Origin: Mytilus edulis
Taxonomy: Eukaryota
Direction of reading: 5' to 3'
Length of the DNA: 64,000 nucleotides
NCBI RefSeq assembly: GCF_963676685.1
Contig: NC_092344.1
Span: 99,138,001-99,202,000 of the forward strand
Numbering within the stretch: position 1 is the stretch's first letter; each line of letters starts with the position of its first letter. Shown piece by piece: positions 1 to 64,000 of the stretch. Below the pieces are notes generated by a model. That model saw only the letters and a program-made list of their open reading frames with translations, was not told where the DNA came from and did no database searches. The position numbers were made by a program, and so were the translations under genes.

Positions 1-80
1 TAGGGTATCTGTTCTTATAATTTTAGTTTGCCTCAATCTTCATGACCTTATGTTATAAAACTTATACTCAAGTTTAATTA

Positions 81-2192
81 AGAACAAATTAGAGGGCTAG
101 GGTAAGATCCAAAGAAATAATTGGTCTGATAGGTTCAGTTCCTGGCCATATACTTAAGAAAACAGACGAGGGGGCTGGGATAAGAATATTTATTATTCCA
201 ATCAAGCGCCCTTGATGGGCAGCATAACATGTACACATAAAACAATACATCATGATTTGTAACAGAAAAACATTTTTAAAAACTAAAATGAAACATTGAA
301 AAAAAGTTCAGACAGATCTATAAAAATCATATACATTTAATTCCAGGCAGGATCAGAACCAGAAAATCATTACAATTATCATTGTTATAACATACATTAT
401 TAACATTTCGTCTAACATCTAGACATGTAATAATATAGCTCCCTAAATATTTAAGTACAGATATATTTTCATTAGTAAGTAACCAAACAAATTTTGCCTC
501 GTTTGAAAGATGTATAAAATTAAGACAAATACAGTTTATCACCTTGAAAAATATCTCCCTATCATTTTTGTATGCTGGACAATTAGTTATAAAATGTTGT
601 TCATCTTCAACCAGATTTAGAGTACGTAACATTTCTTACAAAGCCTTTAGATAAGATCCAAAGAAATAACTGGTCTGAAAGGTTCAGTCCCTTCCAGTAT
701 ACAGAACAGATAAGAGGCCAGGGTAAGATCCTAAGAAATAACTGGTCTGATAGGTTCAGTCCCTTCCAGTATACAGAACAGATAAGGGGGTCAGGGTAAG
801 ATCCAAAGAAATAACTGGTCTGATAGGTTCAGTCCCTTCCAGTATACAGAACAGATAAGGGCGTCAGGGTAAGATCCAAAGAAATAACTGGTCTGATAGG
901 TTCAGTCCCTTCCAGTATACAGAACAGATAAGGGGGTCAGGGTAAGATCCAAAGAAATAACTGGTCTGATAGGTTCAGTCCCTTCCAGTATACAGAACAG
1001 ATAAGAGGCCAGGGTAAGATCCTAAGAAATAACTGGTCTGATAGGTTCAGTCCCTTCCATTATACAGAACAGATAAGGGGGTCAGGGTAAGATCCAAAGA
1101 AATAACTGGTCTGATAGGTTCAGTCCCTTCCAGTATACAGAACAGATAAGGGGGTCAGGGTAAGATCCAAAGAAATAACTGGTCTGATAGGTTCAGTCCC
1201 TTCCAGTATACAGAACAGATAAGGGGGCCAGGGTAAGATCCAAAGAAATAACTGGTCTGATAGGTTCAGTCCCTTCCAGTATACAGAACAGATAGGGGGC
1301 CAGAGTAAGATCCAAAGAAATAACTGGTCTGATAGGTTCAGTCCCTTCCAGTATACAGAACAGATAAGGGGGCCAGGGTAAGATCCAAAGAAATAACTGG
1401 TCTGATAGGTACAGTCCCTTCCAGTATACAGAACAGATAAGGGGGTCAGGGTAAGATCCAAAGAAATAACTGGTCTGATAGGTTCAGTCCCTTCCAGTAT
1501 ACAGAACAGATAAGAGGGCCAGGGTAAGATCCAAAGAAATAACTGGTCTGATAGGTTCAGTCCCTTCCAGTATACAGAACAGATAAGAGGGCCAGGGTAA
1601 GATCCAAAGAAATAACTGGTCTGATAGGTTCAGTCTCTTCCAGTATACAGAACAGATAAGGGGGCCAGGGTAAGACCCAAAGAAATAACTGGTCTGATAG
1701 GTTCAGTCCCTTCCAGTATACAGAACAGATAAGGGGGTCAGGGTAAGATCCAAAGAAATAACTGGTCTGATAGGTACAGTCCCTTCCAGTATACAGAACA
1801 GATAAGGGGGCCAGGATAAGATCCAAAGAAATAACTGGTCTGATAGGTTCAGTCCCTTCCAGTATACAGAACAGATAAGGGGGCCAGGGTAAGATCCAAA
1901 GAAATAATTGGTCTGATAGGTTCAGTCCCTTCCAGTATACAGAACAGATAAGGGGGCCAAGATAAGATCCAAAGAAATAACTGGTCTGATAGGTTCAGTC
2001 CCTTCCAGTATACAGAACAGATAAGGGGGTCAGGGTAAGATCCAAAGAAATAACTGGTCTGATAGGTTCAGTCCCTTCCAGTATACAGAACAGATAAGGG
2101 GGCCAAGATAAGATCCAAAGAAATAACTGGTCTGATAGGTTCAGTCCCTTCCAGTATACAGAACAGATAAGGGGGCCAGGGTAAGATCCAAT
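81..2192 (+). repeat. 73-bp tandem minisatellite (~21 near-identical copies 656-2192 plus ~1.5 diverged copies 81-185), probably intronic to LRIG
   Basis: Unit GGGTAAGATCCAAAGAAATAACTGGTCTGATAGGTTCAGTCCCTTCCAGTATACAGAACAGATAAGGGGG(T/C)CA repeats with period 73 (e.g. 721, 794). Confidence 0.97.
186..649 (-). mobile_element. 5'-truncated non-LTR retrotransposon (CR1/L2-group-like 3' end) inserted in the minisatellite
   Basis: ORF 327-632(-) has VEDEQHFITNCPAY...FVWLL, resembling the C-terminal EDxxHxxxxC region of LINE ORF2; 3' UTR has a small hairpin and AATAAA on the - strand; flanked by 7-bp direct repeat GATAAGA (179-185, 650-656). Confidence 0.8.
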
Positions 2193-3989
2193 GGTATAAA
2201 ATCATCTGAGGTAGAACATAATTACTTTAATGAAGATAATATCCACCTCAGCTTACGAGAGAAATGTAATGTGAACAATTGCTCAGTTTTGACAATTGAA
2301 CAGATCTACAATTGCCTGGTTTAAGCGATTGCAGATTTTGTATTGTTATATTTTCCCATTTAATTTAAATGTTCAATGTGAATTAGATAACTGTTATTGT
2401 ATATATACATGTATGGCTTATTATTTATTCTAAACTCTTTTGCTACATCGTACATGTACAAGTTTACAGAAATAAATTACTTCATAATGATAATCTGAAA
2501 GTAACTTGTGTAGCCAGTATGTCTCCTAAAGTGTGACCAAAGATATCACAAACTCATGATGGAAAAATAACCTTATTTAAAAATTCACTTTTTTCTTTTC
2601 ATTTCTAGAGAGGTTCCTTTGAAGATGTTATGAATGAATTTCATTGTTATGACAACTTATTGAAATCAAATTGTAATAAAATGTGTAATTTCCACCAGAT
2701 AGGTATTTGACTAAATTTGACCAATATGTGCCTTTCAAGATAGTATTAGGGAAAAAATGTGGGAAATGGTAATTTGATTGGATAAAAGAAATTACAATGT
2801 AATAACAAAAGTTATTTTCAGGGTGAAGGTAAAGCTAGATACTTTGGTTCTGAGATTTGTAATATATTTTCATATATTTTATTGAAGACATGGCTGACAG
2901 TTTTAAATCTTTGTTTCTTAACAAACATAATTTATACAGTAGAATAATAGAAAAAGAATAGTGTAGGAAAACCCTGGTTTAAAATAGAATTCATTTTAAA
3001 TGCAACTTTTGAGTTATTTTTTTGAACTGGTTACAAATAGTTATTTGTTACAGTATTATCTCACGGTCACTGATTTTGTTTAGTGGAAGGTGGGTTTTTA
3101 CGTCTATAGTTACATATAAAATCTTAAAGTTTTGTTTCATTCATTGTTACGACCTTTATTAAATTACAAGTCTGTGTAGCCAAAAGTAACAAAAAAGTCA
3201 TTACAAGTACGAAAAATGTATTAACTTATAGGGTACAGTCGAGAATTAGAGAATTACGTGTATCTTATATAAAGGGGACATCACTGTTCCCAGACAGCAT
3301 CTGCAAGAGATCAAATTGACGTAGGTGATAGTTAAACACGATTTATGATGAAATGACTTTTGAAGTTGTTTTTATATTGTTTGATTTTAGTTATGGCCAA
3401 ATGTACATGAATACTTGATCAGTTCCAAATTGTAGGGTTTGCATTTGTCAGGATAAATTTTTGTAGAAGATTTACGATTAATTTGATAGGGCTTGATTGT
3501 TTATTTGGGATCAAGTTTTTAAAAAGAAGCAGATTGAATTCTTTGATGCGACCATTTTTAGTGGCGAGTTTTCATGACAATGTCTATTTATGTTAATTTA
3601 GTTTAAAAAGTCATGATTTGTGATTCAGTACATTTTTTATTGGAAATAAGATCCCATTCAAATGCAGAAATGAATTAACCCAATACTGTTGGAAACATTA
3701 AAGAAAATAAAATACAAATTGAGTATCCTTTACAAAGTGTATCAGTTTCCTTTAATTAGATGTATAGAAGTATATTTTAACACTTTGTAGAGAAACTATA
3801 AAGAATACTTTACAAGATGGAGTAGAATTAAATCGAACCCCTGACAGAGAAACACTTTTAAGCTGAAATTAAGGTTCTTGAGAAAAAATATATGACAAAT
3901 TCATAATGGTATACGTGGGAGCTATATTGTGATCACCTTTTGCGTATACCCAATAGTTGTTTTATCCATTCATTTGTTCAATTTTTATT

Positions 3990-4165
3990 TGTCACTGATG
4001 TCAAATTCCTGTATCCTACTTCTAGCTGCCATAATTGCACATGTAATATCCCATGTCCCGCCGTGTTTCGTTTCCAATTTTCACGCTAAATTATTTGACT
4101 TTCACATGTCATGCAAAAAAAAAAATCAGCCAATTCCCTGTTATGCTTAGACACCAATGAGACCG
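3990..4165 (+). mobile_element. Decayed partial copy of the MITE family at 19820-20043
   Basis: Shares ATTCCTGTATCC, TTGACTTTCAC(A/G)TGTCA and the GCTTAGAC.CCA.TGAGACC terminus with the 19820 element. Confidence 0.6.
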
Positions 4166-4781
4166 GCACTATGAATTCACATTTGGCCAGCAGCTTAGTA
4201 GTGATGAGTAATGTGGTCTTTTCTGATTTGTTAGAACTCTATCTTGAAGTATATAAAAGATTTGTGGTATGGTCGATGTAACCATCAAACACGGGATGTA
4301 TTGGGCAAATGATTGGGGTGCTGTTCTCTCAAGGTCACAAACTAGGTTCACAATTGAATATCCCACAACCAAATACACAAAATCATGCCTGGCTTATTAT
4401 ACTTAGAAAAACTTAGTTATAATCGGTATGGCTATAATTGCAAAGAGGTTGCCATTACTTTGTTTGAGTTGGGGTATTCTTTTGTTGGATGATGAGTGTT
4501 CCTGTACCTTTAGTATAAGCTGTATTACTAGAATGTACCAAGCATTAGTCTTCCTCATTAATCAAATATCAGTAGCAATTGTCAATAATGTATTTTGACA
4601 GTATATTATAAGAATAGTATTAGAAAGAGTACTTTGTAATTATATATTTTAGAAATAACGATAAAGAAAAAATATCCCAGGATCAACAAAAAGGGCTGTT
4701 AATGAACACAGACAAATGATTGGTGCAATCTAAACAATTTCATGGATAAATTCTGAGAATGAACTTTTTTGTCTATTTCAG

Positions 4782-4853
4782 GGATGTCAGTAACAATGAA
4801 ATTAAATTTCTAAATGGTTCGGTCCTGGAACATCTTTCTGGTCTACAACAGTT
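4782..4853 (+). CDS. LRIG: LRIG exon, 1 LRR ([24 protein letters not shown])
   Basis: tttcag|...|gtaagt, 72 nt, phase 2-2. Confidence 0.9.
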
Positions 4854-7800
4854 GTAAGTATATATATATATATATACCATACTCATCCATATAGGATTAA
4901 TGTCTTTAGATTAACCAAAGTAGAATGATGGTTGCTTTGAAGGTGAATATCACTGCAAATTATCAGGAAAAACAAATGTTACATACTTCAAGTCAAAATC
5001 AGCTATTTAAACACCAATAAAGGGGGTTGGAGGGGGGATCGTGGCAAAACAGAGACTCAGTTTGCAAGAAAGAATGCAAATGCCAGCCTGGTGTGAGGAA
5101 CATCAGTAAGTAGACGTTTTACTATTTACATTTATGTATGTCCATATGTCCTCACTTTGTAATTTCAATCACACCAGTGACTGGACATTTATATGATACT
5201 TTTAAGAAAGTTGTCAGCTTAAAATGTCATTTTGTACCTTCTATTTCAATTTTTAATGGTTTTCTTTGTCATGAACATGGACTTACAACAATCTTGTCTG
5301 CAAATGTTTTGATATTTTAGCACTGTTCTTGATATTCTAGATATATAATATATTAATCATTTTTATCTTCAGAAAATTAAACCACAATAAATTGACAGAG
5401 TTTCCAAAGTTGATAGCATTGCCGTCTCTCTTATCCATAGAAGCGTAAGTACTCTTATTTCATTCAGTCAGTAAAAGTGGCCGGCCATGAGCAGAAACTT
5501 GCTTCAAAACTTTATTTCTCTCAGTATAATATGTTTTCATTCTTTGAAAAAAATCACTGAAAATGCATTCAGTCTGTCAACATAGGGAGTAAGTTCTATG
5601 AGACTGATTCCTTAATATAGCACTAATTGGTTTGGGTTCTATCATTACTTTGAACACTGTGTTTTGATCTATTTCAAGAAGAAAAATCCTAGATTATATG
5701 TTGATTTGTATGAATTATAAACTTATTTCAAAATCAGTCATATTTATATGGTGATGAAAGTTTCTTTAACATCGATTCATTTCAACATGGATATTAAAAA
5801 ATTCTTTGATGTATTAATCATAACATGTTATTTTTCAATGAACTGCAGCCAAGTAATAAATCTAAATTCATTTTTAATAAAAACTTTCTTTAAAACATTT
5901 TATTTTGCATGTCCAATAAAACCTAATCGAAAGATTGTCATAATTTTTAGGAGATATTTAAATTTTTTATAGAAGAAACTTGACACAGTTTGAAGTGTCT
6001 TGTAAATTTCAACAAATCTTTTGTTGTCACTGTTTCATGGACGATGTTTGAATATTGATGACCTCTCCAACCTATGCAAGCGTTATAAGGGTAGATTTAT
6101 CTACAAAGATCTGCTTTATCGCAACTCTACCTGCAAAATGGATCAGGTCCAATAAAAAATGTGACAAGATTAATATGTTATACTATTGGTAGGGTCACGC
6201 TATACCCCTTCAAGTATTAGGCAATTACTCAAACGGTAGTCAGGATATTTTGGGAGAACTTAGCTACCCAAAAATGTCCTGCGGAAAACTAAATATTGCT
6301 CTCCTATTAATAATCTTTTTTTATGACAATTATCAAATTTGTATTTTCTGTATAATTTATTAATCATAGTCTTCAGAGCTGCATTTGATGTATGAGGATA
6401 TCAAAGCTGGACTTTGTTTCAGATGATTTTGTTTTCAAATGTGTGGGGTTATTGGAATTATTTTTGTCCATCGAAATTTATGATTACATCACTTTAAAAA
6501 ATTTATTTCACATTTTAGCATGTGCATGGGTAAAATTTATTTCCAACTAGGACAGTTTCTTTGGTCTTTTTAAGAAATAATTTTTGTTTACATTTCCTTT
6601 CAATACCCTTCATTCCGCTTCATGAATGAAACGCCATATTAATAGATTAAATGCATGTACATGCATCACAACAATATCTCTCCATGTTGGCTTGTACTTT
6701 ATATAATTGTTAAAGAATTTATTTGCTACAGGTAATTCAAAGCTGATAGTTTGTAAGATTCAAATAATCGACAATCAAATGATTGAAATAAAGGTGACAA
6801 ATACGAGATAACAGTATCAAATATGTTTAGGTTTATCTCAACAAACTTGTGAAAACTACCACCATGTATAGTTTTGATTAAATTTTTATATTGATAAAAT
6901 GCTGTGATTTGAACTAGACATATCCCGCATAGAAGATGTTAGAAAAGATGACATTTTGAATCTTTGATATAAGAAGGTAGATAACTGATATAAGAGGGTC
7001 GAAGAATTTTGTTTTAACTAAGGACAAATTGAATTTGTTTGTTTAAGAAAACATTAAACCAACAGAAGTTTACATTAGGAAACACCAATAAACTAATAGT
7101 TTTATTCTTTTTTCAGGAATCATAATCGAATAACATTTATTGCCCAGGAATTCTGCTTGCAAATGCCACAGTTAAAGGCAATAGAAATGAACAACAATTA
7201 TATTACTGATATTTCTCCTGGTGTATTTCCTGTCAATAATGTTATTCACAAAATGTAAGTTATTTATGAAATATTTGTCAGCTCTGGATGCCTAAAGAAT
7301 TTTGCTTAGCTGATTCTGTCATTAAAAAAAAATTGGTTGATATCATTAAAAAGACAAGTTCAATGTCATATTTACATGTGTGCTGTAAATAGCAAATTTT
7401 TTTTTTTTTACTTGAATTCAATTTTTTTTCAATTTTCACTTGACTTTTTACTTGAAATTGAAAAATTATTCAATGATCATTGATGAGCAATTTTGTCCCA
7501 TACAGTATAAAATATTGATATTCATAATTTTATTTTTTTCCCCCTCATTTCTTAACACTAATGTCATAATGAATTGTTTTGTCCATAAATTAAAAAAATG
7601 TAACCCAGAATTATTAGACCACATTGAATCACATGCCATGTCTATCAGCACTATCCAATACTTCATCAAATTTAATAACCACACCAGTTTATCAAATAAT
7701 ATAAGAGGTGTTATGTAATTTTGGAATTTGTTAAAAATTGTTTATAAAGTGATGGGTGAGATAATAAATTTGATAGTAGATGATATGTTTGTGGAGACTA

Positions 7801-10800
7801 TAACAGGCTCGTGGAGCCTTGAGCCTGCCCTTTTGGGTGGATTTCATTTGGTTTTTATTGTCTGTAAAAATTGACAAGAGCATTCAGTTTGTTCCAACAG
7901 CTAAAAACAATGACATTATAGGAATTGAAAGGTTATACTGCATTTTCTCTCTAGACTTTTAGGCTACAGAGATTTTCTTGTCTGTGTTAAAATCTAGTTG
8001 CATGTTCCATATTGTTTATTTATCTAATAAATCGGTAAAGATCAGTTGGTAAAAGTAATACATTCCATTCACCTTCTTGTTAAACTGCTAGCAATGAAAG
8101 GAGCCATGCTAAAACTTGCAATCCAATAGGGAACCCATTCATTTGAATAAAATTAATGTTGTTTACCATTTTTACCATGGTTAAGTGGAACTTAAAACTG
8201 TGAAAGATTGGACATATACAATGGAAATTGACAGGAGAGATTTATATTTGTCAAATTATTACACATTCTTTGGTCATAAATATCAATTAGATGCTGGTCA
8301 AATATAGCCTTAATGTCTGGAAGACAAATTTATGAGTTGGTATCTGTAATTTGTGTTGTATGATGCAAATTAGGACAAAGCATATATAAAGGTTCGTAGT
8401 TGTGTAGTTAAAAGTTTCAATAAAGGACTCTCACAATCAATTTTATCCTACAAATCCATTACTTTAGCCATTGTTTATCCCTTGGTTTGAAAAGTAATGA
8501 CTTGTACTTTATTTTAAAGTGCTATACATGTCAAATATCTTTATATTAAAAAATGTTTATAATGATATTGATTACCTAGCCAGTTAACTTCATTGGATTT
8601 GAGAATAATGATTTTGCTCTGGAAAGGTAACAAATGAAATCATTAGGTTGAAGTAAAAGAAGTTTTTGGAAACAGGAAAATAAAAATAAGATTTTGGGCA
8701 GTAGAACTATGTACAGATGGTGCTTCAAAGGAAGTGAGACATCTTTGAGAGTATATACACATGTAGCACACATGTCATAATATTTTTTACCTCATTAAGC
8801 AATTACAAGCTATAGATATAGTGTTTGTTATTGTCAATGTGGTTTACAAATGTCAATAAAGTCTAAATTATGAATTTAAAATTAGAAGAATTGAGTATTT
8901 GTAACATTTTTGGAAATTAGAGAGTTGACTTCTTAATAAAAGTTTGGAATGAAAATTATAGATCGAAGAAAAGTTTGGTCTTGACATAAGAAGTATATAA
9001 TCAGAAATTGAGTTTTAAGATTTAAATTTATTACTTATTGTTTTATTTGAACCTGACACCTGTGTTTAAATCTATGTATGTAGGATTGAAAAAGAGGTCA
9101 ATGTACCTGTTGAACACCTGTCCATTATTAAGAGGTAAATCCTGGTATTCTAGTTACTATTGGTCATGTTCAATCTACCTACAATTTATTTGTATTTTAT
9201 TTCTGTTTTAAATCCTAATGCTATCATTGAAAGAATAGAAGCTGTGCATGGTCTAAAAATTTATAATTGTAGCTCAGATTTAGAAATTTGATCCGTCCTA
9301 TCAACTTGAAGAAACATTTTTCATTTGCCTGAGTAAGCATGGGAGATATACATAGCAGTATTAGTTTCAGGGTTTAGACACAAGGCTAGCTAAGTACCTG
9401 ACAGAAAGCCATTACAGAATGTGTTTTCAATACCCCAACCATCTTCTCAAGTTGTACTTGCATGATCAACAGACCTTTGTTTGTTAACAGGGGAAGCTAT
9501 GTTAGAATGGGAACATTTAACAATTTAAATGTATTATTTTAATGTTCAAGATTCTTATCAGAACATATAAGATTCTAATCGCAAAAGTTCAACTACAAGT
9601 TTTTGTTAAACAAGTATAAAAAAAACTTTAAATTTAGATGTGCAGTGATAGAAGTTTAGGAATTATCTTTTTCTCAATAGAATTAAAATCTCTTAACAAT
9701 ACAATGTGCATTTAAAAGGTGTCTAGGTCAATAGGACAATATGTAAAAGCTATCATTATTTGTCAGCAGTTGTATATGATTAGGGACTTGTTAGTTTAAA
9801 TGTATAAGTCTTTGCTGAAGTTGCTTTATTGTGCAAGTCATTGTTTTTATATTATAACTAATTGTATGTAAGTAAGTTTTAAGTGGCCATGCTCATTGAT
9901 GAAGTAGAGAAATGCAAGTCATGCATTATTAAGGTCCTATTTCCTTACAACCAAATCACCATATTAAGTAATCAGATGTCAAATATAATATTTGTAAAGT
10001 ATACAAACGTAAATACCGGAGAAAGTTGACAAAAAGAGTTAGATGACAAAATACAGACAGTTGATGCAAGTTTTTTTTTCTGTAGTCTACAACAGAAAAG
10101 AAAGGATACATTTTATATGAGGGGTATTAAATTTAAACAGACATAATACTCATGCAAGGCATTTTCTGGATCAGATAACTACCTATAGAGGCCTATTTAG
10201 AATTTCGCTTGCATTTTCACTGTGCTTGCACTTATTCACAGTTGAGATTAAGCTGGGTCCCATGTATGTTTTTGATAAGATTATAATTATTGTTCCAAGT
10301 CTTTCTTAGACACTGGTCTCCCCAACAATAACAGTTCCCTATGATTCTCATGGCTATGTATGTACATATGCACACATTAAGTATGAAAAAATTGGGTTTT
10401 ATTTTTGAAGCAGTTCATTCAATTATATATACTCTTTTTACACGTTTAAGGTTTGATTGTCAATTTAAATTATGGTATAATACAAGTATGATCAACAATT
10501 TATTTGGTCCTAAACTTTAAAGATTTGGCTCCAAAATATTTGTACATTTATACTGAGGAATAGCATGAATTGTACATACATTATATTATTTGAAAACAGC
10601 TGTGGCAGTGTACTGACCATTTAGTGTTGTTTACTTTGTTGTATAGAGATTTATTACCTTAACTATCTATTTTATATTAAATTTGTATTTTCAGAAACCT
10701 GAACAATAACAGATTAGAAACTCTAGAATCTGGTTGCCTTGACAACTTGACATCTATAGAAGTTCTAAAGATGAACAAGAACAGAATAGACAGAATACCA

Positions 10801-13800
10801 AAAAAATTGTTTGACAAATTAACACAGCTGAAAACTCTGTAAGTGATGGCTGTTTTATCTGGTATTTCCTACCATTTTCTTCTTATTATTTCAATTATAC
10901 TTAGATTGTTATTACACAATGTTATAGTCAGATTACTAAAGATAAAAACATTGACATATTAAAGATTGAATAGTTAATTTGTACATTCACCTTTTTAGAA
11001 AAATATTTTTAAGGTTAAAGCTAATGGCTTCTTACAGACTTGTAACAGTTACTGAAATATAGCAATGATCTTTTAGAACTTGACTTAAGTATATCAATTT
11101 CTAGATGTTGGGTAGTTTTTAGTAAACAAATAACAATTAATTTGTCCATTTTGATGACAGATCCAAACATTGTCTACTGCAGGACTACTTTAAGGGGGTA
11201 AATGTATATTGCAGGATTGTGATAAGCACCCAGTTATTAATGGCTTTTGTCTACGTTTATGGGAACATTAAATATAATGGAAATTGTTGTTAAGTGTTTC
11301 AGTGGGAAATCCTGTCAATTTCACCATTTCTGCTTTATACTTGATAGTGATGCATCACTCTTTTACAGTCAGACTTTATTTGCAAATAATTGTTTTAAAC
11401 TACCTTGTTATAATGGTAAATGTATATTTTTTCAATGATGCATTTCCTAGAAAAGTTGAGACTAATTAATATCATGATGTAACAACCATTGTTTTGAGTC
11501 GTTATGTAATTAATGCAGACTTTTCACTATCAGAATGTATTTAATAGAAAACTATTTATTTTTTGTGACCACGCTAACAATGTCTTTTTCTATGGAAAAT
11601 AAGAGAGGAACATTAGTATCTACTGATTTTGTCTCTAAAATTTATGAGATGAAATCTGAGATAATCATTTACATATTTTTGGCACTTTAGAAGAAATAAA
11701 CACAATATGAGAAATGTCAATATGAAATTTTGTTAATTTGAATATTATTTCATCTTCACATTTTCTCTACACATTGCTGAAATATTTATGTCTTTTTTCC
11801 CCCTTAAAAAAATGTATTGGAATTTGTCATTATTGTTTAACTCTTCAATGACATAGTATTCCAATATGAATAGTGTATATGTAATAAATAATAATAAAAA
11901 CTGTTTGATTCCAGGGAAATAACCAAAAACCGACTGTCAAGGTTAGATGGAATGTCTTTCAAGAATTTAATACATCTACAAACACTGAAACTTAGAAAAA
12001 ATACGATATCAACAATGAATGATGCTACTTTCTTTGGATTAAAAGAACTGAATACCTTGTAAGTATCTCAAATAAAAATGTTATTTTACTTCCTACATGT
12101 TCTATTTTTAGAATGATTGGTCACTTGTTGTAAGGGCTGTTTCCAAATTGATTGTGGTGGGGGGGAAGGGAGGCCCTCAAATTAATAATGGGTGATGACA
12201 TTTCTCAAATTTGTTATTTATATTATGGGTTGTTGGGGACTATTAAAAGGCAACTCATGCCCCCCTCTTAAATTTCATTCAGGAACAGCCATTATTGCTT
12301 GTCAAATTCAGTGAAGAGTAACTTTTGCTTTTAAGGCTGTCTAGTATGTATAAAAGATATGTGGGTATATCTTAGAAACTCTGTGTGTTCTATGATAAAG
12401 ACAGCCTGCAAACACCTGGTCAGAACATTTTCTTGTTTAAATTTGTAAAATTAAAGATAAACAGATTGGGAATATTTTGTTAGTAGCTGGGTTTCCATCT
12501 GATATTTATGCTTGTGATAATGTTTCAAGCTAATTATAGTGTCAGATAGAATATTTTTTACACCTTACTGAGGCTGTGTTTTTACAATCTGATGGAGGTC
12601 TTTAGTAAGGGGGTCCTCAATCGGTCCCATCATAAAGGTGTAGGCCAAGTACATGAATTAAGCAAGATACCATAATATCATATTACTTCTGTCAAACCAA
12701 GCAGATATATACATATTGCAGTAATGCACCATATATTTTTGATGTAGTAACATAGTGTAACAGGAGTTGGAAAGAAAGAAACATTTGTCATGATTATCTG
12801 AGGTATAATTTGTCCTTAATCCCTTGTTCACTGTGCAAGATATCCTGAAATGTAAATTATATTGGAAATATCATACAGAAAAAATCCTAAATCTGAATGT
12901 TTGTTTCAATGTTGGTTTTAATAAATGATTTATTACTAAAAATTGAAACGTGTGATTGAGAAGTATTATATTTACCAAATATTTTCTTTATTACAAAAAC
13001 TTTCTAAACCCTGACGCAAAAAGTTAGGAAAACATGGATAAACAATGAAGTTTTTATCAGTGATAACTGCTGTAAAATTCTCATTGTAATCAATCTCACT
13101 TAAACATTTGTTATAATATCTTCACCTTCTGTTTTTGAAACGGTCATTAGCAACTTAAGTAGATTTGCAGGTTGGGAAGTTTTGGTTTCTATCAGTATTC
13201 AGGTATAGGGTATCCTAGTCAGCTACTTTGTGAACCATTTGTTTTGCTAATTATCCTTCATATGATCCTTAGTGTACGTAAGATACACCCTGCTACAATC
13301 CGAATCTCTCATTTGATTTCTAAAATAAACCTCACTTACAGAAGTTAGAATCGTTATGTAGCAGGAGGTATAGTCATTCCGATCCCTGACCAGTCTCTCA
13401 TAGGAATTCATTACTGCTTATGCAGGTGCTGCAAAAATAGTTGTATTAATATATATTATGTAAATATTTAGATAATTTCTTCTTCTTTAAATGAATTTGT
13501 TATTTCACTCTAATATGAAATAACAAAAACAAAAGAACATTTTCATAAGACAATGATGATAGATAAAGAAATCAGAATAAACATTTTTAATGTTTTATAT
13601 TTGGGACAACATCATTATAATTTTAAGTTCAAATGATTCCATATAATGTAATATGGGTACTTATGATGTCATCAAAGACTGTCCATCTTTTATAGAAAAG
13701 ATTTATTATTGGTCACGTCTTTATTTTTGTTGTTTTGTTCATAACTAAATGAATTAATTGTTATAAATCATTTTTACTTTACAGACAACTGGACCACAAC

Positions 13801-16800
13801 AATATTACCACTGTTTCCAGTAAATGGCTGTATGATTTGAAGTCTCTTAAAGAAATGTAAGTTTCTCAATATTCAGATAGAATAGATAACAAAACAAAAA
13901 TACAAAAAAGGGAGGGATTTGTAGAGAGCAGAAAATGGATGAATCATTTTACATGAACTAAGTAAGTTTTTCCCTAGAAAACAAACTGCTATAGTTCATT
14001 CTGAGGTCATGTTCTCGCTACAGAAAAAGGATATAAATGTACTGAAATTTTATGAAAATATATGCTGAAATTTTAGTTAACTTTCATATCCCAATTTTTG
14101 ACAGTGTTTGTTGTAGCACTATAGATGTATAACTTCATTTTGAACTAGAACCCTTAGGAACTTTACATCTTTCACATTTGAATGGCATATAAGGTTTTGT
14201 GAAATTGTAAAGAATAATTCAGTCAAATCACTGTGCATCTATAACCTGTTTTAATGATAGAATAAGTGATTAATTGTCCTCTCTGTTGGATATTGTTTTG
14301 TAATGTGCCAGATGTAACCAGTAGGAGCAATCCAACTAACATTTATGTGACAAAATCTCAATTTCCCACTTATGCAAAGTCACATGTCTGTTATTGTTTA
14401 CAAATTGGAGCCCTGTTACAGCAAGGTTATGCTAATCAGGACCAATTTTTTGGCACAGTAGGTGACTAAGGTAGAAAATGAATGTTGTTAAAAGTGAATA
14501 TTAAGTATCATGATCCTTGGCTTTGTACCGATCTTCAAAAGGTCAAATGTTACTTCTTATTGGAAAAAGTTAATCACAGTTAAAAAAAGAAATCGTAATA
14601 AAAGAAAATGTTTCTATGTTTCTTTTGATATTTGCATGATTGAATTTTGATTAGATATTTTTACCAGGGATAGTGTTATTTTCACTTAAAACATTGTATT
14701 GTATAAGGATTCAACAATTTGCAAATTTCTTTTATTAATCTTTGGAATGAATATTGTCTTCATGTATTTGATTGTAAGTTTTGAAGCCCCACCTAACTTC
14801 TTTTTAGCAGTAAATAGTTGCCAGTTTTGACTGAAAACCATTCTGAATGAAGAGCAAGATTAACCAGAATACTGAATTTCAATCCAATGCACATTTATGT
14901 TAATTGGAGTAATTCAGTTCCAATTATTAGATGCTTGTCCTAAATGTGCTTTAAATATTTGCCACTGGATTGTCAATATTAATTTTAAAATAGGTTGTCT
15001 TGAATATGCATGAAATAACTGCCCCCTAGACATTAATGATTAAGCAGGCAAACAATCAATTGATTTATAAAAAGGCAAATTTTGTCATGATCCTATGTTT
15101 TTTCTGCTTTTACCAGATTCACACATGTTAATTTACTTTCTCATGCTAATAACTTGTACAGCTTGAATGGTCATTATAAAAATGGTTGAACTTGGTCAGT
15201 CTAAAGGTTAACTGTACTGCCCAAATGAAGTGAACCCTGTCCATAACATTCTAGAAGTAAATTGAATTTCCTATAAGATGTGTTATACATATGTCTGTTA
15301 ACTCTTATGGGAGAAATCACTAATTCTTCTTCAATGAAATTTCATCTGTCAGTCACCTGAATATACTTCATGGATGAGAGAGTTCGAATGAATAAGCTTT
15401 GAATAATCAAGCTAGGATTTTTTTTTCATTCCTTTCTATAGTTGAGAAATATCTTATGCTTCACTAACCTGTTGATCTAGTGAAAGCTGATGATAATACG
15501 CTAGCCATATGCAGATGCATGGTCTAAAGAAAGAGTTGATAAATTGGGTTGTGGTGATTAGAAATTTCAATTGAAATATATTGCTTACGACATAAATGTA
15601 TAAAAAAAGAAGATGTGGTATGATTGGTAGTATGGAAGATTTGTATTGTCGAAGATTGTGTTGTTAATTGTTTACGACGTTGAAAATAAAATGATAAGCT
15701 GCCTTCTCATGCTTCAGTCACATTAAGTGTGTGTTTGGTCATCCTGTTTCAAAAGAACCTTTATAGAATGGACTTGTTAATTAATTCATTCCCTTTTTAG
15801 TCATCACGAACACCAAGATTTAAGTTTCTCGGGTGATTTGGCAAACATTAAAATTTTATGTTTATGACTTCTACTTTGACTTCTAAATTCATAATTTAAA
15901 AAAAAAACTTCATGTAATTTTGTTCCTTTTTATGTGATTATGAAAGTGTGAAGATATTTTGTAATTTATCATGCTATTTTTATTTATGATCAAATTACTT
16001 GCACCATTTCATATATTTTGAAAGGCAATGAAAGAAATCATCTTTCACGTTCAAACCATCTGTATTCTGCTAGACTACCATTAAACCTAAATTATTGGAA
16101 TACTTAAATTATTTATTGAAAATTAGATAATCAACTTTGGATTGAAAGAAAAAAAGAAATGAAGTAAAGTTTCAATAGTACACCCTTGTTGGTCATGACA
16201 GATGATAAAAGTACTAAAATATTGAAACAGATGACAGTATGAAAGTTGCTTGGAATGTTTCTGTTTTAGAAAAAGATGTGATTGTTTCTCTCAAAATTTT
16301 GAGTGCTTGAAAGAAGTTTTTATTTCAGAAAACATGACCAGCTTTGTATTTTTATTTCAGCTCTCTCCATCACAATAAGATAACCAAAATTGAAGCTAAC
16401 AGTTGGCAGTACTGCCCAAAGCTGGTTAAACTGTAAGTACACAATCGCTATCGGCCAAAACAAATAAAAGATAATTTTTACCACCAATTTGCATTTCTTT
16501 CTTACATTAGTTAATTAAAATTGCTTAGTTTTATGGCCAATTATGTAAAAAATAATTATATTTTTAAAAAGAAAAAAGTAGTTTAGATAGCATCCACCCT
16601 AGGATATTCTGGCTTGTGTAATATTGCTGCACATGACTGAAACTACTATCTGATACTTGGATGGAACATCTAATCAGAGAAAAACTCAAATGAATATAGA
16701 AATGCATAATGTTTGCAGAGGACAGGTGGAAATATTTAATTAACAGGTGTTTTGATCATTATTTCAAACCTTAATGTGCAATAAGATATACATATGGTGG

Positions 16801-19800
16801 GGCTGCATAGATAAATGTTTGTATAATTATCTCCTCATGACTGGATAGGACTGTTTTAATGTTGGGTTGCTGTTTCATTGAAATTTACCTGACATCTACA
16901 AAAACATGTATACCAGTTATTATTAGGATCAGTTCTCTGGACGAGTGGTTTGTTCCCATCCTTGAAGACAAAAAAATCTGAAAAATTTAATGATACTGCA
17001 AATTCAGAAATTATTGAGATTTTTTCAATATTATAAATGCACAAATTGTGGCAGTGTCTGGTTTGCAATAATAAAACTCACATAATTTCAGGTTTTTTTT
17101 CCCATTTTTGTAACATTTTTCTATTGAAATAAGTAGATTTTGAATTTTTCAAAGGTCATGGATTTACATCAATAAATGCGCTTATTAATTTCTGTATTTA
17201 TGGTAACATGTATCAAAACCTTCTTCCTTTTTCAACATGTAAGTGTATAAGAATGTTTCATGCTTTCATAAACTTAAATTGCTATGAAACTGTCAATAGC
17301 TGGGATCTGATTTGTATGATGTTATATCAGATTAAAACACATGTCAGCCAACGAAATTAACTTTAATGACAGCAACTTCAGCTGACTTATTTCAATAGTA
17401 AACTCAATAATTTAAGAAGGAATAACTTCCATTTCAATGCTAAATTGATAATTCTATTGTTAACAGAATTGATTTCTTATGAAATAACATTTGATAAGAG
17501 CTTTTTCTTTTATTCAGCTGTCAATAAAAATGTACCAGGTGTTTGAATTGGTGTGAAAATAGAACTTGTCATAATGAAAGAGTGCATTACTTTTACAATA
17601 CACAAATTGATCTGTATCTATGCTGTTTATTCATGAAATATAGTCTGTTTTGAATGAAAAATGGGAAATTCAATAGGAAAAAAAATGAAACATGTTCTTG
17701 GGTCAGATCATGTGTCATTATACCAACACCTATTCCTCACTGGCAATATGAGTAACTTGTAAGAGGAGTAATGTCCCTTTTAACAACTTTATTTAGAAGT
17801 TAGATTCCATTTCTTGATGAATTCTGGCAATTAATATCTTCAGTTCTTTGTTGTACATTTTTGTATGGCATGTTCTGAGCCATTTGTGTGGTCATTAAAT
17901 TCTAACAGTTCTTTTTGAAGTCCTAACAACTCTTGAGTATTCAGTATGGATCAAATGATGTAGTTTCCTTATTTCTTTGCTAAAGCATATGTTTATTTAC
18001 AAGTTACAGCTGTATCTTGTGTGTAATACAAATTATACACTAAGACTTATTGATGGATACATGTCACACCAGAGCAAATCTGGCTTCAAATTCACTAGAT
18101 TCGATAAAATAACATTACAGACTTAAACCATATGTTTTTTGGGGATAATTAGATATTATAGAGTAGAATATTTGGACAATATCCAGGGGTTGTCTTATTA
18201 TCAGGTGTTAATTGCTTATTATATAGAAAAGATGGTGGTAAAGGTCCCCATCATTATATATAAAGATTGTTTGTTTCATAAACCAGGCCTGGTTTCAAAG
18301 GGAGTCTAAAACTTCTCCCTATAAATGCTAGTGATGATTTCTCCCATCTGGTCGTATTATGAATTTTACACTAAAGAAAATTAGAACTTGGAATGGTTGA
18401 ACTTAATGGAGAAAAGTCAAAACATCTCGTTATGGACTTCTAACTTCACTCCTAATCATCGAAAAGTAAAATTTTAAAACTTAACGAGAACTGAAGTTTT
18501 AGCATTGTGAAGATGTTTGTAAACGAGAACTGAGTTTTAGCATTGTGAAGATGTTTGTAAAAAAGAAATTAATGTTTCTGCTTTGTAGCAATAAATGTCA
18601 GGACATGATGAGTAAAACTCAAAAATGAACATCTTTGATAACAAACTGATAACCATAGGTAAATTATTTTGAGAATATCATTTATTTGTTATTTGATATG
18701 CATGCAAAAATGTTTTATAATTTTTTGACCTCAAAAATGTTAACCTTATACATTTGTATCTGAAATTGTGTATTATTTATCAAAATTTACTCATATATTA
18801 GGATGGTAACTTATTTGACGGACTACATTTAAAAACGAAAAAAAATCTTTTAATACATAGTTGACTTGTGGCTTATCATAATCTGTTTACTTAAATATTC
18901 ATTATCACTAATGATATTAATTGTTCATAAGATATGGTTAATTTGTTAATTAGGTGTAATATATAAAAAGTGAGTTTGGTTGCCATATTATCTGTTAGTA
19001 CTAATTAAAAACGTGCTTTGTCTGACAAACATACTTTCGTCAAGTGCTACATCATGTGTATAAATTCCATCATATAACACCAAGGCATTTCATTGGTAGA
19101 AAGAATTGTGTATTTTTGTTTAATTAAAAAGCATTGTTATCTTACTTTTGATAGAGAAACAGAGGCTATCTTCTGAAAACATGTGTTCATTGAAGATTTT
19201 CGTAAATGTTTTCATGCACTGTTAACCTTCTTCCTTATTTCATCAAGGTTTTTATGATAATTTATTTTCTTTATTAAAACTGTAATGAAAATTTTGAGCT
19301 TAAATCAAAATTTGAATGTCATGGCCTTTGTTAGATATTTGAATGATAATGAAATAAAGTTTGGATAATACAAGGTTTTACTGTGACTTTATAATACACC
19401 CAACAAAGAGATACAATCAGTTATACCCACCTGTATATCTTTAAAGATATGTTCCAGGTATGTTTCCTTTATTGACACACAGCCAATTAAACAGGTGTTA
19501 TAAACATTCAAATTAAATCACAAATCTAATTTATCATATTTCAAATATTCAAATGATAAGTAAAGAGTTATCTTTCCTTAGGTTTGTACTGATAGTCATG
19601 CTTATAAAAGTCTTTCAAATGACTGTCTTTTGTTTTAATGGTACATGACATAAACATTTAGGTGAAGATTATTTTGGTTGGTTTTCTTTAACTCTAAAAT
19701 AGACCCATTATAAGTTAAAAAAAAAAAATGTTTTGATTAGACCAAATGTTCAAGTGAGATTCAGACAGAAGAATATTATTGTTATTATGCTTTTTTCTTC

Positions 19801-22800
19801 TTATTCAACCTGCTTTCAAGGGGGTCTCATTGGGGGTTCTGATCCCCGATCCTGCTGACTGTTTTGTCAGATTCCTGTATCCCGCTTACACTTTATACAT
19901 AAGCAATTCTCATTTTTTTGTAATTTCCCGTGTCCTGCTAGACTTCATTTCCCGTTTTCACGGCACAAGAACTTGACTTTCACGTGTCACGCTTACAAAA
20001 AATCGGCAATCCCGCATCACGCTTAGACCCCACTGAGACCCACTTTCAATAACATTCCTCTAATCTTCTCGACTTATTTACAATATTGTTGATCAACCAT
20101 TTCAGAAATTAAAAGTAAACAATGGAGTAGTTATTATATATTTAACCCTCTATAAAAAAATAGTGTATGCCTTATTTTTCATGTGTTTGAAAACTTGATT
20201 TCTGTTGTGGTATGTTTGTTGACTATTTGAATGAAACCTTTCTCTCAAAAACCGAAGTTTATATTGATTTTAGTGTCTTCAAGCATGAAACATTAACTTC
20301 ATGCATTAAACAGTGAATCTATAACATTTGTGTAGAGAAGGCATAAAACAGTAAATCACTGAATATTTATATAGAAAAATATACTTTCAAAAAAACATAA
20401 AAAGAAGTGCACCTTGAAATTTGATCATTTTATAGTGAATATTTATTGGGTGCATCCAGTAAAATTAATTGCTTATTTCTGTGTGATAATTGGAATGGAA
20501 ATCAGTAGATTACTCGCACATTTAACTTAACATGCAAAACTACTCAGATTTATACAAAAAATAAATAAAGAGAAGCCAAATCTCCACCCCTTTTTTACCT
20601 TACCATCTGCAGAAAAAAACTTTATATCTGATTTGAAGGAGAGAAAATGATTTATTATCTGTATTAAATTTTCACAGATAAAGAACATTCGCAAATAATT
20701 ACTTAATGTGTGCAGTTTGAAGAATTATTTCAGCAACAGCCTCAACTTGACAGATTTTACTACTTTCAAAATATTATTTTGAAAATATTATAACCTTGAC
20801 AAAAATTTCAAAGTTTTAATATTTTGATTATTGAATACCTTCCAAACATCAGTACTAAAATTTTATTGAAAACTTTGAAATCCATTTATAAAATTCCCCT
20901 TCTTTGACAAGACTTTTACAAGTGTTAATGACAGGCTAATTATTGAATACTTTCCGAACATATGTTATAACATTTTAATAAAATCTTTGAAATACAAGTT
21001 ATAAAATTCCCTATCTTTGACAAGACTTTTCTAAGTGTTAATGATAGGCTAAATTATTGTATACTTTTCAAACATCATTACTAGAATTTGTTTGAAAACT
21101 TGAAAAACAAGTTATAAAATTCCCTATCTTTGGCAAGACTTTTCCAAGTGATAATGATAGGCTAATTATTATATACTTTTCAACATCAGTTCTAAAATTT
21201 CATAAATTTTACGAAAAAAATCCCACCTTTAATAATATGTTGATTATTGCAGAATGCAAGGGTGATATAAATGTGTTTAGCAAATGGCTATCAGGAAACC
21301 TAAGCATTGTGGGAATTTTGGCACGAATTTCATTAGTAAAATCTATTTTAAAGGTTAACTACTTAAACAAACAACCTGTCATTTTATAGCAGCATCATGA
21401 ATGATTGATTTGGTTTAAGGTGAGAAATTGTTGCCAAGTAGACAAAAGAGTGTCTGCAGACAAGTATTCTAAACTAGGAGGTTGTCAAATTGTGCAATAA
21501 GAACAAGTGACACTTTGAAAAAAAGGGGCAAAATCATTTTGCATAGGTTTAAACAAGAATGTTTTGTCTCATGTAATTTTGCTCCCATGAGTACTGTTGA
21601 TCAGTTTTACAGTTTATAAAACAAAAAAAGGTAATTTCTAATCTAAGGGACTAAGATGTTTTTTAGGTAGTAGAACATCCTGATTTAACTATCTGTTAAG
21701 ATATAAGGTTAGATTAGGAAGGAAAGAAAAAGTGAAGGTATGAAAGAATCTGATTCAATGCTATTTACCAGTACAAACATATTTTCATCATTCATTGTAT
21801 GACTGAGAGTACATGCAAAATTTCTTCTATCTGTGTCTGTCACCATTCTTCTATCCATCTCTCTGTGACCAAGGATTTTGGTCCAAGAAAGTTGTAATTT
21901 TTTTTTTATTGAACAGAGACTAAGATTTGATTTTTTAAATATTTACAAAACTGTAACTCAATATTTGTTCGATTAATAGAGACAAGCCCAATTTTAGATG
22001 TTTAAAAGTTCAATTTACCTTTTAATAGTTATGTAACCTTTCTGATGGAATTATTAACAACTTTTTATGTGTTTTTTGTTTGTTAGTTTTCTCAATTAAA
22101 GTTAAAAAGTCTTACAACCAGTTCAAGCTTTCAAACTTTGGATTTGAAATATTTCAAATTTGTTGTTTTCATGTTATGGAACTAAAATGAGGTGGAATAT
22201 TAAATGATAATTAAAGAAAAAGGGCAATAATACATATATTCTGTATTGATGAAATAAATGATTGTTGAGTTTTAGTCATAAAGTGCATATCTAAGTGCAT
22301 ATCAACTCTATGATCATTCTGGGTGCACCATTTTACCAATTCTGTCTAACTTACAGCATTAAGTTGTTGTGTTAAGACGTTTAACACCCCCAACTATCTA
22401 ACTAACTAATTCTTTTTGTCTTTTACAGAGATATGTCTCATAACAAGCTGAAGGCCATCGTCAAAGAATCCTTTAAGAATCTAATGGCAGCTAATATCCT
22501 CTTACTGAAGAACAACAACATTCAAAACATAGAAGAAGGATCGTTCCATGATTTGGTGTTTCTCACTGAACTGTACGTATAACCTGTCAACAGTCTAATT
22601 TAAAGATAATTGAATATTGGAGATTAAGTCATGCATTTTATAATTTTAATGTCAATTTTTAATGATTTATTGATTAAAGGGCTCTTATGAATGTATTGTG
22701 AATTATGTATTATTAAGTTATATTTACGACTTGTATGAAGAAATCCGCGATAAAACAAATAAGAAACAAATATATAGTGAAATGGCCTTCATCATGAATT

Positions 22801-25800
22801 TGCATTTGTGACAGGTAGATCTATCAATTAACCGTAGGTATTTGGATTTAGATTACCGATCTGTCACAAGCAGTTTTGGCACATTTTTTTTTAAAAGTTC
22901 TCAGCATTTTGTTGCTGCAGTGATTATGATTTTGATGGACCAGTATGTCCCAAGAACACGTATATGATGAAGCAATCCAAGTCTTTGACTAAGCAGAAAG
23001 CACTTTGTCAGAATGAGAGATGATATTATTTTAATAGCATTTTTGTTTGTTATTTACTGTCATCATTCATTGTTAGACTGATCATTTCTGAAAAAGATTT
23101 TCTGCTTATATATTGAACTGACGTAATGAATTGTACACAATATCTTTATAACATGGAAACAGTTTTTTGTAATTCCTCTTTCTTGTGTAGTAACACATTC
23201 AGATAAAATGATATGTTAGCTTTCATTACCTTGATGATATCATAAATTATACAAGTGATAAGCAGATTTTCAAAATAAATATAGGGCAAAGTAAAAATTA
23301 ATATTTGAATGTTTTTTTGGCAGCACTGATTTACATATGATATTTTATTATCTTTACAGAGAATTAAGTAATAATGAACTTTCCTGGACAATAGAAGATA
23401 TGAATGGAACCTTCAGTGAACTACATAATTTAGAAAGTCTAAGTTTGGAGAACAACAAGATTAAATCTATTGCCAAGAATGCTTTTAATGGTCTAATCAA
23501 AGTGAAAACTTTAAATCTTCTCAATAATGAAATATCTACCATCCAGTCAAACGCTTTTGAGACCATGGTTGAGATGGATTCATTGTAAGTATACCTGTTC
23601 ATCAGACCTTTAAGTGTCACAGTGAATTATAGTGTTTTGTTGATTCTTATAACTGAAAGCCATATTATTTATACCTTTTTCCCCAATTTTGGTCTTTGCC
23701 AAAGTTGTTAAAAATGCGGTTACTTTCATGATTTTGCAAAAAAATATACAATGATAAGGAAATGCAACATAATCACACCAAGAAATTAACCTTGCAGGTA
23801 AACATGGTAGAGGGGAAAGTGTATTATGACTGAATGTAACCGATCTAATTCTTCAGATGGTCACATGATAATGTTCATTTGATATGTCACGCTTGTTTAA
23901 GATATTTGATATCCGTCCTCAGACTTGTCACAGAAGTATTAAGTTCATTATACCAGCAGTCTTACTTAACAAGATATTGTGCAACATAATAATACAAACA
24001 TATTTGTGTAATCATATTTGCTCCCATTTAATAATATCAAATCAACAATGTAATGCAAAAAATGACTAATTTTGATAAAATTATAATCTCTGGTGTTTAT
24101 GTTGTCACGGTGACATTCATACTGTATTTATGTTTGATCTTTTTGTTCATAAGTGGTCATATTGTGTAATCATACTCATTTTGAAATAAAACTATCATAA
24201 TTTTGATTGTATTTCATATTATTATTGCAAAAAAGTTATTTAGCACCAAATAATTGCATGTAACAATATACTTCTTCATCTCTTGTTAATGAATGTCAAT
24301 AGCATGAAAGTTGTTTTTGTTTTGTAGGAAATTTTACTCGACTAACTTTCTGTGTGACTGTAAACTAGCCTGGTTATCACAGTGGTTGATGGCCAAGAAG
24401 TTTGAGAAGTCTGTGACAGCTAGTTGTCAACATCCTGACGACCTTGAGGGAAAGAGTATCTTCAGTATTGACCCTGAGCTGTTCAAGTGTGGTAAGGGTT
24501 ATACTGCTTCTATAGTATATGCACATTAAGATGTCAAGTGTGGTAAGGGTTATACTATAGTATATGCACATTAAGATGGTATGCACAAATAAATTTCAAA
24601 GATAGTAAACTGATTGGAGAACAAGAGCAAAAACATAGAAAAATATCAGCAGTTTTTGGGTTTGTGTCTAAAATGGTTCAATATTTATTAATTTTAACAG
24701 TTCACCTCTCCTGTATTTTTTAGACCTGACCTTCATAAAGTTTTAAATAGTACCATTACAAGATACACTCACTAATTTCAAGTCCAGCTTAAGATAGTGT
24801 TGATTGAATCACTGATGAAGTGTGAATGAAGATAGTGTGTTTGATAACACACTGATATAGTGTGATTGTTGATTGGATGTGTGATAAAACACTGATATAG
24901 TGTGATTGTTGATAGGGTGTGTGATTAAACACTGATATCCAATGTTAACTGATTTCTACTGAATATGCAAGGACTTCAAATCAAATGAATTTTATGCGTG
25001 ATCAATTTGTGTGTACTGTGATTTTAGTGAACGAAAGGTCTGTTATGTATTTAATATAAAACATTTATCAAAGCACTTCAATAATATAGATCAGTTCTGA
25101 ATCTTTAAGTGATTGATTACATTACAGATGGTAATACATTAAAACCAGTGATCAGTATCAGTCCCATTTCCAGGAAAGCTGTACAGGGAGATAACATTAC
25201 TCTTACCTGTGAAGCTGTCAGTACAAAGGATTCAGATACACAATTCAATTGGAAGAAAGACAATATAGTAAGTTTCATTATTGTTATCCCAAAAAAGTTG
25301 TCAGCACTGCAGATTTTGAGAACTTGCTAAGCTGGAAGAAAGTTAGGTGAAAATATTTTTTTTTTTTTTGCTGGAAGAAAATTGTTTGAAAAAAGTGTTT
25401 TATTGCTTCTTAATTGTAGACCATAACATCAATGTGGAAGAGTATCCAATGCAAACAATTAATTTTAAAATAAAAAAAATCAGCTTTTGTGATGCTGTTT
25501 CATTGAGGACTTCCATGTATTCCTATCACACTTTCACAGTAAAATACAGGACAAAAGAAAACTGTACTGCAGCCATGGCTTTAAACAGAAAATATGCAGA
25601 CATCTCCATTTTAATCTAAAGTATCAATTATATTGTAAAATGTTTTTAGATATTAAAATGTTGGTTTCAGTAATTTTGATTGTGTTTAATACATGTATTG
25701 TAAGGATGATGTTTATATTTCAGTTACTGCTGAATCCATTAACTGAGAACAAAATAGCAAAAGATGATACTAAGATAATCAGATATTCCTCCAAATTACA

Positions 25801-28800
25801 TCTTTATGAACTGAAGGACGGTGATTCTGGGGTCTATCAATGTGTTATATTAAACAGCTTTGGACCAGCATACTCAATGAAGGCCTCCATTGAAGTCCAT
25901 GGTTAGTTTTGTCTCATAAATTATTTTTTGATATTTTTATGATTGTTTAATTTATTTCAATATTTGATGAATTGTGCTAATTTTGTTGTTCTAAATGTTC
26001 AACTATGCAACTATAGAAACTATGTCTTTCAAATGAAAAAGAATCAAAAATAGATTGACTCTTCAACCTGAAAGTCAAAGTTAGTAAATTTAGATTTATT
26101 ATCCATCTTTGCACCAACAAGAAGGACAAAAATTAACCATCCTTTTTCAGTATTGACCAGTTAAGTATGATACATTAAAACAAACATTCTAATATGACGT
26201 CCTTATTACGCTTTGTAAACAAAGCCGTGTTCTAATGAGCACAAAATATGTTTGACACATGCGCACGAACTTACTGTTTATATTAACGTTTTTTCCATCG
26301 TTACCCTTTAAAATATATACATTTAAGCAGCTAACATAAACTTTTATTATATATTTTTATGAAACAACATATATTAACCCTGCTCGTAGTTTTTAAACTT
26401 ATCAAATATGAAATGCAATGCACAGACTCCTCGAGGAGGAAACGGGAACAACCAAACATTTTTACGGTAATTTCGTACGCTTCGACCTATAAAAGTACTG
26501 TATTTGTCCTATTAGAATCGAAATAATTCCTTTATGTCATGCTCTATGCTCATTTTAACATGGGTAGGCATTATATTTGACCACATTTTACACCTCGCTT
26601 ACGCTCAGTGTAAAATATCGACAAATATAATGCCTACCCATGTTAAAATGAGCATAGAGCATGACATGTAGGAATTTTTTCTTAATTAGAAAATGAAGTA
26701 ACAAAAACTGTCATATATAGGATAATGGAAATAGAAGAAAAAAACACACAAAATATAAAGCATGTAAAACCATACAATAAAAGTTTATGATTCAAAGTGA
26801 TATGTGTAAATAAAAAAACAAAGTAATTCAGCAATATGGATTTTTTTTTTCAACTTCTTTTACAGTATTTTTCATAAATATGCTCATTTAAGTTAACGGT
26901 ACATTTTCTGTTGTCTAGTATTCCCCCACTTCTCAAAGAAACCATTTGATGTAACAGTCAAGGTTGGTTCAGCTGCTCGCTTGGAATGTTCTGCCACTGG
27001 TCGACCTAATCCAACCATTTCTTGGTCCAAAAATGGAGGAGATGATTTTCCAGCAGCTAGAGAGAGGCGTATGCATGTTATGCCAGATGATAATATTTTC
27101 TACATCCTTGATGTAACTAAATTTGATGAGGGAACTTATACTTGCACAGCAAAAAATGATGCAGGATCTATTAGCGCTAATCTTAATCTTACAGTTTTGC
27201 GTAAGTATTGAAATTTTTGATTTAAGAATTATTGAATTAAAATTCAACAATAAAACACTTTATTACACTACTTATAACGATAGAACAGAAAAAGAGTAAG
27301 CAGTACATACTCATTCATGTTGAAAAAAGTAGTTTCTTGTGTAATTATTATGATAATCATTGAAATAATGAAAATACTATCTTAAAACAAAGTAATACAA
27401 CATTTATCAAGATTTAAAAAAAAAAAATCCTCAACTTAAATACCTATGAAAAAGTGTTTTTTTTTTTTATTTATGATATTTGAAATAAAAAAAATCTGAA
27501 ATAGTTCTAAATTTTATTTCATACTCTCTATACTGAATATTTATAAAGAAAGGGAGATGTGGTATGATAACCAATGAGACAACTCTCAGCCAGAGTTTAA
27601 AAAAAATGGATATACACAATTATAGGTCACCACAGGGCCTTCAACAATGAGTAAAACACATACTGTGTAGCTGGCTATAATATCCAGACCTGAAAAATGT
27701 TAAACAAGAAAAAAATAACAGCCAAATTATCACAATACAATTTACAAAAAAACAAATATGACAGACATGAACCAATGACAACCACTGAATTACAGGCACA
27801 TAGAGAATGTGGCAAGGTTAAACATGTTTGTAAACACACAATCCTGTTTTTAAGATGGATTTTTTTTTTAATTCAATATTTTGATTCTTTCTTGTTGCAA
27901 TCAGAAGAAACAATTTTGTATAAATTTTCATTTTAGAAATCCCAGCTTTTGTGAGACCAATGGAAAGGATTAAGAAAACCCAGGAAGGAGGTACAACAGT
28001 GATAGAATGTATGGCAGAGGGTATCCCAAAACCTAGACTGACTTGGTATAAAAGTAACAAACCTCTGGAATCAAACCAACAACGATATTTCTTCACTGCT
28101 GATAACCAACTGTTAATAATCGTTCAAACTCAGGCCAGTGATGCTGGAGAATATAAGTGTAATATGACCAATACTCTGGGACATGTCAGTGGCGTATCAA
28201 AGCTTGTTGTGTTCCGTGGAGATAAACAAATCTCTGTTGATCCTAAACCTGGCCCCCTAATTACAACTCCAAGTGACGAATCGACGACAACAGGAATAAT
28301 AATCATTGCCGTAGTTTGTTGCGTGGTTGGAACGTCACTGGTGTGGGTGATCATTATATATCAAACAAGAAAGAGACATGAAATGTACAGTGCCACGCCC
28401 ACTGACGAGACCACTTTACCCTGTGAAGTGGCAGGCCAAGGGTACCAGCCCTATCCAGATGGTGGTACCTTGTACAATGGTCCAATGACTGTACAGGGCT
28501 ATCCATATCAGGACTATCAAATACAGGAATCTGGATATGAATCTTCCTCAGGACAGTATCGTGCTCCGAGACCAGCAATATTTCCCAGTGATGTGGATGA
28601 AGAAGAGAATAATATGACAGCTCAGTTAACTTTTCATGAACATAAGAATCGAGATAATAGTGATAGTGACATTCATTATCCCAATAGTGAAACAGATTCA
28701 ATGAAAAGTTCTCAGAGTACGAGTAGTACTCATACAAGTGGACATCAGACTTTACAGACGTTTCGTCCAATACTCAGTAATTCTAATACTTTTGTAAATA

Positions 28801-30802
28801 GAACTCAATCTCAGTCAGATTCTTGTGAAAATTGTGAGAAACAGAGACACTCTTCAAGTGCTGATATGCATTCATGTTCACATAAACAATCTATACACAG
28901 TATACCTATACCGAATGGAGTGGCACTTCATCATGGCTCTCTACCTCAGCCACCAGGTTACGCTAGTTTAAGAGGTCAGTTTCAATTGTTTATTTTTTAT
29001 ATGATTTATATTAATTGTTATTTGATGGGATAATAATACATTATGAATTCTTAAGTTTTCAAGTAGTCCTTACACTTCCATCTTTCTACTAAAAATATGT
29101 TGATATATTAACAATGTAATTTTAAAATAGGATTTGGTCAAGAAAGAAGGAACAAGTCACTTACTATTGGCATCATATCTGAAATATGAGAGTTTTTAGA
29201 TAAGTTTGAAAATTGTCAGAACATAAAATGGATAATGAATTAACTAAATAATAACTCCTTATTAAAGTTCTTAAACCACTACTCCATTTCAATCAGCCAC
29301 AAAGAACATCATTAGCAGTCACAGTAGGTAGGACTTTAGTGTCAGGAACAAAACTGTATGGTATCTAAAAAAAAAATCAATATACATATTTTTGTTATAA
29401 CCTTGATGTCATTATACATTAACTTTTGAAGTCTTCATTTATGGAAAATATATTTCCATGTCCATATTTATAATTTAATTATGTTCAAATTTGGATAAAT
29501 AGTTTCAATTAGAAATGTTAATTTAAGGTGAACAGAGAATCATGATTTATTTTTTGTTTCAGATTCCTCATGTGTAATTTGCAATTGTGATAATGAGGTC
29601 AGTGGATGTACTAGTCAACTGTCCCAAACACCACCATACTCAGATCGTAAGTATACCTAAGGGTTACAAAGTATCTAAAACACTATCATACTTAATTTAT
29701 TTTTATATCTTATGAGCTAAAAACTCATAAGTTTGATGAAGGATAACCAATTGACTGAAAACACCACAAAACTTAAATTCTATAATTATGGATAACAATC
29801 TTTCCCATGCATCGCCATATTCATATAGTATAAACAACTAAAAGTTAATTGTTTGTTGTCTTATATACCACATGATTTAATTCATGAATACTATTTAAAT
29901 TGCTTGGGAATTTTTGAAACATACCATATAAAAAGTCATGTCATAAGTTCAAATTGAATTTCCTAGACTTTGGTCACCAAACCTTTTCAAATTATTTAAA
30001 TGTAAAAGTCAACTGTCCCTATCAACACCATATTAAATTGAGTTGAGAAGTTAAAACTTGTTAATCAAAGGTCACACTGCCTTTATGTAAGACATGTTGA
30101 TTTCTTTTATACTCAAATAACAGAATGGTCCCTTTTAAAAAAACAAATAATGCAAGATCATTTGGTTGTAGGTACAGCCAACATTTTTCTACAAAATAGT
30201 AATAATATAAAAAAGGTCATGATTCAGTCCACAGTTTATGTCTTAATCTATTCATCTATTCATATAAAAAAGAAGATGGAGTATGATTGCCAATGAGACA
30301 ACTCTCTACAAGAGACCAAATAATACAGAAATTAACAACTATAGGTCACGTACAGCCTTTTACAATGAACAAAGCTCATACCGCAGAGTCAGCTATATAA
30401 AGCCCAAAAAAGACAAATGTAAATCAATTGATATGAAAAAACTAACGGCCTAATTTATGTACAAAAAAATGAACGAAAAAAAATTTGTAACATATCAAAT
30501 CACAACATCATGTAAGTTTTTTTTTTAAAGAATTAGACCCATAGATATAATGTAATTCCTAATTATAATGTTGTTTTGTTATTACAGCTTGTAATCATCA
30601 TACCAAAGTACCTTCATCACCAAATGGACCACACACTAGCTGCCATAACTCATCTAATACTCCAGACACAGGTCCAGAGAAAAGCCCACCTGCCATTCCT
30701 CCTAAACAACATAAACATTCTCATTCTAATATACGCTCTTTACCCAATGGTGTCCATTTAATGGTCAATGGATCTGTCGTCAATGGTGCTGTAGACATTT
30801 AG
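4782..30802 (+). CDS. LRIG: Leucine-rich repeats and immunoglobulin-like domains protein (LRIG1/2/3, lambik family); 5' exons not found in window
   Basis: 16 exons joined in frame: 4782-4853, 5373-5444, 7117-7254, 10695-10838, 11915-12058, 13785-13856, 16361-16432, 22429-22572, 23360-23584, 24328-24491, 25128-25267, 25724-25901, 26919-27200, 27937-28974, 29563-29646, 30588-30802 (TAG). LRIG hallmarks: [74 protein letters not shown]. Confidence 0.95.
5373..5444 (+). CDS. LRIG: LRIG exon, 1 LRR ([24 protein letters not shown])
   Basis: cttcag|...|gtaagt, 72 nt. Confidence 0.9.
7117..7254 (+). CDS. LRIG: LRIG exon, 2 LRR (NHNRITFI...[15 protein letters not shown])
   Basis: tttcag|...|gtaagt, 138 nt. 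Confidence 0.9.
10695..10838 (+). CDS. LRIG: LRIG exon, 2 LRR ([19 protein letters not shown]...)
   Basis: tttcag|...|gtaagt, 144 nt. Confidence 0.92.
11915..12058 (+). CDS. LRIG: LRIG exon, 2 LRR ([18 protein letters not shown]...)
   Basis: ttccag|...|gtaagt, 144 nt. Confidence 0.92.
12134..12291. mobile_element. Short decayed MITE, PIF/Harbinger-like
   Basis: TAA|GGGCTGTTTCC ... GGAACAGCCA|TTA imperfect TIR with TAA/TTA flanks. Confidence 0.45.
13785..13856 (+). CDS. LRIG: LRIG exon, 1 LRR ([23 protein letters not shown])
   Basis: ttacag|...|gtaagt, 72 nt. Confidence 0.92.
16361..16432 (+). CDS. LRIG: LRIG exon, 1 LRR ([24 protein letters not shown])
   Basis: tttcag|...|gtaagt, 72 nt. 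Confidence 0.92.
18483..18561 (+). repeat. Tandem duplication, ~39 bp x2
   Basis: AACGAGAACTGA(A)GTTTTAGCATTGTGAAGATGTTTGTA twice. Confidence 0.85.
19820..20043. mobile_element. MITE with short TIRs and 6-bp TSD
   Basis: GGGGGTCTCATTGGGG ... CCCCACTGAGACCCAC; TTTCAA at 19814-19819 and 20044-20049. Confidence 0.8.
20826..21205 (+). repeat. Diverged tandem repeat, ~113 bp x ~3.3
   Basis: ATAAAATTCCC...CTTTG(A/G)CAAGACTTTT..AAGTG.TAATGA.AGGCTAA recurs near 20890, 21000 and 21115. Confidence 0.85.
22429..22572 (+). CDS. LRIG: LRIG exon, 2 LRR ([18 protein letters not shown]...)
   Basis: ttacag|...|gtacgt, 144 nt. Confidence 0.92.
23360..23584 (+). CDS. LRIG: LRIG exon, 3 LRR ([16 protein letters not shown]...)
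   Basis: ttacag|...|gtaagt; matches ORF 23337-23588. Confidence 0.95.
24328..24491 (+). CDS. LRIG: LRIG exon, LRRCT cap ([10 protein letters not shown]...C.HP...FKC)
   Basis: ttgtag|...|gtaagg; matches ORF 24311-24529. Confidence 0.95.
24483..24578 (+). repeat. Tandem duplication (51-bp period) of the exon 3' end and splice donor
   Basis: TCAAGTGTG|GTAAGGGTTATACT...ATAGTATATGCACATTAAGATG at 24483 and 24534. Confidence 0.9.
24792..24938 (+). repeat. Diverged ~40-bp tandem repeat x ~3.5
   Basis: ACACTGATATAGTGTGATTGTTGAT-like units. Confidence 0.75.
25128..25267 (+). CDS. LRIG: LRIG exon, Ig1 N-half
   Basis: KPVI...[12 protein letters not shown]...FNWKKDN; ttacag|...|gtaagt. Confidence 0.93.
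25724..25901 (+). CDS. LRIG: LRIG exon, Ig1 C-half
   Basis: [21 protein letters not shown]; tttcag|...|gttagt. Confidence 0.93.
26525..26676. mobile_element. Palindromic foldback element (~150-nt hairpin)
   Basis: ATGTCATGCTCTATGCTCATTTTAACATGGGTAGGCATTATATTTG followed by its exact reverse complement. Confidence 0.85.
26919..27200 (+). CDS. LRIG: LRIG exon, Ig2
   Basis: [32 protein letters not shown]...[11 protein letters not shown]; gtctag|...|gtaagt. Confidence 0.95.
27546..27850 (+). mobile_element. Abundant interspersed repeat family A (SINE-like), decayed copy
   Basis: GAGATGTGGTATGAT..CCAATGAGACAACTCTC...TATAGGTCAC...GGCCTTCAACAATGAG; homologous to 30266-30505 and 38797-39133(-); class not determined. 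Confidence 0.7.
27937..28974 (+). CDS. LRIG: LRIG exon, Ig3 + transmembrane helix + cytoplasmic tail
   Basis: ORF 27951-29033; ttttag|...|gtcagt. Confidence 0.95.
29563..29646 (+). CDS. LRIG: LRIG cytoplasmic exon ([27 protein letters not shown])
   Basis: tttcag|...|gtaagt, 84 nt, phase 1-1, open in frame. Confidence 0.75.
30266..30505 (+). mobile_element. Interspersed repeat family A copy
   Basis: TAAAAAAGAAGATGGAGTATGATTGCCAATGAGACAACTCTC...CTCATACCGCAGAGTCAGCTATA. Confidence 0.75.
30588..30802 (+). CDS. LRIG: LRIG terminal coding exon (...PPAIPPK...NGAVDI*)
   Basis: ttacag acceptor, phase 1, open to TAG at 30800-30802. Confidence 0.8.
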
Positions 30803-33800
30803 TATTTATTTTTCAAATTGTGATTTGCATAATATTTAAATATGAATTTGTTAGATTTTTTTAAACAGAAAAAGGACATGTATTGTTATATAGTTCAAAA
30901 TCTGTACTGTTTTTTTTTTATGAAAACTGATCACTCTAGATCATTCCAAATCTGAAAACAGTAAAATTTCTTGGTTTTTTTTCAAGTAAGGGCATTATCA
31001 TTTAATTTCTTAAAGTGCCATTATGTAAAATTTGTTATGCAAATTATGTGTTATTTCTAGTTTAAAATATGAACGTATTACAAATCTTTGCTTGTGAAAA
31101 TGAAGTTAGTTTTAAAAATGTCAGTTTCTCCAAAAATTTCTTTTGAATTTGATAAAATTACATGCTATTATACTTTTGTCTAATTTTAGACCAATTTAAA
31201 TTCATAAGACTGTATTGTGTCCAATATTCAATGTAAGCAATGTAATGAAAAATGAATATAAGCTCCTTAGGTGTCTACTTTCAAATTAAAAATCTGCTTC
31301 ATTGGCCTTAAGATCTTTTTTAATTAGATTATTTTACTGAAAAAGACTTTTAGTTTGAGTTACTGATATTTTGAATGGTAAACTTTATAATGAATCTTAA
31401 ATGGCATTTTTTTTATAATTTTGTTATACATCATGTTTTTATAGATAACTCATTTGTGAATCATGTTAAAATGCATTGTACTTTGTTGTATATAAATGAC
31501 GAGATATACCTCAGAGAGAGCCCAGAAACTAACTAGTGGATTTTCTACAAGATTCAAACAAAACAAATACATTTTTGTCAAACAGTATAACAATCCTTTG
31601 GATTACAATAGTCTACTTTATAGATTACAGGGGTTACAAATAATTGATTATTTTACACTTTTTGCTTTCTTACTGTAAAGTTGTACTGTGCAGTCTCAGT
31701 GTCCATGTAAATGGTAACTGGACTAATCAGTTATCTCAAACACAATTGTGTTCCTAAAATACATCCCCCTTTCTATTTTTATTTACTGCAGGGAAGTCCT
31801 AGTTCATTTTCAATGGCTTTAATTTGTTGATTTTATTTTAGATTATTAGTATAGCTGTGTGTATGTCATTGAATCAGCTTTATAAAATTATGATTTACAA
31901 AAATATTTTTCTTATCGAGATTGAAATTTTAAAAACAATAAACTTTTTATTCCATAGATGTGGTAAGAAGTCAGACCAGTTTAATATATTGCTACTTCTA
32001 TCCAAAAAAATAATGCATTGATTTGAGAATATCTTACACAATTAATTTGATTTAAGTAGAGTTTTTATATAACTTCTATTACACAAACATTCTGTTTTAG
32101 CCAGAATTGCATTTTGTGAAAGGAATTTTTGTTAAACAGTTGAAAAAACATTTAACTAAAAAGGATCTTTGGGAACAACAAAAGTATACACAATTTAACA
32201 CTGTACCAACTCTTCTACAAAAAGGTAAAACAATGCATTCATTCTTGTTTTAAAATATTTATTTATTATGTTCAAAGTAAAAGTAAAATCTATTGAAAGG
32301 CAAATAATAAATGTCTAAAGTAGGGTTTTGTTAAGCGGATCTAAGAAATTGTGGCCATTCTAGACACAAATTTTTGATACTGTAAAAATAAACATGAATA
32401 TTTATGAAGCTGATTTAATTGTGACATGATTGTGATAGAAATATTTGTTATGTACAAATGTACCAAAGTTGTAAGATTAATCCAATATTGGGTGCTTAGC
32501 ATTTCCAGAGACTTGGAAGTTTACTCTACTTGTTTGACGAGAAAATACTTTTTTTCTGACCAAGAAATCCATAAAGTTGCTGTACACAAATTAAAAGAAT
32601 ATAATAAATTATTTTTGTGAAACATTTACTTGTAAAGGCAAATGGTAAAATATTCAGATGACCATATTTACACATTGTAGTCATTATCTAGTATAAGCAC
32701 TATCATTATCTAGTATAAGACAAGATTTCACAAGTAAAAAAAAATGAATAACAATCTGCATGTTTTTGCTTTAGTATTATATCTTTGTCTTTCACTGCTT
32801 TTCAGTATAAGAAGGTTTTTTTGCATCACATCTTTTAAAGTTTGTGGTCTAAATTAAATTTTTAAACTTTCACTTGATCCAAAATGAATACTCTGTATTT
32901 TAATATAACAACTTCTGATATTATGTGTCAATATAAACATACTATTAACTTATTCAACAGCATGTTTCATTTAATATGAATAGGAGACATTTTCTATTAG
33001 TGATAAACACATAAAATTTGAATCTTGGATTAAACATCTGCACATATAATACAAACCGCGACGAAGTGTCAATTTTCCTGGTTTGACATAACAGCTGTGT
33101 GTATATATGGAACAAGAAGATAGTATTACCTCCACAATAGCCTTGATAGAGCAACACCTTTATATACATGTCTGAACACTGTTTTAATGTGCAAACTTTT
33201 TCTAATGTTTCTCTCTGACATGCAATTTGTGAGAATAAAATTACAAATTGATATAGTATAGTCCTTCAAGTTTAGGTGAAATAAGGTTAGATTTCTTCCA
33301 AATGAAAATTTCATATAAAGTTTGTACATGAAATTGATATGTTAATATAAAATATACCACAAACGTTTTCTACATTGATGAATTTTTGCACTATCAGTTT
33401 CCTTTATTAATTGATTTAATGTCTCATAATTGGATCAGATTTCGTTATTCAACACTCTCTCTTCATAAAATTAATTACTTTATGCCTCAGATGCTAGAAC
33501 ATCTGCATGTGAGGGAAAATATTATTAATATGCATATCACATATCTGATATAAACACCCAGAATACCTTTACAAGTATATGTTTTACAACATGTTGTTAC
33601 AAATGTTTGCCAAAATAAAACTCAATAAGAAATCCATTCATCGTTGACAGAACTTCTTTTTTTGTATGTTGACTTATGTTTTAGTAAAATCAATTCTTGT
33701 GTTAAAAGTAAATTACATTGATTTTTAAATAAAAGAACCTTAGTTTTGTACATTTTATTGTGCCATTAGTTTGTGCCTTTGATATAATGTGATAACATAC

Positions 33801-34100
33801 ATTTCAGTACTGTAATCAGAATGTCATGTAATGGGTTCTTTAAAAACAGTATCTACGATTTATTTTGTTATATTGATTGATATATGCAAATAAAATGTTC
33901 AAAGTCATTTTATGTATACATTGTCAAATTGAAATGCCATCTCATTTGTATGCAAACTGCTGCATGTTTGTTATGTATTACCAATGGCCAAAATAATGTT
34001 CAATTCTTGTATTCTTTGAAAATAAAAATCATTTTTAATAAAAATATATTAATAATTATTGGTTTTCCATATATGCATTAATCAAATTAAATAAATAAAA
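30803..34100 (+). other. Probable long AU-rich 3' UTR of LRIG
   Basis: T-rich, no recognisable interspersed repeats, cluster of AATAAA at ~33615, 33889, 34021, 34037 and 34090; true end unknown. Confidence 0.4.
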
Positions 34101-34483
34101 TATTTACTTTGACCAATCAAAGATCTGTAACGGACCAATGACAATTAACAATTGTTATTTGAGGCATATAAACTCATACCTTACAATTACATAATGTGGG
34201 AAGATGTCGAAGGGAAACTCTTATAAAAAAGATGTTTGGTAAGCGAGTGAAAACTTTTGCTAAGAATCCAAATTAGGTCCACCAGTAATAACTGAACCAG
34301 TAGAAAGAGATAATGGCGCTGGAACATAAAATCAACAAACAATACAAACAGAACTAATGAAACACAAATAAACCCCCCACTACAGCAATGGATGTTGTGT
34401 GGCTGCTTCAACATAGCCTATTCATACAAAGCTGTATGTTTCAGAAAGTAGATTCCCTGGATACTTTCAAAAAACAAATAGAT

Positions 34484-36452
34484 TTTTTATACGACCGCAA
34501 AATTTGAAAATTTTTTCGTCGTATATTGCTATCACGTTGGCGTCGTCGTCGTCCGAATACTTTTAGTTTTCGCACTCTAACTTTAGTAAAAGTGAATGGA
34601 AATCTATGAAATTTTAACACAAGGTTTATGACCACAAAAGGAAGGTTGGTATTGATTTTGGGAGTTTTGGTCCCAACATTTTAGGAATTAGGGGCCAAAA
34701 AGGGCCTAAATAAGCATTTTCTTGGTTTTCGCACTATAACTTTAGTTTAAGTTAATAGAAATCTATGAAATTTTGACACAAGGTTTATGACCACAAAAGA
34801 ACGGTTGGGATTGATTTTGGGAGTTTTGGTTTCAACAGTTTAGGAATTAGGGGCCAAAAAAGGGCCCAAATAAGCATTATTCTTGGTTTTCGCACAATAA
34901 CTTTAGTTTTAGTAAATAGAAATCAATGAAATTTAAACACAATGTTAATGACTACAAAAGGAAGGTTGGTATTGATTTTGGGAGTTTAGGTCCCAACAGT
35001 TTAGGAATTACGGGCCAAAAAGGGACCCAAATAAGCATTTTTCTTGGTTTTCGCACCATAACGTTAGTATAAGTAAATAGAAATCTATGAAATTTAAACA
35101 CAAGGTTTATGACCATAAAAGGAAGGTTGGTATTGATTTTGGGAGTTTTGGTCCCAACAGAATAAGGGGCCCAAAGGGTCCAAAATTAAACTTTGTTTGA
35201 TTTCATCAAAATTGCATAATTGGGGTTCTTTGATATGCCGAATCTAACTGTCATGACTGTGTATGTAGATTCTTAACTTTTGGTCCCGTTTTCAAATTGG
35301 TCTACATTAAGGTCCAAAGGGTCCAAAATTAAACTTAGTTTGATTTTGACAAAAAATGAATCAGTTAGGTTCTTTGATATGCTGAATCTAAAAATGTACT
35401 TAGATTCTTGATTATTGGCCCAGTTTTCAAGTTGGTCCAAATCGGGGTCCAAAATTAAACTTGTTTGATTTCATCAAAAATTGAATAAATGGGGTTCTTT
35501 GATATACCAAATCTAACTGTGTATGTAGATTCTTCATTTTTGGTCCTGTTTTCAAATTGGTCTACACTAAAGTCCAAAGGGTCCAAAATTAAACTTAGTC
35601 TGATTTTAACAAAAATTGAAATCTTGGGGTTCTTTGATATGCTGAATCCAAAAATGTACTTAGATTTTTTATTATGGGCCCAGTTTTCAAGTTGGTCCAA
35701 ATCAGGATCTAAAATTATTATATTAAGTATTGTACAATAGCAAGTCTTTTCAATTGCACAGTATTGTGCAATGGCAAGAAATATCTAATTGCACAATATT
35801 GTGAAATAGCAATTTTTTTTTAATTAGAGTTATCTTTCTTTGTCCAGAATAGTAAGCAAGAAATATCTAATTGCAAAATATTGTGCAATAGCAAGATTTA
35901 ATTTTAATTGGAGTTATCTTTCTTTGTCCAGAATCAACTTAAATCTTTGTTATATACAATATACAATGTATATTCACTTTTTACTACCAACTGATAAATT
36001 AAAATAATCTTTACCATTCAGTGATAACAAGCAGTTTTTTTACATCTTAATATTTTATGATGTATTTAAATGAGTAGTTATTGTTGCAAACTCCATTCGA
36101 AATTTTAATTGAGATTAGTTTTGGAATAAGGGAAAGGGGGATGTGATTAAAAAAATTGGGTTCAATTTTTCTCATTTGAAATTTCATAAATAAAAAAGAA
36201 AATTTCTTCAAACATTTTTTTGAAAGGATTAATATTCAACAGCATAGTGAATTGCTCTAAGAGCAAACAAAAATTTTAAGTTCATTAGAACACATTCATT
36301 CTGTGTCAGAAACCTATGCTGTGTCAACTATTTAATCACAATCCAAATTTAGAGCTGAATCCAGCTTGAATGTTGTGTCCATACTTGCCCCAACCGTTCA
36401 GGGTTCAACCTCTGCGGTCGTATAAAGCTACGCCCTGTGGAGCATCTGGTTT
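34484..36452 (+). mobile_element. Helentron-associated non-autonomous element (HINE/pearl/DINE-like) with internal tandem arrays
   Basis: subTIR TTTATACGACCGCA ... TGCGGTCGTATAAA, (GTC)n microsatellite near the 5' end, 3' stem-loop, T-run flanks; ~160-bp unit x4 (34567-35170) and ~240-bp unit x2 (35175-35710). Confidence 0.85.
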
Positions 36453-36489
36453 TAATGTAAAATACTCATTTATTATGAGTAATAGAATA

Positions 36490-37110
36490 ACAATATTTGG
36501 TTTATGGGATCCTGGCAAGGTCAACATGTCTGTCAGACAGTGATTATCAAGGTTCGAGTTTTGTGGTCAAGTCCGATTCTATAAGCAATATGTCAACTGT
36601 ATTTGATGTGTGGAAAGATTTTGTAAGGTGAATTGTTGGAATGGCAGGTTTTATCTGACGTTGATCTCATTTTCATGGTTCATAGGTCAATGTTTAAGAT
36701 TTTGTTGTTTGGTTCGTTTTTCAAAAACTTTTTAAAACAATATTTAAGCTGTATTTGGGTTACGAATGATTGGAAGGTGTGCATGATATATTTGTAAAGT
36801 GTATGCCTGTTTGACTGGTTGCCTTGAATATCTTATTTTCATCGGAAAATGTGTGAAGTTTTTGTGGTTCATCTATTTCTAAGATACTCTAAACTATATG
36901 GACACCTTAAGTGATATATTGAATGATTTTAAGGTGTACATGTCTGTCTACATATTTCATCGGACCCTGACCTCTTCATGGTTCATTGGTCAATGTTCAG
37001 TACACATGATTCCTTCGCTTTCCAGATACAATTAGCTATTTGTAAGCTTTATTTGGTATATTGAATTTTGATTGGACGTAAGTTCAATCCAGTAAAGCAG
37101 GCAGGATATT
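36490..37110 (+). mobile_element. Decayed HINE-like fragment
   Basis: Degenerate repeats of ...TTCATGGTTCA.(A/T)GGTCAATGTT and AAGGTGT(A/G)CATG. Confidence 0.4.
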
Positions 37111-37300
37111 TCAGAGTGTGTACTCTTCTTTTCTGTATACGTTGACATCGACAATATCCATTTTAATACCGAAATTTAAACAAACATTACGATTTATTCC
37201 TCTATTTATCTCCGCTAGATAAGTGAAATTCAGAATGTCCTCAATAAAATTATGATATATGTAAAAACATATGATATGTTGTACAATTTTAAACGACACA

Positions 37301-38152
37301 TTTTTGTCGAGCCTTCGACTTTAGTCGAAAAAGTGAGACTAAGCGATCCTACGTTCCGTCGTCGTCGTCGGCGGCGTCCACAAATATTCACTCTGTGGTT
37401 TAAGTTTTTGAAATTTAAATAACTTTCTTAAACTATACTGGATTTCTACCAAGCTTGGAAAGAAGCTTGTTTATGATCATAAGATAGTATCCAGAAGTAA
37501 ATTTTGTAAAAATAAAATTCCGTTTTTTCCGTATTTTACTTATAAATGGACTTAGTTTTTCTGCGGGGAAACATTACATTCACTCTGCGGTTAAAGTTTT
37601 TAAAATTTTAATAACTTTCTTAAACTATCCTGGGTTTGTACCAAACTTAGACAGAAGCTTGTTTACGATCTTGATAGTATCCATAAGTAAATTTTGTAAA
37701 AAAATAAATCCATTTTTTCCGTATTTTACTTTTAAATGGACTTAGTTTTTCTGCGGGGAAACATTATATTCACTCTGTGGTTAAAGTTTTTAAAATCTTA
37801 ATAACTTTCTTAAGCTATCCTTGGTTTGTACCAAACTTGGACAGAAGCTTGTTTATGATCATAAGATATTATCCAGAAGTAAATTTTGTAAAAAAATAAA
37901 TCCATTTTTTCCGTATTTTACTTATAAATGGACTTAGATTTTCTTCCAGTTAACATTACATACAGTCTACAGTTAAAGTTTTTAAAACATTAATTAGATT
38001 CAAAAACTATCCTGGATTTTTACCAAACTTGGACAGAAGCTTCTTACAATCAAGAGGAATATTTTTATTGATTTTTTCCTCACTTTTGTTGAGCCTGCGA
38101 TTTACAGCAAAAGTAGGCGAGACACCGGGTTCCGTGGAACCCTTACAAATTT
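37301..38152 (+). mobile_element. Second HINE-like element with ~191-bp internal tandem repeat x ~3.5
   Basis: TTTTTGTCGAGCCTTCGAC start, (GTC)n tract, units ATTCACTCTG(T/C)GGTT at 37386, 37578, 37768; 3' hairpin GGGTTCCGTGGAACCC then T-run. Confidence 0.85.
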
Positions 38153-38796
38153 TTATTAAAAGTTTTCCTTAACTGATTTTTTTCTATCAATGAGTTTAAT
38201 CTAAGTTCATATGATACAGTTGTCGATATCGATGACATCCAGTGTGAATTGACAAAAAAATGTTCCAAATGTCCTCCTAACACAGTTGTCATAGTTGTCT
38301 TTATAGACAATTAAGTTTCTTCTGGTGCACATAATTTCATTTTAAAATGTCGATTTCGAGGATATCTAATTCAATCTTCATTATGTGTTTTTCTATTTAT
38401 TTAATTTAGTGTATGCACCTTAATTCGAGTCGACTGTGAAGCTTAGCAATGTTCAAATAAGCCGGGAGATATTGTACGATTTCAATTGAGACATCTAACC
38501 TCCAGTAACAAAAAAGGACAAGGATGTAAAAACAATTCAATGTCATCGGACAGTCTTCAACAATGAGCAAAACCAACCGACATGATAAATTATCAAATGG
38601 GAACACACACATACTGATTGTTTGTTTATAAACATGATAAACGAAAACAAATATGACAGATATCAACCGCTGACAACCACTGATCAGCTCCAAAGTTGAG
38701 CCAGTCACACTCAGGATGTGGCTGTTATAAAAAATTTTATGAGTGCTAAACCATTTACTTACATATTCAAAACATGAAAAACTGAGTTGGAAAAGG

Positions 38797-39133
38797 CTGT
38801 TTTACATTGTCATTTCGGGGCCTTTTATAGCTGACTATGCGGTATGGGCTTTGTTCATTGTTCAGTGGCGGATCCAGAACTTTTCCTAAGGGGGGGGGGG
38901 GGGGGCGCTGACTGACCTAAAAGGGGGGGGGGGCGCTCCAGTCATGCTTTAATGATTCCCTATATAATCAACCAAATTTTTCCCACGAAAGGGGGGTCCC
39001 GGGCCCCCCAGAACCCCCTGGATCCGCCTATGTTGTTGAAACCGTACGGTGACCTATAGCTGTTCATTTCTGTGTCATTTTGGTCTCTTATGGAGAGTTG
39101 TCTCATTGTCAATCATAACACATCTTTTTTTAT
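38797..39133 (-). mobile_element. Interspersed repeat family A copy, interrupted by a MITE
   Basis: Reverse complement of the 30266-30505 sequence. Confidence 0.75.
38863..39032. mobile_element. G-rich MITE with 5-bp TSD
   Basis: CAGTGGCGGATCCAG ... CTGGATCCGCCTATG; TTGTT at 38858-38862 and 39033-39037. Confidence 0.85.
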
Positions 39134-39427
39134 ATTGACTCATTAGATCGATACGAAGCACAACATGATTGCCTTGTATAACTATGATGAACAACAAATT
39201 AATTCCAATAAATAAATTTTTATATCTAAAAATGTCATTGTCTTAAGTAATCATCGACATCGATTCGACATCGTGTTGATATTGTCAATATTGACGATAT
39301 CGACATCATATTTTGTCATGGTTGTTGTCAGCAAAATCGACATGGTTTCATGAGTGAATACGTAACTTAATATTGATTCCATATGGTAAAGATAAAAATA
39401 TATATTAATATACTATTGATCAAAATA

Positions 39428-39562
39428 AATTGAAATTTTACCTGAAAGTTTTTGCTGTGACGACGCATTTGGAATTCATGGTAAAACAAAAGAAAAAACT
39501 TCTAACACCAACAAATGGAGCTCTTCAATGTTGGGCAAGTTTTTCGCAAATATACCGTAGAT
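39428..39562 (+). repeat. ~130-bp direct repeat, copy 1
   Basis: TTGAAATTTTACCTGAAAGTTTTTGCTGTGACGACGCATTT...GCAAATATACCGTAGA also at 41606-41732. Confidence 0.85.
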
Positions 39563-39872
39563 TATTATAAGTTATCAAGAAATAATCTCCTCGCTTGTTT
39601 TCTTTAATAAACAGACATAACCTTATAAATCGTTAAATTAAAAAAAAGACATAGTTTTTATCTTTAAGTTGTTTTCTTTTGTTTCCGCTTTACCAGTTCT
39701 CACTACGCACGTAAAGAAGCCTATTTCTTTTTTTCGTCTGGATTCATAGCTTTCCATATTCAAAGTCCTTCATTTTCTGAAAAAAAAATAGTAAAGGTTG
39801 GATTTCCAGATAGAAGTGATTCGAGTACTTTTAATAAAAGCTTGATGCAATATTACAGACACACAGAATAAG

Positions 39873-39946
39873 GTAGCCTGGCTTCAATCCCGGACCGATT
39901 TAGCTGCGCGTCGTTACTGGCAGGTTGACCCAGGAACCCAGGCTAC
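39873..39946. mobile_element. Possible tiny MITE
   Basis: GTAGCCTGG ... CCAGGCTAC 9-bp inverted termini, GC-rich; TSD not clean. Confidence 0.35.
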
Positions 39947-39988
39947 GAAAGGGCGAACAGTTTACTATATCCCTATCACTATGAGAAA

Positions 39989-41562
39989 GATCCGTTTGCG
40001 CCAAAAATGCGTCCTTTTGCGCCACAACTTTTTTTCTCCAATGGTACGTTTGCGTCACATGTTTTAAAATTACATAGTATCATTTGCGCCAAAAATAAAA
40101 CATACGATTGCGCAAATTAAGAGAAAAATGACTTCCCTACTCAGTCCTTTATTTGGACTTAGAACCGGCAGTTTTCACGGCAAATGTTTCCTTTTCTGAA
40201 ACATATTTTCTTTTCACTGCTGCTGCATGGGTACTTCCCAAATTAATGTATGCAGTAGCTTGTAACTTCACTTTTATTATCCAAAAACACAAACATTAAA
40301 GGTTGAAATGCATAAAACAGTAAAAACAAATGCTTCTATTTTTTTCTCTATTGGTATATATCTGTATTAAATATGTAGGACTCTAAAGTGCGATTGTACT
40401 CTAAAGTGCGATGGTCACGCTAAAGTGCGATGGTCTACGCTAAAGTACGATGGTGTCACGCTAAAGTGCGATGGTTGTTAGTTTGCTAAAGTACGATGGT
40501 AAAACACGCTAAAGTACGATGGAACACTAGGGTAATGTTTAAAGTTTAAAACATTAAAGTATATGGATGTTAAAACACAAGTCGTTTTGCAAAAGCTAGT
40601 AGGCCTATGCTAAGGTATAACATACGACTTACGGCTTAATTGTATCTAAATTTAAAGGTTTGACCACGTTATAATTGCTATAAAGGTAATGAAGTTGTCA
40701 CAAAGTACTATATTTCCTGTAAATGAGTTTTAACAAGTATGTGACGTATTGTATAATTGGTGTAGCTTGCCGTCCAAACAGTCTATTGATAATGTGAAAA
40801 CTTCCCCATACAGTCGTCATTGCAAATACAAAATTCGGCCAATGTTGGAATAAGTATAAATATTTTGTACAAGCTTTAATCTCAAAGTGCGAGAATACGG
40901 CGGTGTTCGCCTTGATTTATCCTTTTTCGTAGCGAGTACAAATTCATGTTATAATTTCTCTCAATGCACTAACTGATATTAAGGTCCACAATTTATAATA
41001 TTTCACTTTTTAAGCATGTACCTTTATTTTACCGGCGTTACAATAAAATTAGTCATTGACATTGTTAAACAATATTTGTAATTCATCTTCCGGCATGTTC
41101 ATTTTTAGTTTGTATCAATTAACGTCATAATCCAACTACGTTTCTGACATCTATACTTTCGCGGACCATCGGACTTTAGCGTATGGAGGCATCGCACTTT
41201 AGCCTATACCATCGCACTTTAGCGTTACCATCGTACTTTAGCGTCCCCATCGCACTTTAGAGTCCTACAAATATACAGCAAAGCAATAAGTTTTATTCTC
41301 TCTCTGTACATTGACTGTCTAATGCATTTTAAGTCGTTTCTCTGCAGATGTTCATCTTCATGGGGAAATATCTCCGAACATATGATACTTTTCAAGCCAA
41401 AAATAAGAATAAATATATAGCAATCATTAATATTTATGATAGATATGTGTACAGGTAAATTGGCGAAAATGAGTTTCGAATATTGGCGGAATTGATACTT
41501 TTGAAAATAAAATTTGGCGCAAATGATACCCCTAAAAAACAGTAATTGGCACAAAAAGACTG
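39989..41562. mobile_element. Decayed non-autonomous DNA element with subterminal TTTGCGCCAA / TTGGCGCAAA repeats
   Basis: ~5 left copies (39995-40115) and ~4 inverted right copies (41460-41560); hosts the 40374 element. Confidence 0.6.
40374..41269. mobile_element. Non-autonomous TIR element, TGT..ACA ends, 4-bp TSD (Ginger-like)
   Basis: TGTAGGACTCTAAAGTGCGAT / ATCGCACTTTAGAGTCCTACA; AATA on both sides; 7 left and 5 inverted right copies of CGCTAAAGT(G/A)CGATGG. Confidence 0.88.
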
Positions 41563-41605
41563 CTGTCATCACTATCCCATAGTAAAAATAAGCCAATAAC
41601 AATAC

Positions 41606-41732
41606 ATTGAAATTTTACCTGAAAGTTTTTGCTGTGACGACGCATTTATGGTAAAACAAAAGAAAAAATATTTCAACACCAACAAATGGACCTCTTCAAT
41701 GTTTGTCAAGTTTTTTGCAAATATACCGTAGA
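41606..41732 (+). repeat. ~130-bp direct repeat, copy 2
   Basis: See 39428-39562. Confidence 0.85.
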
Positions 41733-42033
41733 TTTTAAATCACTCGTAGCAAACCTCGCGTTTTTCTATTTAGTCGACTATTAAAATCTTGAAAGCTGTA
41801 GCTAACGAACAAAGGGATGTAACTCTATCGTACACGTGTTTTGTACACAACGAAAATTAAATACAGTATCTACTTCTTATCTTACTCTGAAATAAAAAAA
41901 ATAAAAAAGTGTAAAAAAAATGGCGAAAAACGTATATATCTGCAATGCAATTACAAGTGCGCCGCCTAAGCCCTATACATCTAAGATTTTTTAGTTTGAC
42001 TGTATTTATATATTATAGCGGTTGTAGGTTTAA

Positions 42034-42840
42034 AGACCAAACAGCCTATTCATTTCTACCAGTGATTTTTCCTTAAAATTTTGCGTGAAGGTATTTCATG
42101 ATTTAAGGAACAAAATATGATGAAAAAAATGGGGGTCACTGACTTTGTTTTGTCACTATAGCAACCTCAGTTTCGTGTTTTCCCGAGTATTAACATAATA
42201 TTTACTTGTTATCTAAACTCTCAAAAAAATCCTAAAATATCGAACCTACAAGCATAATTCTTGTTTCACGTTTTGCCAGATTGCAGGCTATAGACTTTGA
42301 TAAATTGTTGAAAATCATAGTTATAAAGTCGTACTTTTTTCTAAATGCTTTCAGATATTGGGCTGCCGGATTTTTGGTATGTGAGTTACCTATATGATGA
42401 GTTACAGATCAAGTTTAAGTTCCGCCGTCAGCTAATTTTTCCTGTAATTTCGGGCTTTGGACTTTGATAAATATTTGAAAATCACAGTTATACGGACCTT
42501 TTTTTTCTAAATGCTTTCAGAAATTGGCCTGATTTTTGGTATGCGAGTTACCTATGATGAGTTACAGATCAAGTTTAAGTTCCGCTCAGCTAATTTTTCC
42601 TGTAATTTTGGGCTTTGGACTTTGATAAATATTTGAAAATCGCAGTTATACGGACCTTTTTTCTAAATGCTTTCAGATATTTGACTAATTTTTGGTATGT
42701 GAGCTAACAATGATGAGGTCATGACAAATCAAGTTGAAGTTTCGTTCTGCTCCGCTAATTTTTGCCAAAATCAATAAGAGCTTTTTTGTCACTACCAAGT
42801 TGCGTTAGTTGATGTGCACAAACAATAGGCTGTTTGGTCT
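42034..42840. mobile_element. Kolobok-like non-autonomous element with internal ~160-bp repeats x3
   Basis: TTAA|AGACCAAACAGCCTATT ... AATAGGCTGTTTGGTCT|TTAA: perfect 17-bp TIR, TTAA TSD, RR..YY termini. Confidence 0.85.
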
Positions 42841-44511
42841 TTAAAAACATGTATTTAGTGTTCTTGTAAATATTCATATTCAAAACAATACTAATAAATG
42901 AGAGTTATCCCTTGTTTCGATATTGTCCCCCTTCATATAAAAGAACAAAGAGAACACCAGTTTACTGGAGTTTTGAGTAAGATTTTTCTATTCTGTTGCT
43001 ATCTAAAAATCTCAATTTACCAACTGGCCAAACAACTTCAGGAATAAAGTCGAACAGTATACAGCAAATAGAAACCCTTTGTAAATTGGTTCAAAGAGAC
43101 GTTCATTAGAAATACACATGTTGCTGAATAGTATATTTGTTTCTCGTTTATTTTTATCAAGGATTTGTATTGTTCTTGTTCAATACAAATCCTTGTTGTT
43201 ATATACATAAATCAGGCCGTTAGTTTTATTGTTTGAATTATGTTTTTATTTATATTTTGTCGTGATGGGGGCTTAAGTAGCAATTGAAGTTGGTCAAGTT
43301 TTATAGGGACGTGCAAGTATATAAAGCTCCTAACTTAAACGCAAATTGGTCTTTGGTGGAAACTGGTCTTATCAACAATCATATCAAATCATCTTATTTT
43401 AAATCTTAGATGAGCACGAGCTGGAAAGATTGCACATATTCGAGCAATAATACAGACGACCAAATATAACATAAAAAAAGAAAGAATAAAAAACACCGAT
43501 GAAAGGATAATAGTTTGTTTTTGAAAATTAAGCAGAACCTGAAAATATACCGTTACTGTTGAAAATCACATTTTAGAATACAGTTTCAAGACTTTTGACC
43601 ACGAACATAAAAAACAAATTTGAGAGATTTACAGCTATATTCATGCAGTCTTCTATAGTCAACTCCTTCGTTCCAATTCTGTTTGCACCCCGACAGAGAT
43701 CCGTTTGAACTAGATTCCGGTATAAAGAGCTACATACTTTGTTTTTAATTTATCAATAGTCTCGATCGTATTATAGCATAGGCCTATCCAAAATTGAATG
43801 GCATATTGTATCGTGTTTTTGCTGCTTAAAAAATGGATTACTTTGTTGATGGCTCTAAAACCCCGTAATCAAATGAGTACAAAACCGAAGAAATACTAAC
43901 ACGTCTAACAGGTCACCTCTTTGGCAATTTAGGCAACGCAAGCAACCCTTTGATTTTGGAAGAAAAAATGGCAGACGAGCATTTATATGACATAATTTTC
44001 TTCCTTGCGAATTTCAGAAGGGGCTGACATATGTCGTCGAAACTTTTCAAACAGGCTAGGTATTATATTCAATTGTACTCGAACAAAAACAGAATTCATG
44101 ATATCAAAAGTTTTTGAGGGCAAAGCCGACATGCTTATGCTTATATCTTGCTTTTAGTACTTCATTTTTGTGCTGTGAAATGTATTGCATGTGTATTATA
44201 TTATGTGTTGTATTGTTATAAATGTTGTATTGTTAAAAATGTCTCGTATGTCGGTTAAAAGCCCATTAGAGCTTATGTTTGTCTATGTTTGTATACCTTG
44301 CCGACTCTAAATAAAGCTTTAATATTTATATTTATTATATATAAAGGGTATCTTTTCCTAATGGACAGATATGTTATATTACATATCCTTTTGCCTCAAA
44401 CAAGAGAGACTTTGATATTTTTATTAACATAAAACATGCAAATTATGTATTTTTTCTGTTAGAGAAATATTTGAATAACAGACGAAAGTTATGTTATGCA
44501 AATCACAATCC

Positions 44512-44620
44512 ATCGCGATAGGGCAGCTTTATCCGAGAACTTTGGTTTAATTGCGATAGGGCAGCTTTATCCGAGAACGCTGGTTTAATCGCGATAGGGC
44601 AGTTTTATCCGAGAACGCTG
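44512..44620 (+). repeat. 38-bp tandem repeat x ~2.9
   Basis: GCGATAGGGCAG(C/T)TTTATCCGAGAAC three times. Confidence 0.9.
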
Positions 44621-44833
44621 ATGCGACTGTCATATAAGTGAGAGGTTTAGCTAGCTATAAAACCAGGTTCAATCCACCATTTTCTACATTAGAAAATGCC
44701 TGTACCAAGTCAGGAATATGACAGTTGTTATCCATTCGTTTGATGTGTTTGGACTTTTGATTTTGCCTTTTGATTTTGGACTTTCCTTTTTGAATTTTCC
44801 TCGGAGTTCAGTATTTTTGTGTTTTTACTTTTT
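44621..44833 (+). mobile_element. SINE-like interspersed repeat
   Basis: Core TGCCTGTACCAAGTCAGGA (similar to GCCTGTCCCAAATCAGGA at ~47262) and T-rich tail; recognised from memory as a common mollusc repeat. Confidence 0.55.
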
Positions 44834-47189
44834 AATAAGCTGACATTATTGTGATAAATTAATTGGTGTCAGTAAATAAATCTTATTTCTAATGTTTGTA
44901 ATTCTTGTGTTGATAATTAACGGGTTCATCAAAATGAAATCAATTGGTGCACTATTGCACAACTCGTTGCATCTCTAAATATTTGTTTATATCTAATTAA
45001 GAAGCATATGGTATGTGTTAACCGTCGATAGATGTCAGCTGGGGCTCCCTGACCAATTGCTTACTTTTTATTAATTTGTAAAATCCAATTAAACCCATTT
45101 CATATATATTGCGATACAATCAGTTGAAAAAAAATATATATCCCTCCTTTTCCATACGAATTCAAAGCACCCCTGTTAATTATTTGCTCCTCAGTTTCCC
45201 CAGTGTACCTCATTGTCTATTTTTGATCACTAATAACCAATACTTGATAATGATGATATTATTCACCCCTTTTTCGTTTCGAACCCGATACCTCTTTGGT
45301 TTCTCCGGTGGATGCCTTTGAATATATCTGAAACTATTTAGGTTGATCTTTATTTAAAGGTAAGAATGATAAAATATTTAATATTGTGCATGTCTGACCT
45401 TGAATTTTCTTGTGTTGATATACTAGTATATGATGGGGAAATAACTGCCTTGGTTAATGCTGTCGAAAGTAAACATAGGACAGCAGCAGTAACTTCTTCT
45501 GACAACTATTGTTACTTCTGTCGTGCTTTTGTTATTCGTTTTCCATTTCACTCAACAGCCTCGAGACGGAGTTAATAAATGAGTTGTAAATGTTCTGAGA
45601 GAAATTCCTTAAAACTTGACATGTTTTGTGGACAATTTAGTTACTAAAGATCATAAGACTAAATTTGCAAAGGGCATTATAGCGGAATTTAAAAAAATCA
45701 ACAAGTGTCATTACAAGAAATATCTTTTAAGACAATTTTGTGTGTTTCAGGAAATAAAACAGCATTAAATCATAAATTGTAAAGTGAGTGTGTGTCCTCT
45801 TTGTCGTTATACAAGTACATTATCATATAGTTTTGTCCAATTGGCTGCCCCCAGTATATGATGAGTTCATAGACCCAAATATTTGACTATCTGCGGTTAC
45901 TAGTATTCTTGTTTAAAAGTTTAACATTCGTTTGATATTAATCTAACGTTGTAGATTGGGATCCTTGAACAATATCTGCCCTGCGTCGGTCTTGGGCTGA
46001 TCAATTAACTAGAAACATGTCAGGCGAAAAGCTGAGAATGTCACTGGGATATAGAGTTTTTTCTTCATAAACTTTCCTGTTTATTTTTGGAAAATAAAAA
46101 TGGGTGTAATTATTCGTTGTCTTATAATTACTTATCTTACCAATTTATGATATAAGAACATAATGTCAAAAGTTTGACCCCTAGTTGAAAACATATGTAG
46201 TTAATCACTCTAAGGTATAATCATATGCTGTTTGTTTTATACTTTTGGCTAATAAGAGTCGTACATTATGTTTATATTGATTTCTTTAGGATGATCAAAA
46301 CCACCTGTTTTTACATCTTCACTAATCTTTGTGCAACATTCTGCTCCATTTGTTTTATATAACATTTTGCATCATACCACTTTAAGCCGAGAGAAACGTA
46401 TGCTCTTCTTTTTTAATCAGTCAGAGAAAAAAATATTCTTTTTTTACATTCTATTCTATACTAGCCACCAAAAGAAACGATACAATGCAGTGCATTTTCA
46501 TATATATTAAAATTGGATACACGGTACCAAGATATACAAAAAGGCCAAATTGGCCAGTATGTATATATACTCAGTTTTATTTTATGATACTTTGGTGTTC
46601 ACACTTGTAAATCGTTATTTAGTTGTGTATCGTTACTTTTGTTGACCCTTATATATTTGAAAATTAGAGACGGACAGTCGTTTATCATACAGGGTTGAAG
46701 CGAAAGGACAAATAAATCTAAATTTTGTAGACTAACGCAAAATTGAGGTTTTTAACAAAACATTCCATTAAATCTTGTGAGAATTTAAAAACCATCATCT
46801 TATCCACAGTATTTAGATGTCACGGCACTTCATAAGTCTCCCTTTGATCTGTTGATAGAATAAGTATTCATAAGTCATATACATATATATATGTGAAACA
46901 AATATTGTTATGAGCTTTTCAGGTAGAAGAAATAACATATTTGTTTTATAGATATGACCGACTGACAACTGAATGGAATTTCTTTAACAAAACAAACTGG
47001 AAAAGACATTACTAAGCTGTAAAACTTGTGCCTCATCCGTTTGTTTACGATGCCCTTTATGGGTTCTTGATTAGATTAATAAAATTCCGGTTATCTTTTA
47101 CCCTCTGATCAATAAAATATGTTCAAACTAACAAAACTAATAGACGTAGTCAGATAGCTATGCGTTTTTCTGTGTGTTTGTGTTAATTC

Positions 47190-47521
47190 CACACTGACTA
47201 AAGGTACATAGGAAGAGGGTTGAAATCTTACAAAAAGTGCTTAACCCCTGTCGCATTTTTGCGCCTGTCCCAAATCAGGAACCTGGTCTTTGTTAGTCTT
47301 GTATGTTTTTTTTTTTTTTAAATTTGATTTAATTATATGCTTCGGAGTTAAGTTTGACGTTCATTTTCGCTGACCTAGAGGGCATTATTGTTTATGGACC
47401 AGGTGGAGTCAGACTCCGAGTGCTGGATTTTCTAGCTGTGTTGAAGACCCGTTGGTGGCCTTTGGTTGTTTTCGGGTTGTTGTCTTTTTGACAAATTCCC
47501 GGTCCCCATTTTCAATTTTAT
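47190..47521 (-). mobile_element. Interspersed repeat family B, decayed copy
   Basis: Homologous to 51429-51522 and to the reverse complement of 56517-56735. Confidence 0.65.
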
Positions 47522-48150
47522 CAAGTATCCATCGGTCCTATAATATGAACAGATATTGAATTTTGACAAATTTAATCACCGACATTAATGATTTGATAAG
47601 AATAGATTATGAAGACTTTTGACATTTTTTATCCATATTCTGACATAGTTCTTTCCACTGAATTCGTCAATATATTTGTATCTACTATCAAATTTATTGC
47701 GTTGATGGGTTCAATCTGGTTAAAATGCAGATCAGGACAGATAGAATATGTTTCAATTGGAATTTCTAAACCTGCTGTAAACAGAATAGAGAATTCATAT
47801 TACACCATTAATCGAATTTATACTGCATCAACAGTAATTATACATTCGTTATAGTCAAGGGTAACGATCCAGTCCCCTCCTCCCCATCGTAACCCTGGTT
47901 AGCAAAAATGTAGTAATAAACCTTCAATCATATTCGGTCAAAATATGCAACAAGCTTTCTTTGAGCGGTACTAATTTTCCTGTACATAAGTCGAGTCATG
48001 TGTTTCTTAAATTAGAGTCCTTTCATTTGAATTGTTTGGTGACCGTTTATAGCTAATGTGTGTTGAGGATGCTCTTAATGTGTCTATATTCTTATCAATT
48101 TGTAATGTGTTGCTTATTTTGACTACTTTAGTTTCAGTGAAATTCTCACC

Positions 48151-48307
48151 ATGGCAGATTCCATCTGTTCAAGTTCTGACGAAGAGGAAATATTAACGTA
48201 TAAGCTTAGAATCCACGACGCTGACATTTCTGATTCGGGGAAATGGCAATGTGAAGTCAAGGATAAGTATGGAACTGTGTCGACAACATGTGACCTTGAC
48301 GTATTCG
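48151..48307 (+). CDS. Titin-like gene, probable first coding exon (half-Ig module 1)
   Basis: Kozak-like CACCATGG; donor G|GTAAGT; acceptors ending at 48131/48137. Confidence 0.8.
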
Positions 48308-51300
48308 GTAAGTCAAACATACTGTTTCGTTCTTGTCTACTTGAGTACTTCATCGCAGTTTTGAAATTATGAATACCCAAGCCTATAATTAAGTTTCACC
48401 GAATTCTATTTTATTTAAAATTTAAACATATTTTTTGTAATAGATAAGACTAACATCAACAGCACTGCAGTTCAAGAGTTGCCACCGTAAATCTGGGATT
48501 TGATGCCAGTCTCAAATATCAGATAACTTGACATTAAACCTAAAGCTTCATTTAAAGTCTTTATACATACAATGAAAGTCCATTACAAATAATAATCTAT
48601 AAAAAGCTATTAAAACCGGCAAAATGTGTTCTACTGTTTTACTGACTCCAATACGCATTGACGGTAAAACTTCGGTTGCAACTGGGCCGTCAAACCTATT
48701 TACGGCGGCAATTATTCACCTGCAGTACTGTTTTCCTTGTTGATGAACATAAGGAGGGATCAAGGGTTAGTCGCCCCCGAAACATTTTTAACTTGTTAAT
48801 GCTCATTAATGGAAACCTCAAATTTGACTTGAATCAGATTAAAACCAGACTTGCAATTTTCCAGCCGCATCAAATTTTATCCGGAATTTATCCAGAATAG
48901 ATTTCGTGACTTAGAAAAGAGACATCCGGTCTCGAAATTTTGTCATGATTTTGCTTGGGAGAAACATAAATATGTCTCACACATAGTAAATGAAGAAGTC
49001 TGACCCCTGTATCCTTGCATTCAGCTGAAAAACTGTTACATAATCATAAACATGAAATTAGCTCTGGGACTACTACCAAAAAAAGGGGGGGGATAGCAAC
49101 CTAGGATGAAAGAGGGGGGGGGGGGTCCAAAAAGATGTCCCCATTCAAATGGATTGATTGTCAAAAAAAGGGGGGTTCCACCACTGGACCCCTGACCCAC
49201 CACGAAAATTGATACCCCAAAAAATATATAAATGGCTGTATCTGTAAAGCAAAATTATATCCGGGTGAAATTTGATCCGGAGGAAAAAATGTCACAGTAG
49301 TTGTTGTTATTTTTTTATCCGGAGGAAACTATTTCCCTGGGATATTTTATCCTTTGTCGTGAAATTCTATCTGGGTAGTTAACTTATTGAATAGTTAAGT
49401 AAGAAAAAAATTATCCTTTAAAAATACAATGAAATTATAATAGTGTATTTGAAATAAAGCGAAATTGTTAAAAAATATTTATTATAATGGGAAATAATTT
49501 CACAAATTATCCTTGAAAAAATTTCCTGAAATATTCAAGTCCATATCATCCTTTTAAAAAGAAAATTATCATGAAACATAGGGAAGAAAATCAGAAGTAA
49601 TTTCAAAGATCATAATTGTGAAAATCATATCATGATTAAATTAGGTAAGTGAAATTCATGTAAAAGTGAGTTGTTTTCAGATCTAACTACAAATATAAAT
49701 TTAAAAGTAAGGTAGAAATATAGTTGCATATTGCTACTGTTAACAGTAATAAAATAATTTGATTATGATGATATTTTTAACTATATAAATAGTTTTGTCT
49801 GGGGACAGAGATGTAGTTGTTGATTATATGGAAATCGATAAATCAATTTGGAACAATAGCATGTTTAACAGCTGGATAGTTTTTACCTGTGAAATGTTAT
49901 CTGTCTTATTAAATCAAGTTGTAAGTCATCTTTTTATTTAAATGAATATATAAAAAATAAGATTCAAATAAAAATTTCGCTATAAAATAGATTCAGAAAT
50001 ATATTATATTAATGTCTTTGAAATATACATTGCTCATAATTACCTCCCTTTGATAAATTATGCAAATTTAGTCTACCTTTGTGAAACATTTTATAATTAT
50101 AGTCAGGTATATATTGATTGTGAGTAACTCTCATAGTAGTTACTGGGACTCTATTTCACACGGTTCTGTGAAATATAGTATGGCAAATTTATACCGGTAC
50201 ATACTATCCGCATAACACAGATTGATTTTCACTCCTCTGGAAAAAATTAACCTGTGAAATACCATGCCTGGAAAAAAATTACCGGGACAAATTATCCTCA
50301 GGATAAAATATCACAGAGGAAGAAATAAACCGTTACATATCCGCCTCTGATAACACCTTGATGTGTAATGAATGGCCTTGGGGAACTGGTCAGCAATCAC
50401 TGGAATACCATATAATACTAACAATAGAAGCATAAATAGAAAAATTAAGCACTGTTGCTAAATAGTATTTAGGTTCCAGACCGTATGAGTATTTGGACCT
50501 TACACGTACGGTCTGGACCGTATGCATACTTTTTCAAAATACGCATACGGTCGGACCATACGCGTACGGTCTGATTAACATTAAGAAGTTAGTCAAGTTT
50601 ATTAGATACAAATGTATATAACAGATCAACAGAACTTATGTCTCATATTAATGTAAAAAGTTCAATAGTAATGGAAATAAAAACTTAATATTTTAACTAT
50701 TTAAAATAATCACGCTTATTTAATCTGTTAATCTCCTGTATTTAGCATGTCAGTAATTCGTTAACTGCATGCAGTCCATTATGCTCATTGAAATTGAAGT
50801 TATCGGAAGTAAACATAATGTGGGGAGACAATTGTTATAGAATATTTAGGAACTTTACAAAAAAGGACAAAGGAACATGCATGAACAAATCATGTTAATG
50901 TAAAAGAAAATATGACGTTCCTTGTGGTACATTTGTAGCAAGTGTCACCTTGGTCCAGAGTAACACAATATGATTCAGAGATACAATTAAACAAATATTT
51001 AATGTCAATTGTTCGCTTATTCACTTTATTCATCTATTTGTAATAATAACAATTTGTATAACTAAAAATAAAGATTTTGATAAATGTTTGTTTAAATTTA
51101 ACCCATATGATCCTAAAACATGTCTGCTCAGCTGGACCGTACGCGTATGGTCGGACCGTACGCGTACAGTCCAAATACTCATATGGTCTGGAACATTTAT
51201 ATATTAAATTATGCATAAAAGATAGAGCACAAGGGTAGAAAAAAAAAGAATGAATTTCAGCTATGAGGCAGCACTTGATGGGATCCCCACACCAGAAACT

Positions 51301-54300
51301 TATAGAATATGGACCCAGATATGGATTTTTAAGTATTTTCAAGTAATCGTTTGCATAAAAATCTAGTTACAAACTTATTTTTGATTAATCAAGTTAAGAA
51401 GATGTTTAAGGTCACATTAGTAAGTAAACATTGAAGACCCATTGGTGGCCTATGGCTGTTGTCTGCTCTATGGTCGGGTTGTTGTCTCTTTGACACATTC
51501 CCCATTTTCATTCTCAATTTTATTCAGGGATACTTTTCAAATTAAACAAATTAATGAAAAGGAAGTTGCAATAAAATTTTATTTATAGATACTATTGTGT
51601 TGTGAGTGTGTTATTATTGTTTTTCAAAGCTAAGAGATAACGATGAAGACTTGTAGAACAAAATATTTGATTGTTTATTATATTAAAACATTTATTTTTT
51701 AACATCAGAAGAAGCTAAACGACAGTCGTTAGTTTCTGGTAGTGATATCACGGTTGTGCAGAATGGTACAGTACTCAATGGAAAGTCTGTCAATGGAACT
51801 GGTTCTGACTCGGAGGAAGAGATTTTGACATATCGTCTTAAAATCCATGATGCTAATGTCAAGGATGCAGGGAAATGGAAATGTGAAGTCAAGGATAAAT
51901 ATGGAACAGCATCTACATCATGTGATCTGGATGTCTATGGTAAATATTTTTGTATTTGACAAAGACTGTTGACAAATTTTTTGAGTAATGATAAAATTTA
52001 TTTCCATTTACTATTGACACACATTTTAAACATTTATAGACCTGTTTCACAAAATTTTAATTGATCATTCTCTGGAATTTGGAGTCTACATATGCATTTA
52101 AATTTTGATGCTCAATTGCAGTTAGAAGAGCTAACATAAATATTGAAATATGACATTAATACATTTATGTACTAGTATTCTTCACATATTGTCTGCATGG
52201 GAAAATGGTATGAATAGTATAGAAATATATTTAAAGCAGGCAATATGAACCAAGTTTTGAGTGAAATGTATTTCCAGGGTAGGACTTTTATTCATTTTGG
52301 TTTTATGTATATGATTGTGATAGTATTGTAACGTTTTCGCAAACCGGTGAGAACCTGTCAAGCTAACCGACAAAACTAACAACCAGACCAGACAGACACC
52401 AACAACGAACCAAAAGAATTTCACAGGAAATATAAATGCTCAAGATAAATTAATTACTATAGTACTGCTACCACAACGGCATATCACCAAAATATAGTTT
52501 CTAGGTCGGCGCCCAGTCTTTTATATGTGTGTGTGTAAGTCGGATAGATTTTTATATGTAATGTAATCAAGTATCAGCTCAGACTTTAGTTTGATGTTCT
52601 GAATGGAAACACAAAATAGTTTCAAGTGTATAATAACTTTTATTCACCAGACAATAATATTAAAAACAACTGGAACATGGATTAACAGCAATAAATCTCT
52701 TAAATCAACAATTAACAATAGTCCGTATAGATTAGACGAACATAAGATAATACTATAAAACAGCTACACCAAAAATCAACATTCAGGAAACACAGATTAT
52801 ATCAGCAACTCTCCATATAAATACATGTAAAATACTACACAAATAAATAAGACCCTATTTTCGTAACTCTCTTTTTATATTATAAAAAGATATATAAACA
52901 GCCACCCTACTATTCGAAACAAACGTCCACTTTTGCCGAGTTGACGCACCTTTCCTATTTAAAGTTAAAATTCATTATTAAACTTTATTCTCAAAACTTA
53001 GAATCTTTAGAAAACAAGAACGCTATTAAAATTCTGCCTCTGTTTAAAACTGGAAACTGGAACGGTTATATATGAACTGCATAAATAGTTACATTGCATA
53101 TATATATTGCAATAGAATCATATTCAAAACAGTGTAGCTGTGGCCATTGATTGACAACCTTAAATTATCCCATTGACTGGGGCATATTAGGTGAACGTGT
53201 GTCTGTAACGACAACTGCTCACTACTCACTTGTTATAGAATTTAAACTGTGGGGTCACCAAAGGTTCTTAACGCCTTTAATATTAAAATAGTTCGAAAAA
53301 TTAATCAGGAATAACTTTATGTTTTGATTTATATTATTGATATAAATCAAAACATCGTGTTATTCCGGATTAGTTTTTCTAATTTCTTTATTTAGGTGTT
53401 GAGAACCTTTTGTGACCCCACAGTTTAAGTGCCTTTAACAAGTACATAGTGAGCAGCGGTTGTTACAGACAAACGTTCACATAATCTGCCCCAGTCAATG
53501 GGATAATTTAAGGTTGTCAATCAATGGCCACAGCTACACTGTTTTGAATATGATTCTATACAGGAACTTAAACTGCTGCTTTAGAAAAACTGTACCTTGA
53601 AAGTTATGAGACAAGTTTATTTTACTGCTATCCGGAACTAGGGACAAGCTGGAACTGACGTAAAATACTATCAATCTTACGCTAGTGTTGTTATTTCGCG
53701 TGAGAGAAATTTCAAATATGGGTAAAATCCATGACCAAATAAGGAATCTTCCTTCTTAGGTAAATAACTTTGCACTTAACGTCTTAGAAAACAACGTCAT
53801 AACAGCCCAATTACAGTGAAAAGGTGCACAACGTCGGTGCAAAAATAGTTCGTAAGAAGCTATTACAATATTTAGAATAAAACTCTATTCTACATAAACC
53901 TTACATAAAATACTCTAACATTTCTCTCTATTTTGAAAAACATACAAAAATATAACTAAAACATGTCCAAGACAGTATACAATTTATACGATTTCTCAGG
54001 ATTGTCACTATATTTATCACAATACATGACTTCCGGTTAAAGCAAAAGTGAAAGTAACGTACATATTATTACAAGCTACCGGTCATAAAACCATGCTTTC
54101 TGTTACTCTGTTAACTTACAATATAAAAACATTTATACAATACATAGGTTATTATGACATAAAATACACACACTCCTTGCTATATACAATAATACTAAGT
54201 GCAGTCGTGGTAGAGACATAGACAAACAATGTCAACTTAGTTGAATTAAAACATGTAATCTCAATAATTCATAAAGTTTTCACAAGGTTTGATAAACAAT

Positions 54301-57300
54301 ACTTCCCAAAACATGTGAACAATATTAATGAAAATTTACGAACAACTGTTTTCTAAAATCGTCACAGTATTTAACTTAAAACCTCTAAACAACAATCAAC
54401 ACTCACTTTGTATATGAATGAATGTTTCAGATACACCTCCTAGCCCTGTTGGAGAAGAACCTAGATTTCTGATGAGTCTTAGAAATGTATCAACTTTAGA
54501 AGGAAAGAGTATTAAGTTGATATGTAGAGTCAGAGGTACACCACTCCCTAAAATTATTTGGTAAGTATTATTTAGTAGCAGTAGGATTGGGGTGATATCA
54601 TGCTATTTGGTAGTACGATTTAAAAATGATAAATATAAAGCAAAGATAGCTGACAATGAGTACAGCTTTTAAAATTATTTTTTCTTTCAAATTCTTGAGC
54701 AGTCTAAGCATTTCATCAACAGTATACCTAGCCTGTCAACACTGAATTGGGAGTTTCACCATTAAAAAAGTTCTGCCATGATACAATCAAGAGTGCTGAA
54801 TGTGATGTTAAGCACCAAGAACAAACCAGTTAATCTATTGTTGCTAACAATTTCATCAATAAGAATAAAAACGAGTTCTTTGTAAGTACATGTATAGATA
54901 AAGGTAATAGCACAACTGTTTTTGGTTATCAGCATACCAAGTGCTTTTCAACCTGATAATTATTGGCCATAGGCCTTTCACATCATTTACAGCCAAATGC
55001 ATTCAGTGTGTAGGCATTATACCAGGCAAGGGTAATATCTTTGGTTAGCTTGCTTGCTAGCTGAACTGTGAAGTCATTATTAGTAAAGGTATACTACCCT
55101 CCTTTCGAAGTAGCCTAGTCCTACAGACAGATAGATTGGTTATCTCTCGGACTAGTCTACTTTTAAACGAGAGTAGTTTTTCTGACATAACAATGACTTC
55201 ACGGTTCAGCTAGCAAGCAAGCTAACCAAACATATTACCTTTGCCTACACACTCAATGGAATCGACTGTAATGATTTAATGAATATTGAGCTTCTGGTAA
55301 TTTTCATTGCTGTTAGTAATAGGCTTTTTGGTTTATAGAATCATGCTTATTTTAAAGTGAACTTATAACATAAACTCCTCATCATTATTACTTGATCAAC
55401 ATAAAGATTTAATATTAGATCAGTTTCTAAATTATTGTTCAGGGGGAAAGAAATATCTCTGGGTTTTTATTTTCTTGCAATAAATTTTTGATTTTATATG
55501 AAATAATGATGGGTAATTTTTCTGACATCTACTTTAATTGAAGTGATTTTGACTTTAAAGGTATAAAGACAATGTTCCTATATCTAAAGATGATTACAAC
55601 TACCAAGTTCTCTATCTTAAAGATGGAACCATAAGTTTAGAAATATTTTATCCTAAGCCTGACAAAGATGCTGCAGTGTTCAAATGTGAGGCTCTAAATG
55701 ACAAGGGCTTGGTGACTTCTGAGGCCAAGGTCACTGTGCTTGCTAAGAGTAAGTGTATGGTAATTGTTAGTTATATGTTTTTGTGACAGTTTCATTATCA
55801 TATGCGAAAATTAAAACTTCCATGAATATTTTAAAGATTTGAAGGATGAAGACCATTCAAGAACTAATGCCAACAGGACCAATTTGTAACAAATGTTGCA
55901 GACGATAGATTACATGCACGTGTATATCACATACTTAATCTTTGTAATTCTAAATGAAAGGCAATGTTAGAAATCAGCACCTTTAACTAATGACAAGCAA
56001 ATTATAATGAATGTTACTCATGCAAGCAAGGGGAATTAACTCATATTGTGATAGTAGCAACACAAACCATTTGTTTTTACTAGAAATACATCTGTGACTG
56101 TGAGACAAAAAACCATCTTTCATCCTTCAAATTTAAACTCAAATTTTTCTACTTTATTAAAATTTTAACCCTGTAAAATTGTCACTTTCTGTATTCTGTA
56201 TTTGTTATACTGTCTATGGTTTTAAAGAAAATTAAGAGAAAAGGGAACATGTCATCATTTCCTTTTATTGATCAGACCTGCCAACTTTCACAACCAAAGG
56301 ATGATTTTTCCCATAAGAGGTATGCACCTGATTCTTGAAATATACCAGTACCTCTTAACAGGCATTTGAAGAATATTTAATAGCTTTTAAAACGTATGTA
56401 CTCATTCAAAACCATATACATGTAAAATAGATGCATTATGTTCTCTTGCTGTTGAAATCCCCTTGGAGATTTTAGAAGTTGGCAGAAGTTTTTTATGAAT
56501 GGAGAGTAAATTATGATAAAATTGAGAATGGAAATGGGGAATATGTCAAAGAGACAAAAACCCAACCATAGAACAGACAACAGCAGAAGGTCACCAATAG
56601 GTCTTCAATGCAGTGAGAAACTCCTGCACCTAGAGGCGTCCTTCAGCTGGCTCCTAAACAAATGTATATACTAGTTCAGTCATAATGGACGTCATACTTA
56701 ACTCCAAACTATACACAAGAAACTAAAATTAAAAACTTCACTTGTATTTCAAAGCATATGAATTTTTGATTAACTTTTTCAGACAGAGAAGAATCTGTCT
56801 CAAGAGATCATTTGTTGAACCTTTCCCAGTGGAGCAGAGCCAGAAGCGAAACACGTCGTGCAGCAAGTGAATCGCGCACCTCAACACGAGCAACTAGTGA
56901 ATCACGATATACCTCCTCCAGTTCATTGAAATCATCCAGCAAGAAACTGGAGGACTATTATATAAATAGAGGGACATCAAAATATGGAAATTATGAATGT
57001 GATGACATAGATGCCAAGTATGATGTATATAAACCAGGGTACACTCCTCTTAAATTTCTCAATACAAATGAAATGGAACCAGAAATGAGGTTGAAGATAA
57101 GATGGGGCACAACCGAAGAGTTCTACTTTCAAGAAAATCTGAAGAATAAATGTATCTTAGAAGGATCTCGTGCTTTTCTGAGTTGCTTTCTTATTGGAAA
57201 GTTGCCAATGTATGTTCAGTGGTACAAGGATGGGAAGGCATTACCGAACAACATTTATGAAAGATATGGAATCAGAGTAAGTCTTTAGATAGACTTTTTC

Positions 57301-60300
57301 AAAATTTTATGATTGATTGGTTGTTGGTGTTTAAAGCCATTTCCAGCACTCTCAGCTATATCATGGGGGCATTTTTAAAAATTTATGGTAGGGCAGACCT
57401 GAGGGGTATAGAACCACTAATCCAGGCTGGAAAGAACATTCACGAAAGTAGTACATTTGTAGATATTTTTAACAACAAAGTTCCTATGCTTAGCTGTATC
57501 TTTGTCAATAGATGAAATATTTGATATGCAAAGCTACAGACTAAAAGTTGATATTTGATTTGTAAAGACCAGTAATGTTTTAAGTTTTAGAGTTTTGATA
57601 TCAGACCCAATATTTTCAAATTGTAAAAATACTTTTAACTTACTATAAATTTATATTTCAGCAAATATCAGGACATCTGAGTCTAGAAATACTATGAACT
57701 GAGTTAGAGGATTGTAAATTGTTTGTTTTATATTTCAGCAAAGATCAGGACATCTGAGTCTAGAAATACCATGAACTGAGTTAGAGGATTGTAAATTGTT
57801 TGTTTTATATTTCAGCAAAGATCAGGACATCTGAGTCTAGAAATACCATGCACTGAGTTAGAGGATTGTAAATTGTTTATTTTATATTCCAGCAAAGATC
57901 AGGACATCTGAGTCTAGAAATACCATGCACTGAGTTAGAGGATTGTAAATTGTTTATTTTATATTTCAGCAAAGATCAGGACATCTGAGTCTAGAAATAC
58001 CATGCACTGAGTTAGAGGATACAGGAGATTATTTAGTGGATGTCAGGAATGAACAAGGCAGAACAAATTCCTCTTGTTATATACAAATAGAACGTATGTC
58101 CATCTATAACAGATAAATATATATGACGGCCAGAGACCATGAGTTTTGTATATGGTCAATATGTTTTCACCAAAATATTTTCCCAAATATTTAATGATAA
58201 AACAGAGTTAAACATTAAACAGACCTGAGTACTCAAACGCTAAATTTGAAAGCCATGCATATATAAAAATACCTAAAAAAATAGCCCTGATTAATCCAAC
58301 TTAAGGTAAATTTCTTGATAACTTTTTAATTTATCAACAGAAATTTAAGAAAAGTATGTTGTCAATCATGTTGGTATTGAAGCACTGATTACGGTAATAA
58401 TAAAATAATTGTCAGTTTCTGTCATAGGCAGTGATTCTCAGTGACTTGTAAGTATCAAATATTTTTAAAAACATTAATATTTAGATAACTTGAATTTCAG
58501 CAAGATTCAAACATGATATTGAATTTGAAAAGCCAACATTTGTGGAGGGAATTCGCCATATTCATGTAAATGAGGGACAGACGGCTACATTCCAAGTTAT
58601 TGTCAAAGGGAAACCTAGGCCAGGAATAAAATGGTAAGGGGAAATGTCAAAAGCAATCAATCATAAGACAGGAATAACAAGGTAAGGTTAAAAGCAATCC
58701 TTAGCTAGGAATTACATGGTATGGGTAAATGGCAAAGGCAATCCTTATCCAGTAGTATCATGATAAGAAGATAAAGGCTTTCCTATCCAGGGATAACATG
58801 GGACCGGGAAATGTCAAAGGTTTTCCAAAGCCAGGAATAACTTGGTGAAAAGAAATGTCAAAGGCAATCCCAAGCCAGGAATAACTTGGTAAATAGAAAT
58901 ATCTTAGGCAATACTTAGCCAGGAATAACATGGATGAAACATCTTACCCCACCCTCATTTTGTAGGCATTTGATGTAGCTGTTAGTCAATAAACAAAATA
59001 AAAGCAGGACATTTATACTATGGTCAGGTTTAGATATACCATTTGGTAGAAATTTATATCTTCCAAATGTTACTTAAAAAAAATCATAATTATGTTGAAG
59101 TTACATTTTTGTCTCTTCAAATTGAAATACAATTATGTTAGTAATGTAATGTAAAAAAAAAGAAATATTAATTTTATATATTTAGTTATAATTCAGGTGG
59201 CTGTTAAAGGAAATCCCTCATTAGCATAACCATTATAAAGATATCTTATCATTTATGTCGCCATTTATATCATGAATACCTAATTTTAAAATGTAAGTGA
59301 AATGTATTTGTTTGAAATTACAATGAATATTTTATGTAATGTAGGTTTAAAGATGGAAAGCGTATCCAAGTTACACAGAAGACTACAATCCACAATGGTC
59401 AAAAGGGAGGTAGTCTGCTAATGATCCACACATGTAACTTCTCTGATCAAGGACTGTATAAAGTAGAGGCCCATAATATGGCAGGAAGGTGTTCTGGATC
59501 AGCTAAGCTTTCAGTTTTTGGTAAGCTTAAAACATGTGCTGTATTTTGCTCTTTAATTTAAATTGAAACCAAAAATTAACTTGCATTTGTTTTTTATTTT
59601 ATTTCAGATCATATAAGGAGATATCTGTTGTATTCTATTGTCATGTTTTTAACACTTTTATCTTTTTATGTCATCACTTTTATCAACCGTTTTATAGACA
59701 TGCTATGATAAACCAACTTGAACAAATATAGTCCGCAATACAATATGACTTAAAAGTCATTAGGAACAAAATTATAAATACCATCAGGTTCTCTGCAAAC
59801 AAAAAGCTTGCAGGAACCCTTTAAATAATGCTTGCAGAAGTTTGCAGCTAGCTGTGAACCTCCTGCAAAAGTTTGCAGAAACAATTATGTTTGCAGTAAG
59901 ATTGCAGGAAAAACTAAAATATAAGGGATGTTCAATGCTAGATTGCAGAAATCATTGACAATTCTATATGTTTTGCACAAACATTGTAAGAAAACATTAC
60001 CATGGAGCATCAACTAAAATTTCTCACCAAATTTCTGACTTCGGATAATTAATTAATTTATTAAAAAAAATAAAAATATCAATCTGTTTATGTGCAACTG
60101 ATATTGTGCATAAAAGATAAAATAAGTTAGATCGGGCCTACTAATGAATCATTTATTTCATTTCATAGTTTTGTTTAAAATTTAAAGCAAATAAAAATTC
60201 AGCAGAGATTTCATTCCATAAAAAACAAGATAGAACTCATAAACTTGAATTTATAAAAAAAACAACCTGTTTTATTGGCAATTTTCTATTCTTTTTCCAG

Positions 60301-63300
60301 AATCTGGTACAAGGTTTATATGTGGTGAAAATGGAGATATCAAGATAATTCGCAGAAAAGATTCTTTAGAAGATGAGGAAATTGATACAGAGAATTTATC
60401 TTGCCAGATGCTTTCAAGTACCATGGAGAGAGAAGAAAGTTTAGCGGTCAATGGAGGTGAAACTGAGAGTGTAAGGGGTTTTGATGAAATGGACATTACT
60501 CTAAAAAAGAGTAAAATGGTGGCGACTGCTGTGAACGGAGACTTAGAAATTGTTGAAGCTTCAAGCAAGATTGAAACTGTAAAGGGATCAACCGAAACTA
60601 CAGAGCAGAAACAAACTGAAACAAAGACAACCAGTAAAATGACTACTGATATTGATTCCGAAGCTCAAAAGGCTCAGAGTTTGGTTGATAGATCAGAGGC
60701 TAAAAGTGAGATTTCTGAGTCTATGAAACTTACAAGAAGTTCAGACCTGAAGATGTCATCTACAACCACTTCTTCATTAAAGATGTCAGCGATTACTAAT
60801 GATGAGAAAAGTTCAGTTGCTGCAATGGAATCAATAGAGATAAAAGGTTTAGATTTTAAAAGTTCAACGGTCACAGAAGACAAAGGAGAATTACAGAGCA
60901 AAGCTGACAAATCAGGTGTTTCAAGGTCATTAAATGAATCAGAATCAATTGCAAGTACAGACATCTCAAAAGTTGAATCAGCAAGGTCAGTAGTTCAAAA
61001 GTCAACAACTGAGATGGAATCAAGTGGCTCTGTTACTGTAGACACAAATTTAGACAAAACACAGGATCAGAATAATGAGTGTGAGACAAAGACAGTAGCT
61101 AAAGAAGGTTACTCTGTGGATGGACAAAAATCTACAGGCAATCTGCAGAGAACTGCATCATTTGAAGCAATAGAAAAAGCCAGAAGATTATCAAAAGGCG
61201 ATGTTAAATTAGAAAAATTATACTCACCAAATGCTAATGGAAGTCTTTTGTCTTCTAAATTCATTAAATCAAATGGAAAACTTAGTAGGGGGTCTTCAAT
61301 TGATGAGTCTGAAAAACCAAGGAGAAAGTTAAGTAAAGCTGCTTCTGTCGAGGATTCAGTTAATGGGTTGGCAAGTAGACGATTAAGTAAAGGCTCTTCT
61401 GTAGAAGATTCAGTCAACGGATTGGCAAATAGACGATCCAGTAAAGGCTCTCAAATGGAGGAAACAGGGAATGGAAAAATACATAGAAAACTTAGCAAGG
61501 GACTTTCAGTGGAAGACACAGGAAATGGAAGAAGAAAAGAAGTGATAAGCAATGAAGGTTCCCTTGAAACAAAAGTTACACAGAATTCTTCTGAAAGCAT
61601 TGAAGGTTCAAAAGTCACACAGAGTTCTTCTGAAAGCATGGAAAGTTCAAAAGTAACTTGTGAAGCAGAACAAATTGTAACAAAAGGAGACCATCAGACA
61701 AGTAGTTCAGAAACAAGTTTAACTGTTGATTCAGAAAGCAAGGGGACCAAGCTGAAATCTGATGAGTCAAAGGATGAAACTTTAACATTAAAGCAAGAGA
61801 CAGTTGTAAAAGAAATTGTTCCTGAAAAAGCATCCAAAAATGTTGAGATGGAAAGTGATTCAAAACAAACATCAACAGAAATAACAACATCAGAAGACAA
61901 AGCCACAGAGAAGATCAGGTCAGCAGACAGCAAAAACTCACAAGAGATTGTGACCAGTGTAGATGCTGAAGTTGCAAAGACACAAACAATTGCAAACAAT
62001 GAAAGTGCTGGGGCTGAAGTTTCAGCAGATAAGGCAGAAGTAAAAAGTTCTTCTGAAAAGTTGGAGGACGGAATTTCAACCAAAGAGAAAGAAGATAAAA
62101 CTGACAACAAAGACTGTACTAGAGAACAAGTAAAGGAAGTAGAAGTTAGTTTAATTACAGACACACACACTAGTCCTGTTCCATCAGTTGAAACCACATC
62201 TGATATCAAATCAAATACACCATCAGTTGAAACCACATCTGATATCAAATCAAATACAGATGATGCAAAGACAGAAAGGTCACTTGAAGCAGAAACAAAG
62301 TCACATGATATAGGTGCTCAGAGTTCAACTAAGGAATCCAAAGTTGTTGAAACTATGTCAAAGGTGTCAATAGAAAGTTCACAGGACAGATGTTCATCTG
62401 ACAAAGTAGATGCAGCTGTTTCTAAGGTAACTTCTGAAAGTTCAGCAGTGCAAAGTTCAAGTGAAACAAGTCAATCAATGGAAAAGACAACTGAATCTAC
62501 AGAGGGAAAACTTATGGTGGAAACAGAAAACTCTGGAGCATCAGAGAACAAATCATTAATAGTAACAGCTCAAACAAATTTTGAAGAAAAAACAGAGGAA
62601 ATGAATTCTATTGAAGCATCATCAGTCAAAGTTTTGAAATCAGAAAAAGAAATGTCAAATGACATCCTTACCAAAAAGACTGATTCAGTATTAAGTATAG
62701 AAGAACAATTAGAAACATCAGGTGAAAAAGTAAAGTTAACAAAACAGACTTCAATAGAAGATAAATCCATGACAACAAAAGGTCAAGAAATTGAAGAGAA
62801 ATCTTTGTTAAGATCAGACAAGATGTTTGTTGGAGGAGAGGATGCAGAAATCACAACAGAAGAAGAAAGCAGTAAAACAGAAGAGAAAGAAACCATCTAT
62901 ACTACACCACCAAATATTGTCAAATTTCTACCAAAAGTTGTGGTACTTAAAGATGGAGAAACATTGAAGTTCCAGTGTCTGGTATCAGGTGAACCTAGAC
63001 CTAAAGGTATGGATTGTATAAGATTTATTTATTGTTTTGTCTCTATTGTTGGTCCTGTATCACAAGTGTAACAAGTCTTATTTAGATTTAAAACCTCCAT
63101 TTTGAAGTCAGAAGATTACCATATTTTGTATTTTTTGTTAATTATGAAAATCAGAAATTTTGGTTATTGTTCGAACCTGATACTGATTAGTCTGAATTTT
63201 AATTAATTTCGAAATTTAGTGTAACCTGATTAATATCTAAGAAAGGTAAAATTTTCATAAAAAATGCTGTTTATTTTTTATTTGTTTAGCTTCAAATATA

Positions 63301-64000
63301 AAGCTGCACAAATTATTGACCTATGACTGTATGTTCAATATTATTACTTAGTTCTGTGGATAAAACTATAATGATTACATGTAGGTTTTCCCTGAAGAGC
63401 ATTTATTGGTATTACATGTTTATGCGCCAATCTCTACAAAATACAAAGGAGAGAATATTTGTAGTTATTAGTTGTTTCTAAACATCTAGAGGCTACCCAA
63501 TACATGTATAACTGTTGACTTTAAAAGATTTTCATATATCATACTTAATATAGACATAAAAAGGATTTTATTTTCCAATTGAAACATGTATTTTTTTGCT
63601 GTATATTTTCAAGTTTTCTTCTCAGATGTCCATTTTTACATATCTGTACCTTAAAATGGCCCCATGGATGATTAGGTACAAGACCATATTATTATGATAA
63701 CTCATTATCACAAATTAGTTACAGTTATGTTGTATATTACCTGTAAATCTTTTACAGTTGTTTGGCTGCACAATTCACGAAGAATTACATCTTCTTCTGA
63801 CCACATAATACTGACATCAAAAGAACAATATCATAATTTGGAGATAACAAAAACTAAATTTTTAAGGGATGCAGGAATTTATACACTCAAGGCAACAAAT
63901 ATTTCTGGTGAGCAGGAGAGTAATTGTGAAGTTCAAATTGAGGGAACTTTGAAAATATCAACTGAAGTTGTAGACAGCAAGGAAAAATCAGCAAGTGAAG
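48151..64000 (+). CDS. Titin/UNC-89-like intracellular I-set Ig repeat protein (probable muscle protein), continues beyond the window
   Basis: Exons in frame: 48151-48307, 51709-51939, 54431-54560, 55561-55748, 56783-57276, 57970-58093, 58501-58633, 59345-59520, 60301-63006, 63758->64000. Four I-set domains (P.F...EG....C.V.G.P.P...W.KDG...D.G.Y....N..G), several lacking the disulfide Cys; no signal peptide. Exact orthology not determinable. Confidence 0.85.
49243..50337. mobile_element. TGT..ACA element with 4-bp TSD, nested in the end of a G-rich MITE (~49082-50349)
   Basis: TATC|TGTAA ... TTACA|TATC; subterminal repeats ATCCGG(A/G).GAAA; removing it restores CTGTATCCGCCTCTG, similar to the terminus of the 38863 family. 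Confidence 0.75.
50472..51195. mobile_element. TIR element with 4-bp TSD and palindromic subterminal repeats
   Basis: TTTA|GGTTCCAGACCGTATGAGTATTTGGAC ... GTCCAAATACTCATATGGTCTGGAACA|TTTA; GACCGTACGCGTACGGTC-like units. Confidence 0.85.
51429..51522 (-). mobile_element. Interspersed repeat family B, terminal fragment
   Basis: Reverse complement of 56517-56610. Confidence 0.7.
51709..51939 (+). CDS. Titin-like gene exon (half-Ig module 2)
   Basis: catcag|...|gtaaat, 231 nt, phase 1-1; CAG/AAG/AAG tandem acceptors possible. Confidence 0.85.
53112..53559. mobile_element. Foldback MITE, ~448-bp palindrome
   Basis: ATAGAATCATATTCAAAACAGTGTAGCTGTGGCCATTGATTGACAACCTTAAATTATCCCATTGACTGGGGCA with exact reverse complement at the right end; arms pair down to a ~7-nt loop near 53335. 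Confidence 0.92.
54431..54560 (+). CDS. Titin-like gene exon, Ig N-half (EEPRFLMSLRNV...LICRVRGTPLPKIIW)
   Basis: tttcag|...TG|gtaagt. Confidence 0.9.
55006..55253. mobile_element. Foldback MITE, ~250-bp palindrome
   Basis: TTTGGTTAGCTTGCTTGCTAGCTGAAC / GTTCAGCTAGCAAGCAAGCTAACCAAA; outer AGTGTGTAGGCA / TGCCTACACACT. Confidence 0.85.
55561..55748 (+). CDS. Titin-like gene exon, Ig C-half (YKDNVPI...DAAVFKCEALNDKG)
   Basis: Acceptor tttaaag (AAG), donor gtaagt; completes the split Trp codon. Confidence 0.88.
56517..56735 (+). mobile_element. Interspersed repeat family B copy
   Basis: TAAAATTGAGAATGGAAATGGGGAATATGTCAAAGAGAC... Confidence 0.72.
56783..57276 (+). CDS. Titin-like gene exon, Ser/Arg-rich linker + Ig N-part
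   Basis: ORF 56812-57288; tttcag|...|gtaagt. Confidence 0.9.
57647..58020 (+). repeat. 77-bp tandem repeat x5 comprising the splice acceptor and first 51 nt of the exon
   Basis: Exon-start copies at 57662, 57739, 57816, 57893, 57970. Confidence 0.95.
57970..58093 (+). CDS. Titin-like gene exon, Ig C-part (QRSGHLSLEIPCTELEDTGDYLVDVRNEQG)
   Basis: Last repeat copy runs on into the Ig F/G strands; donor gtatgt. Confidence 0.88.
58501..58633 (+). CDS. Titin-like gene exon, Ig N-half (KPTFVEG...VKGKPRPGIKW)
   Basis: tttcag|...TG|gtaagg. Confidence 0.9.
58601..58939 (+). repeat. Diverged ~43-bp tandem repeat x8 comprising the exon 3' end and splice donor
   Basis: TGTCAAAGG.AA.CC.A.GCCAGGAATAA..TGGTAA...GAAA units. 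Confidence 0.85.
59345..59520 (+). CDS. Titin-like gene exon, Ig C-half (FKDGKRI...DQGLYKVEAHNMAG)
   Basis: atgtag|...|gtaagc. Confidence 0.9.
60301..63006 (+). CDS. Titin-like gene giant exon (2706 nt): S/E/T/K-rich disordered spacer + Ig N-half
   Basis: ORF 60408-63071; ttccag|...|gtatgg; ends PPNIVKFLP...LKFQCLVSGEPRPK. Confidence 0.93.
63758..64000 (+). CDS. Titin-like gene exon, Ig C-part (VWLHNSRRI...DAGIYTLKATNISG), runs off the window
   Basis: ttacag acceptor, phase 1, open to the window end. Confidence 0.9.

What the first reader, a model, noticed from the sequence alone, without database searches (positions are those of the whole stretch)
57647..58020. Five tandem copies of a 3' splice site; only the last yields protein
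Seen: the 77-bp unit is a 26-nt intron tail (TGTAAATTGTTT(G/A)TTTTATATT(T/C)CAG) plus 51 coding nt. Copies 1-2 carry TGC>TGA stops; copies 3-4 would frameshift (+154, +77 nt). Divergence rises with distance from the true exon. Each unit junction also creates a GTAAAT donor-like site, so each copy resembles a 52-nt pseudo-exon separated by 25-nt GT..AG gaps that are probably too short to splice. Inference: the spliceosome must skip four near-identical acceptors, a natural test of exon definition and a possible poison-splicing switch.
Basis: partly seen in the sequence, partly recalled or inferred. Interest (0 to 1): 0.7.

Follow-up and report, generated by a model that had tools for sequence, protein, structure and literature searches.

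The report
Splice-acceptor "mirage" repeat in mussel gene
A 77-base piece covering the end of an intron and the start of an exon in a mussel immunoglobulin-repeat gene is repeated about five times, the RNA assemblies examined use only the last copy, and it is likely a harmless example of a repeat type already known from lancelets as a "mirage".

Summary
The array is real: 77 nt x 4.8 at 57650-58020, five CAG acceptors before an Ig exon of a Mytilus unc-89-like gene. One correction: copy 1 keeps only the last 12 nt of the 26-nt tail. Only acceptor 57970 gives an open frame (1 of 159 enumerated splice paths). Contigs of 4 of 4 presumed RNA runs show only the joint 57276>57970, but contigs drop rare forms and NMD would hide leaks. 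All 4 DNA runs, from three organism labels, break inside the array, and their contig ends and depths hint at different alleles; so it is not an assembly artefact. The same gene has three more exon-edge arrays, two donor and one acceptor. The anatomy matches the amphioxus BflGb6 "mirage" (PMC3087553). This scan has already noted the class in this and other genomes. Best reading: a tolerated minisatellite in which the exon-adjacent site wins, likely by exon definition, with NMD clearing leaks. No evidence for a poison switch. New member of a known kind; low interest.

The parts
56783..57276 (+). Upstream exon; ends with the first half of an Ig I-set domain; phase-0 donor GTAAGT at 57277
   Evidence: RNA joints 55748>56783 and 57276>57970; Pfam I-set profile positions 2-43; P0155 exact match
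57277..57969 (+). 693-nt GT..AG intron that contains copies 1-4 and the tail of copy 5
   Evidence: joint 57276>57970 in 4 of 4 runs
57635..57639 (+). TTAAC branch-point-like motif, A at -24 from acceptor 1; not included in the repeated unit (function untested)
   Evidence: motif scan
57650..57712 (+). Copy 1: only 12 nt of tail plus 51 exon-derived nt; 3 substitutions against copy 5, including TGA
57713..57789 (+). Copy 2: 26-nt tail plus 51 nt; -14 G, TGA
57790..57866 (+). Copy 3: 26-nt tail plus 51 nt; -14 G
57867..57943 (+). Copy 4: 26-nt tail plus 51 nt; -4 C
57944..58020 (+). Copy 5: tail, used acceptor (exon starts 57970) and first 51 nt of the true exon
57970..58093 (+). True 124-nt exon; second half of the Ig I-set domain (QRSGHLSLEIPCTELEDTGDY...)
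58501..58633 (+). Next exon; first half of the next Ig domain
58601..58944 (+). Mirror case: decayed ~44-nt donor-side array, true copy plus 7 copies at 26-36/45 identity, 4 of the 7 still with GT; the first, exon-adjacent donor is used
   Evidence: RNA joint at 58632/3 in 3 of 4 runs

Best explanation
This is a minisatellite that copied an intron-exon boundary four extra times into the intron (a 'mirage'); the RNA contigs examined use the last, exon-adjacent acceptor, likely because it pairs across the shortest exon with the donor at 58094, and any leak to copies 1-4 would likely be removed by nonsense-mediated decay. Shown: the anatomy, the single open path, the joint in RNA contigs, presence in four DNA runs, sister arrays in the same gene. 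Inferred: origin by local tandem duplication with later slippage or unequal exchange (linked variants run AG, AG, CA, CA along the array); selection of the site by cross-exon proximity (candidate exons 432, 355, 278, 201, 124 nt; both flanking introns over 250 nt); NMD of leaks; near neutrality.
For: Only 1 of 159 splice paths (minimum intron 40 nt) and 1 of 675 (minimum 20 nt) is open and in frame. Joint 57276>57970 is in 4 of 4 presumed RNA runs from four studies; the listed contigs continue unbroken through all 124 nt of the exon, and no joint to another acceptor is listed. 12 of 12 gene models that cover the junction (of 19 proteins read; 3 of the 12 come from the window's own assembly) carry one copy of the exon, in M. 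galloprovincialis and M. californianus too. In 4 of 4 DNA runs (organism labels A, A, C, D) contigs break inside the array and none joins across it. In run X1 the right-hand contig starts at 57975 instead of 57991, which with 31-letter words means that +36 C is unique to the last copy there, i.e. another allele (inference). In all 4 arrays of this gene the exon-adjacent site completes the Ig domain. Published precedent: BflGb6 has the same acceptor-side layout, 3 and 6 units on two haplotypes, and normal splicing by RT-PCR (PMC3087553, section 16). The exon-centric proximity rule is in PMC9225289.
Against: All RNA data are contigs of runs only guessed to be RNA. They drop rare forms, and whether those animals carry the array is inferred, not shown. 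In the human data of PMC9225289 the preference for the upstream 3' site is only reduced under exon definition, not abolished, so proximity alone does not predict exclusive use of the fifth site. Copies 2-5 have nearly the same tail (13/17 pyrimidines, 27-nt AG-free zone each), and the only YTRAY match lies before copy 1, so local sequence does not explain the choice. The 250-nt threshold comes from human work and is untested in mussels.
Confidence: 0.8

Rival explanations
1. Upstream copies are real competitors that had to be disarmed: copy 1, which kept the native branch-like motif, lost 8 nt of its pyrimidine tract, and the array persists only at lengths and sequences that keep leakage low (purifying selection, no regulation).
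For: Copy 1's tail aligns to the unit tail with one 8-nt gap and one substitution; it has the only TTAAC match but fewer pyrimidines, 10/17 against 13/17; left-flank contigs of all four DNA runs run into copy 1 with 0-6 other letters, so the odd tail is shared.
Against: No outgroup intron was found, so the direction of change is unknown; the 14 extra nt could equally be junction filler. Copies 2-4 are not weakened. Edge copies of mirage arrays are known to escape homogenisation without any selection (PMC3087553).
Confidence: 0.1
2. Regulated poison splicing: the cell uses acceptors 1-4 under some condition to send the transcript to NMD, and array length tunes the dose of the protein.
For: Every upstream path ends in a premature stop well before later junctions; the acceptors look intact; the array is shared by three organism labels.
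Against: No joint to copies 1-4 is listed in 4 of 4 runs. A premature stop follows by default from a 77-nt period. Alleles appear to differ. Four arrays in this gene and a two-copy one in the neighbour point to a general mutational process.
Confidence: 0.07
3. Internal GT sites turn copies into small pseudo-exons or recursive-splicing steps that add protein variants.
For: 18 GT dinucleotides lie inside the array, among them ATT|GTAAAT at each junction; introns from one copy to a later acceptor can be 102 nt or more.
Against: No path that uses an internal GT is open and in frame; internal sites match the 9-nt donor consensus at 2-5 positions against 6 for all five true donors checked; no such joint is listed.
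Confidence: 0.02
4. Assembly artefact.
For: None beyond the near identity of the copies.
Against: Copies differ at diagnostic sites; contigs that carry the unit junction are listed for all four DNA runs (X1 57496-57723, X2 57744-57832 and 57914-57986, X5 57694-57750, X11 57899-57986), and none joins across the array. X2 matches the window closely and may not be independent; X1, X5 and X11 differ from it in the flanks.
Confidence: 0.01

Closest known systems
Amphioxus 'mirage' minisatellites: globin BflGb6 (acceptor side) and BflGb9 (donor side), PMC3087553 (passages and section 16 read); Adh3, troponin C and PGBD5 as cited there and in PMC3902484 (one passage read). The primary Adh3 paper (PMC117041) was not held.
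   Same: Tandem copies of the 3' end of an intron plus the 5' part of the next exon; retained AG signals; normal splicing; allelic length variation; an edge copy that diverges; both boundaries affected within one gene.
   Different: Found in a bivalve, not a cephalochordate; 77-nt unit against 150-160 nt (BflGb6) or 10-72 nt (Adh3); somatic instability is untested here.
Human F7 intron 7 37-bp VNTR (PMC1557585; abstract and Discussion read)
   Same: A polymorphic minisatellite multiplies one splice site; only the exon-adjacent site is used although the others are identical.
   Different: Donor side. There the used site is the first transcribed and a 5'-to-3' scan explains it; here the used acceptor is the last transcribed. 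The 58601-58944 array is the direct F7 analogue.
Exon-centric proximity rule (PMC9225289; abstract, passages and section 9 read)
   Same: With long flanking introns, sites closest across the exon are favoured, as seen here on both sides.
   Different: Human data; for 3' sites the effect is a reduced upstream preference, not exclusivity.
Host gene: Mytilus unc-89-like multi-Ig protein (XP_052093757.1 M. californianus, 74%; XP_076078871.1 M. galloprovincialis, 92%)
   Same: Same exon and junction peptide in all models covering it.
   Different: The name is an automatic label; the listed Pfam domains are Ig-type and orthology to UNC-89/obscurin was not tested.

Membership tests
Mirage minisatellite (as described in PMC3087553) | Head-to-tail minisatellite-like repeat | tested here: met
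   77 nt x 4.8, 97% matches
Mirage minisatellite (as described in PMC3087553) | Unit spans an intron-exon boundary of a real gene | tested here: met
   26 intron + 51 exon nt; boundary confirmed by RNA joint and gene models
Mirage minisatellite (as described in PMC3087553) | Copies keep splice signals but regular splicing is not disturbed | tested here: met
   CAG in 5 of 5 copies; only the regular joint in 4 of 4 runs, at contig resolution
Mirage minisatellite (as described in PMC3087553) | Length or composition varies between alleles | tested here: inconclusive
   Contig ends and unit-contig depths differ between runs (X11 207 against flanks 23-27; X5 41 and 29 against 8-14; X2 12 and 7 against 7-9), but contig depth is not a copy number and no contig spans the array
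Mirage minisatellite (as described in PMC3087553) | Somatic instability (reported for Adh3) | not testable with these tools
   No raw long reads were offered
Regulated poison (NMD-coupled) alternative splicing | The alternative form carries a premature stop | tested here: met
   All upstream paths stop early
Regulated poison (NMD-coupled) alternative splicing | The alternative form is detectably produced and regulated | tested here: inconclusive
   Not listed in 4 of 4 runs, but contigs drop rare forms
Regulated poison (NMD-coupled) alternative splicing | The element is conserved beyond neutral intron | tested here: inconclusive
   Present in three organism labels but apparently variable; no distant outgroup intron obtained

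The most novel reading that the evidence does not exclude
Copies 1-4 are used at a measurable rate that NMD hides, so array length acts as a heritable dial on the output of this giant Ig gene. The working acceptor was cut off from its native branch point, which stayed with copy 1, and now branches in the short tail or in exon-derived sequence. Natural mussel alleles of different length would then form a ready dose series for 3' splice-site competition.
Probability: 0.08. Interest if true: 0.55.

Novelty: new member of a known kind. Interest (0 to 1): 0.2.

Why it matters
As one locus it matters little. It is usable as a clean test case: five near-identical acceptors of which the last transcribed is used, with apparently variable alleles, and a donor-side mirror on the next exon. 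The wider point is that mirages are not confined to lancelets: four sit in this one mussel gene. I found no paper on bivalve mirages in the searches run (open-access library only), but the scan has already noted this class many times.

Tried and rejected
RNA structure masking the upstream acceptors: the region folds less well than shuffles (z = +1.57, 97 of 100 shuffles fold at least as well). Pseudo-exon or recursive routes to protein: none open. Enrichment of duplications at exon edges: 4 of 34 edges against 49 of 300 non-exonic control points, so none shown. With model-based exon ends, 8 of 78 ends hit (3 of the 78 are start or stop ends, not splice sites); 5 are tandem copies and 3 are weak single matches (and the printout). 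Outgroup intron: none in metagenome contigs; no second copy in the own genome. No listed run is on record as RNA and none is held as raw reads; 4 of 6 presumed RNA runs and 4 of the 14 other holders were laid. Bin 57671-57837 has no cover in the four presumed RNA runs, and X11 has none at 58040-58165; holes prove nothing. First homologue search with the upstream exon found nothing; the 50%-representative search gave only generic multi-Ig proteins and one 66% fragment. The primary mirage paper could not be read. No supplements were read; Additional files 4-6 of PMC3087553 hold the BflGb6 alignments and could refine the comparison.

Full report
Observation. Tandem Repeats Finder gives period 77, 4.8 copies, 97% matches at 57650-58020. 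The five acceptors start exons at 57662, 57739, 57816, 57893 and 57970. Copies 2-5 are 26 intron-derived plus 51 exon-derived nt and differ from copy 5 at 2, 1, 1 and 0 sites. Copy 1 shares only the last 12 nt of the tail and has three substitutions in the exon part; its tail aligns to the unit tail with one 8-nt gap and one substitution. The TGA of copies 1-2 is one shared change. It is not needed: acceptors 3 and 4 read through the tail into a stop 32 codons on. Of 159 splice paths built from the five acceptors and all 18 internal GT sites (minimum intron 40 nt), and of 675 with a 20-nt minimum, only acceptor 57970 alone is open and in frame.

Host gene. The window is G000:C1:99138001-99202000, and the 581-nt region matches once in the genome. 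The flanking exons encode the two halves of one Ig I-set domain. The large downstream exon finds a 100% identical 3048-aa model on this contig, M. galloprovincialis LOC143048870 (92%) and an M. californianus 'unc-89-like' protein (74%). The neighbouring gene matches at 100% a cluster named LRIG3 of Mytilus edulis. Of 19 proteins read, 12 cover the junction, and all 12 have one copy of the exon; three come from the window's own assembly, and all are models, not experiments.

RNA. No listed run is on record as RNA, and all are contigs. Four of the six presumed RNA runs, from four studies, were laid. They look spliced: contigs jump GT..AG introns. All four show 57276>57970, and the listed contigs run on through the whole 124-nt exon, which separates acceptor 5 from acceptors 3 and 4. 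No other acceptor is listed. Limits: contigs drop rare forms, upstream use would give NMD substrates (established knowledge), and the genotype of these animals is unknown.

DNA. Four runs were laid (X1, X2 organism A; X5 organism C; X11 organism D). In each, the left contig ends inside or just past copy 1 (57723, 57696, 57723, 57679), contigs that carry the unit junction are listed, and none joins across the array. So the array exists outside this assembly and copy 1's odd tail is shared. X2 is nearly identical to the window and may not be independent. With 31-letter words, a right-hand contig should begin at 57991 if copy 4 equals copy 5, as in X2 and X5. In X1 it begins at 57975, as expected if +36 C occurs only in the last copy, and bins 57851-57976 are almost empty. 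X11 has a unit contig at depth 207 against 23-27 in the flanks. These are hints of differing alleles, not copy numbers.

Surroundings. The next exon has a mirror array at its donor: the true copy plus seven decayed ~44-nt copies at 26-36/45 identity (background elsewhere in the window reaches 26 once and 25 seven times), four still with GT; the first donor is used in 3 of 4 runs. A later exon of the same gene (L002:6097-6220) has ten copies of its acceptor (50-nt unit) and three of its donor (109-nt unit), and the models use the exon-adjacent sites. Over 78 model-based exon ends in two genes, 8 hit; 5 are tandem copies and 3 weak single matches. A matched test gave 4 of 34 edges against 49 of 300 non-exonic points, so I show no enrichment at edges; the control is not like for like and the sample is small and biased.

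Mechanism. Inferred origin: local tandem duplication, then slippage or unequal exchange, since linked variants at +36 and the following -14 run AG, AG, CA, CA. Inferred site choice: the candidate exons are 432, 355, 278, 201 and 124 nt, and both flanking introns exceed 250 nt. In human data, exon definition favours the sites closest across the exon (PMC9225289, abstract and passages), which fits all four arrays. For 3' sites that paper reports only a reduced upstream preference (section 9), so NMD of leaks is probably part of the picture. Copies 2-5 have equal pyrimidine content and AG-free zones, and the only YTRAY match within 60 nt lies before copy 1; one of the five other acceptors checked also lacks such a match, so this is a curiosity, not proof of a displaced branch point. 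RNA folding gives no sign of masking.

Known kind. [quoted passage not shown] PMC3902484 (one passage) adds Adh, troponin C and PGBD5. The human F7 VNTR is the donor-side case with a 50-construct test (PMC1557585, abstract and Discussion). The primary Adh3 paper was not held. Searches for a bivalve report found none (listings only). I reached the mirage reading before opening the scan's notes; those list the same class in this genome and in other mussel, scallop and urchin genomes (unchecked AI notes).

Verdict. A real, ordinary acceptor-side mirage; new member of a known kind; interest 0.2. A hidden, length-tuned poison function is not excluded (about 0.08) and needs raw reads under NMD block.

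Noticed in passing
window 58601-58944: Decayed ~44-nt donor-side mirage (true copy plus 7) on the exon after the finding; the first donor is used.
   Followed up: yes
L002 5590-6118 and 6139-6465 (G000:C1:99202001+): One 124-nt Ig exon of the same gene is flanked by a 10-copy acceptor array (50 nt) and a 3-copy donor array (109 nt); models use the exon-adjacent sites. No RNA laid there.
   Followed up: partly
window 24483-24578: Two-copy 45-nt duplication that repeats the last 9 exon nt and the donor of an LRIG3-like exon.
   Followed up: partly
window 652-2191: 73-nt x 21 array, most units ending GG|GTAAG-like; flanks read in places like an Ig-like segment (KIQWYK, SVLTI), but it is not among the exons matched to the LRIG3-like model, whose first 86 residues were not placed in the window. 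Unexplained.
   Followed up: no
window 48151-48306 and 51708-51938: Two similar Ig half-domain exons (EEEILTY.L.IHDA...GKW.CEVKDKYGT); the gene model starts in the first, so the 5' end of the model may be incomplete or an exon was duplicated.
   Followed up: no
window 56516-56735: High-copy interspersed repeat, with summed contig depth above 5,000 in all four presumed RNA runs.
   Followed up: no
window 60301-63006: A 2.7-kb exon encoding about 900 low-complexity S/T/E/K-rich residues with short coding repeats at 61329-61451, 61570-61654 and 62181-62258.
   Followed up: no
L004 9243 to L006 3999: About 15 kb of 34/102-nt satellite downstream of the gene.
   Followed up: no
window 4783-30799: LRIG3-like gene, 16 exons matched exactly to P0174.
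   Followed up: partly
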